Position numbers and translations under genes: made by a program. From positions 18,704 to 82,703 of the IMG/VR virus record IMGVR_UViG_3300032216_001981: a DNA stretch of 64,000 nucleotides. The stretch is one strand, 5' to 3'. Positions 1 through 64,000 of the stretch are shown here, piece after piece. Origin of the DNA: a virus (lineage: Duplodnaviria; Caudoviricetes). A model generated the notes under the pieces. That model saw only the letters and a program-made list of their open reading frames with translations. It did not search any database and was not told the DNA's origin. Within the stretch, counting starts at the first letter, position 1; the number at the start of each line of letters is the position of its first letter.

Positions 1-159
1 TAATCGAGCGATGTTGTATGGAGGATAATTACCATCTTGTTTGCTGTTGGCAAAACTGCGATTCAAGTCATCAAACATACGATCAACCCCAATGGCGTGA
101 CGATGTAGTTGTGCGTGAAATGTAGGTAAATCCAGGGCGTGAAGTGTGAAATTTGTCAT
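1..159 (-). CDS. hsp20: Small heat-shock protein Hsp20/IbpA-like, N-terminal part (runs off window start)
   Basis: Manual translation MTNFTLHALDLPTFHAQLHRHAIGVDRMFDDLNRSFANSKQDGNYPPYNIARL has the IbpA-type IGxDRMF and NYPPYNI motifs; AGGAG SD at 167-171. Confidence 0.9.
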   Translation of the reverse strand, partial: MTNFTLHALDLPTFHAQLHRHAIGVDRMFDDLNRSFANSKQDGNYPPYNIARL

Positions 160-166
160 TTTATAT

Positions 167-181
167 CTCCTTTTAAGCAAG
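167..181 (-). promoter_or_regulatory. ROSE-like RNA thermometer hairpin over the hsp20 SD
   Basis: Minus strand CUUGCU-UAAA-AGGAG: UUGCU pairs with AGGA leaving a bulged G, as in ROSE elements. Confidence 0.6.
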
Positions 182-225
182 TTTATGACTGTTAATGTGT
201 AGCCCCACTATGGGCACTACAAGTA

Positions 226-233
226 TATTTATA
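226..233 (-). promoter_or_regulatory. T4-type late promoter (TATAAATA) for hsp20
   Basis: Exact TATAAATA on the minus strand in the intergenic gap. Confidence 0.7.
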
Positions 234-247
234 CAGGAAATTTACAA

Positions 248-493
248 CTAATACAACTTTTTTGGTAAACTTTCACCGGCTAATTTTTTACGCCAGCGAT
301 TTTTAGCAGCGGCCTTGGCCTGTTTGCGCCGAGTGGTGGGTTTCACATAGGTTTCACGTTCTTTTAATTCTCTCAATAACCCGGATTCTAAAACTTTTTT
401 CTTGAATTTGCGTAGAGCTTTTTCAGCGTTGCCGTCGTGTACCACAACTGTACAACCGGTGAATTTATTGTATTTTGATTTTTCGTATGCCAT
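248..493 (-). CDS. rpsU: Ribosomal protein bS21
   Basis: EKALRKFKKKVLESGLLRELKERETYVKPTTRRKQAKAAA matches the S21 signature (ALRxFK...RExYxKP). Confidence 0.92.
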   Translation of the reverse strand: MAYEKSKYNKFTGCTVVVHDGNAEKALRKFKKKVLESGLLRELKERETYVKPTTRRKQAKAAAKNRWRKKLAGESLPKKLY

Positions 494-498
494 AGTGT

Positions 499-2262
499 TT
501 ATTTACCCAATACTGTCTTAACTTGTTGAATTTCTATATCTGACAGGTCGTCGATACTGTATTCTCCGGCGCTGATTTTTTCAGCTAGGAATTGAATATA
601 AGCATCACTGTAGTTATACAAATCTGTAACCTTTTTATTCACTTCAATCCATTTTACATCGTTCCATTTAAATAATCTGCTGGGCTTAAAGTCCACACGT
701 AGGCACATGTCGCCACGACTGGGAGCATCAGGGAAACTGATGCCAAAATCTGCTGCAGGAGGACGTGCAGGCACAGTTGGTGCTGGTTCCGCCGAGTCAG
801 GAGCTCCTGGCAATGATTCTACTAGACTGCCTCGACCTTCACCGGGGTGTGGAAATATAAAGTCCACAGTTTCCCTAGTAGATTGATCTACATTCTCTGG
901 AACATCTATGGGATCGACCGTACCGGTTTCGTGTACTGACTGTGACTGTGATGCTATGATATCTAACTGTACCACTAATTCATCTGCACGAGCCATTTCG
1001 TAACTGTGTGCAGAAAACAATTGATCACGTTCCTGTTGCAGTGTTTCTAATTGTTGGTTTAACGATTTAATGTGCTGAGTGAGATCTTGCTCACGTCCCA
1101 GGGTGCGTAGGCACTGATCAGTTATTGAGTTGTGATCCGCTGTCAACTCTTGCAGTGCCCGTTGCGTCAATTCCAGTTCGCGAGTTGTTTCTTTTAACTC
1201 TTGATCTTGGGTTTGTACGTATTCCACCAATAGCTCAGCATCACGTCGTGCCTGTTGTAGATCCTGTTCAAGACTTGACACACTTGGAGCGTCTGTTACA
1301 ACAGCGGCAACCACTGTGTGTTCAACTGCTTCATCATCGGCATCATCTAGGACGGTGTATTCAATTTCTCGTTTGACTTCTGCATCGGCCAATTGATGGT
1401 TGACTGTATTGATGTCAATGGGTGGCACCGGCTCGGCGTCAAATCGAACTTCGGGGTGCGTGTTTTCTGGGACTATCTCATTCACCAACTCTTGTAACTG
1501 GGGCTTTTCTCGATGCCACTCCAACTGTTTTAATCCCGCAATGATCAACATCAAGGCCAAGGGATCAAACACCAGCACAATCAACACAATCACCCAGCGT
1601 ACTGCACGTTCTAGGCTGTCGGCACTGGTGCTGTCACTGCTGATCATTGCGGCTACATATTTTAACGGTCCAACCTCGGCTTCTACCCGACGGGCTTGTG
1701 CCGCAATCGGCGCTCGTTCCTCTGTGAGAGCGGTGATTTTTTCCTGAGATGTTGTAATGTCCGCAAGGATGCGACCACGTTCTTTCTGCTGGCTTCGGCG
1801 AATTGCAAGGGATCTACTCGCCCCCGCTTCCGACGTTGAGCGTGCCATAACTTGGTCCACAGCCTCATCCATTTGTTTGAGTTGTTTGCGATTAGCATCT
1901 ATGTTCTCCCGTTCGGTTTTGATCTTTTCATCAATGATTTCAACTTGTGCTTGTATGTTGCCAGTGGGTATGGCTTGGTCTAAGTGTGCTTTGGATAGGA
2001 ATCCAAAAACACCAATGGATGTCAGCAACATTAAAAATATCAGGGCCGGTACTAGATACAGTTTGTATTGTACTCCGGCACGTTGCCAATTTTGATGCAA
2101 CCAAACTGCCACCATGATTTTACCAGCTTCCAGGGTTAGGCCCATGACAATTACAGGAATAGTAGCGGCAGCAAATATAGCAGTCAATCCCAGTACAGAA
2201 TAGTAGGCCGAAACAGCCGAAATGGCCATGGCAATTAATATGGTGGAGATTCCAAGTATCAT
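499..2262 (-). CDS. Membrane-anchored coiled-coil protein
   Basis: Three N-terminal hydrophobic helices, long heptad-like stretches, a fourth TM near aa 222-245, C-terminal FPxxPxxGD...LFKWxxxxW module. Confidence 0.8.
   Translation of the reverse strand: MILGISTILIAMAISAVSAYYSVLGLTAIFAAATIPVIVMGLTLEAGKIMVAVWLHQNWQRAGVQYKLYLVPALIFLMLLTSIGVFGFLSKAHLDQAIPTGNIQAQVEIIDEKIKTERENIDANRKQLKQMDEAVDQVMARSTSEAGASRSLAIRRSQQKERGRILADITTSQEKITALTEERAPIAAQARRVEAEVGPLKYVAAMISSDSTSADSLERAVRWVIVLIVLVFDPLALMLIIAGLKQLEWHREKPQLQELVNEIVPENTHPEVRFDAEPVPPIDINTVNHQLADAEVKREIEYTVLDDADDEAVEHTVVAAVVTDAPSVSSLEQDLQQARRDAELLVEYVQTQDQELKETTRELELTQRALQELTADHNSITDQCLRTLGREQDLTQHIKSLNQQLETLQQERDQLFSAHSYEMARADELVVQLDIIASQSQSVHETGTVDPIDVPENVDQSTRETVDFIFPHPGEGRGSLVESLPGAPDSAEPAPTVPARPPAADFGISFPDAPSRGDMCLRVDFKPSRLFKWNDVKWIEVNKKVTDLYNYSDAYIQFLAEKISAGEYSIDDLSDIEIQQVKTVLGK
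500..505 (-). promoter_or_regulatory. Late-type TAAATA box 6 nt upstream of the rpsU ATG (leaderless)
   Basis: Minus strand TAAATA-AACACT-ATG with no SD; the box overlaps the upstream stop codon. Confidence 0.5.
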
Positions 2263-2269
2263 AGTGAAA

Positions 2270-2277
2270 TATTTATA
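2270..2277 (-). promoter_or_regulatory. Late promoter TATAAATA 7 nt upstream of ATG 2262 (leaderless)
   Basis: Minus strand TATAAATA-TTTCACT-ATG. Confidence 0.65.
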
Positions 2278-2316
2278 TAGAAGTAAACAGTATTGTAAAA
2301 GAAATTGTTGACAGAG

Positions 2317-2598
2317 TCAATCTTCTTCAAGCCTATATCCGCAGTTTGGAGGAATTGCTCCCATTCTCAACATTCTTTCGTCGGGATAACGTCTACAGCC
2401 CGGCCAACGATTGTCGTAGTTACGGCACTTGAGTGTCACAGTGGGGTCAGTGTTGTAGTATTGGCACCACTCCACTGTGTAGTTGTTGGCATCCGTGTAA
2501 ACTCGAAATTGGCAACAGGCACTGCCACATCCTGCATCAGGAGTACAACTGCCCTGTACCACTGGATTGATCCAGATGATGTCGGTCATTAGATCCAA
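2317..2598 (-). CDS. Cys-rich YkgJ/CxxCxxCC-like Zn/Fe-chelating protein
   Basis: CTPDAGCGSACC...WC...KCRNYDNRWPGCRRYP resembles the CxxCGxCC...CxIYxxRPxxCRxYP pattern. Confidence 0.65.
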   Translation of the reverse strand: MDLMTDIIWINPVVQGSCTPDAGCGSACCQFRVYTDANNYTVEWCQYYNTDPTVTLKCRNYDNRWPGCRRYPDERMLRMGAIPPNCGYRLEED

Positions 2599-4064
2599 GC
2601 AAAATAGGTCAAATTGAACGCTGAAGTTGTGATACCACCACCCGAACTGTTTTGCAACTGCACAGTGAGAGTGTTGACACCGGATGGGTAAGCCGCAGTC
2701 ACTGCGATGCCAGCTGTCATGTCTGCCGCTGGAGTTACAACCACCTTGTGAAGGGTGGTCAAACCGGTAATAGTCATGGTGGCGTTTGTGGCTCCGTTGT
2801 TTTTGGCCACTGTGGTGGCTGGTACGCTGACCTGTCCCATTAGGAAAGTGCCCACGGAATTGGTGGAGTTGGCAACTACGTTGGAGGCGGCTCCCACTAC
2901 ATTGCCACGCAAAGTGGATATCACATTGCCAGCTGTGACATTGCCCGCTGTGACAAATCCAATGTTGCTGGTTACACCCAAGGCGGGATCAATAGTGGCT
3001 GTTCTGGTGATGGTGCTGTAGGCCGGACCCGACGAATTGGCTGTGGTCCAAAATTCAATTCTACCACCTTGATTGGTGGCAGTTTGAATTTCATTGGTGG
3101 TGATGGTCATTCTAGCAGGTCCAATGTTGGCCCAACCTGCTGTGGTATATCCAACACCGGCATAGCGAATCAAGTCCACATTGCCCTGTACCGCAGTGGG
3201 CGAGGCCATGTTGCCTTCAAAGCGTCGGCCTGAAATTACATTGTAGTTGCTCAAGGTGTCGCTGTAGATTCTGGTCACCAAGTTGGCTTGTCCTGATACC
3301 TGCAACATAACTCCAGTGACCACTGGAGTTTGAACCAGCCCACTGGCATTGCCGGTGATGACCACTGCCCCACTGGTACTGGTCTGGTTGGATACAATAA
3401 ATGTAGACTTGCCGGTTTGAGTGCTGTTGCCGGTCATTGTGCTGTTGCCGGTCATTGTGGTGTTGCCATTGAACACGCTGAGTCCGTTGTTGATGGTAAC
3501 TCCGGTAATGATTAGATTGCCTACGTGTGACGCATCACCAATGAACTGAGTATAGCCCTGATAATAGGCATTTCCTTTGAAAAAGGTGTTGCCGTTGGTG
3601 ACCAAATTTCCGTTGGTTGTGACATTGCCACTGATGTTGTCGGTTTGAAATATCGGAACAGCACTTTCATTGAACCAGTTTTGTGAAGTGGTGTGTACAT
3701 GTAAATTGCCCACCAAGTTCACTGCTCCAACACCGTTGCTGATTAAATTTAAATCTTGATTGGCGTTCACTGTGCTGATGTTGGCTTGAACAATACTGAG
3801 GTTACCAATGCTCAAGGGCAGGCCCGCGGTGTTGATGGTGAGTGTGCCGTCTACGCTGACATTGGCACCGGGTCCGGCTTTGATGCCGCCCAACTGTGTG
3901 GTAGTGGCAGGTAAAATACTGACATAACGGCCACCCGGAGTAGATCCATCGCCAATTTTTAACAGGCCCGTGGCTTCATCATAAAAGAGATCGCCCTTAC
4001 CAGCTAAAAATGTGTTAGCAGATACATTGGGTCGTCTACTGGCAAATAATTTTTGTATTGACAC
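2589..4064 (-). CDS. Tail fibre-like protein with Mtd-N-like N-terminal domain
   Basis: GDLFYDEATGLLKIGDGSTPGG, TTTQLGGIK, Gly/Asn/Thr-rich beta-repeats. Confidence 0.7.
   Translation of the reverse strand: MSIQKLFASRRPNVSANTFLAGKGDLFYDEATGLLKIGDGSTPGGRYVSILPATTTQLGGIKAGPGANVSVDGTLTINTAGLPLSIGNLSIVQANISTVNANQDLNLISNGVGAVNLVGNLHVHTTSQNWFNESAVPIFQTDNISGNVTTNGNLVTNGNTFFKGNAYYQGYTQFIGDASHVGNLIITGVTINNGLSVFNGNTTMTGNSTMTGNSTQTGKSTFIVSNQTSTSGAVVITGNASGLVQTPVVTGVMLQVSGQANLVTRIYSDTLSNYNVISGRRFEGNMASPTAVQGNVDLIRYAGVGYTTAGWANIGPARMTITTNEIQTATNQGGRIEFWTTANSSGPAYSTITRTATIDPALGVTSNIGFVTAGNVTAGNVISTLRGNVVGAASNVVANSTNSVGTFLMGQVSVPATTVAKNNGATNATMTITGLTTLHKVVVTPAADMTAGIAVTAAYPSGVNTLTVQLQNSSGGGITTSAFNLTYFAWI
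3411..3467. repeat. 18-bp tandem repeat x3 inside the fibre gene (GNxTxT)
   Basis: gccggtttgagtgctgtt / gccggtcattgtgctgtt / gccggtcattgtggtgtt. Confidence 0.85.
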
Positions 4065-4077
4065 TGATCAGGTTCCG

Positions 4078-4413
4078 TTAACCTTCGTAGGGTTCATCTT
4101 CGTCGGCAACAATGGCAGTAATGACGGGGATTCCGGCATTGCGTCGCATAACGCTCATTTCGTCTTCGGCATCAACTTCAACAGCATGGTCAGATGTGGC
4201 TTCTCCGGCCAATCTCTTCATGAGATCCAACTTCTGTTGCAAGGGAGCCACCATGCTTCGGGTATTAATAACACTGCTGTTTTCGCCGTGTTCAACTTCT
4301 TGCTCCGCTGAATACAACTCTGCACGTTGATCTTGGTGCGGAATTGATGTGGGCTCATCCTGAGCTCCGTCTACTACATCGGCTAGTTTGCGTAGAATTT
4401 CTGCTATGTTCAT
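4078..4413 (-). CDS. Acidic hypothetical protein, possibly virion-associated
   Basis: 111-aa ORF with SD AAAGGA; N-terminus MNIAEIL. Confidence 0.7.
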   Translation of the reverse strand: MNIAEILRKLADVVDGAQDEPTSIPHQDQRAELYSAEQEVEHGENSSVINTRSMVAPLQQKLDLMKRLAGEATSDHAVEVDAEDEMSVMRRNAGIPVITAIVADEDEPYEG

Positions 4414-4422
4414 TGTTGTCCT

Positions 4423-4737
4423 TTAACTTGCGATGTACCGTTGACCATCACCTACAAATCCTCTAGAGTTGACAGTGCCGATTTGTGTAACTGTGATTGC
4501 TGTTACCGCACCGCCTACAGGAGCAACAGATAAAAATCCACCAATGTTACCATTGGTGATCATGTTGATATCAGTTGGACGATTTGCGGCTATCATTGGA
4601 CCAACGTTGGCAGTGGTGCTGGCCAAAGCACTGATGGCATAATAACAAGCATTATTGGCCACCACTTTGACACGAGTGCTGGTAATGACCGCGGTATTTG
4701 CCACAGTTGTTGTTTGAAATGTATATGATGTTGCCAT
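4423..4737 (-). CDS. Small beta-rich hypothetical structural protein
   Basis: 104-aa Thr/Ala/Val-rich ORF, SD AAGGA, late box upstream. Confidence 0.7.
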   Translation of the reverse strand: MATSYTFQTTTVANTAVITSTRVKVVANNACYYAISALASTTANVGPMIAANRPTDINMITNGNIGGFLSVAPVGGAVTAITVTQIGTVNSRGFVGDGQRYIAS

Positions 4738-4760
4738 GCTAAAATTCCTTAATTATAGTG

Positions 4761-4768
4761 TTATTTAT
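4761..4768 (-). promoter_or_regulatory. Late promoter TATAAATA
   Basis: Exact octamer between the terminator and ATG 4737. Confidence 0.7.
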
Positions 4769-4803
4769 ACAAAAAAGAAAAACCCACTTGAGGAAAGTGG
4801 GTT
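4769..4803 (-). terminator. Rho-independent terminator
   Basis: 9-bp stem AACCCACTT/AAGTGGGTT, loop UCCUC, U-rich tail on minus strand. Confidence 0.8.
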
Positions 4804-4823
4804 CCTGATGGCACACTCGGGGG

Positions 4824-5006
4824 TTATTTCAGCTTCATTACATGTTCAAGTATGGCCTGCACATCAGGAAAACCTTGACTTTCTTTGGTAGCCACCACAG
4901 ATTCAATCATGTCCTGTTGTATTTCGTGCAGTCCTGCCACAAAAGAACCAATTTGATCTCGGGTCAGTGTCATACGCAACACGTTGTATCGTTTATTTTC
5001 TTCCAT
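4824..5006 (-). CDS. Hypothetical protein
   Basis: 60-aa ORF tightly packed in the operon. Confidence 0.6.
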   Translation of the reverse strand: MEENKRYNVLRMTLTRDQIGSFVAGLHEIQQDMIESVVATKESQGFPDVQAILEHVMKLK

Positions 5007-5350
5007 TATACTATTAGCCTTTGCTCTTGTCCCAGTCGGTTGCTGTAAATTTTAATTCCGCGGTGTCGAACCAGCTCGGCCGAACCCTGTGGGTCGTTAT
5101 GAAACATTTCTTTAACATCTTCTTCGGTAATATCCGATTCCACATCTAAAAAATATATTTCGTAATTACGATGTTCATTGGCACGAGCCCGTGCCATCAA
5201 ACTCCACATTATTCGTTGAACTGTGTGCCCGGGCGTTTTATTCTGTAAAATGTCCCATGTTCTTTCTTGGTCAACATGAGTGACATTGAGCACTGACTCT
5301 ATGCCCATGCAGTCCCAACTCAGTATGAATCGATTGGCACCGTCGCTCAT
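5006..5350 (-). CDS. Hypothetical protein
   Basis: 114-aa ORF with ATGA-type overlap to the upstream gene. Confidence 0.7.
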   Translation of the reverse strand: MSDGANRFILSWDCMGIESVLNVTHVDQERTWDILQNKTPGHTVQRIMWSLMARARANEHRNYEIYFLDVESDITEEDVKEMFHNDPQGSAELVRHRGIKIYSNRLGQEQRLIV

Positions 5351-5595
5351 TCAACCTCTCCAAAGTGCACCTTGCCAAAGTGGTCTTTCAATTCTTCTAC
5401 ACAATCTTCTGCAGATCCGCACCCACCGTCATGAACTTCTTCACATAGGGCTATACATTTTTTCACAATCAACTCGGCGAACTTTTCAAGGCCCTCTTCA
5501 GTGAAGCCGTAGATCTTTTGCTGACGACCATCTACGATTTCATAGTTGTCAAATAAGAAAGTTTTCTTGACTAGTTTTTTTATTTGTTTTTTCAT
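5347..5595 (-). CDS. Small hypothetical protein, FAELIV-C family
   Basis: Start moved to MKKQIKK (ATGA overlap); EKFAELIVKKC motif shared with 5592 and 45113. Confidence 0.65.
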   Translation of the reverse strand: MKKQIKKLVKKTFLFDNYEIVDGRQQKIYGFTEEGLEKFAELIVKKCIALCEEVHDGGCGSAEDCVEELKDHFGKVHFGEVE

Positions 5596-5807
5596 TCCGC
5601 AACTCCAAATTGGTCCAGCAATTCCTGGCCAACACCAATGGGTTGATCCAAGGCCATTACACATTGTTCATCGGCAATTTCAGCACATTCCGCCACAATC
5701 AATTGGGCAAATTTTATTTCCATAGGAGTCAGTGCTTCTTCGCTGGGATACTTGAGACCTGCTCGCTTGGCAATTGCCAAGATTCGTTGGTGTATGTTAT
5801 CTGTCAT
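5592..5807 (-). CDS. Small hypothetical protein, FAELIV-C family
   Basis: IKFAQLIVAECAEIAD; SD GGAG. Confidence 0.7.
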   Translation of the reverse strand: MTDNIHQRILAIAKRAGLKYPSEEALTPMEIKFAQLIVAECAEIADEQCVMALDQPIGVGQELLDQFGVAE

Positions 5808-5818
5808 GTTCGGCTCCT

Positions 5819-6142
5819 TTAATTTGCAAGTCTATATACTTCACCAGTTAAAGCATCCACTACTATGGCTCCGGCTCCAAAAGCCGCCCGCATTTCAAAT
5901 AATTCTTCTGCACTTGGTGCTCGACGATTTTTGCGATACTGTTCAATTGCAACACGGTCTTCCGCTACACGTTGTTCAACACTGTTGCGGAGTTCTTGAG
6001 CAGTGATCCAACCAGCATCCACAAAATTCTGCAACATGTCCTCAAACGGGATTCTATCGTTGCTGTTCCAGCGAATCACTGCACCTGTTGCTGAATTGGT
6101 TTCATCAATGTAAAATTGTGATTTGTATTTTGCATCTATCAT
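5819..6142 (-). CDS. Early hypothetical protein
   Basis: Start moved to MIDAKYK with GGAG SD; the longer ORF-track start runs through the promoter. Confidence 0.7.
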   Translation of the reverse strand: MIDAKYKSQFYIDETNSATGAVIRWNSNDRIPFEDMLQNFVDAGWITAQELRNSVEQRVAEDRVAIEQYRKNRRAPSAEELFEMRAAFGAGAIVVDALTGEVYRLAN

Positions 6143-6172
6143 CATCAGCTCCTTTTGTTTAACTATACATAT

Positions 6173-6201
6173 ATTATAGCAAACCCTGAATTCTGGGTCA
6201 A
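6173..6201 (-). promoter_or_regulatory. Sigma70-type early promoter, cassette copy 1
   Basis: TTGACC-17 nt-TATAAT; spacer CAGAATTCAGGG. Confidence 0.85.
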
Positions 6202-6209
6202 CCAAACTG

Positions 6210-6428
6210 TTAATTGCGATCTACAGGCAAACACTGGTAATCACGCTGATATTTTACTGTAATATCAACGACTTGCATCAACTGTGGTGTTGTTGCAACA
6301 CCCGGAGCGATGGTTTTTGCTGTGTATATTGCACGTATGGCCGATTCACAGGCAGATTTTGTGGGATAGTTTCCAATCAATGCTGGATTACTGCCTACTG
6401 TTACTGCGATAAAGATCAATGCGTACAT
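6210..6428 (-). CDS. Small exported/membrane hypothetical protein
   Basis: Hydrophobic N-terminus MYALIFIAV, two Cys, GGGAG SD. Confidence 0.6.
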   Translation of the reverse strand: MYALIFIAVTVGSNPALIGNYPTKSACESAIRAIYTAKTIAPGVATTPQLMQVVDITVKYQRDYQCLPVDRN

Positions 6429-6440
6429 AATGTCTCCCAA

Positions 6441-6674
6441 TTATACTGTGATGAATTTCCACGGATCTTGATAGTCTGCTGTCAATCGATCCATGATTTG
6501 TTGTTGTAAAACAGCAACATCTTCGTTGCTGACATAAAAATCGGTAGTAGGATCCCAGTACTCGCCTGCTCGCGGGTCGTAGTACAGCACAGCACCACTG
6601 GGATAATGAAACGGACCTTCTAAACCCGCACGTGGTTGCCATTTGGCATCGTGTTGGAAAACTGTATAAGCCAT
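6441..6674 (-). CDS. Early hypothetical protein
   Basis: GLEGPF...LYYDPRAGEYWDPTTDFY; GAGG SD. Confidence 0.7.
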   Translation of the reverse strand: MAYTVFQHDAKWQPRAGLEGPFHYPSGAVLYYDPRAGEYWDPTTDFYVSNEDVAVLQQQIMDRLTADYQDPWKFITV

Positions 6675-6703
6675 CAAAACCTCTAAATTGTTACAATACT
6701 ACT

Positions 6704-6732
6704 ATTATAACAAAAGGGGAATTATGGGTCAA
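6704..6732 (-). promoter_or_regulatory. Sigma70-type early promoter, cassette copy 2
   Basis: TTGACC-17 nt-TATAAT; AATT in spacer. Confidence 0.8.
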
Positions 6733-6738
6733 CCGCAA

Positions 6739-6960
6739 TTAATGTAGAGTTTGATCGTTGTAAACATTACTGATGTCTGTGATACCAAATACTTTTAAAA
6801 TTCTAGCAATGTTTTTTGGAGTTTTGAAAGGTACGCTTTCGGGCAAGAATAGAGACTTTAGCTCACCATCGGGACCTAGTATAAAGCCATAGTCCTCATC
6901 GGAAATTTCGGTGTCGTATAAATCATCTTCTTTGACGTCCTGCTGTGCTGTTTTGCTCAT
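6739..6960 (-). CDS. Hypothetical protein
   Basis: 73-aa ORF, DYGFILGPDGELKSLFLPE. Confidence 0.65.
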   Translation of the reverse strand: MSKTAQQDVKEDDLYDTEISDEDYGFILGPDGELKSLFLPESVPFKTPKNIARILKVFGITDISNVYNDQTLH

Positions 6961-7597
6961 TGTACTGACCCTCGAGTATCTTATAATATTTAATGCTTTG
7001 TTTTTTTAATTTACTTACTACAGAATGATGTGTACCAAATGCATCACAATAGTTAGTATACATGACAGTAGATTCCAATGCAAGTGTTTTGCCAGATCTC
7101 AACTCATGTGCCTGTTCGGCTGCCACAGTAAATGCATAAGCATCTACTTCGTCGCTGTGACCGAGATACTCCTGTAACTCCTTTGCATCTTGATCACCAC
7201 TGCTACTGCGAAAACTTTTACCCGGACGAAAATTTCTATTACGGTGTTGATGCAGATGTACATATTCATGTCCCAACACCGATGCTATATCAAAGCACAG
7301 TTGATTCCATCTAGTGCGAGTCAAGGACTTGCCCATAACAAAATGTTTTTTCTTTTTAAAATACGCCAACTCGATTTCTATTGGAGTGTAGCCCCAACGG
7401 TCATCACCGTAGTCGTACAGGCCTGACACTGTGATGGAATTTAACGGGCTGTTGATGGTTAGATTTGTTAAAAACACAACGTCCCGGTACGGGACGTTTC
7501 GTTCAATCAATCGTGTGATGGCCGCTGGAGCAAACTCACGACCTTTATAGGCATCATACAGTGCTTCCAGTCGATCCAGCAGTTGAAAATAGTTCAT
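6923..7597 (-). CDS. Putative zincin-like metallopeptidase
   Basis: LGHEYVHLHQH (HExxH) with downstream EVDAYA. Confidence 0.6.
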   Translation of the reverse strand: MNYFQLLDRLEALYDAYKGREFAPAAITRLIERNVPYRDVVFLTNLTINSPLNSITVSGLYDYGDDRWGYTPIEIELAYFKKKKHFVMGKSLTRTRWNQLCFDIASVLGHEYVHLHQHRNRNFRPGKSFRSSSGDQDAKELQEYLGHSDEVDAYAFTVAAEQAHELRSGKTLALESTVMYTNYCDAFGTHHSVVSKLKKQSIKYYKILEGQYNEQNSTAGRQRR

Positions 7598-8277
7598 TAG
7601 TGTCTATCAGTATAAAATGAATGTCCGCCAATTTTAGCAATCCATGACATGGTGTTGCTCCACACAGGTCTTACACCATTGCTGTGAAAGTACAGTGCAT
7701 TGTTGTATTTAATTCTATAATCTTCATAGCCATTATTTAATAACTCTTGTGCCACGCGACGGCTCTCTTCCCATGCGGGATTTGACGCACGTGGTACTCG
7801 TACAAATGCACATACCCACGAAAACTGACACACGGGTACATAATTGATCACTGTGCGATTTTTTGTCACGGTTTGTGTTCCACCAAATGATCCAGTTTGT
7901 ACTATCTCTGCTTGTGGTATCACGGTGCTGCGAACTGTCACTGTGCGTTGCTTTACCACTGCACAGATTGTGTTTCCAAATCTGCCATCACGTACACGAT
8001 TGATGGTGACTATGCCCACTGCCACTTTGCCTTCCTCGCTTTCGCCGTTGGCTTCAAAATAAATGTTTCTAGTTAAACATTCTTCATCTTGTGGTGTCAC
8101 TGTGAATGTGACCCAGGGCTGGGTCAATGTGCGGACTAGAGATTCAATTTGATCGCGTCCTTGATTGATAAAACTGCTTGCCACTGTTATTTCTTTTGCT
8201 TCTACTTCTTCTGCATGACCGGGTGCCATTACGGTCAGGGCTAATACTGCAACGATGATATTTGCTATCGTTCTCAT
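7597..8277 (-). CDS. Cell-wall hydrolase, SleB/Hydrolase_2 family, with signal sequence
   Basis: CLTRNIYFEANGE, VAVGIVTINRV, CQFSW, ALYFH, IGGHSFY. Confidence 0.88.
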   Translation of the reverse strand: MRTIANIIVAVLALTVMAPGHAEEVEAKEITVASSFINQGRDQIESLVRTLTQPWVTFTVTPQDEECLTRNIYFEANGESEEGKVAVGIVTINRVRDGRFGNTICAVVKQRTVTVRSTVIPQAEIVQTGSFGGTQTVTKNRTVINYVPVCQFSWVCAFVRVPRASNPAWEESRRVAQELLNNGYEDYRIKYNNALYFHSNGVRPVWSNTMSWIAKIGGHSFYTDRH

Positions 8278-8417
8278 AAAGTCCTCCTTTGGTTGTCGCC
8301 TTTTAAAGGGCGTATGTTTATATAACTTTTTAAAGTCGTAGTTATATACTACTATAACTGATTATAACAGTGTATTATACTGGTTTTTTAGCCGTTGAAC
8401 AAGATAATATGGAGATA

Positions 8418-10331
8418 TTATGCCAAAGAGTCGCCTGTGGCACGGCGAGCATTGTTTAAATCCTGCTGTGCAGAAGTCAAGTTAACCACCGCAGCTTGAA
8501 TGGCTCGGGCATCGCCTCGCTGTGTGGCTTGGTCCACAGACACCTGTGCCGACGCCACTGCGGCCTGCAAAGCGGGTAGTTGACTGGTGTAGGCATCCTC
8601 CAAGGCCTGTGCGGTATCGGCTTGACTTGACACCGGTTTACCAACCTTGGAACTTCTGGCAATGTTACGACCCTCCATTAGACTGGCCTGTATAGCATCG
8701 CCTGCGAGACTGGCAGTGGTTGCACCTGCCAATAATTTATTGTAGCCCACTTGCAGAGTATCCACTCCCATCGAGGCCAAACTGGATCCAAAACTTAGAA
8801 ACGGCATAACACTGTTGCCGAGATTAACCACTGAAGTTGACAGTGTCTTGCCCGCCAACGACAAATTACTAACCTCGGTGTTGAGTTTATTCAAAGCCCC
8901 GGCTGTGGCTTGATTGCCTATGTCATAGGCCGACTTTAGAGATGCATTTACCAAGGCTTGACTATTGAGTGCGGCTATGGCAGTGTCAAGGTCGGCCTGG
9001 GCCGAAGCTACATCAGGATCGGTACTGGGATCAGCACTGGCAGCAATGGCCGCATTTAATGCAGTGGTCTTGGTAAACACATCTTGACCATATGAACTGT
9101 TTTGCACTGCAACCACACTGGCGTTGATGTTTTTAAATGCATCTGTGTGTACAATTCCCGCCACAGACCCAATCATATCGCTCATGGTGGGATTGCCAAA
9201 TGGTCCACCTCCTTGGCCCAAGAAGGGAGACAGTGCCGAAGTGACACTGGTGGGAATCAATTGAGTTAGACTTTCAAGATACTGTAGGCTTTTGGTTTCA
9301 ACACCGGCAATGAAATCTCCCATTTTAAAATTGTCGGCCTGTACTCCTAGATTAGTTAAAGTATTTCCCAATTGTCCTAGGCCAGCTACACCGGCGTTGG
9401 CAATGCCCATGGCGGCCAGGGCCTGTGGTGGTAGGAATTTTTCCACTTGCAACATTTGGCTTAAATTTTGCACTGTCTGTACCAGCTTTACTCCTGTGGC
9501 TTCCTGTATTTTTTTAAGATCATCACCCTCAACTGTTGCCAACGATGCTGTCAGTACTGATTCGGGAATGGAATTTAAATCTTTGGGATCATAGCCCTGT
9601 GTTGCAATGGCATCGTTGATGCCATAACGGTCTGCTAGCCCTTTCTCCTGTAGACTTGCCACCATGCTACGACTGCTGGCCAACTTGCCTAGATTTTTAA
9701 AATCAAACAGTGTGCCAAAGTTTTGCAAACTATTGCCCACACTTTTGAGTCCATCGCCAACAAAACTACTGGCAGCTCCCGAGGGGTCCAGTGTTGCCAA
9801 TGCAGTAGCTGGACTCAATGTTCCCAAGGTGCTGTTTTTTGCCGCAGAGGCCACTCCAGAAATTCCAGCCTGCAGTGATGGCATGATAGCACCAACCCCA
9901 CTGGTCAACAGGCCCGTGTAATTGTTAATTCCAACTCCAAGATCACCAAAGGTTTTGCCACTGAATTGTTGCAACGCAGCGGCGTATTCGGATGCAGTAG
10001 ATCCAAATACACTGGCACTGCCAAATGTGTCAAGAAAATTTTTGTTGCCCATTGCTGTGCCGGCTCCGGGCAATATGCCCTGTGCTTGTGTCAGCACACT
10101 GGCGCCGGTGGTGCCCGAGGTACCTAGGAAAGCGGGAAGACTGGCCAGTGTGGCAGCGAGTCCCGGTACTGCGTTGGCTCCCGAGGTGTAGGGAGTCAGT
10201 GCCGAAAAACCTGAAATCATGGGATTACTGGTTACGGTGGAAATAGCCGCGGTCATGGCCGAGTTGATGGAAAATCCATCTCCCGACATGATGCCGGTTA
10301 CTGCAATTAAATTTGTTGGGGTCAATGCCAT
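8418..10331 (-). CDS. Large Ala/Gly/Ser-rich putative virion protein
   Basis: 637-aa helical low-complexity ORF directly downstream of the PAAR-like gene. Confidence 0.6.
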   Translation of the reverse strand: MALTPTNLIAVTGIMSGDGFSINSAMTAAISTVTSNPMISGFSALTPYTSGANAVPGLAATLASLPAFLGTSGTTGASVLTQAQGILPGAGTAMGNKNFLDTFGSASVFGSTASEYAAALQQFSGKTFGDLGVGINNYTGLLTSGVGAIMPSLQAGISGVASAAKNSTLGTLSPATALATLDPSGAASSFVGDGLKSVGNSLQNFGTLFDFKNLGKLASSRSMVASLQEKGLADRYGINDAIATQGYDPKDLNSIPESVLTASLATVEGDDLKKIQEATGVKLVQTVQNLSQMLQVEKFLPPQALAAMGIANAGVAGLGQLGNTLTNLGVQADNFKMGDFIAGVETKSLQYLESLTQLIPTSVTSALSPFLGQGGGPFGNPTMSDMIGSVAGIVHTDAFKNINASVVAVQNSSYGQDVFTKTTALNAAIAASADPSTDPDVASAQADLDTAIAALNSQALVNASLKSAYDIGNQATAGALNKLNTEVSNLSLAGKTLSTSVVNLGNSVMPFLSFGSSLASMGVDTLQVGYNKLLAGATTASLAGDAIQASLMEGRNIARSSKVGKPVSSQADTAQALEDAYTSQLPALQAAVASAQVSVDQATQRGDARAIQAAVVNLTSAQQDLNNARRATGDSLA

Positions 10332-10383
10332 AGAAATATACCTTTGTGTGTATATTTAATCTTTTTAATTAACTGCTGTTATT

Positions 10384-10641
10384 TTAATTGACTGAGATGC
10401 CACTGCTACCCATCATGGTGATGGTGGTGTTTTTATTGGTTTTACTGCCTTTGATGGCCATGGGTTTGCCGTTGATGGTGACACCTTCACTAAACTCGCT
10501 TTGTATAATTTTACCATCTTCTAATCTACTGCCTTTGAGTGCAACAGGTTTGCCGTTGATGGTGACACCTTCGCTGACATCACTGACTATGGCTTTGTTT
10601 TTGCTATCTCTATCGCCCTTGAGTGCTGGCTGTTTGCTCAT
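10384..10641 (-). CDS. PAAR-like spike-tip protein lacking Cys/His
   Basis: Three PAAR-type repeats (QPALKGD, VTINGKPVALKGS, VTINGKPMAIKGS); exact 26-bp DNA repeat at 10463-10488 and 10547-10572. Confidence 0.65.
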   Translation of the reverse strand: MSKQPALKGDRDSKNKAIVSDVSEGVTINGKPVALKGSRLEDGKIIQSEFSEGVTINGKPMAIKGSKTNKNTTITMMGSSGISVN

Positions 10642-10967
10642 TAGATTACGATTCCACCACGTGTGACTGGTTCAATACCAGTGGTGGTTTTGATGTAGTG
10701 ATTTTGCAGTTGTTCCACTGTGGGAGATTTTATCATAACATGCTGACGACTTATTTCTATGTTAGACTCCGGGTCAATGCTGAACATAGACGCCATGTGC
10801 ATGGGCACCAGCATGACACCTTGTTGTCCGGGCACCAACGAACAGGGCTTGCTCAGCACATAAGCATCGTTGGTGATGTCCTTAATTCGTGCAACTACTT
10901 CCTCGCCATTGGTTAACTTGAAACTTGCAATATCCCCAATTGAAATATCATTTTTTGAAATTAACAT
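10641..10967 (-). CDS. Sm-like/SH3-fold hypothetical protein
   Basis: SFKLTNGEEVVARI beta pattern recalled from T4-like phage Sm-like proteins. Confidence 0.45.
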   Translation of the reverse strand: MLISKNDISIGDIASFKLTNGEEVVARIKDITNDAYVLSKPCSLVPGQQGVMLVPMHMASMFSIDPESNIEISRQHVMIKSPTVEQLQNHYIKTTTGIEPVTRGGIVI

Positions 10968-10968
10968 A

Positions 10969-11214
10969 TTATCCTTTTAATGATTGAAAAAATTCCAGTG
11001 ATTGCGTTTGTAAACCTTGTAATCCGCCGGGAACTAACAGTTGCCCGTTGCGATAAATTTGCGGTACACTTCTATGTCCTTCGCTCAGCATAAATTCTCT
11101 GGCTGCAGATTGTTCATCGCATTTAATTTCTGTATAGGCAACATCGTGCGAGTCTAATAATTGTTTTGCTTGTTGGCACTGCGGACAATGGTTTTTTGAG
11201 TAAATTGTTATCAT
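10969..11214 (-). CDS. Glutaredoxin
   Basis: CPQC active site, HRSVPQI, GGLQGL; next to nrdAB. Confidence 0.92.
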   Translation of the reverse strand: MITIYSKNHCPQCQQAKQLLDSHDVAYTEIKCDEQSAAREFMLSEGHRSVPQIYRNGQLLVPGGLQGLQTQSLEFFQSLKG

Positions 11215-11221
11215 AATTTTC

Positions 11222-11980
11222 TTATCGTTTTAATAAATTTTTATTTTTTATATCAGTCAACAACATATCGGCCCATACAGCATGAGTATCAAAATTTGGA
11301 TGAAACCCATCATCTTGTAAATCATTTCGATCCATTGCTAGTTCGTAAATACCGTCACGCCGGTTGTTTGCAAACAGCCATTGACTAAAATCAATTTGAT
11401 CCACTAGGTATTTTAAATCTTGAAATTGATGAATTCCAAAATCCAATTGTCCCACGTGTTTTTCTCTGGTCCAATAGTTTACGTAACTGCTCATGATGTA
11501 AGGTATATTCCTCTGTTTTAAATAACTCTGTAAACTGAGAATAGAGACCAGGGTATCTTGGGCCATGCTGCGTTCATTGCTGTACTTGTACAAGGGATCA
11601 AATATTTCTTTGGTGGCGGGATGATGTTCCCAACTGCCCTTGATGCCACCACTGAGCACATAACTGGTTTGATGTCCGGACCAACGTACATATCCATATC
11701 CCTCCAATGCCGACATAACAGTTTGATCCTCGTGATCTATGGATACATCCTTGCGGGTCAATCCCGACCACATGATGATGGCCAAATCCGGAGCAGTACG
11801 CATGTAACTGTCTAAAATTAATTTATCACCAATGTAACGATTACCGGCGCCGGGCATGCCGTTGTTTTGTAACTTTACTTCTTGACCAAATGCCTCCTGC
11901 ATACGGTCAGCCAGCATGTGTGGCCAACCACGCATTTGAGCGTAGGTAAAACTGCAACCCACTGTAGTTAAGTTTATCAT
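11222..11980 (-). CDS. SGNH/GDSL-like hydrolase or acyltransferase
   Basis: GCSFT, PGAGN, DGFHPN; paralogous to 19205. Confidence 0.65.
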   Translation of the reverse strand: MINLTTVGCSFTYAQMRGWPHMLADRMQEAFGQEVKLQNNGMPGAGNRYIGDKLILDSYMRTAPDLAIIMWSGLTRKDVSIDHEDQTVMSALEGYGYVRWSGHQTSYVLSGGIKGSWEHHPATKEIFDPLYKYSNERSMAQDTLVSILSLQSYLKQRNIPYIMSSYVNYWTREKHVGQLDFGIHQFQDLKYLVDQIDFSQWLFANNRRDGIYELAMDRNDLQDDGFHPNFDTHAVWADMLLTDIKNKNLLKR

Positions 11981-11985
11981 AATGT

Positions 11986-11991
11986 ATTATA
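11986..11991 (-). promoter_or_regulatory. -10 box 5 nt upstream of ATG 11980 (leaderless)
   Basis: TATAAT-ACATT-ATG, the same 14-mer as at 44704-44717. Confidence 0.5.
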
Positions 11992-13087
11992 AATTAGGTA
12001 ATGCTGTGTAGTCAATGGAATCGGACATGATACCGATTACATAGTTTGTTGATTCTGACTCCTGTAGTGCAGTCTGCTTTTTGCTGGTGTCTGTGTGCTT
12101 GTTAAACCACGGAATTGGTGTTGATTTGGGTGAAGATTGCTGGTATTTGATGCCAATATCCTTCAATGCCGCTGCCGCAGTGTAATCCACAAAATCCTTA
12201 AGTATATTGGCATTGAGTCCAATCACCGGGCCCTTTTTAAACAGGTATTCGGCCCAGGACTTTTCTTCACGTATTACATCTGCATACATAGCATACACTT
12301 CTGCTTCGCACTCCTGTTTCGCTTGAGCAAAACGTGAGTCTTCTTTTGCTACTTGATTAATCAAATAAGCAGTCCAAGCCTTGTGCAATAATTCATCTTG
12401 TAAGATTAAACTGATGATATTGCCATTACCAATAAAGATTTTGTTTTCTACCATTGCTAAACTTGTAGCAAATGAAACCATAAAACGCAAGGCTTCCAGT
12501 GCATAACTGGCATTCAGTGCCAACCAAATTGCTTTGATATGTTCTCGTTCGTCCACTGTTGCACTGGATTCTTTTAGACAATTTAGTTTATGCAGTGCAT
12601 CATAGTAGTTGCCAACTGTTGATGCCATGTCAATGATTTCTTCGGTGTCGTGAATGGTGTTGAAGACATCTTTTGGTACATTGTAAATGTTGCGTATGAT
12701 ATGGCTGTAACTCTTGCTGTGAATGTTTGATTCAAAAAATCCCCAGTTGTACATTAAGGCTTCAACTTCGGGTAAACTACACACCGGAGTAAACACCTGT
12801 GTTGGGCCGCGACCTTGTAGGCTATCTAGTGCTGTTTGTCTCAACAAGTTACTGGTAAAGATATGTCGAACCGCATCGCTTGCATCTTTGAAATCATTGC
12901 TATCTTTAGTTAAACTAATTTCTTCTGGTTGCCAAAAGAATCCTCTGGCAGTGGCTTCAAAGTCAGCAATCTTGGGATAGCGTACTTCTTCAAAGCGTTG
13001 TATAGTCACAGGACCAGCTGGGTCTAGAAACATCTTGCGACCGAGATAGTTAGTTGGGGTTCGTAAATTGTATTGTTCTTTACTCAT
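11987..13087 (-). CDS. nrdB: Ribonucleotide reductase class Ia beta subunit
   Basis: FFWQPEEI, LDSLQGRG, IHSKSY (radical Tyr), ALEALRF, DELLH. Confidence 0.97.
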   Translation of the reverse strand: MSKEQYNLRTPTNYLGRKMFLDPAGPVTIQRFEEVRYPKIADFEATARGFFWQPEEISLTKDSNDFKDASDAVRHIFTSNLLRQTALDSLQGRGPTQVFTPVCSLPEVEALMYNWGFFESNIHSKSYSHIIRNIYNVPKDVFNTIHDTEEIIDMASTVGNYYDALHKLNCLKESSATVDEREHIKAIWLALNASYALEALRFMVSFATSLAMVENKIFIGNGNIISLILQDELLHKAWTAYLINQVAKEDSRFAQAKQECEAEVYAMYADVIREEKSWAEYLFKKGPVIGLNANILKDFVDYTAAAALKDIGIKYQQSSPKSTPIPWFNKHTDTSKKQTALQESESTNYVIGIMSDSIDYTALPNL

Positions 13088-13332
13088 TGTATTCTCTTGT
13101 TAATAATTTTAATTCCGCCGTATGTAACTAGAACAAGTGTTAGTACCTTTGCAATCAATTGCCATTCTATGTTATTATCGGCTTCTATGTCGATTTTTGC
13201 AATCGGAGTATCCACGTTTACCTTTAATTCTATGGGAGCAGGTCGTGCGGCTTTTTCTTGACCGTATAAAAACATTACTGTTGCTACGCCAATCATTAAA
13301 CTGATCCAAATTGATATTATTAATTTTTTCAT
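13084..13332 (-). CDS. Small two-TM membrane protein inserted between nrdA and nrdB
   Basis: Two hydrophobic segments; overlaps both neighbours by 4 nt. Confidence 0.6.
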   Translation of the reverse strand: MKKLIISIWISLMIGVATVMFLYGQEKAARPAPIELKVNVDTPIAKIDIEADNNIEWQLIAKVLTLVLVTYGGIKIINKRIQ

Positions 13333-15650
13333 AATTTACAGGCCTCGCAGGATTCTTCACCATCAAAGTCAATCGGTTCTAGCATTGGGGGTGTATCTTC
13401 TGCTTCGGCCTTAGCACCTTGTTTATTCACGAGGCTATAATAAAAAGTTTTCAATCCCCAATAGTGACTTTGCATCAAGTTCTTAGCAATCAGTGTAGTT
13501 GGGACTTTTCTGTCAGCAAAATGTGCAGGGTTATAAAAAGTATTTGTACTGATACTTTGATCCACATAGGCCGCAATCACTGCGGCTGTTTTTAAATAAC
13601 CATCACAGTCTTTCTGTTCCCACATGAGTTGATACCGGTTCTTTAACTTGTGATATTCAGGAACAACCTGTGTAAAACTTCCAGCTTTGCTTTCTTTAAC
13701 CGAGATCAAACTCATGGGCATTTCAATACCATTGGTTGAATTGATTACAACACTAGAACTTTCAACTGGGGCAACTGCCATTAAAGTAGCATTACGCACA
13801 CCATATTGCCGCATGTTGGTTCTTAGTGTTTCCCAATCCAGTTCAGGAGCAAAGTCTGCCAAGTCATTAACACCTGGGGCACGACGCTCCCATGGAAACT
13901 CACCTTGACCGTAACGTGTTCTATCACTGTGCAAGCAAGCACCACGCTCGCGGGCAAGTTCCACAGTGGCTTCGGTTAAATAAAATGCCTGATGTTCCAT
14001 CCATGTTTTAACATCTTGCAGTGCATCCTGCTCGCCGTATTGGTAACTGCGTTTGGCATGCCAGTAGGCCAAGTTAGTGACACCAATGCCCAAGGGTTGA
14101 ATTTCGTCATTGCTTAGTCGGCTTTGTACGCTGAGGAAATCTTGGTAGTCAAGTATGTTGCATAGGCTACGTTGCAAGATACGGCAAGCACGGCGCATGT
14201 CTTCGGGATTACGGAATGCTCCCCAGTTGATTGAACCCAAGGTACACAAAGCAATTCTGCCCGTGTCGTCATCTAATCTCTTAAAAGGTTTGGTGGGTAA
14301 TAGTATTTCACAGCACAGGTTACTTTGATAGATGGTGTGATACTCGGGATCAAACGGTCCTTGATTCTGAACATTGTCAATGTATACAAGATAGATACGC
14401 CCAGTATCTGTGCGTTCTTTCAGTATGCCCGATTTAAATACTTCTTCTGCACTCATTGTTTTCTTACGCAGGTCTCGACGCTGTTCATACTCAACATATA
14501 GTTTTTCAAACTGTTCTGTATTTTTATAAAAAGCCTCGTACAAGTCTGGAACTTCGTTGGGATCAAAGAAAGTAATATCTTCTTTATTTTTAAATCTACG
14601 CCAAAAGAAAGCACTGAGTACTACACCATAGTCCATGTGCCTAACTCGAGTTTCTTCTGTGCCTTGATTGTTTTTTAAAACAATTAAATCATCGAACTGA
14701 TGATGCCATATGGGATAAAACACTGTGGCACTTGCGTTGCGAATACCACCTTGACTGCAACTACGCAAGTCGCCAAACCATTTTTTAAGGAATGGAATCA
14801 TACCTGTGTGCATGATTTCTCCACCACGTATGGGCGAGCCCAAGGGACGCAGTCTTCCAATTTCCAAACCAATACCGGCACGTTTGCTGGCATACTTGGC
14901 CATCATCTCACCCGATGCAAAGATGCTGTCAAGGTCATCGTCGGCCTTGATCAGCACACATGAACTAAATTGTTTTGTGGGAGTACCCAAGCCGGCCAAC
15001 ACTGGAGTGGCCAGTGTAAAAAGTCCATCACTGGCACAGTTGTAATATTCTTTAATATAACGCATACGTGCCGAGTTGGGTTCTTCTCTATGGAACACTG
15101 TTGCAGCCGCAACCATGTATCTAATTTGTGGAGTTTCGTATGTTTGTCGTGTTGCACGATTTTTAACAAGATATTTTTCAATCAACTGCTCAATAGCAGC
15201 ATAGGAATACTGTTCGTCTCGATCATGATCCAACATGTCGTTCATTCTGTTCCAGTCATCTTCAGTGTACCACTCCAGTAGTTCTGGGGTATATAATCCT
15301 GTGGCGACATTTGTTTTTACGATTTCATACAGATGTGGAACTGCGTATGAACCATACACATCTTTGCGTAACATGCTTAAACGTTGTTTGCCTGCCACGT
15401 ATTGATAATTGACATGTCCCACATCGGGATTGGTTTCTACATCGATGAGATCCACTATGGCTCTTAGGGTTATTTCGTCAATTTCTTTGGTTGTAATACC
15501 GTCATAAAAGTGCGGTTGGCTTTTAATTTCTATCATACTCTGACTGACGTCAGCAATTCCAGTGCATATTTTATTGATTTGTGTTTGCCACTTTTCCACT
15601 GCCAACGGTTCTTTTGTGCCGTTTCTTTTTACAACTTGAATTGATGTCAT
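13329..15650 (-). CDS. nrdA: Ribonucleotide reductase class Ia alpha subunit with ATP cone
   Basis: VVKRNG, QFSSCVL, QSNLCCEI, VAPVESSS, DQSISTN, GLKTFYY, C-terminal CEAC. Confidence 0.98.
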   Translation of the reverse strand: MTSIQVVKRNGTKEPLAVEKWQTQINKICTGIADVSQSMIEIKSQPHFYDGITTKEIDEITLRAIVDLIDVETNPDVGHVNYQYVAGKQRLSMLRKDVYGSYAVPHLYEIVKTNVATGLYTPELLEWYTEDDWNRMNDMLDHDRDEQYSYAAIEQLIEKYLVKNRATRQTYETPQIRYMVAAATVFHREEPNSARMRYIKEYYNCASDGLFTLATPVLAGLGTPTKQFSSCVLIKADDDLDSIFASGEMMAKYASKRAGIGLEIGRLRPLGSPIRGGEIMHTGMIPFLKKWFGDLRSCSQGGIRNASATVFYPIWHHQFDDLIVLKNNQGTEETRVRHMDYGVVLSAFFWRRFKNKEDITFFDPNEVPDLYEAFYKNTEQFEKLYVEYEQRRDLRKKTMSAEEVFKSGILKERTDTGRIYLVYIDNVQNQGPFDPEYHTIYQSNLCCEILLPTKPFKRLDDDTGRIALCTLGSINWGAFRNPEDMRRACRILQRSLCNILDYQDFLSVQSRLSNDEIQPLGIGVTNLAYWHAKRSYQYGEQDALQDVKTWMEHQAFYLTEATVELARERGACLHSDRTRYGQGEFPWERRAPGVNDLADFAPELDWETLRTNMRQYGVRNATLMAVAPVESSSVVINSTNGIEMPMSLISVKESKAGSFTQVVPEYHKLKNRYQLMWEQKDCDGYLKTAAVIAAYVDQSISTNTFYNPAHFADRKVPTTLIAKNLMQSHYWGLKTFYYSLVNKQGAKAEAEDTPPMLEPIDFDGEESCEACKL

Positions 15651-15658
15651 TGAATCCT

Positions 15659-16108
15659 CTAATATTCTTGTAATTTTAAATCTGTACTGCTGTAGGTTTT
15701 AATGTGTGCTAGATTTTTATTTATTGAAACAATATTTACTACTTTGCCATCTTGGAAATTAAGCACATATTTTCCTTGATCTAAAACAACTAAATTGTAA
15801 GTGTGTTCGGTATCTAAATCTTTATATATGTGTATTTCTGCACTCAACTCAGCACCGTGATGTGTAAAGTATACAGTATACAACATACCAGCAGCACGAG
15901 CAAGATCGCAGTAGTGATTTTCTGCAATCAACTCCCATGGTGTAGGCCATGTCATGGGATAATCTGGATCTAAATAAAAAGGAGAGAATGGACAATGGTG
16001 CCAAAAATCAGCTGTGTTTTGCAGTGCCTGATCCACGGGCAAGGAGTCTAGGGTTTTTCTAAAGGCTTTCCAGCGAGCAATACGCTCACTGGCGGGTAGT
16101 TTCCACAT
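15659..16108 (-). CDS. Hypothetical protein, transglutaminase/BTLCP-like fold suspected
   Basis: WPTPWELIAENHYCDLARA resembles BTLCP WxTPxE...DCEDYA. Confidence 0.45.
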   Translation of the reverse strand: MWKLPASERIARWKAFRKTLDSLPVDQALQNTADFWHHCPFSPFYLDPDYPMTWPTPWELIAENHYCDLARAAGMLYTVYFTHHGAELSAEIHIYKDLDTEHTYNLVVLDQGKYVLNFQDGKVVNIVSINKNLAHIKTYSSTDLKLQEY

Positions 16109-16111
16109 GAA

Positions 16112-16654
16112 TTATTTTATGTAATATACTTGATACAACATAGTAGTTGCAGTGGTTGTGGTGTAATATAAATTGGCTTGAGTGGTATTGCCATTGGCCG
16201 AGAATACAATATCTGTTACTGCTGTTTGGTTGTATTCTTCATCGTAAGAGACTGTACTGCTTGTAGCGTATCTTGACAAGTCAATTGCCCCACTGCGTTG
16301 TACAGATCCTTGGTTCAGTGTGTATTTAATTATTGCATTGTTGGAGGTGATTGAAGTAATTTGCCCCGACGAAGTAGAAGGTAACGATATATTTACAGTT
16401 TTAGGTAATTGCCCGGTTAATTGATTTTGTATTTGAGTCAGTGCGTCTTGAATGGCTGTTAAATTGGCACCCGAACCCTGTGGATAAATTAAAGTTTTGC
16501 CGCCGGGCACAGGTGCACCCTCGCTGGCAGTGCCATTGCCGATCCACAACTCCATGGTGTCGTTGCTCCAACCAAGTTCGCCCGAGGCTAAATTTGGAAG
16601 ATCCTGGCTGAGACCTCTACGTATCTGTATTTTTGAAATTTGTGTTATTGCCAT
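16112..16654 (-). CDS. Virion protein with Mtd-N-like domain
   Basis: ISKIQIRRG...LASGELGWSNDTMELWIGNG. Confidence 0.7.
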   Translation of the reverse strand: MAITQISKIQIRRGLSQDLPNLASGELGWSNDTMELWIGNGTASEGAPVPGGKTLIYPQGSGANLTAIQDALTQIQNQLTGQLPKTVNISLPSTSSGQITSITSNNAIIKYTLNQGSVQRSGAIDLSRYATSSTVSYDEEYNQTAVTDIVFSANGNTTQANLYYTTTTATTMLYQVYYIK

Positions 16655-16684
16655 GCTTAAATATTCCTAGTTGTATCTAAGTAT

Positions 16685-17395
16685 TTAGTTTGCAAGATAG
16701 TATAGTTCAACTCTCTTATTCCATTCTCCCACATAATGATCAAATTCTGCACCTTCCAGTACAAATTCTTGATACACCGGAGTATTGTACACTCCCGGTG
16801 ATGTTTCTTTGGGTTGCACACACATCATAATGACCCCTTTGCGTATATCAGTTTTGTGCATGTGGTTGTGTGCCTGTGCGTAGGCTGCCAATTGTACAAA
16901 ATAATCGCCGATATATTCACGTTTTTTAGGTTTATTACTTTGTTTATAGTCCATAATTGCAGGCTCGCCACCATGTACTCCCACCGAGTCAGTTGTTCCG
17001 GCGTATAACCCGCTGTAATACACCGGCACTTCAACTCCCCATACTTCCTCAATGAGTGCAAATCCGTCTAGAATTACCTGTGCCGCCATGAGCCAGCTGG
17101 GCATAGCAAAAGGATTGGTGGGAGGATCACGCATGTCTCCAGTTTTGACATAGTGTTCTAAGTAGGTGTGCATTCGTGTACCCCTATTGGCGGCTTCGGT
17201 TGTGATCTGTTGAGCACGTTCTACACCAATGCTTTGACGCCAACGATCCAGTGCCTGTTTAGATTCTTCGCTTTTGGTTCGATCTAAAATTGATGTTACG
17301 CTGGCAACTTTAGATCCATCGGGCAAGCAATAGTGTCTTTTTCCATCTATGGTTTCACGACTGAGGGGTTCATAATTGTATCGAGATATTAGCAT
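16685..17395 (-). CDS. PD-(D/E)XK exonuclease
   Basis: SVTSILD, RGTRMH, YAGTTD, IMDYKQS, YFVQLAAYA. Confidence 0.88.
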   Translation of the reverse strand: MLISRYNYEPLSRETIDGKRHYCLPDGSKVASVTSILDRTKSEESKQALDRWRQSIGVERAQQITTEAANRGTRMHTYLEHYVKTGDMRDPPTNPFAMPSWLMAAQVILDGFALIEEVWGVEVPVYYSGLYAGTTDSVGVHGGEPAIMDYKQSNKPKKREYIGDYFVQLAAYAQAHNHMHKTDIRKGVIMMCVQPKETSPGVYNTPVYQEFVLEGAEFDHYVGEWNKRVELYYLAN

Positions 17396-17418
17396 TAGTT
17401 AAGTAAAGGTTATGGGGG

Positions 17419-18039
17419 TCACAGCAGTTGGCTGGCCAATGGGGTCAGTGCTGTGGGATACGCTTGATCTTGACGACAAAAATCGTTGATCTTTTCAGCC
17501 AACCGTTGGTTTGTTTTATATAATTCGTCTATGTACCAATAGGGCACTGTACGCTCGTAGAAATTGTTGGGTAATTCAGGAATAGCAGTTGTTAGATTTA
17601 AATTGTAATGTTTATTTAAAACCACAGGCAAAAGATCGAGTTCACTGACATCAAAGAATACACCATTGGCAAGTGAGTTTGTATAGGCTTGATACAAGCC
17701 ACTGTGACAGCTTTTATCTGATCGCACTATGGGTATTTGACAGTGACCTGGTTCGATCCAAGACAATATAAATTTCATTGCTGTTTCTTTGACTTGACTC
17801 CAAGAATGTGTATTTAGATTCACTACGTTTTGATCCAACATTATTCCATGTAGGTCAGCTGCTATACCACGTATGATTCTATCGTAACTGTTTCTATAAG
17901 GGAAATACCAATCTAAATTCTCCGTACGGATGTCGTTGATAAATTCTAAATTATTTTGTCGGGCCCATTCGGTTATGCTGTAGGCACAACATTCGGGGAT
18001 CACAGCAACAGCAAATTCTCCGTTGGTTACAACGTTCAT
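17419..18039 (-). CDS. Hypothetical protein
   Basis: 206-aa ORF with GGAG SD. Confidence 0.6.
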   Translation of the reverse strand: MNVVTNGEFAVAVIPECCAYSITEWARQNNLEFINDIRTENLDWYFPYRNSYDRIIRGIAADLHGIMLDQNVVNLNTHSWSQVKETAMKFILSWIEPGHCQIPIVRSDKSCHSGLYQAYTNSLANGVFFDVSELDLLPVVLNKHYNLNLTTAIPELPNNFYERTVPYWYIDELYKTNQRLAEKINDFCRQDQAYPTALTPLASQLL

Positions 18040-18126
18040 ATTTTAAATGTCTCCCTATCAAAATTTCTAAGATAACACCATGGTCTCCTCATACAAGTAT
18101 AATTATAGAGGTTAGTTATCATTGTG

Positions 18127-18132
18127 TAAATA
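18127..18132 (+). promoter_or_regulatory. Late-type TAAATA box 5 nt upstream of ATG 18138 (leaderless)
   Basis: TAAATA-CTTGT-ATG. Confidence 0.55.
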
Positions 18133-18137
18133 CTTGT

Positions 18138-19208
18138 ATGTCTTCGATCATTGTGTCAAATTCAAAGAGAACAGAATTTGATTTTTCTAATATACACATC
18201 AATACACAGTATAACATATTGTTGCATTGTGTCTACGATCCATTTAATCATTTTGATACAGAATTTGAATTTTTAAAAGATCCTGCCTTGACTAAAGATT
18301 GGTTGGTGATACTGTGGCATCCGGTCGAGGCAGGCGTATTTGAACCCGAGTGGATAAACAAATTAGACTCTATAGTTGCCTCCGCCACCTATAAACTAGT
18401 GTATCTAACTGGGTGTAGCCATAAACCAAACATACACACAATAATACCACATGACTTTGATATTAGATTCTTTCCAGTATTTGATACCAGAGTCATAGAC
18501 ATATGGTCACGTAACATGCCTGGTGCACAAGAAATTACCACAATCAAAACAAAAAAGTTCATGTGTCTCAACGCCAAAGATATTTCTCACAGACGATATA
18601 TCCTGGCCAAACTGATGCAACATGATTTATTGTCTCAAGGCACAGTCAGCTATCAATGCACTCAAGGAAAAAACCTTTTAAATTTTGATACAGGACAGGG
18701 GTTTACAGAAAACCAATTGACACGCATACGTGAAATGTCGGCCTTGACCGATAACCTTATTCCCATGGTGCTGGATGGGTCGGATGTAATCAACGGCCTG
18801 CCGCGTGAATTGTTTTTAGATGCATACCTTGGCATCATTGGAGAAACACATTTTATAAATACTCCATTTGGATTTAATCGAAGTTTTGTATCAGAAAAAA
18901 CATTTAATGCAATAGCTAATAATCAAATGTTTATTGTTGTTGGTCAGGCTGGTAGCTTGGATTTACTACGATCTTTGGGATATCAAACTTTTGATCCTGT
19001 GATAAACGAAACCTATGACACCATTGTCAACAACAATGGCGATAGACTTGAAGCAGTTGCTGATGAAATAATTAGATTTGTTTCAAGGCCAATTGAACAA
19101 ATTCAACAAGATTATCTACAGGTCATTGACATAATAGAGCATAACAGGAACCTGCTGTTCTCGCAATCCCTAGAACGTCGACTACAACAGATGATAGACA
19201 CATTATGA
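18138..19208 (+). CDS. Glycosyltransferase-like protein (GT10/exostosin-like C-terminus)
   Basis: IIGETHF...FVSEKTFNAI...FIVVG...LLRSLGYQTF; paralog of 19920. Confidence 0.55.
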   Translation: MSSIIVSNSKRTEFDFSNIHINTQYNILLHCVYDPFNHFDTEFEFLKDPALTKDWLVILWHPVEAGVFEPEWINKLDSIVASATYKLVYLTGCSHKPNIHTIIPHDFDIRFFPVFDTRVIDIWSRNMPGAQEITTIKTKKFMCLNAKDISHRRYILAKLMQHDLLSQGTVSYQCTQGKNLLNFDTGQGFTENQLTRIREMSALTDNLIPMVLDGSDVINGLPRELFLDAYLGIIGETHFINTPFGFNRSFVSEKTFNAIANNQMFIVVGQAGSLDLLRSLGYQTFDPVINETYDTIVNNNGDRLEAVADEIIRFVSRPIEQIQQDYLQVIDIIEHNRNLLFSQSLERRLQQMIDTL

Positions 19209-19939
19209 ATATACTGGTAAGTGGGTGTAGCTTTACACAATGGCCTGCGTATCCCGGGGGGCCTAATATATGTTGGCCAAGGTGTTTACAAGAATTAAGA
19301 CCCGAGTTCAACATACGATCAGTGGCCGAAGCCGCAGCAGGCAATCAATATATTTGTGACAGTGTCATACGCGGAGTATTGGAAGATGCTCCTGATCAGG
19401 TCCTGGTGATGTGGTCTGGAATGAGTCGGCTGGATTACCTAACCAGCTTGGAAGATCCTGCATGGAATAGTTTATTTGACAGTTACGGTTTTTATCGTAG
19501 ATTACCGCATGGAAAATTGGGCTGGATATTCAGCGGTGGGAAAATGGGCACTTGGTTTAAACATCCAGTGGCTCATAAAATGTTTTATGAACAGTATAAA
19601 GTATCAAGTCCTTTAAGTTTGGCTGCGATCAATCTTGCTGAAATAGTTAAATTACAAAATTTTCTGATAGCAAAAGGCGTCCCTTATCGATTTATGAGTT
19701 ATGTGAACTATTGGACTCTTGGAGAAAATTTAAGTCCCAATGGGGATTTTGGTGTCGTTGACTTTCCCGAAATTCAGTATCTCATCAAAGAGATTGATTT
19801 TGATCAATGGATTTTTACCGACGAATGCAACGGAATATACGAGCTTGCTAAATCCAATGGCGATTTTCAAGCAGACGGATTTCATCCTGGAGATAAAACA
19901 CAACAGCAATGGGCTCAAATTATAAACGATCAGATATAA
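19205..19939 (+). CDS. SGNH/GDSL-like hydrolase or acyltransferase
   Basis: SGCSFT, AAAGNQYI, DGFHPG; paralog of 11222. Confidence 0.65.
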   Translation: MNILVSGCSFTQWPAYPGGPNICWPRCLQELRPEFNIRSVAEAAAGNQYICDSVIRGVLEDAPDQVLVMWSGMSRLDYLTSLEDPAWNSLFDSYGFYRRLPHGKLGWIFSGGKMGTWFKHPVAHKMFYEQYKVSSPLSLAAINLAEIVKLQNFLIAKGVPYRFMSYVNYWTLGENLSPNGDFGVVDFPEIQYLIKEIDFDQWIFTDECNGIYELAKSNGDFQADGFHPGDKTQQQWAQIINDQI

Positions 19940-21008
19940 CTGTTTGAATTTGATTTGCAGACCAGTGTGTCCAGTCTCTATAGTAGGCAATTTCGTAATT
20001 ATGTTCTACAATTGGTTGTATTTTATTATAAATTTCCTGTTGATCCTGTGTGCATAGATACTTTACCTGTTCAAATGCTGCCGACCATCTTTCCTGTTCT
20101 GAAGGTATTAAATCATAGCTTTCGTCAATGACGCTGTCAAAGGTTTGAAATCCCAATTTGCGTAAATTGTACAAAAATTTATAGCCGGCAAATACAATAA
20201 ACAACCTACGTGCCAACATGGGCTTACTGGTTTTTTCTGTAAAACAACAATAAGAATTCAAATAATCTGTTTCTGTTATTATACTATAAGCAGTGTCATT
20301 GAAAACTTTTATTGGTATAACCTGACTTAGATGTGTTAGGTGTCCGTGATACTTGACGTAATTGGCTGTACCAATTATATCACCACAAGGTTCTGTTCCG
20401 TCTTCCCAGATAAAATAATCTTTTGCATAAAATTCATTTTCTTTCCAATCCCCACCATAGGGTGCAACAATTTTGTCAGTTAGGCTACAGTTGTGGACTG
20501 CATGGTATACAAAATCTCTGTGTGGTTTTGGACTGCCCAACAGTGCATCAAAATATTTAGATTTGGTGCTGTATGGTGTTATTTCTGCCAATTTGTCCGG
20601 CAACCGTTGATACAACAGTGCTGTGGTTTTAAACCAATCGCCCCAACATATGATGCGACTGTTAATCTCGTCATGGTCGTTCACATAGCCCGGCAACACC
20701 CAATAAACATTGTCATTAAAGCAGTTATTCCAAATTTTAAAATGATGATCGTGCAATTCACTTTCAAATGTAAAAACCAACTGACTTATACTGCTTAATT
20801 GATTTATCTTATCTTCAAATCCTTGATAGGCTGCACAATTTATATCATAATCACAGTGCAATCTATGTGTAGTAAATGCTATTTTTGTCACATTTGTACT
20901 GTCGCGGAATTCTTCAAAACTATGTACTATGGTATATTCATCGGGGAATGTTATGTTTGGTAGCCAATCAAGCTCGATGATTTGACTGTCACTATAGATC
21001 AGTATCAT
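19920..21008 (-). CDS. Glycosyltransferase-like protein (GT10/exostosin-like C-terminus)
   Basis: YSIITET...FTEKTSKP...FIVFAG...LRKLGFQTFDSVIDESYD. Confidence 0.55.
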   Translation of the reverse strand: MILIYSDSQIIELDWLPNITFPDEYTIVHSFEEFRDSTNVTKIAFTTHRLHCDYDINCAAYQGFEDKINQLSSISQLVFTFESELHDHHFKIWNNCFNDNVYWVLPGYVNDHDEINSRIICWGDWFKTTALLYQRLPDKLAEITPYSTKSKYFDALLGSPKPHRDFVYHAVHNCSLTDKIVAPYGGDWKENEFYAKDYFIWEDGTEPCGDIIGTANYVKYHGHLTHLSQVIPIKVFNDTAYSIITETDYLNSYCCFTEKTSKPMLARRLFIVFAGYKFLYNLRKLGFQTFDSVIDESYDLIPSEQERWSAAFEQVKYLCTQDQQEIYNKIQPIVEHNYEIAYYRDWTHWSANQIQTVISDRL

Positions 21009-21011
21009 TGT

Positions 21012-21332
21012 TTAAACCCTAAAACTTTCTCCGCAACCGCAACGGTCACGTTCTTGTGGATTATTAAATTCAAACCCTTCGTTGAGACCTTGTTTTGCCC
21101 AATCTATTTCCATACCGTTTAGATAAACTAAATCTTTAGGAGCACACCACACTGTGGCGTCATTGCTGTTAAATTGCAAGTGTTCGGGCCGCGGCGAATC
21201 TAAATATTCTAACACATAGGCCATGCCCGAGCATCCAGTGGTTCTTACACCCACAAGAATGCCTAGTCCTTGGCCACGTTGAGAAATGTTTTGATTAATT
21301 TTTTTAGCGGCTTGAGGTGTGACATGTATCAT
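21012..21332 (-). CDS. iscA: A-type Fe-S carrier IscA (HesB family)
   Basis: GVRTTGCSGMAY and RCGCGESF. Confidence 0.93.
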   Translation of the reverse strand: MIHVTPQAAKKINQNISQRGQGLGILVGVRTTGCSGMAYVLEYLDSPRPEHLQFNSNDATVWCAPKDLVYLNGMEIDWAKQGLNEGFEFNNPQERDRCGCGESFRV

Positions 21333-21341
21333 GAATATGTT

Positions 21342-21608
21342 TTATTTTTTTATTTTTTTAAAAATATCAAAAAAATCTGTTTTGTTTTGTTGCTTTTGTT
21401 CAAGAGCTTTTTTCTCAGATTCTTTTTTTGATAACTCGTCAAGATCTCGCTTCAGTGTAGCATGCAGTATTGAGTCTGACGTTGATGCTAATTTTTCCTG
21501 TTGAAGAACTTTCAGTGTTCGTTCACAGCGGATACAAGTGACATGTCCGTTTTTACGGCGATCGACGGGGAGTAATTCTAAACAATTTGTGCAGACTTTA
21601 GCAGGCAT
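21342..21608 (-). CDS. Zinc-ribbon plus basic coiled-coil protein
   Basis: CTNC...CIRC; extended -10 TGCTATAAT upstream (hexamer at 21643-21648). Confidence 0.6.
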   Translation of the reverse strand: MPAKVCTNCLELLPVDRRKNGHVTCIRCERTLKVLQQEKLASTSDSILHATLKRDLDELSKKESEKKALEQKQQNKTDFFDIFKKIKK

Positions 21609-21654
21609 GATTTTACCGAATCCAATTTAATTTACTATTGTGATTATAGCAAAT

Positions 21655-22074
21655 TTAGCTGCGTTTTCCTAGAGCACGGTTAGCCATACTGGAAACTGTT
21701 TTTTCTGGAGGGGTTTTTACAGCTTCGCCTGCTTCACCGGGCACTTCTACATCTGTGTCGACTGGGTTGATGAACACGTATTTTTGCCCGTTTTCATCAT
21801 CTTTGATATTGCCAACTATACTTTTTACAGCTTCGTTGTGTTGTTTGGCTTTTTGCAGTGTTTCCAATGTGAATGCTTCGGCACCGGGCTTGCTTCGTAC
21901 TAAATTGATCAATGCTTCCACAGAGATTTTTGGCACTGTGGCATGATCACTACTGAATTGCAATTCTCTCAGTGTGTCAATCAATGCATCGTTGGCGGCA
22001 TGATCAGCATCGTCTTCTACGAAACCGGCCAATCCGTCTTCGTTCAACGGGCGAGCAAATTCACTGAATCTCAT
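21655..22074 (-). CDS. Acidic protein with putative head-targeting leader
   Basis: MRFSEFARPLNE N-terminus. Confidence 0.65.
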   Translation of the reverse strand: MRFSEFARPLNEDGLAGFVEDDADHAANDALIDTLRELQFSSDHATVPKISVEALINLVRSKPGAEAFTLETLQKAKQHNEAVKSIVGNIKDDENGQKYVFINPVDTDVEVPGEAGEAVKTPPEKTVSSMANRALGKRS

Positions 22075-22772
22075 TAACGCTTTTCTCTGCCGAGTTCTTC
22101 TGGACCGCCCACAGCTGCATCGGTGCCATCAAATCCATCGCCCGCTGCGGCAGGAGCTTCTGGGGCAGGGGCCATACCCGAGTCAGGCGACGGAGCACCC
22201 ATGCCAGTGTCGGCACCCATTCCGCCCATGCTCATGTCGGGAACAGCTTCTCCGGTCAATGCTCTAGCAGCACCATCGGCCTGTTCACGACCGGTACTGA
22301 GTTGTTGCCATAATTGTTGTAACAAAGGAGTAACTGTGCCTTTGAAACTTTCGGCCTGCTGTTCACCAATTTGATCACGGATTGTGTCTAACAAAGCCGG
22401 TAACTGCTCGTTTTGCATTTTACCAATTTTTTCCAACATGTCCTGTATCGAGTCAACCATGTCTTTGGCAGCCAATGTAGCTTCGGCCTTGGCCATTTCG
22501 CTTTCACGCAACAGTACATGGCGATTTTCCACCATCCAACGATTTAAACTTTCGCGAACCATCAACAGTTCCATGTACTTGGGATTCTTTTCAGCTGTGT
22601 GTACACCGTGTGTACGCTTGACAGCATTCAAGCTTTCTGTGATACCGGTGGCCAATTGATAGGCCTTTTTAAATGTTAAATTGTCGTAGTCGATTCGAAA
22701 TCCAAATCTGCTTTCAACTACTTGATTAATTCGGTTAGCTCTTGGCTGGTTGCTCATTTCTGATAATTTCAT
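22074..22772 (-). CDS. Helical protein, possible prohead core/scaffold
   Basis: MKLSEM leader, LLRESE, Pro/Ala/Gly-rich tail; CTAAATA upstream near 22801. Confidence 0.55.
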   Translation of the reverse strand: MKLSEMSNQPRANRINQVVESRFGFRIDYDNLTFKKAYQLATGITESLNAVKRTHGVHTAEKNPKYMELLMVRESLNRWMVENRHVLLRESEMAKAEATLAAKDMVDSIQDMLEKIGKMQNEQLPALLDTIRDQIGEQQAESFKGTVTPLLQQLWQQLSTGREQADGAARALTGEAVPDMSMGGMGADTGMGAPSPDSGMAPAPEAPAAAGDGFDGTDAAVGGPEELGREKR

Positions 22773-22833
22773 GGTTTATTTTTTTCCCAAACTTATGTAG
22801 TATTTAGTCGGTTAGTGTAAATCTTTCATTCTT

Positions 22834-23367
22834 TTACTGTTGCCAAATTTTTAAGTTTTTGGCCTGTGCAACATGTTTATTTAACTCTGTTTGTGATATC
22901 TGCAACCTTAATCTTGCATCTGATAGTCTAGCACTCCATATACTTATGCTGTCCAGCTTCAAGTTTTTTCTTGCACGAGCTAGACTGGCCTCGTAGTGTG
23001 TGACATCGTTTTTTAATCGCAACACTTCAGTGTCGGTGTCGCGTATTCTTGTGGCTATAACGCCAAGTCTCACATGCTCGCATAAACAATAAAAAATAGC
23101 CGATTGTTTGCTGTCAAATATGTGTATTTTATCTTGATTTCTTGTGGTCAATTCCCAATAGCCCAAGTTAGGCACAATATGAAAATTACCAATGTTGTAG
23201 CCGCCGTGTGGCAAGGGCCATATCAGTGGAACATTTTTATTGTTGTTTAAACGAGAAAATTCTCTTTGTGTCCAAGCAGATATGTACTGAGTTGCTGCTG
23301 CTATGGCTTGATCAACTTGTTGTTTTGTAGGTTCTACTTTGTGGTTTTTGATAGGTAATACGTCCAT
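22834..23367 (-). CDS. Hypothetical protein with C-terminal coiled coil
   Basis: 177-aa ORF. Confidence 0.65.
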   Translation of the reverse strand: MDVLPIKNHKVEPTKQQVDQAIAAATQYISAWTQREFSRLNNNKNVPLIWPLPHGGYNIGNFHIVPNLGYWELTTRNQDKIHIFDSKQSAIFYCLCEHVRLGVIATRIRDTDTEVLRLKNDVTHYEASLARARKNLKLDSISIWSARLSDARLRLQISQTELNKHVAQAKNLKIWQQ

Positions 23368-23542
23368 TTTCTTGAATTCTCAATAACACATCTTTGTTAA
23401 CCAAACTGTTGGCAATTACCTGCTGTCTTGGGTCCAATGCAGATTTGTGCAACACTGCGTTGTCTGCAAATTGATCCAACAGTTCTGCCTCTTCGTTGGT
23501 TACGGGCAGACTAATGTTATTTAAGAGTTCTACTATACGCAT
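23312..23542 (-). CDS. Small hypothetical protein
   Basis: MRIVELLNN leader; 76 aa. Confidence 0.6.
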   Translation of the reverse strand: MRIVELLNNISLPVTNEEAELLDQFADNAVLHKSALDPRQQVIANSLVNKDVLLRIQENGRITYQKPQSRTYKTTS

Positions 23543-23545
23543 AAA

Positions 23546-23806
23546 TTATTTAAGTGCCGAATGAACCAGTACACCTAATATAGCAGTAAGCAAGATACCA
23601 AACACACTGGTGCCGATGGTGATGATGGTTTTTAAATTATCACTGTTACCAGTACGAATGCTGTCTTTGATGTCCACTATATGGCCTTCTAATTTATCCA
23701 TGCGTGTTTCAAGATTGGAAAGTTTTGTATCCAAGTTACTATACCTTTCAGCACACAGTTCTACATGGGCTTCAAGGCTCTTTTTTTCTATATCTGTTGA
23801 GGACAT
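23546..23806 (-). CDS. Coiled-coil protein with C-terminal TM helix
   Basis: LEAHVELCAERY..., hydrophobic C-terminus. Confidence 0.65.
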   Translation of the reverse strand: MSSTDIEKKSLEAHVELCAERYSNLDTKLSNLETRMDKLEGHIVDIKDSIRTGNSDNLKTIITIGTSVFGILLTAILGVLVHSALK

Positions 23807-23893
23807 AATTGTCTCTTCGCTTTCTTCAGGTTAAGCGATGTGTTGATGGTGCCTAAATGTGCCTTAATAATGAGCCTTAATGTTGCCATGACA

Positions 23894-24331
23894 TCAATAC
23901 ATATTTATGTGTCGGTAGCCGGATTTAAAGTAAATGTTTTTGATACTGCCGTAGGGATAGAAAATAGGCAACATGAATCTTGCTGTCTCGTCCAATCCCT
24001 GTATCACAGGAACCTGTTCAAACGATTCCTCAAGCAATGCAGTGGGGCCAAGATCAGAGGCAAAAGCATTGACGTGTTCAATGGCAAATAACCACACCCA
24101 CACACGATGTTCTCCAGCAAAGAAATCTCCAAATTCCCAGTGTTCCACCGGCATTACCCAAGAGTAAGGTTCCTGTAGTTCCACTGGTTGTGCTCTAAGT
24201 CCAATCACCTGTAGTACTGTTTCCCAGTTGCGTTGTTGATCACGACGGTGCTGATCATGGCCGCGAACATCTCCGGTGGCTGTGATGTCTACCAAGGTAA
24301 ATCCTGTGAATTTTTCCAGTTGTGTTTGCAT
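23894..24331 (-). CDS. Hypothetical protein
   Basis: Start moved to MQTQLEKF, 5 nt after TATAAGTA (24337-24344); TLVDITATG...RDQQRNWET. Confidence 0.65.
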   Translation of the reverse strand: MQTQLEKFTGFTLVDITATGDVRGHDQHRRDQQRNWETVLQVIGLRAQPVELQEPYSWVMPVEHWEFGDFFAGEHRVWVWLFAIEHVNAFASDLGPTALLEESFEQVPVIQGLDETARFMLPIFYPYGSIKNIYFKSGYRHINMY

Positions 24332-24365
24332 ACAACTACTTATAGAGTTTAAAATTTGCAACCAC

Positions 24366-24390
24366 AAAAAAAGCACCGAAGTGCTTTTTT
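24366..24390. terminator. Bidirectional terminator with C(UUCG)G tetraloop on minus strand
   Basis: AAAAAAAGCAC-CGAA-GTGCTTTTTT. Confidence 0.88.
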
Positions 24391-24415
24391 GTTATAGCGG
24401 TTAAACTATCGGTTA

Positions 24416-24838
24416 TTACGCTAGTTTGAAACCACCAGTACTTGAAACTGCTGAAACTGTACCAACGTAGCAATTACCAGTAGCACCGATGTTACCACCA
24501 GTTGCTGCTGTCCACTGACCAGAACCAGTTTGGATAGCTGTTTGTAAACCAGCATCAGTCCAGCTTGAACGCTCAACTAAAACGCTCATCTGTTGTGATG
24601 TATCAACTTGATACGCTAAAACTGAAGCATTACCTTCAACTTGACGTAAAATTGTTTCAACTGCGCCACCTACTGCTAATTCAGCCGCTAAGTTACCGTT
24701 GAAACCTAAAGTGATTTTATATGCTTGTAATGGTGCTGCAACACCTGTGTTGATGATGGTTGCATTGGCAAATGAACGACCTGTGTCAACTTGTCTTGTG
24801 CCGGCTGAGTCGCCGTTAACTCTTGTAAAAACTGCCAT
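24416..24838 (-). CDS. Probable highly expressed small structural protein (possible capsid decoration)
   Basis: Strong SD AAGGAGA, ATAAATA box upstream, T-ending codon bias, own UUCG terminator. Confidence 0.6.
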   Translation of the reverse strand: MAVFTRVNGDSAGTRQVDTGRSFANATIINTGVAAPLQAYKITLGFNGNLAAELAVGGAVETILRQVEGNASVLAYQVDTSQQMSVLVERSSWTDAGLQTAIQTGSGQWTAATGGNIGATGNCYVGTVSAVSSTGGFKLA

Positions 24839-24905
24839 GTTAATTCTCCTTGTTGTTAATGAGCTGTTACGCTACATGCAAATATTTATGATAGAAGATA
24901 AAATT

Positions 24906-25883
24906 TTACAGTTTTAATGCTTTGGACAATTTATGTTTCAACTGCTGTTGGTATTGTTCCTTGAGTTGCGTGTTCCAGCCCTGTTGTCTTGCTTGTTCCC
25001 AAATACTTGCACGTTGTTCAAAAAATGTATTTTTAATTTTATCCAAAGAAGTGAGTTTTTTATCGCCCTTGGCAGTGCCTACCTCGCCCGACTTAACTGT
25101 GATCATAGACGCAAATACTCCCAGTATTCTATGTTTACTGCGTGGATTCCTGACAGTTTTTTGTGCCTGTAGTACTAGTTGATCAAAGCTTTGGTTTAAA
25201 TCGTATTGATATAGCAGTCGTTGTAGATCACTGTAATTTTGTGAATACCAAACAACTTCTCTACCGGCCTGTTTGACAGTGCCGGGTTCGTATGTAACTT
25301 TTCTCAACTCCAATCTAACACTGGAGAGGTTAAACTCGTATTCTTGATCGGGTTCAGTCAATGCTGGTGCTTTGATGCTCAGCCGTTTAAACAACACCTG
25401 TGGGTCTGTTTCAATTGTGGCAATTTTAACCAATGCCAACACTAGGCCTTGCTTTTCTGCCGGCATGTCGAGAAAGGACTGTTTAAATTCAGCTTCCACT
25501 GGATCCTTTGCAATGATGTTGTCAATCTGTACCGAGTAACCCAAACGATCATCGTGATAACGGACAGTGACTATCTCTCCTGAGTTGTAGCTACGTTTGC
25601 CCGCATGCTTGACACTGGTAAAAGGTACTATAGTAGTTTCTGGATGTGCGTGGAAAAATGCCTGTAGTTTCTTTTTAGTAACTGCTTTGTCGTCATTACT
25701 CTGTATGTGGGCTATAAGATCTATGTCGCCAAAATCCTGTTTGTTTGGATCGCTGTTGTAGCTACCAGATTTTCTTAAGTCAACAAAACCAGGAAATTTA
25801 GCGATAAGGGGCTTGTATGATGCGGCAAAAGCATCAAAGTCTGCACGACTACGTATTCTTTCTGCACCCGCTACTCCGCTCAT
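24906..25883 (-). CDS. Pol-beta-superfamily nucleotidyltransferase 2
   Basis: SGSYNSDPNKQDFGDIDLIAH (GS-x11-DxD), third Asp in VQIDNI. Confidence 0.72.
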   Translation of the reverse strand: MSGVAGAERIRSRADFDAFAASYKPLIAKFPGFVDLRKSGSYNSDPNKQDFGDIDLIAHIQSNDDKAVTKKKLQAFFHAHPETTIVPFTSVKHAGKRSYNSGEIVTVRYHDDRLGYSVQIDNIIAKDPVEAEFKQSFLDMPAEKQGLVLALVKIATIETDPQVLFKRLSIKAPALTEPDQEYEFNLSSVRLELRKVTYEPGTVKQAGREVVWYSQNYSDLQRLLYQYDLNQSFDQLVLQAQKTVRNPRSKHRILGVFASMITVKSGEVGTAKGDKKLTSLDKIKNTFFEQRASIWEQARQQGWNTQLKEQYQQQLKHKLSKALKL

Positions 25884-27382
25884 GTCGTTTCCGTTCTATA
25901 TTTTGCTAATGCAGATGTATTCGGTAAGAATTTGCCAGAAAGACCTAGTGTTTTTTGACGCTTGATCCATTCGTTTTGAAGATCATCTGGGATATCTGCT
26001 CGTGTAGAATCTAAAATCTTAAAGTAGATGTTGAGCAGACTGTTGTATTGTTGTGTGTTCATACGCATCTTGAATAGCCTATGTAGTTTATAGTAGTCCT
26101 CGGTATCATCTCTGTTTATCTCAAAACCTAATCTATCACCTAATATTTTTAGAGCCTTGTCGGGTATATGAGCCACTACGTCTCTGGACTCCTTGTCCTT
26201 TACTCCGCTGACGTGATTGAAACTGAGGTTAGCTACTTGGAAAGCCGATAGCATCAGCTGTGTTCTATGTAGTCCCTTGACATTAGAGTAATGTGCATAC
26301 GGAGCCGAGTGATAACTGAACAGGAGCCATTCTAAATTTCCCACCATCCAATCTATCTGTACACCAGTACCTACATATTTACCAGCGGGATTTACTTGTG
26401 GATAGACTCCAAATATATTGCCATCGTTGACCTTTTTCTCGTCACAGTAGAGAGTAGGAGCATTGGCATTGATGTATCTTACTAATTCTTGGAGAAATGC
26501 TCTCATGAGAATCTGTTGCGGAGTTGCCGTCTTGGCCTTTGATTTAAATATTTCGAATTGCTTGGTCACAGCGTCCGGATCAAGTCCCCACTCTGTGATA
26601 CTTTTTGGAGTTATTTCTTGATCTACGATAGAGTGTGAGCTGACAGCTAGATCAATATCTCCTGCTTCTTTTGGTCCTAAATCCATCCATGGCTCATCTG
26701 GGGTATTTCTAAAGACCCAGAAGTGCCCTGTATCTTCGGTCTTGAATACATCTTTGTTAGCTTGGCCTTTATATTCTAGGGGAAGTTCCTTGCGAGATGG
26801 TACCAACCCTTTAACTTCTAGACTACTAGATCCTACAGAATGGAAATGTTGCCTATCAAATATGGCAGCCTTTTGTGGGAAAATACTTTTCAATTCATTA
26901 AAATAGGCAGTGAGTGTAGGTTCAATATTTTCTAAAGATATCTTACCGGTCCTTCCTTTGAAGACATTACCGCCTTCCATGATGGGTTCCCATGCCATGG
27001 GCTTGGCACCGCGGGCAATGGGCTTGAATCCATGTCTTTTATATAGTTTGGTCAGTGAGGCCGAACTTATTCTGCCGTGACTCCAAGGCATTAGTGTCAA
27101 TCTAATACCCGATGCCTGTGCCTGGCGTTGCAGTTCCTGTATGGCTCTACTGCCCACACCTTGACGCTGTTCGGGTCCGGCCATGATCCAGTCTATTTCC
27201 ACTGTGCGAGCATCGGCACCGGGTTTGAGTTTGAATGCAGCAAAAGTTTGTTCTTCTCCCTCACCCCACACCATGACTCGGTCTGCTTGTCCATAGGGCC
27301 ACTTGGGATATTGACTGTATACTTGATCTATCCACTGCTGTGCTAAACCAGCAGATTCAACAATGACTTCGCGTATTTTCAT
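25880..27382 (-). CDS. GNAT acetyltransferase fused to Pol-beta-like nucleotidyltransferase 1
   Basis: RQGVGS acetyl-CoA motif and LYKRHGF; then EGGNVF...VGSS-(insert)-AGDIDLAV...VQIDWM...KGLHR. Confidence 0.72.
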   Translation of the reverse strand: MKIREVIVESAGLAQQWIDQVYSQYPKWPYGQADRVMVWGEGEEQTFAAFKLKPGADARTVEIDWIMAGPEQRQGVGSRAIQELQRQAQASGIRLTLMPWSHGRISSASLTKLYKRHGFKPIARGAKPMAWEPIMEGGNVFKGRTGKISLENIEPTLTAYFNELKSIFPQKAAIFDRQHFHSVGSSSLEVKGLVPSRKELPLEYKGQANKDVFKTEDTGHFWVFRNTPDEPWMDLGPKEAGDIDLAVSSHSIVDQEITPKSITEWGLDPDAVTKQFEIFKSKAKTATPQQILMRAFLQELVRYINANAPTLYCDEKKVNDGNIFGVYPQVNPAGKYVGTGVQIDWMVGNLEWLLFSYHSAPYAHYSNVKGLHRTQLMLSAFQVANLSFNHVSGVKDKESRDVVAHIPDKALKILGDRLGFEINRDDTEDYYKLHRLFKMRMNTQQYNSLLNIYFKILDSTRADIPDDLQNEWIKRQKTLGLSGKFLPNTSALAKYRTETT

Positions 27383-28791
27383 TTTGTTTTATCTAGTAAC
27401 AATGCTGAAAAATCTTTTGATGATTCCGCCAATGCCGGAGTTCCATTTGTTTGTTGATTTTGTGCTCGCTTATTGGCATAATACTGTTTCATATTGGGAT
27501 CACTGCTTGATAATTTGTAATTTACTTTATTAACTGGCGTTGTGGAGGTTGTACCGACATCCTTGAAACGTTGTGTTGGTAGTATTGCTCCTGGAGTTTT
27601 GCGATCAGGGCTTGTTACTGTGGCTGTACCTTGGGGATTTTTAAACGGAGGGGCAGTTACACTAGGAGTTGAGCTAGTGGGTACATTGTATGCAGTTTTC
27701 GCTTTAGTTGAGGCTGGCGCCGGTGCAACAGTCGGTGCCGCCGGAGGGGTTGTCTGAACCGGTGCAACAGTCGGTGCCGCCGGAGCATTTGCATCCTTGG
27801 GAAATCTGTCATCCACTGGGGCAGTTGCAGCCGGTGCTGTAGTAGCAGTTGTTGGATTGGCAGTGGCCTGTCCACGTGCCACTGCACGACGCCCAACATA
27901 GTCAGGACTGGAAGGAGTAGCCTGTGATTGTGCCTGTTGATCCAACAACGATGCCATGTTCGCATCAACCTGTTTATTATCGGGACCAAACCATTGATTT
28001 CCAAGTTTTTTGTAAGGTGTTGTTTTTCCAGATCGGTCTTTGATTGATACAGAATTCATACCAGTGGGCTGGTCGGCCACGTTACCGACGCCAGCATTGG
28101 CTCCCCGTTTAACTGCATTGGCGATTCCTGATGCTACATTGCCGACAGCATTGCCAATTTTAGTGCCTAGACTGTTGGTACTTTGTGGTGTTGTTGCCGG
28201 AGCTTGAGTTGCTTGAGCTTGGGTTTGAGCTTGGGCTCCTCTTGCTTGAGCCAATTGTGCTTGCAAACCGCTGATGGCAGTTTTATGTTGATCAATTTGA
28301 TTTTCAATTGATGCAGCATCTACCCCTGCACTCGATGCCGAAGTGTTAGATGCAGTTGCGGTGGGTTGTGCAACAGGATCTTGTTTAAAAACTTTACCTA
28401 ATTTATCTGCTGGCTCCCCACCTACAGCGTTGGCTCCGGTGTTGAATCCCTTTGAGGCGGCACGAGCAACACCGGTGGTGGCACCTCCGGCCACAGCACC
28501 AGCTCCACCGGCGACATCTCCGGCCACTGTTGCGGCTGCTTTTCCTAGGCCTTTTGCTCCGCTTTTAACAGCATTGTAAGCACCAGCCACTGGTCTAGCC
28601 ACCATTTGATTGCCAAGTGCTTTGCCAGCACCACCAATGGCACTGGCGGCACCGGCCACAGCATCGCCAGTTTTGTTTACGTTCTTAGTAAACTTTTGAG
28701 CACCCTTGGTTATTTTTTTAGCACCTTTTTGGATATCATTAAATCCAAACTCATCTAACTGCTGTTCGTTTACAATGTCATTAATCTTCAC
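27379..28791 (-). CDS. Ala/Gly/Pro/Thr-rich low-complexity protein, probably head-internal
   Basis: Start moved to GTG 28791 (SD AAAAGG, 8 nt) giving MKINDIVNEQQLDE. Confidence 0.65.
   Translation of the reverse strand: MKINDIVNEQQLDEFGFNDIQKGAKKITKGAQKFTKNVNKTGDAVAGAASAIGGAGKALGNQMVARPVAGAYNAVKSGAKGLGKAAATVAGDVAGGAGAVAGGATTGVARAASKGFNTGANAVGGEPADKLGKVFKQDPVAQPTATASNTSASSAGVDAASIENQIDQHKTAISGLQAQLAQARGAQAQTQAQATQAPATTPQSTNSLGTKIGNAVGNVASGIANAVKRGANAGVGNVADQPTGMNSVSIKDRSGKTTPYKKLGNQWFGPDNKQVDANMASLLDQQAQSQATPSSPDYVGRRAVARGQATANPTTATTAPAATAPVDDRFPKDANAPAAPTVAPVQTTPPAAPTVAPAPASTKAKTAYNVPTSSTPSVTAPPFKNPQGTATVTSPDRKTPGAILPTQRFKDVGTTSTTPVNKVNYKLSSSDPNMKQYYANKRAQNQQTNGTPALAESSKDFSALLLDKTK
27720..27785. 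repeat. 27-bp direct repeat, 39-bp period (PAAPTVAP x2)
   Basis: ccggtgcaacagtcggtgccgccggag at 27720-27746 and 27759-27785. Confidence 0.9.
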
Positions 28792-29050
28792 GATTTTCAC
28801 CTTTTAGTCGTCTTACACCACGGATAAATTTATTGGGATCTTGACTGCGGATACTGTTTAACAAGCGATTTTCCAACTGCTGTGCTGTTTCATCGTCGTA
28901 GTTTTCTCGTATGTAATTGATTAGATTCACAGCACCTGCAATAATGTTACTGGCACGTGATTCTACAAGATTTTCTCGATCACGATGCACCAACATGCTG
29001 TCTAGTTCATCTAAGATACTACGGGATCTCTTTTGCAAGACTTGCTCCAA
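28781..29050 (-). CDS. Small helical hypothetical protein
   Basis: 89 aa; ATAAATA box upstream near 29062. Confidence 0.7.
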   Translation of the reverse strand: MEQVLQKRSRSILDELDSMLVHRDRENLVESRASNIIAGAVNLINYIRENYDDETAQQLENRLLNSIRSQDPNKFIRGVRRLKGENRED

Positions 29051-29072
29051 TTTATGTTATATTTATGTGGAG

Positions 29073-30515
29073 TTAATCCGTTTTGGCTTTTAACCCAGCC
29101 AACATGCTTTTGAGTCTACTGCTGTCCACTGTGGCTGAGGGTGGTGGACCAGCATCCTTGTCAATGCTAAATCCCGACTTGGCTTTAACATCAAATTGAT
29201 TAACTGTGGTGGTGGTTTTGATTTGATCCATGATTGAGGCCATTCTAGGTGGTCCGCCGCCACCTGTGTAACTTTCTTGTCCTTCTTCTCCCGGATCAGT
29301 GATACGCATGGTTTCTATGTTGTATTCTAAATCAATTTTATGTCCAACACCGGTTGAGCTACGCGACTTCATACACTGAATTTGATAACGCCCACGCTCT
29401 CGCATGGCTCGGCTGGTAAAGATACCAAACACGTTATCAGCAGTGTTGATCTTTGAAATACCTCCTGCAATGTGACTGTGGTCAAACTCTATTTCTTCCA
29501 CTGCACTTCTATTCAACTGACTTGCTGTCACAAACAACACATTGAGTTCTTTGGCTAGATTACGCAGTTCTTCCGCCACATACTTGTCTTTGATGAACTG
29601 GTCATTGGGATTCACCTTGACCGATACCGGCATCACCAAGTCCAAGTAGTCGCACATGACAAAGTCCACTTTATTACCGGTTTGTATTTGATACTCTTTG
29701 ATGAAACTGCGAATGTCATTCACTGTGCTCTGTGCTGGCAGGGCTTTGATTCTATAGGCTCCGGCTTTTTTGCCCACCATCTTGACCTTGAGTGTAGTGG
29801 TGTCTATGTCCTTGCGTATGTCTTTTGTACCTGTGCTGGTCAACATGGCATCGGTTCTCAAAGCACACAGTTCTTCTGACAGTTCCAAACTGATGTACAC
29901 ACCTGATAAGCCGGCCTGCAACCACGACAGTGCTATGTTCATCATGACCAAGCTCTTGCCCGAACCCGAACCTCCAGCAAATATGTTTAGTTCACCTCTG
30001 CTCATGCCACCATAGAGAATCTTGTCCATGGTGGGCCATCCGGTTGACACTTGTCCGCCCGAGTTGTAATACCTATCAATACGTGACTTGGGATCTGAAA
30101 AGTAGTCTGTGCCCAAGTCTTTGGTTAAACTTATTTGCACTGCATCTTTGATCAATTTCTCCACAGGATCGTAGTCGCCCTTTTCCAACAGGTCTGCTGA
30201 TTTTAAAATGGCACGTTCCAGTTCCATCCTGCGTGTAAAACCTTCAAATTCCATCATGAACCAGTCGTGATGTCCCGCCACTGTGTCAGGTAAGGGTTTT
30301 AATTCCACTCCGGTCACTGCGTGAATCTGTTCAAGTGTGGGCAATGTTTTATAATCGTTTGAGTGTGTTCTAACGAACTCGGCCACAGCACGTAGGCTTC
30401 GATCAAAGTTTTCAGGGTTATAAATGTTTTGTACTCTGACGTAACTCTGTGCATCGGTCAACATCATTTCCAAAAACAATCGTTGTATCTCGGGGCTGTA
30501 TTCTTTTGTTGTCAT
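29073..30515 (-). CDS. Replicative DnaB-like helicase (T4 gp41-like)
   Basis: AGGSGSGKS Walker A, SLELSE, CDYLD, TASQLNR, KSRSS. Confidence 0.93.
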   Translation of the reverse strand: MTTKEYSPEIQRLFLEMMLTDAQSYVRVQNIYNPENFDRSLRAVAEFVRTHSNDYKTLPTLEQIHAVTGVELKPLPDTVAGHHDWFMMEFEGFTRRMELERAILKSADLLEKGDYDPVEKLIKDAVQISLTKDLGTDYFSDPKSRIDRYYNSGGQVSTGWPTMDKILYGGMSRGELNIFAGGSGSGKSLVMMNIALSWLQAGLSGVYISLELSEELCALRTDAMLTSTGTKDIRKDIDTTTLKVKMVGKKAGAYRIKALPAQSTVNDIRSFIKEYQIQTGNKVDFVMCDYLDLVMPVSVKVNPNDQFIKDKYVAEELRNLAKELNVLFVTASQLNRSAVEEIEFDHSHIAGGISKINTADNVFGIFTSRAMRERGRYQIQCMKSRSSTGVGHKIDLEYNIETMRITDPGEEGQESYTGGGGPPRMASIMDQIKTTTTVNQFDVKAKSGFSIDKDAGPPPSATVDSSRLKSMLAGLKAKTD

Positions 30516-30519
30516 ATTG

Positions 30520-31551
30520 TTAATTATATAATCTTTTCTTTAGTAATTCAATTTTTAATCTACTGGTTTGTTTGCCTGCTAATATTGATTTCAATGCAAA
30601 TAACTTGCCATACTGTTGTACTGCTGCACCAACATCTTTACATTCGCGTTGCCATTCGGGATAGCTCACTGCCCATCCATACTCCAATGCAGCATCAACC
30701 AAGCGTGAGCCTGCACGGTCAGCATCCGGAACTACTATAACTTCACGTGCCAAGCTGTCAATGATGTCGGCCTGTTGCTCACTGACTTCATTGCCCAACA
30801 CTGCCACACCATCAATGGCCATGGCATCAAACGGTCCTTCACACACTATGACAAACTTACTCCCAGCCTGCTGTTGATCTACATTGAACACATAGCCGGG
30901 TTCATGACTGTTGTGGTATTTGGGTCGAACATCATCTGATACTGCACGGGCAGTATAGCCAATGATCTCGTTTTGCCAAGTGAACGGGATTACGACCCGA
31001 CGATGTAGGTTGTTGTGTGTAGCCGGAGTCCACATTAAATTGTATTTAATCAAGTCAATCCGTCTACTGGCACTGTACATCACAGCCGCATGAAACTCCT
31101 TTGGCACCGCAGAATCTTTCAGTGTGTACCACGATTCCCAGGCTGTGAAGTTCTGTGCCGATTCTGGCAAAGGTCTTGGCTTAAAGTTGATGGGTTCTGC
31201 CGATTCCACCTTCACCAGTTGTTCGGGTGCTGTCAATTCTCTAATACGTATGGCATCAATCACCAAGCGTTTTACAGTATTTTCATCAGCACCCAACCAA
31301 GTTAATAATTTTCTAAACTTGTAAGTTAAATGCCGGCCGGGTTGGTAAGATGCTCGAAAATTGCAGTTAAAACAGGAATATGATACAGCACCATCGGGAT
31401 TGACAATGACTCCGCCACGACCTCTAGTGTCGGCACTTTCACCCGAATGTGGGCAACAAACAGCATTGAATGACGTCCACCCAGTGGTGGCATTGGTTCT
31501 ACGTCGAGCGGGCAACAACTGAGTTAGGGCGAGTACAATAGAATTTGACAT
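30520..31551 (-). CDS. DNA primase (T4 gp61-like)
   Basis: Zn ribbon CCPH...CFNC, TOPRIM VCEGPFDA and PDADRAG. Confidence 0.92.
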   Translation of the reverse strand: MSNSIVLALTQLLPARRRTNATTGWTSFNAVCCPHSGESADTRGRGGVIVNPDGAVSYSCFNCNFRASYQPGRHLTYKFRKLLTWLGADENTVKRLVIDAIRIRELTAPEQLVKVESAEPINFKPRPLPESAQNFTAWESWYTLKDSAVPKEFHAAVMYSASRRIDLIKYNLMWTPATHNNLHRRVVIPFTWQNEIIGYTARAVSDDVRPKYHNSHEPGYVFNVDQQQAGSKFVIVCEGPFDAMAIDGVAVLGNEVSEQQADIIDSLAREVIVVPDADRAGSRLVDAALEYGWAVSYPEWQRECKDVGAAVQQYGKLFALKSILAGKQTSRLKIELLKKRLYN

Positions 31552-31559
31552 TGTGTTAC

Positions 31560-31588
31560 AGTATACGCTACTGCTGTCACAATGTCAA
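31560..31588 (-). promoter_or_regulatory. Sigma70 promoter for primase-helicase (near-leaderless)
   Basis: TTGACA-17 nt-TATACT, 8 nt upstream of ATG. Confidence 0.8.
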
Positions 31589-31619
31589 AAGTTTTGATAA
31601 CAATACTGCTGTTATTGGA

Positions 31620-32312
31620 TTATAACGGAACTTCTTCCCACATGATAGACGAAGTGGCTGAATGAGCAGCAGGAGTAGTAGTTGCCATCAAAGTCAACAC
31701 AGCGTTGGGCGGAACAATGATGTGTCCGTCAAAGTTTTCTACAAAACCCATCAATTGAGTTTGCATACCAGCAGCAGTTGCAACAAATGATGCGTTGGTT
31801 GCAGAACCACCGCCCAATGCAGAACCAAATGCCACTGCCAAAGTACCAGTCATACCAGTTAGTGCTGTATTAAGTGGAATATAACGTCCCTGTGCACCAG
31901 AAGCTACAAGAGTTTTCATGTTAAGTGGTTGAGCACCAGTTGAGATTGGACCTGCCAGAGCCGATACCATCCAAACATACGGACCAGCACCAGTGGCTGT
32001 CAATGCAGTCATGGTCACTGCCAATGTGGCCTGTAACAACACACAGTTTACAGTGGAACCCGACGGGTTATATAAAGTAGCCAGTGGAGTTGCAGTGGCA
32101 CCAGTTGTGGCTGAGGTAAAAGTTGCCGCGTTGATCGCAGTTGTTGTTGTACCGCCTTTGTATAAAGAACCACGATATGCTTGTTCATAAAATCTACCGT
32201 GTAGCTCAGAAACAATAAGGTCACCCAATTGTCCTGCTCTAGCCGGTGCTTGTAAACCAGCTGAAATACTTGTTGTGGTAGCGATTGGACCTACCTGATT
32301 TTGAATTAACAT
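31620..32312 (-). CDS. Putative structural protein (Thr/Ala-rich)
   Basis: Strong SD AAGGAG; late promoter upstream. Confidence 0.6.
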   Translation of the reverse strand: MLIQNQVGPIATTTSISAGLQAPARAGQLGDLIVSELHGRFYEQAYRGSLYKGGTTTTAINAATFTSATTGATATPLATLYNPSGSTVNCVLLQATLAVTMTALTATGAGPYVWMVSALAGPISTGAQPLNMKTLVASGAQGRYIPLNTALTGMTGTLAVAFGSALGGGSATNASFVATAAGMQTQLMGFVENFDGHIIVPPNAVLTLMATTTPAAHSATSSIMWEEVPL

Positions 32313-32363
32313 CTTTTAAATCTCCTTAAATTTTTAATGTAATTGACTTACAATTCTTAACTG

Positions 32364-32371
32364 TATTTATA
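32364..32371 (-). promoter_or_regulatory. Late promoter TATAAATA
   Basis: Exact octamer in the intergenic gap. Confidence 0.7.
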
Positions 32372-32394
32372 CATTTGGTATTTTATCAAATGGT

Positions 32395-33756
32395 TTACTG
32401 CTGTTGACCAAACAATGACGCATCATTACGCATGTCTTTGGGTTCATCGCCATATGTAAACATTGGTAAATTACCAGCTGTGTTTATACCATTCAACTGT
32501 CCGGCCAAGATTCTTGGTAACTCGTATATCTGTTGGTTCAATATCTTTAATTCTTGTAGCACCAGTGCCAATATTTCAATCTGTGACTGTCCTTCATATT
32601 GGCTAGTGTCTTGCACAGTTAACGCAACTTGATTGATGTAACCGGTGGCACTAATCGGAGCATTACCTGTTGTTGCAGAGCCTATTGCGGCGTTGCTGGT
32701 TGGTATTGTTCTGTTGGCTATGATCAAGTCGCCCAACATGGTGGATGACAGTCGTCTTGCGGCACCTGCGGGGTCTATGCCGCCTGTGATCAATGGGAAA
32801 CTTGTTGCGGCTGGTGCGGAACCAACTGCAACAACACCGCCGACTGAAAGTGAACCAACGGTATCTGTTAATAATCTACGAGCTAACCCTCCTGAATCAG
32901 CCCCACCAACAATCAACGGTACGTTGGTTGTTGCACTACCTGTAGCAACCGGAGCAACACCACCGATTGCAACCAAATTTTGACCTGTCAGTTGTGCTGG
33001 CGTGTTTCTTAATACATAAGTAAATTGACCACCGGTAGTGGCAGTGATTCTGGCAAATCTAGCCAAAACAGGAATTGTATAAGTTGTACTTGCAACAAAT
33101 GTTGTAGTGTAAGCACCTGTTGCAGTCATCATTGGTGCGTTTACACCAAAAGTCAAACCGTCATTGGAAAATGCAACGCCTCCTGTAGCAGCAAAAGTAG
33201 CGTTGGTTGACAAATGTATGGTTTGATAGCCGGTGGTATCAATAATGTTGACACTACCAATTTGTGCTAGAACTGTCACCGGTTGTGGTGCATCCGATAA
33301 TATAAATGCACCTGATAAATCTTGTTTGATACCTGAGTTTTGTGCTTGTAGCCTGACGTTCAATGGTGAGTTGTTTGATTCATCCATGGCCCATGAAATC
33401 TTGTCCACAGGAGATACAACAGATTGACCACCATCAATCATAAGTGTTACGGATCCAGAAATATTGGTGACGTTGTATCTTAGATACTGTGCCTCTGTAC
33501 GAACTGCGTATAACCCCAAACTGTCAATTTGAGATTTTTGATTCATGGCGTTCATTTCGGTAACCAAACACGGATACCAAACTACTCGATCCAATGAACG
33601 TTCTAAAGTGATAATTCCGCTAAATGTTGATCCGTTTACTTGAATAAGAGCACTATCGTAACCCGTCATGTCTAAGGCGTTACCAGCACCTACAGTGGTT
33701 ACTGTTCCCGAGAACAAGGTTTGATTATCAGGAGAATTTAGTCCAATATAACTCAT
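32395..33756 (-). CDS. Putative tail-fibre-associated structural protein
   Basis: Beta-rich N-terminus, internal PLIxGGxDxxGxARRL repeat x2. Confidence 0.55.
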   Translation of the reverse strand: MSYIGLNSPDNQTLFSGTVTTVGAGNALDMTGYDSALIQVNGSTFSGIITLERSLDRVVWYPCLVTEMNAMNQKSQIDSLGLYAVRTEAQYLRYNVTNISGSVTLMIDGGQSVVSPVDKISWAMDESNNSPLNVRLQAQNSGIKQDLSGAFILSDAPQPVTVLAQIGSVNIIDTTGYQTIHLSTNATFAATGGVAFSNDGLTFGVNAPMMTATGAYTTTFVASTTYTIPVLARFARITATTGGQFTYVLRNTPAQLTGQNLVAIGGVAPVATGSATTNVPLIVGGADSGGLARRLLTDTVGSLSVGGVVAVGSAPAATSFPLITGGIDPAGAARRLSSTMLGDLIIANRTIPTSNAAIGSATTGNAPISATGYINQVALTVQDTSQYEGQSQIEILALVLQELKILNQQIYELPRILAGQLNGINTAGNLPMFTYGDEPKDMRNDASLFGQQQ

Positions 33757-33757
33757 A

Positions 33758-34075
33758 TTAGGTCACCTCAATTACAGAAACAATAACATCCACACTTTGT
33801 GAACTAGATACAGCAATTAAATTGTTGGCTGCTACTATGATTCTACTGGCATCCACCACGTTGAGCGTGGTGCCGGGGAATATGTTTACAGTGCTGACAA
33901 TGTTGGCTCTAGTGGCCCCACTCCACATTGCTATGTTGGCAATGGCTGTGTTTGCTGTGTTATTGGCCACTGTGAGTCCGATTACTGTGGCCTGTATGCC
34001 AGTGGCAGTGGGGTTGTACACAGTGGTATTACCTGTTATATTTGAAGCAAGATAGTTGGTATAATTTATGGCCAT
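33758..34075 (-). CDS. Small beta-sandwich structural protein
   Basis: ATAAATA box 6 nt upstream of ATG (34082-34088); Asn/Val/Thr-rich. Confidence 0.6.
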   Translation of the reverse strand: MAINYTNYLASNITGNTTVYNPTATGIQATVIGLTVANNTANTAIANIAMWSGATRANIVSTVNIFPGTTLNVVDASRIIVAANNLIAVSSSQSVDVIVSVIEVT

Positions 34076-34084
34076 ATAGAGTAT

Positions 34085-37000
34085 TTATGCTATTAAACTT
34101 TGGGCTAGAATGATGCGTTGTATGTCAGTTGCTGTTTGACTGACACCGAATGGTACTGTGAATTGACTGGTTACCGAAGCATTTCCAGCTGAAATGTTAC
34201 CGGTGTATGTGGGTAAAAACTGTGCAACTTGAGTGTTGCCATAACTGCCAGCACCCACTGTTGATAAAATATTAACGCCGTTGGCAAATAGGTAGTTGGG
34301 TGCAACCACATTGCCCGACACAGTGGCATTACCTGTAGCGGCGTTTAATGTTAGTAATGTGGCGTCAAAGTAAGTGTTTCGTGTTCCGTAAATGGCCAAG
34401 TTGTTGACATCAACGGCTGCTATCTTGTACAGTGTATTACTGGCACCCAAATAAGTGAGCACCACAGGGCCATCACTTTGAATGGAAGGTGCTGCAAATA
34501 CGCCACCGGAGCTGAGTGTAGCAACATATGATCCAGTGTTCAACTGCGATAGAGTTTTGTTTGTTATAGATGTTTGTATGCCGGTTATGGTTGAATCTGT
34601 TGGCAAATATGCTGCTACATTGGTGTTGCTGTAAGTTCCTGGCTGTGGATTGGCTGTCAAGTAGCTGGCAACATTGCTGTTACCGTAACTGCCGCCGGCA
34701 GTTAAGTAAGTTAAATTGGCGTAGGTGTAAAAACTGCCCAAGTTGGCATTGATACTGGTGACATTGCTTTGTAAGTTGCCCAACCAAACGTTCTGTCCAG
34801 CCTGTGTTAGGTTGGCGTAAACATAATAAGATCCAATGTTGGCATTGGTTGATTGTATTTGACCAGCTTGAGCAGCAGCATTGGCATTGGCATAGATGTA
34901 GTATGAACCAAGGTTGGCATTGATACTGGTGACATTGCTTTGTAAGTTAGATAACCAGATGTTGGTGGCTATGTAATAACTGCCCACATTGGCCGACAAT
35001 GCAGATATAGTGGCATTGGCAGCATTGATATTGTTGTTGGAGTAGGTGTTGGCCGAAATGATCTTGAGATCTAAATTGGTCAGTGTGGTTTCTTGATTTC
35101 GTGCATTGGCAGTCCAAGCAGTAGTGACAGCATTGATTGAGGTATTGACTGTAACAATGTTGTTGTCTACATAATTTTTCATGCCAATGTTGGCATTGAC
35201 AGTGGCGTTCAATGAGTTTTGTACATTGGCTGCCATGGCAGTGTTTAAATCATTGACATAACCAACCACCGCGGTGTTGGCTGTGACAATTTGATTTGCT
35301 AAACTGCTTACATTGGCAAATAAGTCAAGTCCCTGTACCACAACTGTGTTGGCCACTGTGACTGTGCCAGAGACTCCAACGCCACCGGCCACTGTTAATG
35401 CACCCGAGGTACTACTGTTGCTGATGTTGGTAGAAGTGATACGAACTATGTTGCTTGAGGTAATTCGCATCACTTCGTTGTTGGCGTTACCGCCACCAAC
35501 AACAAATAAAATATCGTTGGCTGTTTGTGTGTTTATAATTAAGTTACCGCCACCGGTCACAGCATTACCAAACACGTTGATATAAGCGTCGTTTGGGCGG
35601 GCAATGGCATAGCCTGGATAATTGTACGTGCTACTGCCTATACCAATATCGATAAAAGTATCGCTGGCATTACCGTTGTCGGCTGTTATAATAAGATCGC
35701 TGGATGCCCGTGCGCCAGAATTAATATTTTGCATATTAATTCCACCGTAATCATTGTAATTTGTAGACACTTGAACTGCAATCTGTGGCTGAACATTGTA
35801 GCCAGTGGAGATTCCAGCATACAAGGCACCAAATCCGTTAGTATCACCAAAGAACTGCCCCGAATTTCCTGTAACTGTTTGATTAGTTACATTACCAATA
35901 AAATTAATATTTCCGGTTACTGTTAAGTTGCCTGATATTGATACATCACCGGCTGCGGTCAATGTGTTGAGTACACCAAGTTGATTGATATTGGGTTGAT
36001 TGGCTGTGGTTATAGTACCCGCAATCAATCCGGTGTAACTAGGCAGGTATGCTGCTACATTGGCGTTGGAATATCTAGCAGCAGTGACCGAAGCCAATAT
36101 AACATTACTGTAGGATAATTCTTTGGTAACAGTGTTGTACACCACCATTATAGTGTTGCCAGCGTCGTAGTAGTTTCTTACAGGATTTACAAAAAATCCA
36201 GATACATTTGCACTAAGTCCTGTTGCATTGGCATTTAATATAATACTGTTGGCAACTTGTGTGGTTGGTCCATTGCTGCCGCCAATTGAAATGGCATTGT
36301 TGCCTTGGCTGGTATAGCCGGTGTTCTGTCCAATTGCAATTGAGTTAGTGCCTTGGTTATTGGTACCAGAATTGTAACCTATGGCAATGGAATATCCACT
36401 TTGATTGATTTGTCCAGAGAAAGTGCCAATGGCCAAATCATAACTGCCCTGTGATGGAGTAAATCCCGGTCCTGCACCTCCGGCATAGTAGCCCCAGGCC
36501 AAAGAACCGTCGGGGGTATCATAAAAACTCGATCCTGAAGGCAGTGTCAGTACACCTGTGGGATTGAAATTCCACAATGCACTACTGGCCCCGATCTGTG
36601 CTGACGTGCCATCAACTCCAACAAAGTTAGCACCGCTGGTGTTGGCCACCCAGGCTTGATCTCCCACTAGAGTAATTATATTTGGCAAGGCCCCAACACC
36701 GGGATAGCCGGGCTGTAGTTGTGTACCATTGGAAAGATTTACATTACCGGAACTGGCTAATACAAGATTTCCACTGCCATTGATTAAACTGTTAAACGAA
36801 AGTGGTGCACCGTTGGCATACAAATAACTGTTGCTTCGCACATTGCCGGCTCGGACTGTAGCAGTGGTTAAGATATTGCTGGTGACATTACCGCTGGCAA
36901 GATACACAGCTACTTGTGTGTTACCGTACGTGCCACCACCTCCACCACCGCTGATTAAATGCCCACCCGGTGTAACACCGTCGTGAATACGAATACTGTT

Positions 37001-37111
37001 TAAATCAGTATCCATCGTTGGTTCGCCCAAGGGACCTGTATAGGCTAAACTACGGGCAGTGGTACCGCGTTTAAGCAGTACTTGGGTTACTTGTACATTG
37101 GCAACAGTCAT
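34085..37111 (-). CDS. Long tail fibre-like protein with Mtd-N-like N-terminus
   Basis: QVLLKRGTT...SIRIHDGVTPGG; YadA-like SIAIG repeats; five Y(G/S)NxxVAx(Y/F)L modules; Asn/Ala coiled coil. Confidence 0.75.
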   Translation of the reverse strand: MTVANVQVTQVLLKRGTTARSLAYTGPLGEPTMDTDLNSIRIHDGVTPGGHLISGGGGGGTYGNTQVAVYLASGNVTSNILTTATVRAGNVRSNSYLYANGAPLSFNSLINGSGNLVLASSGNVNLSNGTQLQPGYPGVGALPNIITLVGDQAWVANTSGANFVGVDGTSAQIGASSALWNFNPTGVLTLPSGSSFYDTPDGSLAWGYYAGGAGPGFTPSQGSYDLAIGTFSGQINQSGYSIAIGYNSGTNNQGTNSIAIGQNTGYTSQGNNAISIGGSNGPTTQVANSIILNANATGLSANVSGFFVNPVRNYYDAGNTIMVVYNTVTKELSYSNVILASVTAARYSNANVAAYLPSYTGLIAGTITTANQPNINQLGVLNTLTAAGDVSISGNLTVTGNINFIGNVTNQTVTGNSGQFFGDTNGFGALYAGISTGYNVQPQIAVQVSTNYNDYGGINMQNINSGARASSDLIITADNGNASDTFIDIGIGSSTYNYPGYAIARPNDAYINVFGNAVTGGGNLIINTQTANDILFVVGGGNANNEVMRITSSNIVRITSTNISNSSTSGALTVAGGVGVSGTVTVANTVVVQGLDLFANVSSLANQIVTANTAVVGYVNDLNTAMAANVQNSLNATVNANIGMKNYVDNNIVTVNTSINAVTTAWTANARNQETTLTNLDLKIISANTYSNNNINAANATISALSANVGSYYIATNIWLSNLQSNVTSINANLGSYYIYANANAAAQAGQIQSTNANIGSYYVYANLTQAGQNVWLGNLQSNVTSINANLGSFYTYANLTYLTAGGSYGNSNVASYLTANPQPGTYSNTNVAAYLPTDSTITGIQTSITNKTLSQLNTGSYVATLSSGGVFAAPSIQSDGPVVLTYLGASNTLYKIAAVDVNNLAIYGTRNTYFDATLLTLNAATGNATVSGNVVAPNYLFANGVNILSTVGAGSYGNTQVAQFLPTYTGNISAGNASVTSQFTVPFGVSQTATDIQRIILAQSLIA
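34742..34948. repeat. Exact 36-bp duplication, 171-bp period, in the fibre gene
   Basis: gttggcattgatactggtgacattgctttgtaagtt at 34742-34777 and 34913-34948. Confidence 0.9.
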
Positions 37112-37605
37112 TAGATGTATCCACCATCAACAACACTTTGATCAATGCCCGGAGCCGGAGCCATGTTGCTCCAGTAGGCCGGCATTATTTCTAAATCTAA
37201 AGGAACTCCGTAATTGTCATCTATGTACAAGGGAGCTTCAGAATTGTCCGAAGTCTTGGTAACTTTAAAAGTCAACTTGTAAAATCTCTGTTCTAGATCA
37301 TCAATCACGGGTTTGGTAAATGTAAATGTACCTTGGCCCCGAGTTATATCACCGAAGGTTACGGGATACGTGGCTACAGTTAGTTGATTCACTGGATCTT
37401 GTATCTGTGCATCCACAGTGTACCCGGTCAAATCCACTGCTTTTTGATCTTGGTTTTTAATTACAATCTGCACTGGGTTGTCTATGCCCTGATAAACTCT
37501 AATGGTTCTTGAATACACAACTCGGTTCCTTGTAGTAAATATGGTGGGATCGAAAATCTGGACCTCTACCATGATAGGATATAAATATGTTTTAATGGTG
37601 ATCAT
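37111..37605 (-). CDS. BppU-like/Ig-fold baseplate-associated protein
   Basis: VYQGIDNPVQIVIKNQDQKAVDLTG pattern. Confidence 0.5.
   Translation of the reverse strand: MITIKTYLYPIMVEVQIFDPTIFTTRNRVVYSRTIRVYQGIDNPVQIVIKNQDQKAVDLTGYTVDAQIQDPVNQLTVATYPVTFGDITRGQGTFTFTKPVIDDLEQRFYKLTFKVTKTSDNSEAPLYIDDNYGVPLDLEIMPAYWSNMAPAPGIDQSVVDGGYI
37580..37587 (+). promoter_or_regulatory. Late promoter TATAAATA for the plus-strand gene
   Basis: Exact octamer; an opposing CTAAATA lies at 37626-37632 on the minus strand. Confidence 0.55.
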
Positions 37606-37640
37606 TCATGATTGCCTTTATAACATATTTAGCGAGAAAC

Positions 37641-38012
37641 GTGGAAGAAATTAAACAACTACTAGATCAGTACCCTTATCTTACCCTACTGACATATGGT
37701 GGCGTTGAATATGTGGGCATTGTGCAAAACAGTGATGAACAAATCACTACAATTTATGATTTTTCCGCATTAAAAACCACAGAACAAAAAGTAAAATTCC
37801 TTGAGCTGGGCGATGTTTGGTGGTGGGAAAGCAATAGAATCATTCCCATTAATGTGTTTTTGAAACAGGATTGGGTGGAGTTTAAGGCAGTGGTTAAAAC
37901 CATGAACAGCAAAGATGTTGTGATACAGATAGGACCACAAGTAAGTCTCAAGGAAATGAGTCAACGTCGCAGTAAAAGACGATCAATTACTCTAGTTAGA
38001 CGTGTTGGTTAA
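37641..38012 (+). CDS. Hypothetical protein
   Basis: Probable GTG start (MEEIKQLL; the ATG at 37608 is an alternative); WWWESNRIIPIN. Confidence 0.7.
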   Translation: MEEIKQLLDQYPYLTLLTYGGVEYVGIVQNSDEQITTIYDFSALKTTEQKVKFLELGDVWWWESNRIIPINVFLKQDWVEFKAVVKTMNSKDVVIQIGPQVSLKEMSQRRSKRRSITLVRRVG

Positions 38013-38573
38013 TAAATTTATATGGACTGCTACTAGATGACTGTAGGCCACAGAATGACTACGTTTGAATGTATAGCCTTCTTCAGTTGCGTCCCAAATA
38101 GTCTCTGCAACTTCCCGCCAAGTTTTTCCAAGTAAATGTCGTTTGCCCGGACGTATCAAGGCCAAGAACATGGCCATACGTGGTATTGAATCAACTGCTT
38201 CGGGCATTTTAATCAGTGTTTCGTAATGGTTACCAATGTGTATCAGTTGACTACAAAATTCAGGATCGTACAATCTACTCCAGTCGGGCTCTTGCGCCAT
38301 CAACTGTTCTAAGTGAGCTTCGTCCTTTATCTGTGTATATAATGACACATTGAGAAAGTCCAGTTTCATATACCCCAGTTCTTCTGCAGATTTGTAATCT
38401 ATACTAGCAGTGCCGGTAAAGGGATCAATAGGAATTGCGGTTGTATAAACACCGGTGTTGTGTCGTGTCAACACCCCATCACGTACAATACCTGCAGGGT
38501 GATGATCCAGCACTGCTAGTGCCCGAGTGCGATCGGGAAAATCTATGTCAATGTCTGAACGAAATTTTATCAT
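37992..38573 (-). CDS. dnaE: Minimal DNA polymerase III alpha (DnaE) catalytic core
   Basis: SDIDIDF, HNTGVY, GYMKLDFLNV, ALIRPG, YTFKRSHSVAY; start via TAATG overlap; about 193 aa. Confidence 0.85.
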   Translation of the reverse strand: MIKFRSDIDIDFPDRTRALAVLDHHPAGIVRDGVLTRHNTGVYTTAIPIDPFTGTASIDYKSAEELGYMKLDFLNVSLYTQIKDEAHLEQLMAQEPDWSRLYDPEFCSQLIHIGNHYETLIKMPEAVDSIPRMAMFLALIRPGKRHLLGKTWREVAETIWDATEEGYTFKRSHSVAYSHLVAVHINLLTNTSN

Positions 38574-38818
38574 TAAATAAACCCCTGTGGCCATTTTAAT
38601 AGTAAAAATGTTTCCATACCCTCAAAGTCTTTTTCTTGCTCACCAAAAAAGCGTAGGTGGAATTCATCGTCTCGAGTCATAAAGTACCAATCGTAATCAC
38701 GCTCTCTAACAAGCCCGTATTCGTCTTTCAGCCACTGGCTTAATTTGAGTGCTCCACGCAAGGTAAATCTTGAAGTAGCTTCACCTGAATTATTGATTTT
38801 AAGTTTAATAAGTCTCAT
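38573..38818 (-). CDS. Hypothetical protein
   Basis: 81-aa ORF in the operon. Confidence 0.55.
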   Translation of the reverse strand: MRLIKLKINNSGEATSRFTLRGALKLSQWLKDEYGLVRERDYDWYFMTRDDEFHLRFFGEQEKDFEGMETFLLLKWPQGFI

Positions 38819-39479
38819 TCAAGTAATTCTCTAAAAGATAATTGGCAAAGTCCTCATGTGCTGGTTCTGCGTGATGTCCATCATATTGATAACGATTATA
38901 ATCATAAGGAATATGATTTTTATCTATAGAGCAATATTTTGAAAAACTAAAATCAAATAAATCCACTATATTGGAATCGGATTGTATTTTTTCGTAAAAT
39001 TGTTTTATAAACGGAGTTGAAAAATCAACTGCTTTCATGTTTTTAGTACCCATCCATATGAGATATTTAATATTGTTTAAATTTAAAAAAGATGTAAACA
39101 TCGCCAATTGAAATAGTAAATTGGTTGTTGCAGCTTCATCATCATATAATCTATTATATGCATCACTAAATTTTTTAGCATCTCCTGTTAAACAATTATT
39201 TGGCTGAATGTCTTTAAAATGGCCATCATTGCCGATAGCCTCATTTGACCAATACTCGGTCCTGTTGGGGTGAGCTAGACCAAATATAGCCAGTATGTTG
39301 TTATTTTGCTTTTTTAATTCTAGTAAATCTCTTACACTGCGTCGCAGTATTCTGTTATTGCAACTTCCCGGTAACCCGTTATTAACAACTTTGCAATTCA
39401 GTTGTTGCCCAATAAAATCTGTATAGGTTTTTCCTGTACTCAGTACTCCATAACTATCACTGTTTGCATATAAAATCAT
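38805..39479 (-). CDS. SGNH-like hydrolase or acyltransferase
   Basis: ANSDSYG, PGSCNNRI, DGHHAE; ATGA overlap start. Confidence 0.6.
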   Translation of the reverse strand: MILYANSDSYGVLSTGKTYTDFIGQQLNCKVVNNGLPGSCNNRILRRSVRDLLELKKQNNNILAIFGLAHPNRTEYWSNEAIGNDGHFKDIQPNNCLTGDAKKFSDAYNRLYDDEAATTNLLFQLAMFTSFLNLNNIKYLIWMGTKNMKAVDFSTPFIKQFYEKIQSDSNIVDLFDFSFSKYCSIDKNHIPYDYNRYQYDGHHAEPAHEDFANYLLENYLNETY

Positions 39480-40171
39480 AGGCCCGCCTTGGCCAATATG
39501 TCTCGTACCCACTCGACATCGGCCAAGTATTCTCGAAATTTACGTTGCCACGAGTCGGGATCGATCATGGGCAAGATCATACCTATCTGTTCTTCAGTGA
39601 GGCTGTCAAGAAATTCCACACCCGTTGCACAATTAAACACCACCCAAGGACTAATCCTACCGGTGCTAATATGGAAACAAATCCTATTACTGTTGCCATA
39701 ACGAAAATAGTCCCCAAAACCTCCCTTGAGATCTGTATTGTTTTCTGCATATGATTCCATTTCTCGTAATGCTCGTTCCAATGCGTCTGATACTGCTTCG
39801 CGTTTGACATAGTCCGGCAACCATTCTGCGTATAAACCATCACTGCACCAATTGTCTAATTTTTTATTATTTTTTAACAACCAATCTAAATAGTTGACAA
39901 AGTTAATGCAACGTATGTCTTGGCAATATCTACCAAACTTGACAAAGGCATTGTAGTAGGGACTGGCAACAAAATCTGCATAACTTTTTAGACGTGCTGA
40001 TCCCTGTGTGGTTTCATAAAAACGCAAGTATGCTCGGAGTCCCAGTTGTACTCCAGTTTCTCGTTCCTGTTGCCAACGACGCTTGGGCTCACACAAGTGA
40101 ACACCGAGTGTACTGAGTTTCAAGAAACTTTTATCACAGTACTTACAGGTATTCTTTGATTCGTCGGTCAT
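39476..40171 (-). CDS. Hypothetical protein with N-terminal Zn finger
   Basis: CKYCDKSF...HLC; lies within the replication gene block. Confidence 0.7.
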   Translation of the reverse strand: MTDESKNTCKYCDKSFLKLSTLGVHLCEPKRRWQQERETGVQLGLRAYLRFYETTQGSARLKSYADFVASPYYNAFVKFGRYCQDIRCINFVNYLDWLLKNNKKLDNWCSDGLYAEWLPDYVKREAVSDALERALREMESYAENNTDLKGGFGDYFRYGNSNRICFHISTGRISPWVVFNCATGVEFLDSLTEEQIGMILPMIDPDSWQRKFREYLADVEWVRDILAKAGL

Positions 40172-40616
40172 CCCATCCTTGAGATTTTAAATGTTGTCTG
40201 AGATCATCCCGTGTGTTTATTTCCGCTAACAATTTTATCTCATCATCTCGGGCATGGGGATACAGTTCACGCAGTAGTTTTTCTACTTTGTTGTTGCTAG
40301 TGTCTTTTTTCTTGGGAGAGATCCACTGGTGAAACTGCCGTCCCATGCCGGGACTCACAGTGGTGGCCAATAACCACTGTAGTTTTTTATGCTGTGTGGA
40401 GTTGACGTCAAAGAAGTTGCGATTCAGTCGTTCGTTGCAACTGATCAAGTAGTAGGCTTCAAGATCCGCGGTGCCCTTCACAGTGGCGCCATAGCGTATC
40501 ATTAGGAACGGTGAAAACTTTTTACGTTCTTCTTCTGTGAGATCATCATAGAAGTCACGGTTCTTTGAATCAAACTGTGCCATTTCATTTGCGATTGATA
40601 ATTTATCTGTTGTCAT
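40143..40616 (-). CDS. Clamp-loader small subunit-like (T4 gp62-like)
   Basis: KKFSPFLMIRY, NERLN, LQWLL pattern recalled from gp62-like proteins. Confidence 0.55.
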   Translation of the reverse strand: MTTDKLSIANEMAQFDSKNRDFYDDLTEEERKKFSPFLMIRYGATVKGTADLEAYYLISCNERLNRNFFDVNSTQHKKLQWLLATTVSPGMGRQFHQWISPKKKDTSNNKVEKLLRELYPHARDDEIKLLAEINTRDDLRQHLKSQGWDDRRIKEYL

Positions 40617-40836
40617 ATTTTAATTTATAGTACATTATAGCAGGCTCTAGTAATTCTTGCAAGCCGGCATCCGTTTGAGCTGTTCTTCTGATACTGATCC
40701 ACAGTTGATCCTCACGCATTTGTTCTAAGTGGGCTGTATGCCGGGATGAAACATGATGCAGTCGTCTATCCGTTTCACCTATGTTTCTAACATACACAGT
40801 ATCGCCCGAGTCGGGACTTTCGTATATCTTGGTCAT
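40603..40836 (-). CDS. Hypothetical protein
   Basis: KIYESPDSGDTVYVR. Confidence 0.7.
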   Translation of the reverse strand: MTKIYESPDSGDTVYVRNIGETDRRLHHVSSRHTAHLEQMREDQLWISIRRTAQTDAGLQELLEPAIMYYKLKYDNR

Positions 40837-40839
40837 ATG

Positions 40840-41343
40840 CTACCAAACTAGATTATAATTCACCACTTCACTTTGACGACTGATGTCTTTGACAAAGTAA
40901 GCACACATGGGTCCATCCACTCCGTTTTCTAAAGGCACTGCCAACAGTTGTCCGGGTTTGAGTTTGGGAAAATACCATTTGACATCTTGATAAATGTCCA
41001 CAATTTCCACTGGATAAAAGTCCGGACGGAAACTGGTCTTGGGATTGAATGCAAACGCCGAGAATCCTCGATCATTGATTGACGTCAGGGGCACTACTTC
41101 TAAATCGCCCATGTCTTTTTCTCCGATCAACAACTGCCAATCCACTGGCATGCGAACAGTGTGTTCACCAATCTTCAACACCAAGGCCGGGCTGTTGAAG
41201 CTTTCCATAAAGATCAAGGGAATGTAAAAGTAGTCGGGTTCTCGAGGGTTGCTGTTGTCTAACACACAGAAATTAAGTTCATCAATCTCGTCGGGTATTT
41301 CGTTCATTTCATAACTGCGATTTTCTAGTGTAAGTATTCTCAT
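40840..41343 (-). CDS. Hypothetical all-beta protein, Hint-like fold suspected
   Basis: Strand pattern resembles Hint blocks without the catalytic residues. Confidence 0.4.
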   Translation of the reverse strand: MRILTLENRSYEMNEIPDEIDELNFCVLDNSNPREPDYFYIPLIFMESFNSPALVLKIGEHTVRMPVDWQLLIGEKDMGDLEVVPLTSINDRGFSAFAFNPKTSFRPDFYPVEIVDIYQDVKWYFPKLKPGQLLAVPLENGVDGPMCAYFVKDISRQSEVVNYNLVW

Positions 41344-42128
41344 TTAAGTTCTCTGTTGTAGTGATTGTAATATAAATCTCGACTGGACTGCAACCAAATT
41401 GAATATATCTCAGTTACATACTTTAGATCCACAGCTATGTCTAACTGAGCTATTATGTCAAGAATTACTTCCTCGCCGGAGTTTTTAAAAAGATCCTCGG
41501 CACAGTAGGTCAAAACCCGACGATTTTTTTTCAATAAAAAATCTTTGGTTGTCAAAAGCCTGTTGTGCATGTCACGATTGTGTGTGTAGGCTTGATCGTG
41601 ACGATGTTTTTGAGTATTATTTTGATCAAATTGATTCAAGGAATAGTTTTTGCTTGCGTATACATCGGTGACGTGATCTATGTCGTTGGCTAGTATAAAA
41701 ATGTGAGTGCATTCTTGCAAGGTCCACGGACTTGCTTGTTCAGTTAGTCTTCCGCTGTCAACGCCAGAACGATCCCAACGGAGTAAATTTTGATCAAACA
41801 ATACAGAATTAATTTCATCCGAACCACCGTGTAATAGGTACACCGAGCGAGCAAAGGGATCCCAATAGCAAATAGCATGGTTCGCATAAAATCTATTTAC
41901 ATGTTTGGTTCGTATACTCCATTCTCTGTTGAGCCAAGTTTCTGATGTCACTGGTTGGAGATAGTAGGCCTTTAAAAATTCATAACGAGCCGCGGCATTC
42001 CAACAATCCTTATCAAATTCACTGTCATCGTAAAAATTAAACGCAGTATCTAGACTAATGAGATTTGCTATTAAATTTCCACCGGCACCCATTGGAAAAT
42101 AAATTATGATATTAGGGATTACTGCCAC
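41340..42128 (-). CDS. Hypothetical protein (weak sulfotransferase-like N-terminus)
   Basis: IYFPMGAGGNLIANLI. Confidence 0.5.
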   Translation of the reverse strand: MAVIPNIIIYFPMGAGGNLIANLISLDTAFNFYDDSEFDKDCWNAAARYEFLKAYYLQPVTSETWLNREWSIRTKHVNRFYANHAICYWDPFARSVYLLHGGSDEINSVLFDQNLLRWDRSGVDSGRLTEQASPWTLQECTHIFILANDIDHVTDVYASKNYSLNQFDQNNTQKHRHDQAYTHNRDMHNRLLTTKDFLLKKNRRVLTYCAEDLFKNSGEEVILDIIAQLDIAVDLKYVTEIYSIWLQSSRDLYYNHYNRELK

Positions 42129-43579
42129 TCTGCTTTCTCTACGGTAAAAGGGTAATTTGCTTCTCGATAAAACTGCTTGCGTTTTGTTAAATGTCTTTTT
42201 GCGAATTTACAGGTGCTGGTGATGTCCCAGATTTGCACGTGGTCTTTGTCTTCGGCTTTTCTAATGCCACGCCCGATGCTTTGTATGACTCGAACAAAAC
42301 TTTTGCCTGGCTCAAGCAGTACAAGATTAAATATCCTAGGGATATTAATACCCACAGCAGCAACACCATAGGTAGCAATGATAATTTTATCACTACTGAC
42401 GGCAACTTCATCGTATTCATCTTTTCTCTCCTGAGCCTTGGTTGATCCCGATACAAACACAGCACGTTCGCCCAAACGTTCCAACAACAGCTTTCCTGTG
42501 GCAATTCTATCCACTAGGATAAGTGTATTGCCAGTTTCGTTTACACTGTTTATCAACTGTGCTAGATAGTCCAGTCTACCTGTTGTTTCGGTCAAGTATT
42601 TAAGCTCGCTTTGGTAGTTGGTGTATTCAACGTGATCCACCAACTGTACTATGTTTACATGACAGCTGGCCAAGTGTCCGGCTTCCTGTAATTCATTTGC
42701 TGATAGTCGACCCACCACCGAACCTAGACTGCAAAAGATACTGGTTCGTTCATATTCTTCTCGAGGTATTGTTCCTGTCAGTCCCCAACGTATGGGCACA
42801 TGAGCAAATGCTCCTGTGAGTAGAGTCTTTAGTGCATCGGCCTTGGCCATGTGTACTTCATCCACCATGACTAATACCACATCTTCAATAAACTCACCAA
42901 TGGAGACCTCGGCCTCTGCTGACTTGGTGTTCTTTAATAGTATGTTTAGACTTTGCCAAGTGCAAATGGTGTGTGTACGGCCAAACTCTTTCCTATCGCC
43001 AAAGTATACTCCCACATCCAAGCCCAAGTTACGGTAGTCGGCTTCGGTCTGTGTCACTAGGCTTTTGTTGGGCACTATGACGATGGACCTACCATATGCT
43101 TCTACACTTTTGCTCAAGGCCGCTGTCATGATGGTTTTGCCAGCACCAGTGGCTATTTCTTGTACACTCTGCGGATTCTTTAAAAAATTATTGATGATTT
43201 CCACTTGGTAGTCACGGAACACTATGGATTCCCCAGCCCGAGGGTGTCCCGCGGGCCACGTTTGATCACTGAAACTATCTTCTCGAAATTCTGCAAACTC
43301 AAACTGTGTGCGGTAGTCACGAACATCCTCCAGCTCAACATCGTATCCTTGGGATTCCAATATGGGCAGTATGTCGGGCAATAAGTTTACATAACTGGTG
43401 CCACTGAGTTGAAAGAAGGCAACTTTACCATCCCAGCGTCCCAGTCGCACTGCGGGTTGATATCTGGCACCGGGTATTTCAAACTTGAATCTATCCACTA
43501 GCTTTTTACGTGTGGCCAAATCCAAGCCTTCGATCTTGATATTGACTTCGTCACGTATTACAAGTTTACAAGTTGTCAA
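42119..43579 (-). CDS. Superfamily II helicase, UvsW-like
   Basis: ATGAGKT, DEVH, GLTGT, QSIGRGIR; TTG start overlapping the upstream stop. Confidence 0.9.
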   Translation of the reverse strand: MTTCKLVIRDEVNIKIEGLDLATRKKLVDRFKFEIPGARYQPAVRLGRWDGKVAFFQLSGTSYVNLLPDILPILESQGYDVELEDVRDYRTQFEFAEFREDSFSDQTWPAGHPRAGESIVFRDYQVEIINNFLKNPQSVQEIATGAGKTIMTAALSKSVEAYGRSIVIVPNKSLVTQTEADYRNLGLDVGVYFGDRKEFGRTHTICTWQSLNILLKNTKSAEAEVSIGEFIEDVVLVMVDEVHMAKADALKTLLTGAFAHVPIRWGLTGTIPREEYERTSIFCSLGSVVGRLSANELQEAGHLASCHVNIVQLVDHVEYTNYQSELKYLTETTGRLDYLAQLINSVNETGNTLILVDRIATGKLLLERLGERAVFVSGSTKAQERKDEYDEVAVSSDKIIIATYGVAAVGINIPRIFNLVLLEPGKSFVRVIQSIGRGIRKAEDKDHVQIWDITSTCKFAKRHLTKRKQFYREANYPFTVEKAEWQ

Positions 43580-44706
43580 ATGAGTTTTACCTTAGCGTTG
43601 TTTTTCTTATTATAAGCATCCTGTGTCACATACACAACCTTTTCGGCTTGTTGCAACATCTGTTGTTGAGCACCTCCAAGAAACAGGGCACTGGTGGTGA
43701 TTAATAATCCAATGGGGCGATCGGTCACGGGCCGATGTGAATAACAGTAATCAAGGGGCAGGTGTTCTCCGAATCTGTTGTGTAGTTTTGTACGCAATCT
43801 ATTGGCATGCTCGGGCTCGTAAACAACAACAGACTGTCGTGCCACTGCTTCTGTATAATCCAAAACCGCGTCAAAGCCGTTGTTCTTGGCGTCAATGGCG
43901 GCGGGATTGATGCGAAGTTCTCTGTGCATTAGCAAATTATAAATGGCACTGCCCTGTGTGGCCATAATGGATTCGGCAATGGCTGGTTCCACAGTGTAGC
44001 CCAACACACTACTCATGTCCACCAAGTACAGCAGGCGATCTAGGCCAAACCCACCGTGATGCTGGATGTATTCACTGAGACTGTCTGGCGAGTTGCGTAT
44101 GTCAAATTGATCGCCGCGTATATACAATTCTATGGCATAGGGCTGTGATTCAACTTGATGAATCTGCGTCATGAGTGCATACACAGAGGAGTCAATTTCA
44201 AAGCGGTGTTGGTTGGCCCAAGTGGTTAACCAACTTACATTGTATTCGGTTATGGCCGCTGTCCATACTCGACTATCTCGATCCCACCTCACAGCACCTT
44301 GACTGTGTTTGGCAAAGTCCCTTATGTTGCCAATGTAGTCATTGTTGAAGGGGAACCGTATCAATAATCTGTCACCGTCTCTTGTTAAAGAACAGGTGTA
44401 GTCCATTCGACGCAGGGGCAGTCTCCACTGAGGTTGACGAACTGGGTCGACGTCAACACCCTGACTCTGCAACTGTCGTTCGTATTTGAGTACAATCTTC
44501 ACCAGCAGTTCGGCCTGACGTTCGGTCAAGGACTGCGATACTGAAACCGAAGTGGCCATGCTCTCCAACACTTTGACATCATACCTGGCCAAGTTGATTA
44601 TGGGCTTGATGTCGGCCAACCACTGCGTAAGTAGTTTTCCGGTAACAGGATCTCTATGTCCCACTATCACTTCTAAATAATCTTCCACATGGGTAAATTG
44701 TTGCAT
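43576..44706 (-). CDS. Hypothetical protein coupled to the helicase
   Basis: 376 aa; extended -10 TGT-TATAAT 5 nt upstream of ATG (hexamer at 44712-44717). Confidence 0.7.
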   Translation of the reverse strand: MQQFTHVEDYLEVIVGHRDPVTGKLLTQWLADIKPIINLARYDVKVLESMATSVSVSQSLTERQAELLVKIVLKYERQLQSQGVDVDPVRQPQWRLPLRRMDYTCSLTRDGDRLLIRFPFNNDYIGNIRDFAKHSQGAVRWDRDSRVWTAAITEYNVSWLTTWANQHRFEIDSSVYALMTQIHQVESQPYAIELYIRGDQFDIRNSPDSLSEYIQHHGGFGLDRLLYLVDMSSVLGYTVEPAIAESIMATQGSAIYNLLMHRELRINPAAIDAKNNGFDAVLDYTEAVARQSVVVYEPEHANRLRTKLHNRFGEHLPLDYCYSHRPVTDRPIGLLITTSALFLGGAQQQMLQQAEKVVYVTQDAYNKKNNAKVKLI

Positions 44707-44733
44707 AATGTATTATAACACAAACAGTTGGAT

Positions 44734-44760
44734 AAAAAAAGCCCTGCGGTTAAGCAGGGC
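44734..44760 (-). terminator. Rho-independent terminator
   Basis: GCCCTGC/GCAGGGC stem plus U7. Confidence 0.85.
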
Positions 44761-44767
44761 TATAAAA

Positions 44768-44797
44768 CTGTGATTCAGGAGCTAGAGAGAATCACAG
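44768..44797 (-). other. 9-bp hairpin preceding the terminator, loop UCUCUAGCUCCU
   Basis: CTGTGATTC...GAATCACAG followed by UUUU. Confidence 0.7.
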
Positions 44798-44813
44798 ATA
44801 AAACACAATTCAA

Positions 44814-45116
44814 TTACAATTCTACTACATCCATTGAGGCACCTTCGGCGTGCAATTTAGTTTTAAAATCTTCAAATACACTTCTAGTGTACGCACTCAT
44901 GCCTTCACGACCTTTGTAACACTTGTATATCGAACCCGAATAACCAACCACATCATAATAGTCGCCTTGGTCAATCACCTGTTCAATACCCGAGTTCATT
45001 CTCCAGCTATCCGAACCGGCATATCCTCCGTACCAACTACCTAGTACCTTGCGAATTTGACCGTGTTCGCTGTTCATTTCCACTATGACCCAACGGTCTG
45101 GTGTATATTCACTCAT
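44814..45116 (-). CDS. Hypothetical protein
   Basis: YTPDRWV...WYGGYAGSDSWRMNSGI. Confidence 0.75.
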   Translation of the reverse strand: MSEYTPDRWVIVEMNSEHGQIRKVLGSWYGGYAGSDSWRMNSGIEQVIDQGDYYDVVGYSGSIYKCYKGREGMSAYTRSVFEDFKTKLHAEGASMDVVEL

Positions 45117-45346
45117 TCGTCAACTCCAAAATCTCGGCGTATCCAATGGGCACAGTCTCGAGCTAGAGCACCGTCTCCGGGCAAGCCGCCACACTGTGCC
45201 GCCATCTCCTCGCACACGTCAATGCAGTGTTGCACAATCAACTCGGCAAACTGTTCCACAGTGGGTGCCAATGCTGTTTCTGATTCTCCAATGATGCCTG
45301 CTTGTTGAGCTAATTTGATAATTTGTTGGTTCATAATGTTCTCCAA
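45113..45346 (-). CDS. Small hypothetical protein, FAELIV-C family
   Basis: EQFAELIVQHCIDVCEE. Confidence 0.7.
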   Translation of the reverse strand: MENIMNQQIIKLAQQAGIIGESETALAPTVEQFAELIVQHCIDVCEEMAAQCGGLPGDGALARDCAHWIRRDFGVDE

Positions 45347-45358
45347 AAAAGACTGCCG

Positions 45359-46402
45359 TTAAGCAGTCTTCATACATGTCACGGTTGCCATTGCCTTCCA
45401 CTTTAATGGGAAGCTCTTACGCAAGTCTGCGATTTTAATTGCCATACGCAAGCTCATTTCACGGAACTTGTTTTTATTGGTTTCCATGAACTCAATGATC
45501 TCGTCTTGCACACATGGTTCAAAGTCGTAGTCGGCAAACAGTGCACCATCCTGTGCAATTTGTTTGATACGCAACACTTTATCACGCATGGTGTCCAAGG
45601 TCAAGTCCAAGTAGTGACATCTTGATTGTAATGCTTCCAAGTGATCACGCAACTTTTGACTCTTCATTGTGTCAAACTTGAGATTGGTAATGAACACTAT
45701 ACTGCCATGAAACTCAAACGAGTTTGGAACACCTTCACGGTTCAACATGTTGCTGTCACTCAACCAAGAAATTTTACGTTTCTTGCCCGAGTCCAAGGCA
45801 CCTTTCAGCAAGTTCAATGCCACATCATCAACCAAGATACTATCACAGTCATCAAACACCAACATGCAGTTACTATCCGAATATTTGTACAGTGTGCAAT
45901 ACAAGCCCAATGCAGTACTACTGCCTTTGACAACTTCGGCTCTAAGACGCTTGCCTGAGATTTGATCAAACAAACAGGCCTTTTCCACGATGCGTTCTAC
46001 ACCGTAACTTTTACCAACTCCTGGGGGACCCGACACAATCATGGCACGGATATCGCCTGTGGTAGCGGCAGTGGTCATTTCATCTAAGATCTCAAATCTT
46101 TGACGAATACGCTCGATGGCTTCGGCATCGGTCTCTGGCACAGAATCCAAAGCTTCAGCTTCGGCCACCGGAGTATTGCCAGCATCAACATATTCTGCTT
46201 CGCTTACAAATTCATAATCTGTCATACCCGATACCTTTACACGAATCGCTTCTGGGAAACCAGGAAAAGCACCGCCATTTCTCACAGTGACATAGCCACC
46301 TTTGGCGGTAGTTTTATACTGCTCTACCAATTGGAAAATTTTACCACTAACATCATTGTGTCTATAAACACCTGATTTGATACGAATAAAACTGTTTGTC
46401 AT
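45359..46402 (-). CDS. AAA+ ATPase with N-terminal extra domain
   Basis: GPPGVGKS Walker A, LVFDDCD Walker B, FITN, ALQSRC arginine finger. Confidence 0.85.
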   Translation of the reverse strand: MTNSFIRIKSGVYRHNDVSGKIFQLVEQYKTTAKGGYVTVRNGGAFPGFPEAIRVKVSGMTDYEFVSEAEYVDAGNTPVAEAEALDSVPETDAEAIERIRQRFEILDEMTTAATTGDIRAMIVSGPPGVGKSYGVERIVEKACLFDQISGKRLRAEVVKGSSTALGLYCTLYKYSDSNCMLVFDDCDSILVDDVALNLLKGALDSGKKRKISWLSDSNMLNREGVPNSFEFHGSIVFITNLKFDTMKSQKLRDHLEALQSRCHYLDLTLDTMRDKVLRIKQIAQDGALFADYDFEPCVQDEIIEFMETNKNKFREMSLRMAIKIADLRKSFPLKWKAMATVTCMKTA

Positions 46403-46432
46403 ACTAGCTCCTACTGTTGTTAATATACATAT

Positions 46433-46461
46433 ATTATAGCAGACCTGGAATTACTGGTCAA
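46433..46461 (-). promoter_or_regulatory. Sigma70-type early promoter, cassette copy 3
   Basis: TTGACC-17 nt-TATAAT. Confidence 0.82.
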
Positions 46462-46666
46462 CCGTTTTTGCCACTTTCATCATTTTAAGATTGCTATCTG
46501 TAGCACAAATTCTAACGCCATAGCAGTCGTTTTCACCGTAAATTACATCAATCCAAGGAACTGTTTTTTCTGCGGCATTTTCGGATAATGCAATATTTTT
46601 GATTGTACCAGTTAATTTACCAGCGGCACTAGTCCAAGTAATTTTATCATTAACATTTAATTTCAT
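46451..46666 (-). CDS. Early hypothetical protein
   Basis: Start moved to MKLNVNDK with GGAG SD. Confidence 0.65.
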   Translation of the reverse strand: MKLNVNDKITWTSAAGKLTGTIKNIALSENAAEKTVPWIDVIYGENDCYGVRICATDSNLKMMKVAKTVDQ

Positions 46667-46696
46667 ATTCAGCTCCTGTTGTTTAACTATACTAAT

Positions 46697-46725
46697 ATTA
46701 TAGCAAATCCAGAATTCTGGGTCAA
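46697..46725 (-). promoter_or_regulatory. Sigma70-type early promoter, cassette copy 4
   Basis: TTGACC-17 nt-TATAAT; perfect palindrome CCAGAATTCTGG at 46709-46720. Confidence 0.85.
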
Positions 46726-46735
46726 CCAAACTGCA

Positions 46736-46906
46736 CTATGAATTCACTGTGTTGAATGGGCTTAGATCTTCTTCAAACTCACTGAATTGGTCGGTGGCCA
46801 CTAACTTTGTTGAAAACTCTAAACTTTCTGCCCAGGCTTGATGCTCGGTTTCTGAGGGAAATGCTGACGAATATTCTTCTTTGGGTATGGTGTTTGCATT
46901 GTTCAT
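46736..46906 (-). CDS. Small acidic early protein
   Basis: MNNANTIPKEE..., GGAG SD. Confidence 0.55.
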   Translation of the reverse strand: MNNANTIPKEEYSSAFPSETEHQAWAESLEFSTKLVATDQFSEFEEDLSPFNTVNS

Positions 46907-46935
46907 TTTTGCTCCCGATGATTGACGTAACTGCA

Positions 46936-46964
46936 AGTATAACACAACAAGAATTGTCAGTCAA
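46936..46964 (-). promoter_or_regulatory. Sigma70-type early promoter, divergent cassette copy
   Basis: TTGACT-17 nt-TATACT, AATTC in spacer. Confidence 0.7.
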
Positions 46965-47008
46965 GAAAAAACCCGCCCAAGTGTGCATCGAGGAGAGGCC
47001 GGGCGGGT
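46965..47008 (-). terminator. groEL terminator-like hairpin with long loop
   Basis: ACCCGCCC/GGGCGGGT stem, 22-nt loop, U-tract. Confidence 0.7.
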
Positions 47009-47031
47009 GTGTCCTACTTATTTAACCGCAA

Positions 47032-48956
<1,925 letters not shown>

Positions 48957-49048
48957 GATCTCCTTTAGTTAATGATTAAATTCTAGTTTATTGTTTTACT
49001 GCAAGAAAGTCAACCAGCTCCTGCTCGATTGACAAAAATATTTATCTC

Positions 49049-49819
49049 TCAGAAATACTGACACGTGGTTCTGGGGAAAAAGCACTCGTTTTGTTTCAGG
49101 GGTTTTATTTTGATAGTTTCCAACACTGTGCTGACTCCCAGACCCATGGCCAAGCTGTAGACAAAGTTTTGGTTGGCCATTACCAATTCGGCTCCGGCAA
49201 CTACATTGGCCAATTCTAAGAAATTATCGACAGAGTAGTACGGAATGGCAACTCCAGTTACTTGTACAAAATCTTCATGTTCTGCAGAAGTTCCAATAAA
49301 AATACCATTGTTGACCAAGTCCGCATCAGCCACCATGCTTTGCCAAACAGCGTTGCCATTTGGACAACGGTAACGATGTGTACGACTGACTACAATGGGT
49401 TTGACTCGAACTGGATCTGCTTCTAACCAAGCTGTGTCGTAGTCCTGCATAGCAAATGGCAAGTTGAACGCACGATGATAGGCCTCAACATAGTTGCCTT
49501 CAAAGCCTCTAAACAGTGTGCCACGAAATCTATCTAAATCCACTGTGGGTTCAGCATCACCCTGACTCCAAGTAGCCACTGAGTCAATATAACTTTGTCG
49601 TTTGAGCAAAGGCTGTAACCAAGCATAATCCTGTTCAGTGAATCTACCTCTATGTGCTGGATCTACTTCGTCCGGTCTATAACCGTATTGTGCTACACAT
49701 GATTCTATGTTGTTTAAGGCAACCAAGAACCGGCCCGGTGGCATTTTCTTTACAATAGATAAACTGTAAATTAAATCACCCAGTGTTCCAGAATGACGAA
49801 ACGTATTAGATACTGTCAT
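49049..49819 (-). CDS. GT9-like/GT-B glycosyltransferase
   Basis: HSGTLGDLIYSL, ANQNFVYSLA. Confidence 0.55.
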   Translation of the reverse strand: MTVSNTFRHSGTLGDLIYSLSIVKKMPPGRFLVALNNIESCVAQYGYRPDEVDPAHRGRFTEQDYAWLQPLLKRQSYIDSVATWSQGDAEPTVDLDRFRGTLFRGFEGNYVEAYHRAFNLPFAMQDYDTAWLEADPVRVKPIVVSRTHRYRCPNGNAVWQSMVADADLVNNGIFIGTSAEHEDFVQVTGVAIPYYSVDNFLELANVVAGAELVMANQNFVYSLAMGLGVSTVLETIKIKPLKQNECFFPRTTCQYF

Positions 49820-50534
49820 TGCGTCTCACACCTTTGTAGTCTGGCGACAGGTTTCTTTTTGCACTGGCGGCATCAACAAACCAACGTTGATTACTTCTGT
49901 ACTGACTTTCTCGTTTAACAAACACCATGTCAACCTGTGCCAGTAACCCTGTTTCAGCAAAGCCGGTGTGTATGATGTCGTAGGTAACAAAGCCTTGTTC
50001 GGCCATAAAGTTCAAGTATTCAAGAAAGATTGGTTGCCCTACATATTGTTCCACTAGGCCAATTTCCAACAATACAAATTCAAAGTTTGGCAAACATGCA
50101 ACTGCACCTTTGACCACTTCCAACTCTCCGCCCTGTACATCAATTTTAAGCAATGCAGGACCTGACAATTCAAACGCTTCCCACATGCTGTCCAGTGTAA
50201 ATTGCGGGACTGTTCTGGCTCGCATTTCATAGTCACCGGCTTCGGCTTCCAGTGTAGTGAATCTACTGCTGCCACCCAGGTCAGTGGGCACGTTGAAAGT
50301 AATTTCACCGGTTTCTGCACCAGCCGCGGCCAACATGTAGTTACCGCGATAACGACGGCACAGTTGTTGTAGGCTGGGTTCAAATTCTACCAAGGGCTCA
50401 ACAAACAGGTATTGGGCCTGAGGGAAATGACGATACATTTCCTCGGTGTCGGTGGCCACTCCAACATCAACCACTGTGGCAGGTGTAAATCCCTGTTGTT
50501 TTATAAATGTAAAAAATTCGTCCCAGTTTCTCAA
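49806..50534 (-). CDS. FkbM-family methyltransferase
   Basis: VVDVGVA, FVEPL, LLKIDVQGGE. Confidence 0.88.
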   Translation of the reverse strand: MRNWDEFFTFIKQQGFTPATVVDVGVATDTEEMYRHFPQAQYLFVEPLVEFEPSLQQLCRRYRGNYMLAAAGAETGEITFNVPTDLGGSSRFTTLEAEAGDYEMRARTVPQFTLDSMWEAFELSGPALLKIDVQGGELEVVKGAVACLPNFEFVLLEIGLVEQYVGQPIFLEYLNFMAEQGFVTYDIIHTGFAETGLLAQVDMVFVKRESQYRSNQRWFVDAASAKRNLSPDYKGVRRNDSI

Positions 50535-50535
50535 A

Positions 50536-51456
50536 TTATTCTCCTAGTTGTGTTAGTATGGCTGTGGTTATTTGTTTGGTATCAAAATTGTTGGTGCAGG
50601 GATAGTTGCCTTTTTCGCACACAATTTGTCTTATGGGTCTTGCTTGACGGTCATTACAACCCGCACAGTCTTCCAGTGTTGGAATGGCTGTGGCACGCCA
50701 CATGTGGTCCTGGCGTCTATGTGGTACTATGCGTTCAGGTCGTAGGTGTGTGAGCAGGGCAACAATGTGTGTTGAACTTGCTGCCGCACACTGCATGGGG
50801 GCAGAATCAATGCCCACAAATGCCGCGGCATGGTCACAGAGATATTTTAATTGCTGACTGTTGTATCTATCACGTGCATCAAAGAACAAGGGATGATCCA
50901 GAGTGTGATCTGTTGCACCGCCCACTGTGACTATCCGAAAATCTGTACGTGCTGTGAATAATTGTGCAAATACATCGTACCATACCTCCAAGGAAATGTT
51001 CTTGGCACCCCAGTGCCAGTTACGCATGTGAACCACAATAAATTTTGCTTTGATATCCTGTAGATCTTGATCCACCAGGACTTTGTCTGTAGTGTCCGGG
51101 AACAGTTCCACACTGCGATTAAAATTTGTACTGCCAAACGCACGATAAAAATAACTGTCCACATAATGATTTTCAGGATTGACTTCGTAAGCGTCATCCA
51201 AGTTGATGTAAACATCATAACGTCCAGCTTCCACTGCTGCCATGGGTATTAAATTTCTCACATGTGGATTATTTCTATACACTTCCATGCAGTCTGTGGC
51301 CACATCAATGCCAGCATCTGCCCCGTAGCGTCTTTTCAATTCACGCACCACTCCGGTGGTCATAATGACATCACCAATGGCAGCACGCCGTTGTACTAAA
51401 ATATTAAGGGGTCGTTCAATCTTCAATGGCCACTCCATTGGGTCCAAGTAAACCAC
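50536..51456 (-). CDS. GT9 (heptosyltransferase-like) glycosyltransferase
   Basis: RRAAIGDVIMTT, FVGIDSAPMQCAAA. Confidence 0.8.
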   Translation of the reverse strand: MVYLDPMEWPLKIERPLNILVQRRAAIGDVIMTTGVVRELKRRYGADAGIDVATDCMEVYRNNPHVRNLIPMAAVEAGRYDVYINLDDAYEVNPENHYVDSYFYRAFGSTNFNRSVELFPDTTDKVLVDQDLQDIKAKFIVVHMRNWHWGAKNISLEVWYDVFAQLFTARTDFRIVTVGGATDHTLDHPLFFDARDRYNSQQLKYLCDHAAAFVGIDSAPMQCAAASSTHIVALLTHLRPERIVPHRRQDHMWRATAIPTLEDCAGCNDRQARPIRQIVCEKGNYPCTNNFDTKQITTAILTQLGE

Positions 51457-52129
51457 GCAGTCCCATCACCGGGCATTGTGTAATCAACTCTTGGGGCAAA
51501 TAGTAATACAGCATGTGTTCAATATCAAAATATCCACCAGCATCTAATCTCTGTGCCATGGCCACAAATCCACGCAGGTAACTGTCGATGACGGTCTGGG
51601 TTTGATCTGCTGGCCAACTCCATAATCTACTCATGTATTGATATTCCATGCCATCTGTTATTGAGGGAGGGAATTGGCTTGACTTGCGTTCCAACACCAC
51701 AATGCGATCCGGCACTGTGTTGTAGTATTCGGGATCAAATCTTTCGGTCAATTGATAACGTCCCGACATTTTAAATATTCTATCAAACTGTTCAGGAATT
51801 TTAGCCGCTGTCATTTGTGACAGCAGTTCACCAAATATCATTACTTCTGTGGTATTTTTTACTATGTCCCAGTTGTTGGTGCTGTGGAATATACCTTGCA
51901 CAGCTTCGTTTTCACTGAAATTATAGTAGTATTCCACTTGAGATTCTATAGTGGCGATTTGCTCGTTGGTGGAGGGAATACCGCCCATCTCCACAACAGC
52001 AATGCTGGCACCGGGACAATATCTGCGTATGGATTCTATACTGTCTAGTGTTTGGGTGAGTCGCTGAGAGTTTGAGTGTACGCCAAATTTGGTATTCAAG
52101 GCGCTGGTTAAAATAAAAAGTGGTTTCAT
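51416..52129 (-). CDS. Hypothetical protein, GT-A-like suspected
   Basis: FILTSAL, IFKMSGRY, DIEH; first gene of the leftward glycan operon. Confidence 0.5.
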   Translation of the reverse strand: MKPLFILTSALNTKFGVHSNSQRLTQTLDSIESIRRYCPGASIAVVEMGGIPSTNEQIATIESQVEYYYNFSENEAVQGIFHSTNNWDIVKNTTEVMIFGELLSQMTAAKIPEQFDRIFKMSGRYQLTERFDPEYYNTVPDRIVVLERKSSQFPPSITDGMEYQYMSRLWSWPADQTQTVIDSYLRGFVAMAQRLDAGGYFDIEHMLYYYLPQELITQCPVMGLRGLLGPNGVAIED

Positions 52130-52135
52130 AATAGT

Positions 52136-52165
52136 ATTATATTTAAGTTCTCACCAAGTTGTCAA
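52136..52165 (-). promoter_or_regulatory. Sigma70 promoter of the leftward glycan operon (leaderless)
   Basis: TTGACA-18 nt-TATAAT, 6 nt upstream of ATG 52129. Confidence 0.7.
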
Positions 52166-52179
52166 ATATTTTTTAACCG

Positions 52180-52208
52180 TTGACTTACACAATGTTAAAT
52201 AATATACT
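52180..52208 (+). promoter_or_regulatory. Sigma70 promoter of the rightward glycan operon
   Basis: TTGACT-17 nt-TATACT. Confidence 0.75.
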
Positions 52209-52233
52209 ATTTCAATTACTACAGGATTTTTCA

Positions 52234-53202
52234 ATGAAACTACTCGTAACAGGTGGAGCAGGCTATATTGGCAGTAAACTTGTACCGTACCTTGCCACTC
52301 AAGGACACACCATCACAGTGTTGGACCGTTTTGATTTTGGATGCAATGTTGAATCAACTACCAATGTCACAGTGACAGAAATGGACATATTTGATGCTAC
52401 AGCCGATACCTATGCAGGGTTTGACGCTGTGATTCATTTGGCCGGACTCAGCAATGACCCAATGGCCAACTTCAAACCCAGTCATAATTTTATAGAAAAC
52501 CTAGGCGGAACCAGTTTAACAGCGTATTTGGCCCGTGAAGCAGGTGTGCCTAAATTTATATTTGCCAGCAGTTGTAGTGTGTATGGCAGCAACGGACGCA
52601 CTGTGAGTGATGAAATGATTACTCCACAGGTGGACTTCCCTTATGGTATCAGTAAGATACAAAGTGAGCACGGATTGAACTATTTGAGTAACAACCGATT
52701 CAAAGTAATTAATCTAAGACAAGCCACAGTGTTTGGTTGGGCGCCACGCATGCGTACAGACCTTGTGGTCAACACCATGACCAAGACCAGTATATTGGAC
52801 AGTACCATTTATATCAATGACAAAAAGGCCTGCAGACCCTTGATCCACATTGACGACTTGATTCGTGTGTATGGTGAAGTTTTAGTGCATGAAGATTTAC
52901 CCACAGTGATCAATGTCAGTGCCAAAAACTACAGCATAGGTGACTTAGCCACAGAAATACGCAGTACACTGTTGCCTAGAATTCCAAAACTAACCATCAT
53001 CAACAACAGAGTTCCGGATCCTAGAAGTTATTTTGTTGACAATCGAGTGATGCAAGGCTTGTTTGGCCAGTGGGATTATGTTACAATTCCCAATGCAGTT
53101 GAGGAATTAATCTCCAAGATGCCGGTAACAGATCGAGCAGGCTGGAGTGAGCCCAACTACATCAACGTAGAAATGTACAAAAAACGCATCAGTCAAGGAT
53201 AA
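52234..53202 (+). CDS. NAD-dependent epimerase/dehydratase (extended SDR)
   Basis: TGGAGYIG, HLAGLSND, SSCSVYG, YGISK; start moved to ATG 52234 (SD ACAGGA). Confidence 0.92.
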   Translation: MKLLVTGGAGYIGSKLVPYLATQGHTITVLDRFDFGCNVESTTNVTVTEMDIFDATADTYAGFDAVIHLAGLSNDPMANFKPSHNFIENLGGTSLTAYLAREAGVPKFIFASSCSVYGSNGRTVSDEMITPQVDFPYGISKIQSEHGLNYLSNNRFKVINLRQATVFGWAPRMRTDLVVNTMTKTSILDSTIYINDKKACRPLIHIDDLIRVYGEVLVHEDLPTVINVSAKNYSIGDLATEIRSTLLPRIPKLTIINNRVPDPRSYFVDNRVMQGLFGQWDYVTIPNAVEELISKMPVTDRAGWSEPNYINVEMYKKRISQG

Positions 53203-53204
53203 CA

Positions 53205-54521
53205 ATGGAAGAAATATTAAGATTAGTTCGCGAATATATTAAAAATAAACAAGCCACACAAACGTGGACAGCAGGTCGAGATCTAGTACACTATGCAGGC
53301 GCACACTTTGACAGTGACGAGTATGCAGCCGCAGTGGAAAGTTTGCTCAAAGGTTGGTTGGTCATGGGCGATAATGGTATGCAGTTTGAACGAGAGTTCC
53401 CACAACAGTTTGGTAAAACTGGTGGTATCTTGACCAACTCGGGAAGTAGCAGTAACTTGCTGATGATGGCAGCATTGACCAGCAAGCGTGGATATAACTT
53501 TCCACGTGGCACCAAAGTGTTGATGCCCATCGCAGGATTCCCCACTACACTGAATCCAACATTGCAAATGGGATTTGAGCCGGTGTTCTTGGATATTGAA
53601 CTGGACACACTGAATTTAGATTTAACACGAGCAGAAGATTTAATTCGCGAACATGATATTAAAATTCTTACATTTGCTCATGTGTTGGGTAATTGTCCCA
53701 ACATGGATGATGTAATGGCCTTGGTCAAGAAATACAATTTGGTATTCTTAGAAGATTGCTGTGATGCACTGGGCAGTACATTCAACGGAAGAGCCTTGGG
53801 CAGTTATGGCTTAATGGCAAGTTGTAGTTTTTATCCTGCACACCACATGACCATGGGCGAAGGTGGCTTTGTTGCTACCAGTGATCCACAAACTGAAATT
53901 ATCCTACGCAGTTTCCGTGAGTGGGGTCGTGGTTGTTATTGTGTGGGTCCTGTGGCCAATAAATTAAAATGTGGTACTTGTAACAAACGATTCAACAACT
54001 GGATTCCCACATTACCAGATGAGATCTTTGATCACAAGTTTGTGTATGATGAAATTGGATATAACCTAAAACCCATTGAAGTGCAGTGTGCCATGGGTAT
54101 GCAACAACTTAAAAAGTTACCAGAGATTCATGCACTACGCAAACGCAACTATCAGTTACTGTTTGACATTTACCAAAAGTACGAAGAGTTTTTCCATTTA
54201 CCAAGAGCACAAGCAGGTGCGGATCCCAGTTGGTTCGCTTTCCCGCTGACCATACGTGCTGGTGCACCATTCACTCGCAATGAAATTGTAGACTATTTGG
54301 AAGAAAATTTAATTCAAACCCGTCCATACTTTGCCGGTAATATTATGTTGCAACCGGCCTACAGTCATTTAATGAATCCTGTGGATGCTAAAAACAATTT
54401 CCCAGTGGCCACACATGTCATGACCCACAGTTATTTCCATGGTGCCAGTGCTGTGATCACTCCTGAGCAGATTGCGTGGATTGGTGAACGAGTTGATGGA
54501 TTTATGAGTTTATACAAATAA
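53205..54521 (+). CDS. rfbH: NDP-4-keto-6-deoxyhexose 3-dehydrase, RfbH/DdhC (E1) type
   Basis: SFYPAHHMTMGEGG (His in place of the DegT Lys), EDCCDALG, WGRGCYC...CGTC, YNLKP, FAGNI. Confidence 0.88.
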   Translation: MEEILRLVREYIKNKQATQTWTAGRDLVHYAGAHFDSDEYAAAVESLLKGWLVMGDNGMQFEREFPQQFGKTGGILTNSGSSSNLLMMAALTSKRGYNFPRGTKVLMPIAGFPTTLNPTLQMGFEPVFLDIELDTLNLDLTRAEDLIREHDIKILTFAHVLGNCPNMDDVMALVKKYNLVFLEDCCDALGSTFNGRALGSYGLMASCSFYPAHHMTMGEGGFVATSDPQTEIILRSFREWGRGCYCVGPVANKLKCGTCNKRFNNWIPTLPDEIFDHKFVYDEIGYNLKPIEVQCAMGMQQLKKLPEIHALRKRNYQLLFDIYQKYEEFFHLPRAQAGADPSWFAFPLTIRAGAPFTRNEIVDYLEENLIQTRPYFAGNIMLQPAYSHLMNPVDAKNNFPVATHVMTHSYFHGASAVITPEQIAWIGERVDGFMSLYK

Positions 54522-54529
54522 GGAATATT

Positions 54530-55138
54530 ATGAATGATGTTGAACGCAGAGTAGTTGATATTAGTTACCAGCATAAGATTGGACATTTGAGTTCAACTTT
54601 AAATGCAGTTAATATCATTGAAGAGATTTATCAGAACAAAGGCCCAAACGAACCGTTTATCCTAAGTTCAGGCCATGCAGCCTTGGCTTGGTATGTGGTC
54701 TTGGAAAAGTATGAAGGACAAGATGCTGAACATTTATTTGAAAAGCATGGACTTCATCCACATAGAGACGTTGAGTCAGGATTACCTTGCAGTACTGGCA
54801 GTTTAGGCATGGGACTCACAGTGGCTGTGGGCTATGCACTGGCCAATAGACAGCGCCGTGTGCATTGTTTAATCAGTGACGGCGAGTGCGGTGAGGGATC
54901 AATTTGGGAAGCATTGAGATTTATATATGAAGCCAAATTGGATAATCTAGAAGTCTACGTCAATGTCAACGGCATGATTGCTTACGATTTTATTGACAAA
55001 GAATATATTTTTACAAGACTACGTGCATTTTTGCCAAGAGTCAACATCCGCGAAACAGAGCCACCCAATTGGCCGTTTGCACAAGGTGTACTCACACACT
55101 ACTACGTTTTAAAACCAGAGGACTACGCACAACTATGA
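54530..55138 (+). CDS. Transketolase-like N-terminal (ThDP-binding) subunit A1
   Basis: GHLSS, SSGHAAL, STGSLGMG, SDGECGEG...VNVN. Confidence 0.9.
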   Translation: MNDVERRVVDISYQHKIGHLSSTLNAVNIIEEIYQNKGPNEPFILSSGHAALAWYVVLEKYEGQDAEHLFEKHGLHPHRDVESGLPCSTGSLGMGLTVAVGYALANRQRRVHCLISDGECGEGSIWEALRFIYEAKLDNLEVYVNVNGMIAYDFIDKEYIFTRLRAFLPRVNIRETEPPNWPFAQGVLTHYYVLKPEDYAQL

Positions 55139-55617
55139 GACCACGTTTTGGAGAATTACTAGCAGACTCAATAGAAAAAGACAAAAGAATTTATCTATTG
55201 GCCGGAGATGTAGGATTTGGTGTACTGAATCGGTCAAGAGAAATTGCACCAGATCGTGCCTACAACATGGGTGCTGCCGAACAACTGATACTGGGCACTG
55301 CTGTGGGGCTAACACACAACGGTGCCATTCCCATTTGTTACAGCATTACACCTTTTATTATTTTTAGACCCTATGAGTGGTTGCGTAACTACTTGAATCA
55401 CGAGTTGGCTCCTGTTAAACTGGTGGGATCGGGTAGAGATCGAGATTACGGACACTTGGGATTCAGTCACTGGGCCATTGATGACGAGGCAGCACTACAG
55501 GTATTTCCAAACATTAAAATTTACAAGCCCCGAGACAGTGCCGAACTGGAAGCAATTTGGGAAGAGTTTTTATACAACGACAAACCTTGTTACTTGAATT
55601 TGTCAAAAGCCAGCTAA
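55135..55617 (+). CDS. Transketolase-like pyrimidine-binding subunit B1
   Basis: LAGDVGF, NMGAAEQ, RPYEWLR, GFSHWA; ATGA overlap start. Confidence 0.9.
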   Translation: MRPRFGELLADSIEKDKRIYLLAGDVGFGVLNRSREIAPDRAYNMGAAEQLILGTAVGLTHNGAIPICYSITPFIIFRPYEWLRNYLNHELAPVKLVGSGRDRDYGHLGFSHWAIDDEAALQVFPNIKIYKPRDSAELEAIWEEFLYNDKPCYLNLSKAS

Positions 55618-55628
55618 AGGAAACAATT

Positions 55629-56501
55629 ATGGCAGTTTATGACTGTATGCATTACTGGATCGAAAACGATCTATTGGAAATTAGATTTAACGAACACTGG
55701 GACCATGTTGATAAATTTGTCATTGTGGAAGCTGGAGAAACACACACTGGATTGCCCAAGCCATTCAATTTTGATCATGAGCGATTCGCTCCCTACGCTG
55801 AAAAAATTATATATAGAAAATTTGACACGTTTGATCAAGCATACTTAGATTATCCGCACTTGGTAGATGAGTTTGTAACTTTAGATCGTGGTGAGGCACA
55901 AAGCAGTGCCGACTGGGGAAGAGATCATTTCCAATGTAATTTTATTCTACAGGCCTTGATGGATGCCGGCGCCACAGATGATGATATAGTATATGTAAGC
56001 TGTCCAGACGAGTTGTTGCGTGGTGCTACTTTTGAAACAGTTCGTGCCGCACTGGAACCTGTCACTGACCATGCCAACATGCCTATTATCATGTTCAAGT
56101 ACATGACTTATGGGTACAAGTTTAATTTGTTGCATAAAAGTTGGGAAGAGTCAGATTCGTCCGGTATGGTATCAAAGTTGTCCACTTACAAAAAGCGTTT
56201 GCCAGCTACCCTGCGTGATCAACGTATTTGCACTCACTTGATCAACAATGCTGGATGGCATTTTACATTCATGGATCAGAACGGTGGCGAAGATATTCTA
56301 GCCAAACAACGTGCATGGGCTCACAGTCGTGACCATGATCCAAAACACACTAAATTAAAGTTCGACAACACCACTAGAGAAGAAGCCCTAGCTAGATTTT
56401 TAGCTGACTATCATTTAGTAACAGTGCCAACAGAACCTGGTATGCAACCACAATACATTTTAGATAATTACCAGCAATTTAAAAATTACTTCAGCGAATA
56501 A
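55629..56501 (+). CDS. GT17-like glycosyltransferase
   Basis: DLLEIRF, VDKFVIVEA.ETHTG, SCPDE, AGWHFT. Confidence 0.82.
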   Translation: MAVYDCMHYWIENDLLEIRFNEHWDHVDKFVIVEAGETHTGLPKPFNFDHERFAPYAEKIIYRKFDTFDQAYLDYPHLVDEFVTLDRGEAQSSADWGRDHFQCNFILQALMDAGATDDDIVYVSCPDELLRGATFETVRAALEPVTDHANMPIIMFKYMTYGYKFNLLHKSWEESDSSGMVSKLSTYKKRLPATLRDQRICTHLINNAGWHFTFMDQNGGEDILAKQRAWAHSRDHDPKHTKLKFDNTTREEALARFLADYHLVTVPTEPGMQPQYILDNYQQFKNYFSE

Positions 56502-56512
56502 CAGGATCCTAT

Positions 56513-57154
56513 ATGCATGCCGTTGCTTCAATTAACTTAGAAAACTATCAAGACCTAGCCGACTTGACTGACGCACCCAAGCGTGAGTATTGTGAACGTT
56601 GGGGTTATCAATTTCACGTGTTGCGTGATTCACACTACAGTCCTGTCATGGGCTTTAATAAAATTCACTACATGTTAGACTTGTTAAACACACATCCGGA
56701 CATTGACTGGTTGTTGTTTACCGAATGTGATGCTACAATAACTAACTTAACTGTCAGCATTGATGACAAGATTGATGAAGGTTATCATTTTATCATGCCC
56801 GTGGACAGATTGAATCTAAATGCTGGAAATATTTTAGTACGCAACTCACCACAAGGGCGTGGCTATTTGCAAATGATTTTAAATCATGAAAGTGAATACG
56901 CTGAAGCCGAATGGGCAGAACAGCAGGTCATCATTGACAGTATTGAGGATTACACCGACATAGTTAAAATTGTACCACAGAAATACATGAACAGTTACGT
57001 ACAAGCACCATATGATTACTGTGATGTGCGTTGGGATATATTTGGTCTCAGTGGAGAATGGACACCAGGTGATTGGATTGTGCATTGGCCTGGATTACAC
57101 AAGCCTGTACGCATACAGCAGGCCACAGAGATGTTGACGAGAATCACAAGATGA
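56513..57154 (+). CDS. GT34-like (GMA12/MNN10) glycosyltransferase
   Basis: KREYCERWGY, NKIHY, WLLFTECDA, LNAGNILVRN, EQQ, GDWIVHWPG. Confidence 0.8.
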   Translation: MHAVASINLENYQDLADLTDAPKREYCERWGYQFHVLRDSHYSPVMGFNKIHYMLDLLNTHPDIDWLLFTECDATITNLTVSIDDKIDEGYHFIMPVDRLNLNAGNILVRNSPQGRGYLQMILNHESEYAEAEWAEQQVIIDSIEDYTDIVKIVPQKYMNSYVQAPYDYCDVRWDIFGLSGEWTPGDWIVHWPGLHKPVRIQQATEMLTRITR

Positions 57155-57969
57155 AAATATTAATTACAGGCACTTCGGGATTTATTGGCAAGAGTTTTCA
57201 AGAACACTTTGAGCAAACCCATGAAGTTGTTGTATGGGGTAGAGATTCCATATCCTTGACTGCGGCATTGAATTTATATCAGCCCAAATTAATATTGCAT
57301 TGTGCGGCTGAGATTTACAATGCCGATGTTATGCAACAATCTAACATTGGCCTAGTGTACGAAATACTGGAATGGCAAAGACTCAATCCTGTTGCTAGAA
57401 TGATCACCATTGGCAGCAGTGCCGAGTACGGTCCTGTGGATCGTGCTACCTGTGAAACAGATAGAATCAATCCGCAGAATGTGTACGAAGCTACCAAAGG
57501 TGCTGCCACGCTGTTGTGTCAAGGTTATGCTAGACAGTTTGGTATACACACCTGTGTGGCACGTATCTATTCAGGCTATGGTGCATATGAACGCCCACGC
57601 AGACTGTTTCCCACCCTGTACCGAGCATTCTTTAAAAATGAACCAATGACTATTTTTGAAGGTGTACATGACTTTATCTACATCGAAGATTTCATTCGCG
57701 GCATTGAAATATTAATTAGACATGACTGGGCTCCAGGGGAACTTGTTAACTTTGGTTCAGGAGTCCAAACTACCAATTCACAAGTGTTGGCGGCATGGGA
57801 AAGAGTAACAGGACGACAGGCTCCGGTTACATTCAAAGACTCGTTTATGCGGGCACATGATACACTGGTATGGCAATGTGACACAGCTTATGCAAAAGAA
57901 AAGTATGGATTTGAAACACAGTACACCTTAGACGCAGGTATAGCAGATATAATCAAGAGACTACAATGA
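57151..57969 (+). CDS. NAD-dependent epimerase/4-reductase (extended SDR)
   Basis: TGTSGFIG, GSSAEYG, YEATK; ATGA overlap start. Confidence 0.9.
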   Translation: MKILITGTSGFIGKSFQEHFEQTHEVVVWGRDSISLTAALNLYQPKLILHCAAEIYNADVMQQSNIGLVYEILEWQRLNPVARMITIGSSAEYGPVDRATCETDRINPQNVYEATKGAATLLCQGYARQFGIHTCVARIYSGYGAYERPRRLFPTLYRAFFKNEPMTIFEGVHDFIYIEDFIRGIEILIRHDWAPGELVNFGSGVQTTNSQVLAAWERVTGRQAPVTFKDSFMRAHDTLVWQCDTAYAKEKYGFETQYTLDAGIADIIKRLQ

Positions 57970-58577
57970 ATAAATTACAACGAAGAATATTAGAAATAAC
58001 TTACCAAGAGCGACAAAGCCATTTGAGCAGTTGTTTAAGTGCCGCCCCAATCTTGGAAGAAATATACGCCACTAGACAAGAGGATGAAGTAGTGATTCTC
58101 AGCAATGGTCACGCAGGACTTGCCCTGTATTGCGTACTTGAAGAACGATACGGAGTTGATCCAGTTGCCATGTTACATAAACACGGCATACACCCCAGTA
58201 GAGATTTAGACAATCACTTGTATTGCTCCACTGGTAGCTTGGGATCAGGTTTGCCTATTGCCATTGGACATGCCTTGGCCACTCCAGAAAAACAGGTCTG
58301 GTGTATGATCAGCGACGGAGAAACTGCAGAAGGTAGCATTTGGGAAAGTTTAAGATTTATTGCTGACCATCCTGTGGACAATTTACAAGTATATGCCAAC
58401 ATCAATGGCATGGGTGCATATGACATGATTGACGTGGATCCATTGGTTGCACGTTTACAAGCATTCCTACCAAGAATCAATATCAGACTCAGTGAACCAA
58501 CTGACTTTGGATTTATTCAAGGTTTAAAAACGCATTACCACGTACTCAATGAACAAGAATATCGGAGTCTATTATGA
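57966..58577 (+). CDS. Transketolase-like N-terminal subunit A2
   Basis: SHLSS, SNGHAGL, STGSLGSG, SDGETAEG...ANIN. Confidence 0.9.
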   Translation: MNKLQRRILEITYQERQSHLSSCLSAAPILEEIYATRQEDEVVILSNGHAGLALYCVLEERYGVDPVAMLHKHGIHPSRDLDNHLYCSTGSLGSGLPIAIGHALATPEKQVWCMISDGETAEGSIWESLRFIADHPVDNLQVYANINGMGAYDMIDVDPLVARLQAFLPRINIRLSEPTDFGFIQGLKTHYHVLNEQEYRSLL

Positions 58578-59056
58578 GATTTACATTTGCAAAATTGTTG
58601 TTAGAAGAAATGAACAGTAACTCTCAAGTTAGACTGATCACAGCCGATCTAGGCTACGGCATACTGGACACGGTTCGCAACACACACCCTACACGCAGTT
58701 ACAACGTAGGTGCGGCCGAGCAACTCATGCTGGGAGCTGCCATTGGCATGGCTCAAGAAGGGTTGATTCCAGTATGCTACTCCATGAGTAGTTTTGTATT
58801 GTATCGTCCATTTGAATTTATTCGTAACTACATGAACTACGAAGGCACAGCAGTTAAACTGGTAGGCTCGGGTAGAGATCAAGATTACGAACACGATGGT
58901 ATCAGCCATTGGGCACACGACGATGCTGCTGTGTTGGCCTCTGTACCCCGTGTACGAATGTACAAGCCCGAGACTCGAGAAGAACTTGTTGACATATGGC
59001 CCGAGTTCATCAGCAATGCCGAACCCTGTTACTTGAATCTCAAACGTAAAAGTTAA
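58574..59056 (+). CDS. Transketolase-like pyrimidine-binding subunit B2
   Basis: ITADLGY, NVGAAEQ, RPFEFIR, GISHWA. Confidence 0.9.
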   Translation: MRFTFAKLLLEEMNSNSQVRLITADLGYGILDTVRNTHPTRSYNVGAAEQLMLGAAIGMAQEGLIPVCYSMSSFVLYRPFEFIRNYMNYEGTAVKLVGSGRDQDYEHDGISHWAHDDAAVLASVPRVRMYKPETREELVDIWPEFISNAEPCYLNLKRKS

Positions 59057-59082
59057 TAAATCTACCGGGTCTCGACTACCCA

Positions 59083-59089
59083 ATAAATA
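59083..59089 (+). promoter_or_regulatory. Late-type ATAAATA box 11 nt upstream of the cupin ATG
   Basis: ATAAATA in a 44-nt gap; no SD. Confidence 0.5.
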
Positions 59090-59100
59090 CTACATCAAAT

Positions 59101-59577
59101 ATGGAAAATCGAGTCTGTCATCAAGACCTTGAACAGGTCAAAGTGGTAAGCAAGCCGTGGGGCCAAGAAAAATGGTTACAACCTACTGGTGGCAATCACA
59201 CCTACGCTCTCAAAGAAATCATTCTCAATCCTGGCTATAAAACCAGCCTACAGGTACATCAATTCAAAGCAGAAACCAACTATATACTAGAAGGGTCGGG
59301 TGAAATGATGTACTATCGTCATGCATTTGATTGCAAACGCTATATTGCCGGTGCTTACACTGCTGAAGAAATTGCCGACATTGTCAATAACTTAACTGTG
59401 ATAACCTACGGTCCTGGCAGTGTGATGACTATAGAACCTGGTACCATACACAGAATGAAGGCAACGACACAGTTACGCTTCGTTGAAGCCAGCACCACAG
59501 AACTGGATGATGTAATCAGACTGCATGACGATGCCAATAGAACACACGGCCGTATAGAACAAGAACATAATAAATGA
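59101..59577 (+). CDS. Cupin (mannose-6-phosphate isomerase type II C-terminal-like)
   Basis: KPWGQE, TSLQVHQFKAET, PGTIHRM, EAST..LDDVIRL.D. Confidence 0.8.
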   Translation: MENRVCHQDLEQVKVVSKPWGQEKWLQPTGGNHTYALKEIILNPGYKTSLQVHQFKAETNYILEGSGEMMYYRHAFDCKRYIAGAYTAEEIADIVNNLTVITYGPGSVMTIEPGTIHRMKATTQLRFVEASTTELDDVIRLHDDANRTHGRIEQEHNK

Positions 59578-61112
59578 AACCATTAACAGTATTAATATTG
59601 GCCGCTGGATATGGCCGACGCATGGGCCCTTTTAGTCGCATCATAAACAAAAGCCTAGTTCCTTACAACAATAGACCTTTGATCAGTCATATATTTGATC
59701 AATTTGACAGCTCCACTACACAATTTGTTGTGGCATGTGGACACATGGGCTCACAGGTCAAGGACTATGTTGGTGCGGTACACACAGATAAATGTGTGGT
59801 GTTTGTGGATATAGCAGACTATGCCGAAGATCACACTGGTCCAGCCACCACCATACAACACTGTCAAGAATATTTAACCGGTGCATTCATGTGGGTCAGT
59901 TGTGACACTGTATTTGAATTTGATTATCAAGACAAGTTAGATCACAATTGGATTGCAGTACATCCAGTGGACAGTACAGTGAGCCAAGACTACTGTTGGG
60001 TAACAAGAAACGGCGAGGCCATTGTGGATGTAAAAAACAAACAGGTGAGTGGCCATGCTGTTGATGCATTCATTGGTTTAATGTACTGCAAAGATAAAGA
60101 ATATCTTAATAACTTGATTGCTGTGAAAGCCCGTGCACCACACGAAGGATTTGGGGGATTAGATCTACAGGCACACACAGTTGCACACTGGTTAGACTTT
60201 GGTACATTTGAAAAATGGCAAGAGCTAACTGTTGATAATCCCGAAACTGGATTTGCCAAAACTGATGAATTATTTTATGTAGACAACCATCAGGTTATTA
60301 AATTCAATGCTGATGCAGAGTTGGCCGAAAGAAAATTAACCAGAGCAGAACTCAATGCCGGCTGTATGCCTGCAAATGTTCGTGCTGCAGGACAGTTTCT
60401 TGTGTACGATCGTGTGCCCGGCGGTACCATGTATGAATATGCTAGTCCCGATCTAATGGATCAATTATTGACTTGGTACCAGACTGCTGTTTGGAAGCCT
60501 CGTTGGTTTCCAAACATTGAACAATATTGTAAAACATTTTATCAACAAAAAACACAGGATAGACTACAACAGTTTAGAATAAAGTATCCCGAATGGGACG
60601 AACCCTCTGTGATAAATCAACGAACAGTTAAATCGGCTGATGAGTATGTTGCAACAATTGATTGGCATTACTTGTGCAACACAGTGGAGTGGAGATTCGT
60701 CCATGGTGATGCTCATTGGGACAATGTAATTTACAATCCTGCAGACAGTTCATTTACTGCAATTGATTGGCGCACTGACTTTGCTGGCAGTAACTATGGC
60801 GATGTGTATTATGACCTAGCCAAAATGAGCTGTGGTATATCATGTGATTTCCAAAAATTAAAAAATAACGCTGTTGGTTATGTAGAATCTGCAGACGGTG
60901 TTGCCTTAGACATACCGGCTGTAGATCAGTGCAGTTTATATCAAGAAAAACTGCGAAATTGTACAGAAAAGATGGGATTAGACTGGCGTAAGGTGCAATT
61001 ATTAGTGCCGTTAATTTACTTGAACATCAGTGCCCTGCATGGTGAACCCTATGATAAGTTTTTATTCAATTTGGCTAGATTAAAATTTGCGGAGTACTTG
61101 GATGGAATTTAA
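59574..61112 (+). CDS. Sugar-phosphate nucleotidyltransferase fused to an APH/choline-kinase-like domain
   Basis: LAAGYGRRM...NKSLVP; C-terminal HGDAHWDN, IDWR, YDLAK. Confidence 0.82.
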   Translation: MKPLTVLILAAGYGRRMGPFSRIINKSLVPYNNRPLISHIFDQFDSSTTQFVVACGHMGSQVKDYVGAVHTDKCVVFVDIADYAEDHTGPATTIQHCQEYLTGAFMWVSCDTVFEFDYQDKLDHNWIAVHPVDSTVSQDYCWVTRNGEAIVDVKNKQVSGHAVDAFIGLMYCKDKEYLNNLIAVKARAPHEGFGGLDLQAHTVAHWLDFGTFEKWQELTVDNPETGFAKTDELFYVDNHQVIKFNADAELAERKLTRAELNAGCMPANVRAAGQFLVYDRVPGGTMYEYASPDLMDQLLTWYQTAVWKPRWFPNIEQYCKTFYQQKTQDRLQQFRIKYPEWDEPSVINQRTVKSADEYVATIDWHYLCNTVEWRFVHGDAHWDNVIYNPADSSFTAIDWRTDFAGSNYGDVYYDLAKMSCGISCDFQKLKNNAVGYVESADGVALDIPAVDQCSLYQEKLRNCTEKMGLDWRKVQLLVPLIYLNISALHGEPYDKFLFNLARLKFAEYLDGI

Positions 61113-62079
61113 ATTAGGTTTTGGGCCAATGAGTGAAGTAATTGTTGATACCTTGGCACAACATGCCAGAGATCACCAACAACCCACCATGATCATTGCC
61201 AGTCGTAACCAAGTGGATGCGGACTCGGGTTATGTAATGACCACACAGCAGTTGGTCAATCAGTTACAGCCTGTCACCAGTGAATATTTAAAAATATGTA
61301 GAGACCACTGTGGTCCATACTTTTTAGACAGTGAACGCAACTTGGGCATACGAGCAGCTGTGGCCGCAACCAAACGCACCATAGCACAAGATATCGAATC
61401 AGGATTTGATTTAATACACATTGACACCAGTAGATGTGATCAAGAATATCACATTGCCGACGAGTTAATAAATTTTTGTTTGAGATTAAATCCCAATATT
61501 GAATTTGAGTTTGGTACCGAAGAGAACATTGGAGTTGCTGCCAGCGCCGCCAAGTATCAAGTTGATGTACAGTTTGCTGCACAGTTTCCCAACATGCAAT
61601 ATGTAGTGGCACAAACCGGTAGCTTGACCATGGAAGATCGTCAGGTTGGCAGTTTTGATGTGGGCATGGCTCAAACCTTGGTCAACTATGCCGCAACTGC
61701 TGGTGTGAGACTTAAAGAACACAATGCCGATTACCTCACCGCAGAACAAATACAATTGAGACGAGCCGCAGGTGTTCATGCACTTAACATAGCACCACAG
61801 TTGGGTGTTGTGCAGACTAAAACTATTTTGTCATTGGCCGATGAATTTGGCGTAGATGCCACAGAATTTAAACAGGCTGTGTTGAGCAGTGGCCGTTGGA
61901 ATAAATGGTACATCAGTGGTGATGATGAATTAAAAGTTGCTGTGGCAGGACACTACTGCTACCATACTCAAGAATTTTTAGAATTAATCGAACAACTACA
62001 TTTAATGACAGACTGGGAAAGTAGTGTCAAGACTGCCATTGCCAACATACTAACTACATACTATGATAATATTCGTTAA
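61102..62079 (+). CDS. GatZ/KbaZ-like (class II aldolase-family) TIM-barrel protein
   Basis: IASRNQVD, CRDHCGP, GFDLIHIDTS, FEFGTEE, KEHNADY, NIAPQLG. Confidence 0.75.
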   Translation: MEFKLGFGPMSEVIVDTLAQHARDHQQPTMIIASRNQVDADSGYVMTTQQLVNQLQPVTSEYLKICRDHCGPYFLDSERNLGIRAAVAATKRTIAQDIESGFDLIHIDTSRCDQEYHIADELINFCLRLNPNIEFEFGTEENIGVAASAAKYQVDVQFAAQFPNMQYVVAQTGSLTMEDRQVGSFDVGMAQTLVNYAATAGVRLKEHNADYLTAEQIQLRRAAGVHALNIAPQLGVVQTKTILSLADEFGVDATEFKQAVLSSGRWNKWYISGDDELKVAVAGHYCYHTQEFLELIEQLHLMTDWESSVKTAIANILTTYYDNIR

Positions 62080-63157
62080 CTGCAAAATAACCGACGTTAA
62101 ACGTCCCGGGTCACCTAACTACGATAGATTTAATCTACCACCGGTGCCAAGATTTGACGTGGCAAGATATTGTTTTGCCAGCTTTGCTCCACTGGCACCC
62201 ATTGTTAGCAGATTTATCTTTTATCTTGAAATGGCAGATGGATATGCTGGACAAGAAGCAGAGATGGAAGCATGGTTACGCAGTACGTTACCCGAAGATA
62301 AACTGAGTTTATACTGGCACAGATGCAACAACATCAGTGCGTGGCGCCAGGCCGCAGAAGAAATCAATGCCATTGATGATGACATGGTATATCCTGTTGG
62401 CAACGATGATCATGCGTTTATCGACAGTGATATTGAATTATTCACACAAGGTATAGAGGCTGTCAAACGGGATCCAGATCCCTATGCAGTGCTGATGACT
62501 GGACACTATCCTGAGTTTATGCGTTACGCCAGCAGACTGGGTGGACATTTAGATAGCAGTGGCAACTTTGTAGTGTTTAATGATTTGAATTTTGATGCCA
62601 TGCGAGTGATGAAGAAGGACTATTTCAATTGGCATTTAACTGCCATCACAGATGACAGTATATTGTTGTTTAGAACCGAAGGTTGGTTTTGTTTGGGACA
62701 CACGTATCCAAGGAATACTATATACTTGGCCGGGCGGGAACAGTTTAGACACTTTGATGGATTTTTTCATGTGGGAGTTACGCCAGAAGTATTTCCAGCG
62801 TTGGAAATTCCTCCAAGATTTTTTCAACGTGAGATGCATGTTAGATTTGGATTTGATGATATAGATAGATCTGCAGTGAATGTCAATCCCTGCACAGAGA
62901 GATTTAAATCTGTAGACTGGGAATCTGGAGTTGAATTTAAATGTATGCTGGAAGATTTACCAGTGTTCTGGCAACCGTTTATAAAAGAAATCTCTGTCAA
63001 TCCCGAGGCAGATCGTGTTGCTATGATTGTAGCTAGAAATGAACAATACACAAAAATGATGAATTGTTCATTGGGGTCATATCAAGGTGACTTCAATGAA
63101 TCCAATCTCAGTCCCCAGTCCTGGATACAGAATCAAATGTTAAAAACAACTTTCTAA
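62063..63157 (+). CDS. Hypothetical protein, GT-A-like suspected
   Basis: GNDDHAFID; last gene of the glycan operon. Confidence 0.5.
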   Translation: MIIFVNCKITDVKRPGSPNYDRFNLPPVPRFDVARYCFASFAPLAPIVSRFIFYLEMADGYAGQEAEMEAWLRSTLPEDKLSLYWHRCNNISAWRQAAEEINAIDDDMVYPVGNDDHAFIDSDIELFTQGIEAVKRDPDPYAVLMTGHYPEFMRYASRLGGHLDSSGNFVVFNDLNFDAMRVMKKDYFNWHLTAITDDSILLFRTEGWFCLGHTYPRNTIYLAGREQFRHFDGFFHVGVTPEVFPALEIPPRFFQREMHVRFGFDDIDRSAVNVNPCTERFKSVDWESGVEFKCMLEDLPVFWQPFIKEISVNPEADRVAMIVARNEQYTKMMNCSLGSYQGDFNESNLSPQSWIQNQMLKTTF

Positions 63158-63628
63158 TAGAACCAGTGTGTCCAGTACATCACCTGTGTGATATATAGCT
63201 TGACCACCTGCACCACGCCATTCCTCAATGTTACTGGGTCTATCATCAATTAAAATGTCAAGGGGTTGGCAATGTTTCCATTTGTCATTGCTGTAGGGAC
63301 CAAACCACACAGGGATACCGGGAAAGTATTGATTGGCCCAGGCTATCTTATCCCAAAAGGCCCACGGGAAATCATTTTGATGAGGCACAGCAGTTAAGAA
63401 CTTTAAATCCCACTTGTGTTGTTGTGCCATTGCCTGTGCTGCACTTACTAATAATTCTGCATTGGCACACAGTGGCAACTCCTTAAATAATCTAGGATGA
63501 GCTAAAACTTTAGTCCAATCCTCTTGAGTGTAGGGCTCAAAGCCCAGCTGATGGCGTCCCAGTATTGGATCTACACAGGCATTCCAATCGGCTACTACGC
63601 CATCCATATCTAAGTAAATGGTATTCAT
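63140..63628 (-). CDS. HAD-family 5'(3')-deoxyribonucleotidase
   Basis: YLDMDGVVAD, FLTA, ILIDDRPSNIEEW. Confidence 0.88.
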   Translation of the reverse strand: MNTIYLDMDGVVADWNACVDPILGRHQLGFEPYTQEDWTKVLAHPRLFKELPLCANAELLVSAAQAMAQQHKWDLKFLTAVPHQNDFPWAFWDKIAWANQYFPGIPVWFGPYSNDKWKHCQPLDILIDDRPSNIEEWRGAGGQAIYHTGDVLDTLVLLESCF

Positions 63629-63639
63629 CCTACGATATA

Positions 63640-63804
63640 TTATTCTGTTGTTTCGTCGCGAGCCACACGTTCACCAAGATACTGTTTGACCACACGAACC
63701 AACTTACGTTCAGTGTCGTAGACAAATTCTTGTGTATCTTCTTCGGTATTGACTACCAAAATAAAACCATTTGCTGCTCTGCGGATTTCTAAACTTTCAA
63801 ACAT
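63640..63804 (-). CDS. Small hypothetical protein (not in ORF track)
   Basis: Manual translation MFESLEIRRAANGFILVVNTEEDTQEFVYDTERKLVRVVKQYLGERVARDETTE; SD AAAGGA. Confidence 0.7.
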   Translation of the reverse strand: MFESLEIRRAANGFILVVNTEEDTQEFVYDTERKLVRVVKQYLGERVARDETTE

Positions 63805-63833
63805 AGTGATTCCTTTAGTGTTGTGATACTACA

Positions 63834-63862
63834 ATTATAACACAAAAATCTTGTTGTGTCAT
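63834..63862 (-). promoter_or_regulatory. Sigma70-type promoter
   Basis: ATGACA-17 nt-TATAAT. Confidence 0.6.
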
Positions 63863-63865
63863 GAC

Positions 63866-64000
63866 TTATCTACCACGACCGGCAGATTTTTTAGCCGGTT
63901 TGTTAGCCTGTACCTGAGCGCCAAATCGAGCTTTTTGTACTGGTGCCGTTCGAACCCCGGGTATGCTTGGATTGGCGGCGGAGTTTTTGGCGGCCTGTGC
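63866..64000 (-). CDS. C-terminal fragment of a basic Ala/Lys-rich protein
   Basis: Open frame AQAAKNSAANPSIPGVRTAPVQKARFGAQVQANKPAKKSAGRGR then stop. Confidence 0.55.
   Translation of the reverse strand, partial: AQAAKNSAANPSIPGVRTAPVQKARFGAQVQANKPAKKSAGRGR

Follow-up and report, generated by a model that had tools for sequence, protein, structure and literature searches.

Known systems and the A-B locus

The internal proteins IPI-III and the enzyme Alt of phage T4 are ejected head proteins that are targeted by a leader known as the CTS and processed by gp21. The T4 CTS has the sequence MKTYQEFIAE (PMC8442874). The protease gp21 cleaves after Glu in I/LxE (PMC12991175), and the cleavage sites of Alt are ITE-6 and LTE-619 (PMC5694885). 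Also relevant are the polyvalent proteins (Iyer, Burroughs, Anand, de Souza, Aravind 2017), which are multi-domain proteins predicted to be delivered together with DNA and processed into effectors, and whose domain repertoire includes GNAT, Pol-beta nucleotidyltransferase (NTase), and zincin peptidase domains.

The window analysed here is a stretch of 64,000 nucleotides from an 82.7-kb Caudoviricetes record (IMGVR_UViG_3300032216_001981). It carries two adjacent genes, called A and B, and we think it fairly probable that A encodes a precursor of T4-type ejected head proteins, namely a GNAT and a family X-like NTase, with B as a partner. As in T4, there is a short leader like MKTYQEFIAE, an I/LxE site after the leader, and enzymatic cargo as with Alt. 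The cargo locus is also hypervariable, and genomes related to that of the window phage encode a gp21-family protease. The putative cargo itself differs, being composed of a GNAT and family X-like NTases with several modules per precursor and an internal junction, and the uncultured phage is of the Rak2/PA5oct jumbo type rather than a T-even phage.

In contrast to the proteins of this locus, polyvalent proteins have a RimI-like GNAT that occurs with ART, and their NTases are four-strand minimal forms of Firmicutes elements. T4-type leaders and LxE junctions are absent from them, and their processing is ascribed to built-in metallopeptidases. The first-pass annotation of the window knew of no described system with this architecture. 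That statement needs qualifying, because the CTS/gp21 internal proteins and Alt of T4, together with the polyvalent proteins, already form a known frame. However, we did not find a GNAT and Pol X-like head cargo or the multi-site polyprotein layout described.

Gene layout

The genes of interest lie on the minus strand between 21655 and 29050. Here and below, a slash within a junction such as PIME/GGNVF marks the putative cleavage point.

28781-29050, minus strand: 89-aa gene at the head of the operon, homolog of a virion structural protein (PA5oct gp259, Atu_ph07 gp068)
27379-28800, minus strand: 473-aa gene, product basic (pI 9.9) and Ala/Thr/Pro-rich, leader MKIVKINDIVNE
25880-27382, minus strand: gene A, 500 aa, with leader MKIREVIVE, small GNAT, PIME/GGNVF, and Pol-beta nucleotidyltransferase
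27356-27382, minus strand: leader of A, MKIREVIVE (aa 1-9), capsid-targeting-like, ends in IVE
26975-27355, minus strand: GNAT module of A (aa 10-136), ends in the IME junction (26975-26983)
25880-26974, minus strand: A core (aa 137-500), Pol-beta NTase with family X-like palm and thumb and a C-terminal helical part
26663-26830, minus strand: insertion in A of ~55 aa (aa 185-240) between the GS and DxD motifs, a low-confidence loop
24906-25883, minus strand: gene B, 325 aa, second and distinct Pol-beta/family X-like NTase, without a leader
21655-23542, minus strand: three more genes with leaders, belonging to this cluster (139 aa, 232 aa, and 76 aa)

The open reading frames, motifs, and coordinates agree with the earlier description of the architecture of A and of the GS-x11-DID motif in B. 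ATGA overlaps, read directly, join the stop of the 473-aa gene to the start of A and, as originally noted, couple A to B. The 89-aa gene matches phrog_11854 (E 9e-16) and has tblastn matches in PA5oct, Atu_ph07, and Phosso, and its placement is also given by synteny. The 473-aa protein is a candidate DNA-associated internal protein, and its homolog occupies the same position in the syntenic contig L008. The ~55-aa insertion of A is seen only in the subclade of the window protein (P0001-P0005).

A regular expression for the leader matches 6 of the 116 ORFs in the record, with 5 of these matches located between 21655 and 28800. The 139-aa gene has the leader MRFSEFARPLNE, the 232-aa gene starts MKLSEM and encodes a homolog of the PA5oct virion protein gp247, and the 76-aa gene starts MRIVELL. 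Similar leaders had been reported among late genes, and they are indeed present on five genes of the cluster. These are late genes only putatively, with an ATAAATA box 16 nt upstream of the 89-aa gene and a second one upstream of the gene after B.

The GC content is 0.50 for the leader and GNAT part of A and 0.41 for the NTase part (gene mean 0.42±0.04), with corresponding GC3 values of 0.45 and 0.37 (gene mean 0.39±0.065). The hand counts of the first-pass annotation gave the right direction for this contrast but overstated it, and it partly reflects amino-acid composition, leaving the argument drawn from it weak.

Leaders and junctions

A modular GNAT-NTase fusion had been proposed for A, and a check was named beforehand: whether homologs swap the module in front of E/GGNVF. 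They do so. Swappable N-terminal modules precede E/GGNVF across A homologs, where leaders run from 4 to 34 aa and some proteins carry whole extra modules of 74-298 aa. Such modules also occur as separate upstream genes.

Of the best 120 A homologs, 112 extend N-terminally beyond GGNVF by 4 residues or more. The P1 residue at this junction is Glu in 110 of the 112, and P3 is L, I, or V in 110 of the 112 as well. The IVE and IME sites predicted for A coincide with positions where almost every relative has [L/I/V]xE, and the IME/GG junction falls in a low-pLDDT linker of the model. A corresponding junction is found with B, where [V/I/L]xE/SG is present at the joint of A-B fusions (5/5) and N-extended B proteins start with MI.E/SG or MLNE/SG (11/11); in other B proteins, SG directly follows the first Met. 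Six A homologs and the protein of phage immuto have GGNVF directly after the first Met, and thus the fold begins at GG and the residues preceding it are an add-on.

The resemblance of the leader of A to those of T4 was also recognized correctly. The window leader is MKIREVIVE/S, and the A-family leaders MKTFAQYLAE, MITFKEFITE, and MRIIELLTE resemble the T4 CTS. Phage immuto and PA5oct (gp253) have A homologs without a leader, so a leader is not required for the A family.

Link to virion proteins and prohead protease

The window locus is syntenic with a PA5oct cluster of virion proteins detected by mass spectrometry (MS). The PA5oct block that follows the primase, helicase, and gp259 homolog and extends up to the gp247 homolog encodes mostly virion proteins detected by ESI-MS/MS. 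Within this block, gp253 is homologous to A but diverged from it (hhalign 95.6%, E 1e-8); it aligns with A over its full length and has the motifs GGN.F, GS..GDIDL, and Q.D. PA5oct ORFs with a leader and [LIV]xE at residues 9-10 were detected in the virion in 5 of 6 cases, compared with 93 of 461 ORFs overall (binomial P about 0.002), on an MS list that also includes some non-structural enzymes. PA5oct and immuto both encode a Peptidase_S77. Of 10 long viral contigs that carry A, 8 have one as well, among them 3/3 of those with a completeness of at least 90%. In the 82.7-kb record of the window phage, a 15%-complete fragment, the search for a prohead protease was negative.

The A-B pair and its genomic surroundings

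Of 80 viral loci, 76 have A and B side by side, so that the two form an almost obligate pair. Both families are very large, unannotated, and confined to viruses. At 90% identity, the A family by itself comprises more than 1,700 clusters, and the clusters retrieved by Atlas searches were all viral and labelled 'hypothetical'. Many relatives have the pair among genes for chaperones, ferritin, nucleotide metabolism, and replication, and not among head genes. B is often fused to an NMNAT-like HIGH transferase (CTP_transf_like) domain. The idea that cleavage always releases this partner is not supported, since the [LIV]xE site is present in only 9 of 16 linkers.

Diverged A-like genes are located near genes with a KxDG motif, perhaps ligase-like, in PA5oct, Atu_ph07, and contig L008. 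A ligase reading of DUF6267, PA5oct gp256, and Atu_ph07 gp066 was set aside, as it had the KxDG motif alone to go by and pairwise and PDB searches were uninformative. Relatives also encode other enzymes with leaders, among them a superoxide dismutase, a deaminase-like protein, and ART-like arrays.

The surroundings of the pair are most relevant to an alternative that we regard as rather unlikely, in which A and B are ordinary cytoplasmic phage enzymes of nucleic-acid repair or nucleotide/NAD-linked metabolism that are made during infection and whose motifs are never cleaved. The N-terminal motif would then be a favoured helix or a translation-start context, and [LIV]xE before GG or SG would be a structural linker. 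Immuto and many metagenomic contigs place the pair by genes for primase, exonuclease, 5'-nucleotidase, dCMP deaminase, ferritin, ClpB/DnaJ, and DNA polymerase, and both the frequent fusion of B to an NMNAT-type domain and the leaderless members of the family fit such a role. However, E at P1 and L/I/V at P3 are near-universal however long the leader is and whichever module is inserted, A-B fusions and N-extended B proteins repeat this junction, and the fold of leaderless members starts exactly at GG or SG. Moreover, ORFs with a leader are over-represented in the virion proteome of PA5oct, to which gp253 belongs. The location of the pair does not distinguish it from T4 internal-protein genes, which likewise lie scattered among non-structural genes.

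Nucleotidyltransferase cores

A and B both carry the Pol-beta superfamily motif (hG[GS]-x(9-13)-D-x-D and a later third acidic residue), which in A holds the 55-aa insert. The catalytic residues G184-S185, D242, D244, and D344 of A are invariant in 37/37 aligned family members. In B, G40-S41 is followed after 11 residues by D53-I54-D55, with the third Asp in QID(N) at position 121, and all of these catalytic residues (G40, S41, D53, D55, and D121) are invariant in 28 sequences. AlphaFold models of the A core (pLDDT >90) and of B (pLDDT 89) match the alpha/beta palms of Pol beta/lambda, TdT, TUTase, and CD-NTase. Thus, in support of the first-pass annotation, both NTases have a Pol-beta fold with invariant Asp residues, and judging from these residues both are catalytically intact. 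The B protein (pI 9.4) consists of a palm and thumb (aa 1-234) followed by a helical part (aa 235-325).

Structure comparisons by VIA-align matched the A core to Pol beta (4rpx; Z 9.0 over 178 aa) and ASFV PolX (5hr9; Z 8.6 over 166/176 aa), and B to Pol beta (Z 11.9 over 183 aa), TdT (Z 11.7), and ASFV PolX (Z 11.0 over 163/176 aa). Foldseek matched B to Pol lambda/beta (E 7e-6), and giant-virus Pol X proteins were among the matches in BFVD. For A and B alike, all matches that span 160-190 residues, and hence the palm and the C-terminal thumb, are to family X enzymes. The match to the Pol X fold is moderate (Z 9-12, about 10-15% identity), and the models suggest that the A core and B fold like minimal family X DNA polymerases, with a palm and thumb as in ASFV Pol X.

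ASFV Pol X is a repair polymerase carried in the particle of a large DNA virus. Its two-subdomain organization is similar to that of A and B, on which 163-166 of its 176 residues superpose, and neither ASFV Pol X nor the models of A and B include the 8-kDa dRP-lyase or HhH fingers domains. It differs from A and B in sequence (about 9-14% identity), and A and B have extra C-terminal helical domains and form an almost obligate paralog pair. BLASTP and hhalign detect no similarity between A and B apart from motif order.

No Pfam Pol X model scores above its cut-off for A or B, and the B part of fusion P0106 has a sub-threshold match (20.9 bits, cut-off 25). No polymerase was found by phmmer and profile searches of A and B against PDB sequences, and PHROGs, NCBIfam, and PADLOC returned nothing for A or B, apart from the NCBIfam match of the GNAT given below. 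Weak matches of the B profile to phycobilisome linker repeats in the PDB are regarded as chance. RlaP (PF10127) is an RNA-ligase-associated Pol-beta NTase of jumbo phages (PMC12776372). It resembles A and B as a Pol-beta NTase common in such phages, and A-like genes lie near genes with the KxDG motif. However, membership of A and B in this family was rejected because PF10127 was not matched at E <= 0.1, and the fold matches go to Pol X.

The first-pass annotation had pointed to cGAS-like enzymes and toxins among Pol-beta NTases and proposed that the two NTases nucleotidylate host targets. In a related alternative, A and B are packaged but the NTases act on host proteins or nucleotide signals, either by AMPylation like that of MNT/Fic-type enzymes or by cGAS/DncV-like synthesis. 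CD-NTases, MenT toxins, and TUTases share the Pol-beta palm and score Z 7-10 in the structure comparisons, and polyvalent injected proteins have minimal Pol-beta NTases predicted to modify proteins (PMC5512222). We nevertheless consider this unlikely. These matches span only the ~105-residue palm (for CD-NTases and B, Z 7-8.4), whereas the longer top matches and the giant-virus proteins in BFVD are Pol X enzymes, and no CD-NTase or MNT model in Pfam or PADLOC matches A or B. Because the best structural matches are family X polymerases, nucleic-acid 3' ends appear to be likelier NTase substrates than host proteins. The palm and thumb matches therefore speak against both the kinship and the targets that were first proposed.

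GNAT module

The motifs of the GNAT module are RQGVGS (aa 73-78) and LYKRHGF (aa 113-119), and PIME/GGNVF occupies aa 133-141. The module scores 21.3 bits against Pfam PF00583 (cut-off 20.7), and homologs score 24.6 and 22.4 bits; NCBIfam gave nothing beyond a far sub-threshold RimI match. Acetyl-CoA motif A (R73-x-G75-V-G77-S-R-A) and residues Y114, G118, and F119 are invariant in the 8 sequences aligned. Full-length homologs of the module have [L/I/V]xE at the leader-end position in 7/7 cases, and the module also turns up in other contexts, where it follows the same leader and is joined through P[V/I/L].E to different C-terminal modules. The model of A is poor for aa 1-136 (pLDDT 38-80, with GNAT chains matched only at Z about 5) because the homologs of this part were misaligned in the alignment used (A2).

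The sole PDB match of the module profile is AcrVA5 (6IUF; E 3.2e-4), over 64 residues across the acetyl-CoA-binding core. AcrVA5 is a phage/prophage GNAT that acetylates Cas12a, and the window GNAT is likewise small and of mobile-element origin. However, the match is weak and partial, and AcrVA5 is not virion-delivered. The most likely role of the window GNAT would be the early acetylation of a host protein, for anti-defence or take-over.

In a further alternative, which we regard as very unlikely, A and the proteins encoded next to it are packaged as part of the core or scaffold and either work solely within the head (e.g., in DNA organization) or are degraded there, so that the enzymatic domains have no function in the host. 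T4 core proteins gp67 and gp68, with the same kind of cleavage sites, are degraded (PMC5694885), and the 473-aa protein encoded next to A is basic and of low complexity. However, the catalytic triads of both NTases and the GNAT acetyl-CoA motif are invariant across diverged homologs, which argues for a selected enzymatic activity needing NTPs or acetyl-CoA, available in the cell.

Proposed mechanism and implications

The idea of a packaged polyprotein is well supported by the comparisons described above, whereas the packaging, cleavage, and ejection of A and B, like their substrates, are inferred. Given a T4-style leader and putative protease-cut junctions, the enzymes probably enter the head and reach the host cell together with the phage DNA. 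The 9-residue leader would target A to the scaffolding core of the prohead, and a gp21-type (Peptidase_S77) prohead protease would cut A after Glu9 (IVE/S) and Glu136 (IME/G). The products would be a small AcrVA5-like GNAT and, with GGNVF as its mature N-terminus, a minimal family X-like NTase of 41 kDa. B would be the working partner of the A core, probably in a heteromer, and probably enters the head along with it. Right after ejection, the NTases would most likely add nucleotides to nucleic-acid 3' ends, and might thereby fill gaps, repair ends, or add tails on RNA or on the incoming genome.

More tentatively, large aquatic and jumbo phages might load modular head polyproteins by means of T4-type leaders and LxE sites, with a constant, heteromeric Pol X-like pair and swappable extras that together make up a previously undescribed, injected pre-expression kit for nucleic-acid repair, tailing, and anti-defence. 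The extras named in this broader and somewhat doubtful reading are AcrVA5-like GNAT, NMNAT-like, zincin-like, and possibly ligase-like modules.

If A and B are truly ejected with the DNA, a gene pair that is very common in large environmental phages, yet still unannotated, would encode the first polymerase X-like cargo of a phage head. The leader and LxE grammar would then provide a sequence-only readout of the injected proteome for uncultured T4-related and jumbo phages. The locus also offers candidates for immediate-early counter-defence, such as an AcrVA5-like acetyltransferase that may be delivered as a protein.

Gene layout of the operon

The window's phage is akin to Rak2/PA5oct-type jumbo phages, a kinship confirmed by synteny, and its source is a viral record of 82.7 kb with an estimated completeness of 15%. 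The operon includes the following four genes.

28781-29050, minus: 89-aa gene, first in the operon
27379-28800, minus: 473-aa gene, second; basic (pI 9.9), Ala/Thr/Pro/Gln-rich product with leader MKIVKINDIVNE
25880-27382, minus: gene A, third, 500 aa
24906-25883, minus: gene B, fourth, 325 aa

Protein A reads MKIREVIVE, a small GNAT domain (RQGVGS and LYKRHGF; 21.3 bits against PF00583, cut-off 20.7), PIME/GGNVF (a slash marks a putative cleavage point) and a Pol-beta nucleotidyltransferase (NTase) with GS ... GDIDL ... QID, while B carries SGS-x11-DID and then QIDN. ATGA overlaps occur at both the 473-aa gene/A and the A/B boundaries. Thus, the sequence bears out the layout, leader, GNAT motifs, junction, coupling and B motif described in the first-pass annotation. 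Its weakest element was the GC contrast: the GNAT part is indeed richer (0.50 versus 0.41 for the NTase part), but the GC3 gap of 0.08 is about one standard deviation of this genome's genes.

The 473-aa protein, which has a 520-aa counterpart in the same position on a syntenic contig, looks from its sequence like a candidate bulk DNA-associated internal protein. The heptamer ATAAATA, a putative core like that of T4 late promoters, precedes the 89-aa gene by 16 nt (29051-29072, minus) and the 140-aa gene that follows B by 51 nt (24839-24905, minus). Of its 20 copies in the record, 11 precede an ORF start by at most 60 nt.

Conserved leaders and junctions

Conservation of the leader and junction is the key result of this analysis. 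Of the 120 best A homologs, 112 carry four or more residues ahead of GGNVF; Glu comes immediately before this junction in 110 of them, and Leu, Ile or Val stands at the third position before it in 110. What precedes this junction ranges from a 4-aa stub through leaders of 9-34 aa to entire modules of 74-298 aa, one of which bears an HExxH motif. Six A homologs and Flavobacterium phage immuto start directly at M/GGNVF, and therefore the fold begins at GG and the preceding residues are an appendage. The IME/GG junction of A itself falls inside a low-confidence linker of the structure model.

A close resemblance to MKTYQEFIAE, the capsid-targeting sequence of T4 (PMC8442874), is seen in family leaders, for example MKTFAQYLAE, MITFKEFITE and MRIIELLTE. 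The T4 prohead protease gp21 cleaves after the Glu of I/LxE (PMC12991175), and in T4 Alt the trimming sites are ITE-6 and LTE-619 (PMC5694885).

Protein B follows the same pattern. The joint of A-B fusions is [V/I/L]xE/SG in all five cases, N-extended B proteins start MI.E/SG or MLNE/SG (11 of 11), and all others start M/SG, so that Met removal or cleavage would yield an identical mature N-terminus. The GNAT module elsewhere is a stand-alone gene or is joined to other C-terminal modules. Its leader always ends in [L/I/V]xE, with a P[V/I/L].E junction whenever another module follows. Modules that certain phages encode as fusions are split off in others as genes of their own, located upstream. 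Another shared module (ENFADG ... HWCANMKSGR; P0246, P0243 and P0025) comes after GNAT in some proteins and also occurs in the N-terminal extension of an A homolog that bears an HExxH motif as well, a distribution that adds to the evidence for module shuffling.

Link to virions

In PA5oct, the primase and DnaB helicase genes are followed by gp259 (homologous to the 89-aa gene) and a run of mostly 'ESI-MS/MS' virion-flagged proteins ending at gp247 (homologous to the 232-aa gene at 22074-22772). By synteny, A and B occupy the corresponding interval. Within that run, MS-detected gp253 is homologous to A, although diverged and shorter (hhalign, 95.6%, E 1e-8), and shares SGNAF, LGSTGK..TGDIDL and YQVDFMHG..WLK..KGSHR with it. 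A leader-pattern scan of the whole PA5oct genome found six ORFs with [LIV]xE at residues 9-10, and five encode MS-detected virion proteins: gp333 (beside the portal), gp254, gp246, gp105 and gp104. Against a background of 93 of 461 (binomial P ~0.002), this enrichment is supportive rather than proof because the MS list holds a few non-structural enzymes. The record from which the window comes has 116 ORFs, six of which match the leader pattern, and five of those six fall in 21655-28800. Peptidase_S77, the family of gp21, is found in PA5oct and immuto. It also occurs on eight of 10 long A-bearing contigs, among them each of the three with a completeness of at least 90%.

A and B might instead have no virion role, given that in many relatives the pair sits amid metabolic, chaperone and replication genes, and that an NMNAT-like domain is often fused to B through linkers of which just nine of 16 contain a cleavage site. 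However, the internal-protein genes of T4 are likewise scattered among non-structural genes. The packaged polyprotein of the first-pass annotation is a proposal that comparison supports well, and its enzymology is inferred.

Distribution and pairing

A metagenomic protein collection yields 1,765 clusters for A and at least 500 for B (E <= 1e-3), with homologs typically 50-70% identical and carried by contigs as long as 360 kb. Atlas clusters are exclusively viral and without names. Among cultured phages, clear homologs occur only in immuto, adjacent and in the same order. B lies downstream of A on the same strand at 76 of 80 IMG/VR loci (within ~40 nt at 68), and three of the other four stop at a contig edge. 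None of these 80 loci carries the GNAT module, and therefore the window's GNAT-A fusion is rare.

Folds and catalytic residues

The B model (pLDDT 89) matches Pol lambda, mu and beta first by Foldseek (E 7e-6). In VIA-align, an independent structure search, the matches include the catalytic domain of Pol beta (Z 11.9 over 183 aa), TdT (11.7), ASFV Pol X (11.0, 163/176 residues) and Thermus PolX (10.8), whereas alignment with TUTases, poly(A) polymerases and CD-NTases is confined to the ~105-residue palm (Z 7-10). The A core (aa 140-431, pLDDT >90) ranks the same way, with Pol beta at Z 9.0 ahead of ASFV Pol X at Z 8.6 (166/176 residues). Further BFVD matches are giant-virus family X polymerases, a 277-aa protein of Agrobacterium phage Atu_ph07 and a 657-aa A-B fusion. 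Invariant catalytic residues are G184, S185, D242, D244 and D344 in A and G40, S41, D53, D55 and D121 in B. Pfam Pol X models match neither protein at threshold. Thus, we call both proteins Pol-beta superfamily enzymes of minimal family X-like architecture that are not Pol X by sequence. RlaP (PF10127) was rejected as an identity, as neither matched that model. The GNAT part of the A model is unreliable because MAFFT left its homologs unaligned in the underlying alignment.

In the palm of A, GS and DxD are separated by a ~55-aa low-confidence insertion (aa 185-240; 26663-26830, minus). It is confined to the window's subclade (P0001-P0005) and contains no canonical I/LxE site. Residues 74-134 of B (25482-25664) recurrently give weak profile matches to Gloeobacter phycobilisome linker repeat units (9k9w; family profile E 7e-4 for the whole chain), a similarity probably due to chance.

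A variable locus of putative cargo

Between the low-complexity protein and conserved downstream genes, the closely syntenic contig (L008) replaces GNAT-A plus B with the following genes.

A-like NTase, 269 aa, starting MIFTE/GG...GGNVF
Stand-alone GNAT, 85% identical to that of the window
Leader-bearing DUF6267 protein

A-like genes hold the equivalent position in Atu_ph07 and Phosso. The DUF6267 protein (L008:2341-3264; leader MILLEFITMLAE/G, KWDG motif) and PA5oct gp256 (L002:14119-15459; EKIDG motif), both adjoining A-like genes, are possible ligase or capping-type nucleotidyltransferases by motif; an Atlas DUF6267 cluster gives TM 0.52-0.58 against the A core.

A 225-kb relative encodes an Fe/Mn superoxide dismutase starting MYNFIKYVVE/G (L009:18954-19493) and a dCMP-deaminase-family protein starting MRAKDFIRE/S (L009:13381-14295), and therefore other enzymes bear the same leader type. 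In Atu_ph07, an array (gp063-gp058; L109:12597-17529) sits directly downstream of gp065 (A-like NTase, starting MGGRAF) and gp066 (a KxDG-motif protein). Its five tandem ~255-aa paralogs (gp062-gp058; leaders M[RK]W.QL.E, YRG motif) are possibly Alt-like ADP-ribosyltransferases. The 362-aa gp063 ahead of them has a similar leader, and YRG is missing from the N-terminal stretch read.

Novelty and possible functions

T4 internal proteins processed through the targeting sequence and gp21, together with Alt, provide the known frame, and the 'polyvalent protein' concept already counts GNAT and Pol-beta among its domains (PMC5512222). In the literature searched, no description was found of a paired family X-like NTase as cargo, a multi-site modular precursor or so wide a distribution.

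The only match of the GNAT profile to PDB sequences is AcrVA5 (6IUF; E 3.2e-4), an anti-CRISPR that acetylates Cas12a. This weak but pointed lead suggests that the module might acetylate proteins as counter-defence. For A and B, the most economical reading is that they would act on nucleic-acid 3' ends, because they combine a family X-like palm plus thumb with a basic B (pI 9.4) and strict pairing. Their role could be to repair the genome as it enters, to tail ends or to repair RNA.

Follow-up and report, generated by a model that had tools for sequence, protein, structure and literature searches.

The window considered here, a stretch of 64,000 nucleotides taken from a tailed-phage record of IMG/VR, raises the question of how a protein of 193 residues that carries the three catalytic aspartates of the α subunit of DNA polymerase III (Pol III α) could work: as a complete polymerase in miniature, as one chain of an enzyme encoded by several genes, or not at all. 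The original prediction, made from the sequence of the window, proposed a minimal or multi-gene C-family polymerase whose other parts are supplied in trans, either by neighbouring genes or by genes outside the window. The analysis described below indicates that the ORF is very probably the C-terminal half (C-unit) of a two-gene minimal Pol III α of the group 2.2 jumbo phages (Rak2/121Q/PA5oct/Atu_ph07-type), and that it would act together with an N-terminal half (N-unit) as a second polymerase.

Coding sequence and motifs

The coordinates of the ORF, of its motifs and of the surrounding genes are collected in Table 1. The ORF is read from the minus strand, a point on which the original prediction is silent, and the DIDID, KLDFL, HxxG, RPG and FxxSHxxAY motifs that had been read in it are all present. 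The overlapping start and stop are likewise borne out: the ATG (38573-38571) overlaps the stop codon (TAA) of the upstream ORF by a single base (TAATG), and at the other end the final 21 nt are shared with a convergent ORF. An alternative in-frame ATG at 38594 would give a reading of 200 residues; since the 80 related genes begin with MKF(K/R)SDIDIDF, position 38573 is the likely start.

Table 1. Position of the C-unit gene, its motifs and the neighbouring genes in the window
Feature	Position	Strand	Remarks
C-unit CDS of split minimal Pol III alpha-like enzyme, 193 aa	37992..38573	-	PHROG 11778
DIDID	38541..38555	-	D7 and D9 invariant, D11 at least 90% conserved; first two catalytic carboxylates
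KLD	38358..38366	-	K70 and D72 invariant; third catalytic Asp
H38..G41 motif			H38 and G41 each at least 90% conserved
RPG, fingers	38145..38153	-	R141-P142 invariant
FKRSHSVAY finger motif	38043..38069	-	H173 at least 90% conserved; aligns with E. coli H760 (FNKSHSAAYA)
Convergent 134-aa gene	37608..38012	+	PHROG 11637; 21-nt overlap with the C-unit 3' end
81-aa ORF, variable insert	38573..38818	-	homologue in 6/82 related loci; no family match (Pfam, PHROGs)
DUF6071 protein, second variable insert	38805..39512	-	Pfam PF19547 at 6.5e-7
Zinc-finger protein, 231 aa	39476..40171	-	N-terminal C2HC/C2H2-like finger; PHROG 11058
Conserved 157-aa protein	40143..40616	-	upstream of the zinc-finger gene
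UvsW-type helicase	42119..43579	-	head of the conserved block
Primase	30520..31551	-	downstream in the conserved block
DnaB-like helicase	29073..30515	-	downstream in the conserved block

Conservation and selection

The protein matches PHROG 11778 ('DNA polymerase') over its full length (5.9e-60; residues 10-197 of the protein align with positions 4-193 of the 197-position profile), and it gives only faint local matches to the large DnaE-type PHROGs 405, 11165 and 12219. A megablast search with 20 kb of the window found no match among cultured phages. At the protein level, tblastn recovers C-unit homologues with 41-48% identity in 96 cultured phage records, all of them jumbo phages of the Rak2/121Q/PBECO4, PA5oct, Phosso, Atu_ph07 and XacN1 kind. 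In the metagenomic protein collection, the C-unit forms 4016 clusters, all of about 190-207 residues, and an exhaustive HMMER scan yields 384 representatives at 50% identity. A word-based search for longer homologues returned none, a weak result given that the HMMER scan did find a fusion protein of 375 residues, which is described below.

Across 82 diverse homologues (30-58% identity), the columns D7, D9, K70, D72, R141 and P142 are invariant, and D11, H38, G41, K170 and H173 are conserved in at least 90%; the motifs are therefore not chance matches. The related IMG/VR loci carry an intact ORF of 187-200 residues in 80 of 80 cases, and all of these align in a single block. The median pairwise Nei-Gojobori omega is 0.095 (38 pairs, only those with 0.05 < dS < 1.5 being used), and the window gene compared with its nearest relative gives 0.18. 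Evidently, the C-unit gene is under strong purifying selection, and the frameshifts or neutral drift that would have spoken against a working protein did not turn up.

Likeness to the bacterial Pol III α subunit

The relationship to the cellular enzymes is distant. Pfam has no match for the C-unit at E values up to 0.1, a single-sequence phmmer search of the PDB returns nothing relevant, and the NCBIfam model TIGR00594, with a cut-off of 434 bits, gives a score of 16.3. When the family profile is compared with the PDB, Pol III α chains alone match, the best being that of E. coli (2HNH, E 3.9e-6), and hhalign agrees (E 9e-6). Two segments account for the alignment: profile positions 54-139 with E. 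coli residues 539-641 (VKFDFLG ... ALFRPG), and positions 150-179 with residues 739-769 (FNKSHSAAYA). In the α subunit of E. coli K-12, DFDVD corresponds to D401/D403/D405, KFD to K553/D555, RPG to 639-641, KSH to 758-760 and GRGS to 361-364. The equivalent residues in the phage protein are D7/D9/D11 for D401/D403/D405, K70/D72 for K553/D555, R141-P142(-G) for R639-P640(-G641), and H173 for H760.

The predicted structure points in the same direction. The AF2 model of the C-unit has a pLDDT of 96.2 and a pTM of 0.88, and the first 13 Foldseek matches in the PDB are all Pol III α, DnaE1 or PolC (probability up to 0.98, with weak E-values); in the viral structure library the top matches are only phage DnaE-type polymerases. 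With VIA-align, residues 1-193 of the model superpose on residues 458-837 of the T. aquaticus α subunit (3E0D; Z 9.7, rmsd 3.8 Å, 187 aligned) and on about 397-780 of the E. coli subunit (2HNH; Z 8.6, 183-187 residues aligned). M. tuberculosis DnaE1 and PolC also align, the range for the C family being Z 6.4-9.7, and the next unrelated fold follows at Z 3.6.

The comparison also reveals how much has been lost, as ~385 residues of the E. coli subunit are represented by ~190 in the C-unit. One gap, of ~90 residues, lies between the DxD strand (E. coli D405) and E. coli residue 539, and corresponds to what we take, from the domain limits of Lamers et al. 2006, to be the thumb. The other, of ~87 residues, lies between RPG and FNKSH, where the E. 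coli finger segment 642-738 is gone. The regions of the E. coli protein before residue 397 and beyond about 780 have no counterpart. The model thus aligns only to E. coli 397-780, in agreement with the claim that the PHP, clamp-binding and OB domains are absent, and that the thumb has been lost for the most part and the fingers to some extent.

Cellular DnaE, DnaE1 and PolC (PDB 2HNH, 3E0D, 5LEW, 9QPC) share with the C-unit the palm and inner-finger fold and the DxD, K-x-D, RPG and KSH motifs. The phage protein differs from them in falling below the Pfam and NCBIfam cut-offs, in having a palm that is split over two polypeptides, and in lacking PHP, thumb, outer fingers, β-clamp motif, (HhH)2, OB and tau-binding parts. 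Other phage-borne, shortened members of the C family exist, represented by PHROGs 11165 and 12219 (weak sequence matches to the C-unit, 1.9e-8 and 2e-3) and by such BFVD models as those of Lactobacillus phage Satyr and Staphylococcus phage 6ec, which rank highest among the structural matches of the C-unit in the viral library. Those polymerases, however, are single chains of ~540-830 residues, three to four times longer, and keep more of the fingers and the thumb, whereas the C-unit family is smaller and split.

The other half of the palm

All nucleotidyltransferases of the Pol-β type need the strand and helix of the GS motif, which bind the triphosphate. Both the AF2 model and the comparison with E. 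coli reveal that this element is missing from the C-unit: the first element of the model is the DxD strand (E8-12), and the protein starts 6 residues ahead of that strand. When the relatives' genomes were searched with PF07733, those of Phosso, Paride, G001 (356,865 bp; CheckV 100%), G002 (CheckV 98%) and G003 each proved to contain a single additional small ORF that exceeds the curated cut-off. The encoded N-unit proteins have 169-177 residues (~174) and end in ...VWG(V/L)GRGSS.ASY.L.L.G.H....Y.L...EFL(K/N). The E. coli counterpart of this ending, GPGRGSGAGS...FERFLN, stops seven residues short of D401, and according to the DnaE models of NCBIfam, residues 92-173 of the N-unit correspond to DnaE ~313-394. 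From these two placements it follows that the units adjoin exactly in the loop that precedes the DxD strand, the break falling between E. coli residues ~393 and ~400.

The two families travel together. That of the N-unit comprises 4644 clusters, many of them annotated by JGI as 'DNA polymerase III alpha subunit', and occurs in 110 phage records with the same spectrum of genera as the C-unit; the numbers of N and C records per genus are 34/34 for Escherichia, 8/8 for Salmonella, 8/8 for Erwinia, 4/4 for Xanthomonas and 4/4 for Yersinia. Every complete relative that was checked has an N-unit. The distance between the two genes varies widely, from 44 kb in Paride to 116 kb in G001 and 224 kb in Phosso. 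In Ralstonia phage RsoM2USA (MG752970.1, 133294-138585), the N-unit (g216) and the C-unit (g210) are co-directional and 4.2 kb apart, and genes for a 157-aa protein and a zinc-finger protein lie between them. Judging by coordinates, the arrangement in XacN1 resembles this one.

The closest association is that of P0184 (locus L105:1066-2193, +), a metagenomic protein of 375 residues encoded on a 2.4-kb contig, which translates cleanly and fuses the N- and C-units; it is the sole fusion of this kind among the top 150 representatives. Its fold, predicted with an alignment of the N half only, has a pLDDT of 52.6, with the C half below 50, and the packing of the two halves is unreadable from it.

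In the 82.7-kb contig to which the window belongs, no N-unit was found with PF07733, PHROG 405, a protein query or a GRGSS-type DNA pattern. The record is a fragment that covers ~15% of the genome according to CheckV, so this absence is uninformative for the phage as a whole. The N-unit gene of this phage would have to lie outside the contig, and its pairing with the C-unit is predicted from the relatives. The idea of a multi-gene C-family polymerase with a partner outside the window is in this way upheld, the partner being the GRGS-bearing N-unit of ~174 residues found in the complete relatives.

The proposal that further parts are supplied in trans holds for the GS half and for nothing else that was sought. 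Neither the contig nor the whole genomes of four relatives contain a stand-alone PHP or HHH_6 domain or a further DNA_pol3_finger domain (PF02811, PF14579, PF17657), and in the relatives the only trace of a finger domain lies inside the C-unit itself; the missing DnaE domains are therefore simply absent. These complete or near-complete relatives (G001, G002, Phosso and Paride) all encode in addition a family B polymerase of 825-1013 residues, which was not found on the present fragment of ~15% of a genome.

Genomic neighbourhood

When the window is compared with 80 metagenomic loci and with Phosso and Paride (82 loci in total), the common gene order is orf376 - UvsW - ... - orf167 - (orf77) - 157-aa - zinc-finger - (variable insert) - C-unit - convergent 134-aa - orf164 - ... 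- primase - DnaB. The convergent arrangement of the 134-aa gene with the C-unit is kept in all 82 loci examined. The succession of 157-aa, zinc-finger and C-unit genes is kept in RsoM2USA as well and persists down to 23-36% identity. Wherever a related locus has enough flanking sequence, the zinc-finger gene stands upstream of the C-unit, and 91 of the same jumbo-phage records contain its product. Primase, DnaB and UvsW helicase and the zinc-finger protein are thus the neighbours that had been described, with the exception of the 'gp62-like' subunit at 40143-40616: this label has no support in Pfam, PHROGs, NCBIfam or the PDB profile search, and T4 gp62 is not among the matches.

The zinc-finger protein has four invariant residues in its finger (C9, C12, H25 and C27) and a conserved C-terminal region of ~200 residues, for which no relatives were detected beyond this phage clade. 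Against PDB profiles, only generic C2H2 fingers match it, and only over the finger region; the 157-aa protein finds nothing in the same search. A search of the ESM Atlas with the neighbour proteins returned only unnamed viral clusters. Both proteins were considered as missing parts of DnaE and rejected, given that hhalign against the full E. coli DnaE assigns a probability of 0.1%. The suggestion that the zinc-finger gene supplies a missing part of the polymerase thus fails on similarity, and what remains is a conserved neighbour. The other candidate, the 81-aa ORF adjoining the C-unit, is a variable insert with few homologues among the related loci and does not qualify as a partner.

The site between the zinc-finger gene and the C-unit (38573-39512) is empty or occupied by other inserts in the relatives, and the DUF6071 gene occurs in four related loci at differing positions; small accessory genes appear to be inserted preferentially at this site. 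Two further genes of the region deserve mention. The minus strand encodes at 34085-37111, within the replication block and between orf164 and the primase gene, a fibre-like protein of 1008 residues that is rich in Asn, Ser and Thr and contains repeated NLQSNVTSINANLGS(Y/F)Y units; its relatives are 35-79% identical and variable in position. A phage GroEL-type chaperonin (PHROG 5725, 1.3e-181) is encoded on the same strand at 47032-48651.

Proposed mechanism and alternative explanations

In cellular DnaE, the RPG and KSH elements of the fingers line the pocket of the incoming nucleotide and the template. In the two-gene enzyme, the C-unit would supply the metal-binding strand with D7 and D9, the K70/D72 pair and a reduced finger module (RPG, FKRSH), and the N-unit the other half of the Pol-β-type palm. 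The two chains are expected to complete the palm sheet and to form one nucleotidyltransferase of ~367 residues, which would extend DNA by two-metal nucleotidyl transfer. Having neither a thumb nor a clamp- or duplex-binding domain, such an enzyme is probably distributive or reliant on other replisome proteins. Alongside a family B replicase, it would probably serve in repair, gap filling, or the synthesis of one strand or of primers.

Two readings would make a partner unnecessary, and neither of them is easily reconciled with the data. The 193-aa protein could be a self-sufficient miniature polymerase, which is what the word 'minimal' in the original prediction would imply: its three catalytic aspartates lie in one polypeptide, and it folds confidently alone in silico. 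The fold, however, has the DxD strand as its first element and is without the GS half of the palm, which is encoded by another gene that co-occurs with it and is fused to it in P0184, so that a stand-alone enzyme is very improbable. Even harder to believe is that a bacterial dnaE was captured and has since been decaying. Such a gene could be expected to have the observed length, about one sixth of that of DnaE, and to fail the curated DnaE models, but it would not be found free of frameshifts at 187-200 residues in all of the 80 loci, with an omega of ~0.1, nor in thousands of clusters with invariant catalytic residues.

More serious are the readings that accept the two halves and dispute what they do or whether they suffice. 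Templated synthesis, and processive synthesis above all, cannot be taken for granted in a protein devoid of thumb, most of the fingers and the DNA- and clamp-binding C-terminus. Together, the two units might instead be an active nucleotidyltransferase that does not copy a template, such as a terminal transferase or end-tailing enzyme, an enzyme that makes or extends primers, or the maker of a nucleotide product. The fold of the Pol-β-type enzymes supports many chemistries other than polymerization; thumb, (HhH)2, OB and clamp-binding motif are all absent, and phages of this kind, as seen in the relatives, already have a family B replicase. Nevertheless, the invariants that have been retained are specific to Pol III α (the equivalent of K553, RPG, and FxKSH with the equivalent of H760) rather than generic to nucleotidyltransferases, only C-family polymerases match the structure above background, and the gene sits in a conserved replication block that extends from UvsW to primase and DnaB, all of which makes this reading rather improbable.

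A requirement for more than two subunits is also unlikely, if less so. In this weaker form of the in-window candidacy put forward by the original prediction, the zinc-finger protein, and perhaps the 157-aa protein, would be obligate partners that replace the thumb and the DNA-binding domains, and the order of the three genes, kept in the 80 metagenomic loci, Phosso, Paride and RsoM2USA, speaks for it, as do the position of both genes between the N- and C-units in RsoM2USA, the occurrence of the zinc-finger protein in 91 of the same phage records and its C2H2-like finger, of a kind that often binds nucleic acids. Yet synteny within a phage replication module is weak evidence of physical association, variable inserts often part these genes, as in the present phage, and neither protein resembles a part of DnaE or any family of known function. 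The stricter version, in which the mini Pol III is a module of three or four proteins and the zinc-finger and 157-aa proteins stand in for the thumb and the DNA- and clamp-binding domains, is marginally less probable again; if true, it would constitute an undescribed multi-subunit architecture of C-family polymerases. The two-gene enzyme of N- and C-units therefore remains the preferred explanation.

Relation to the described system and significance

The notion of a C-family polymerase made from several genes is not itself new. A split minimal Pol III α, located in genomes that also encode a family B polymerase and devoid of the other Pol III domains, was described in group 2.2 jumbo phages (Iyer et al. 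2021, Viruses 13:63, PMC7824862). The present gene agrees with it in family, size, catalytic residues and replication-module context, and probably also in the kind of phage, and nothing essential differs; it is a further environmental member of the family described in 2021. The N-unit is not on the present contig; relatives such as Phosso and Paride carry both an N-unit and a family B polymerase. The C-unit is 41-48% identical to the members from cultured phages, and in this phage it is separated from the zinc-finger gene by two variable genes. The same authors called the two split Pol III genes 'distantly located' (PMC7824862), in contrast with the 4.2 kb that separate them in RsoM2USA and with the metagenomic protein in which they are fused. 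Genome papers label such genes merely 'DnaE', and full-text literature searches found no biochemical or structural study of the split mini Pol III. PA5oct has been reported to carry modified G (PMC12191111); a link between the polymerase and DNA hypermodification was considered and dropped, as nothing connects the two.

The present gene adds one environmental member to the family, and the new data confirm the pattern to which it belongs through purifying selection, a natural fusion, one lineage with neighbouring genes and a conserved zinc-finger neighbour. They also indicate, from the genomes of the relatives, that PHP, OB and HhH parts are not supplied in trans. No relative of the bacterial replicase is known that is smaller than the split mini Pol III, whose two chains add up to ~367 residues, and Iyer et al. 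(2021, PMC7824862) proposed that it models the ancestral enzyme of the C family. Given that it occurs in thousands of jumbo-phage lineages beside a family B replicase, these phages may use two unrelated polymerases.
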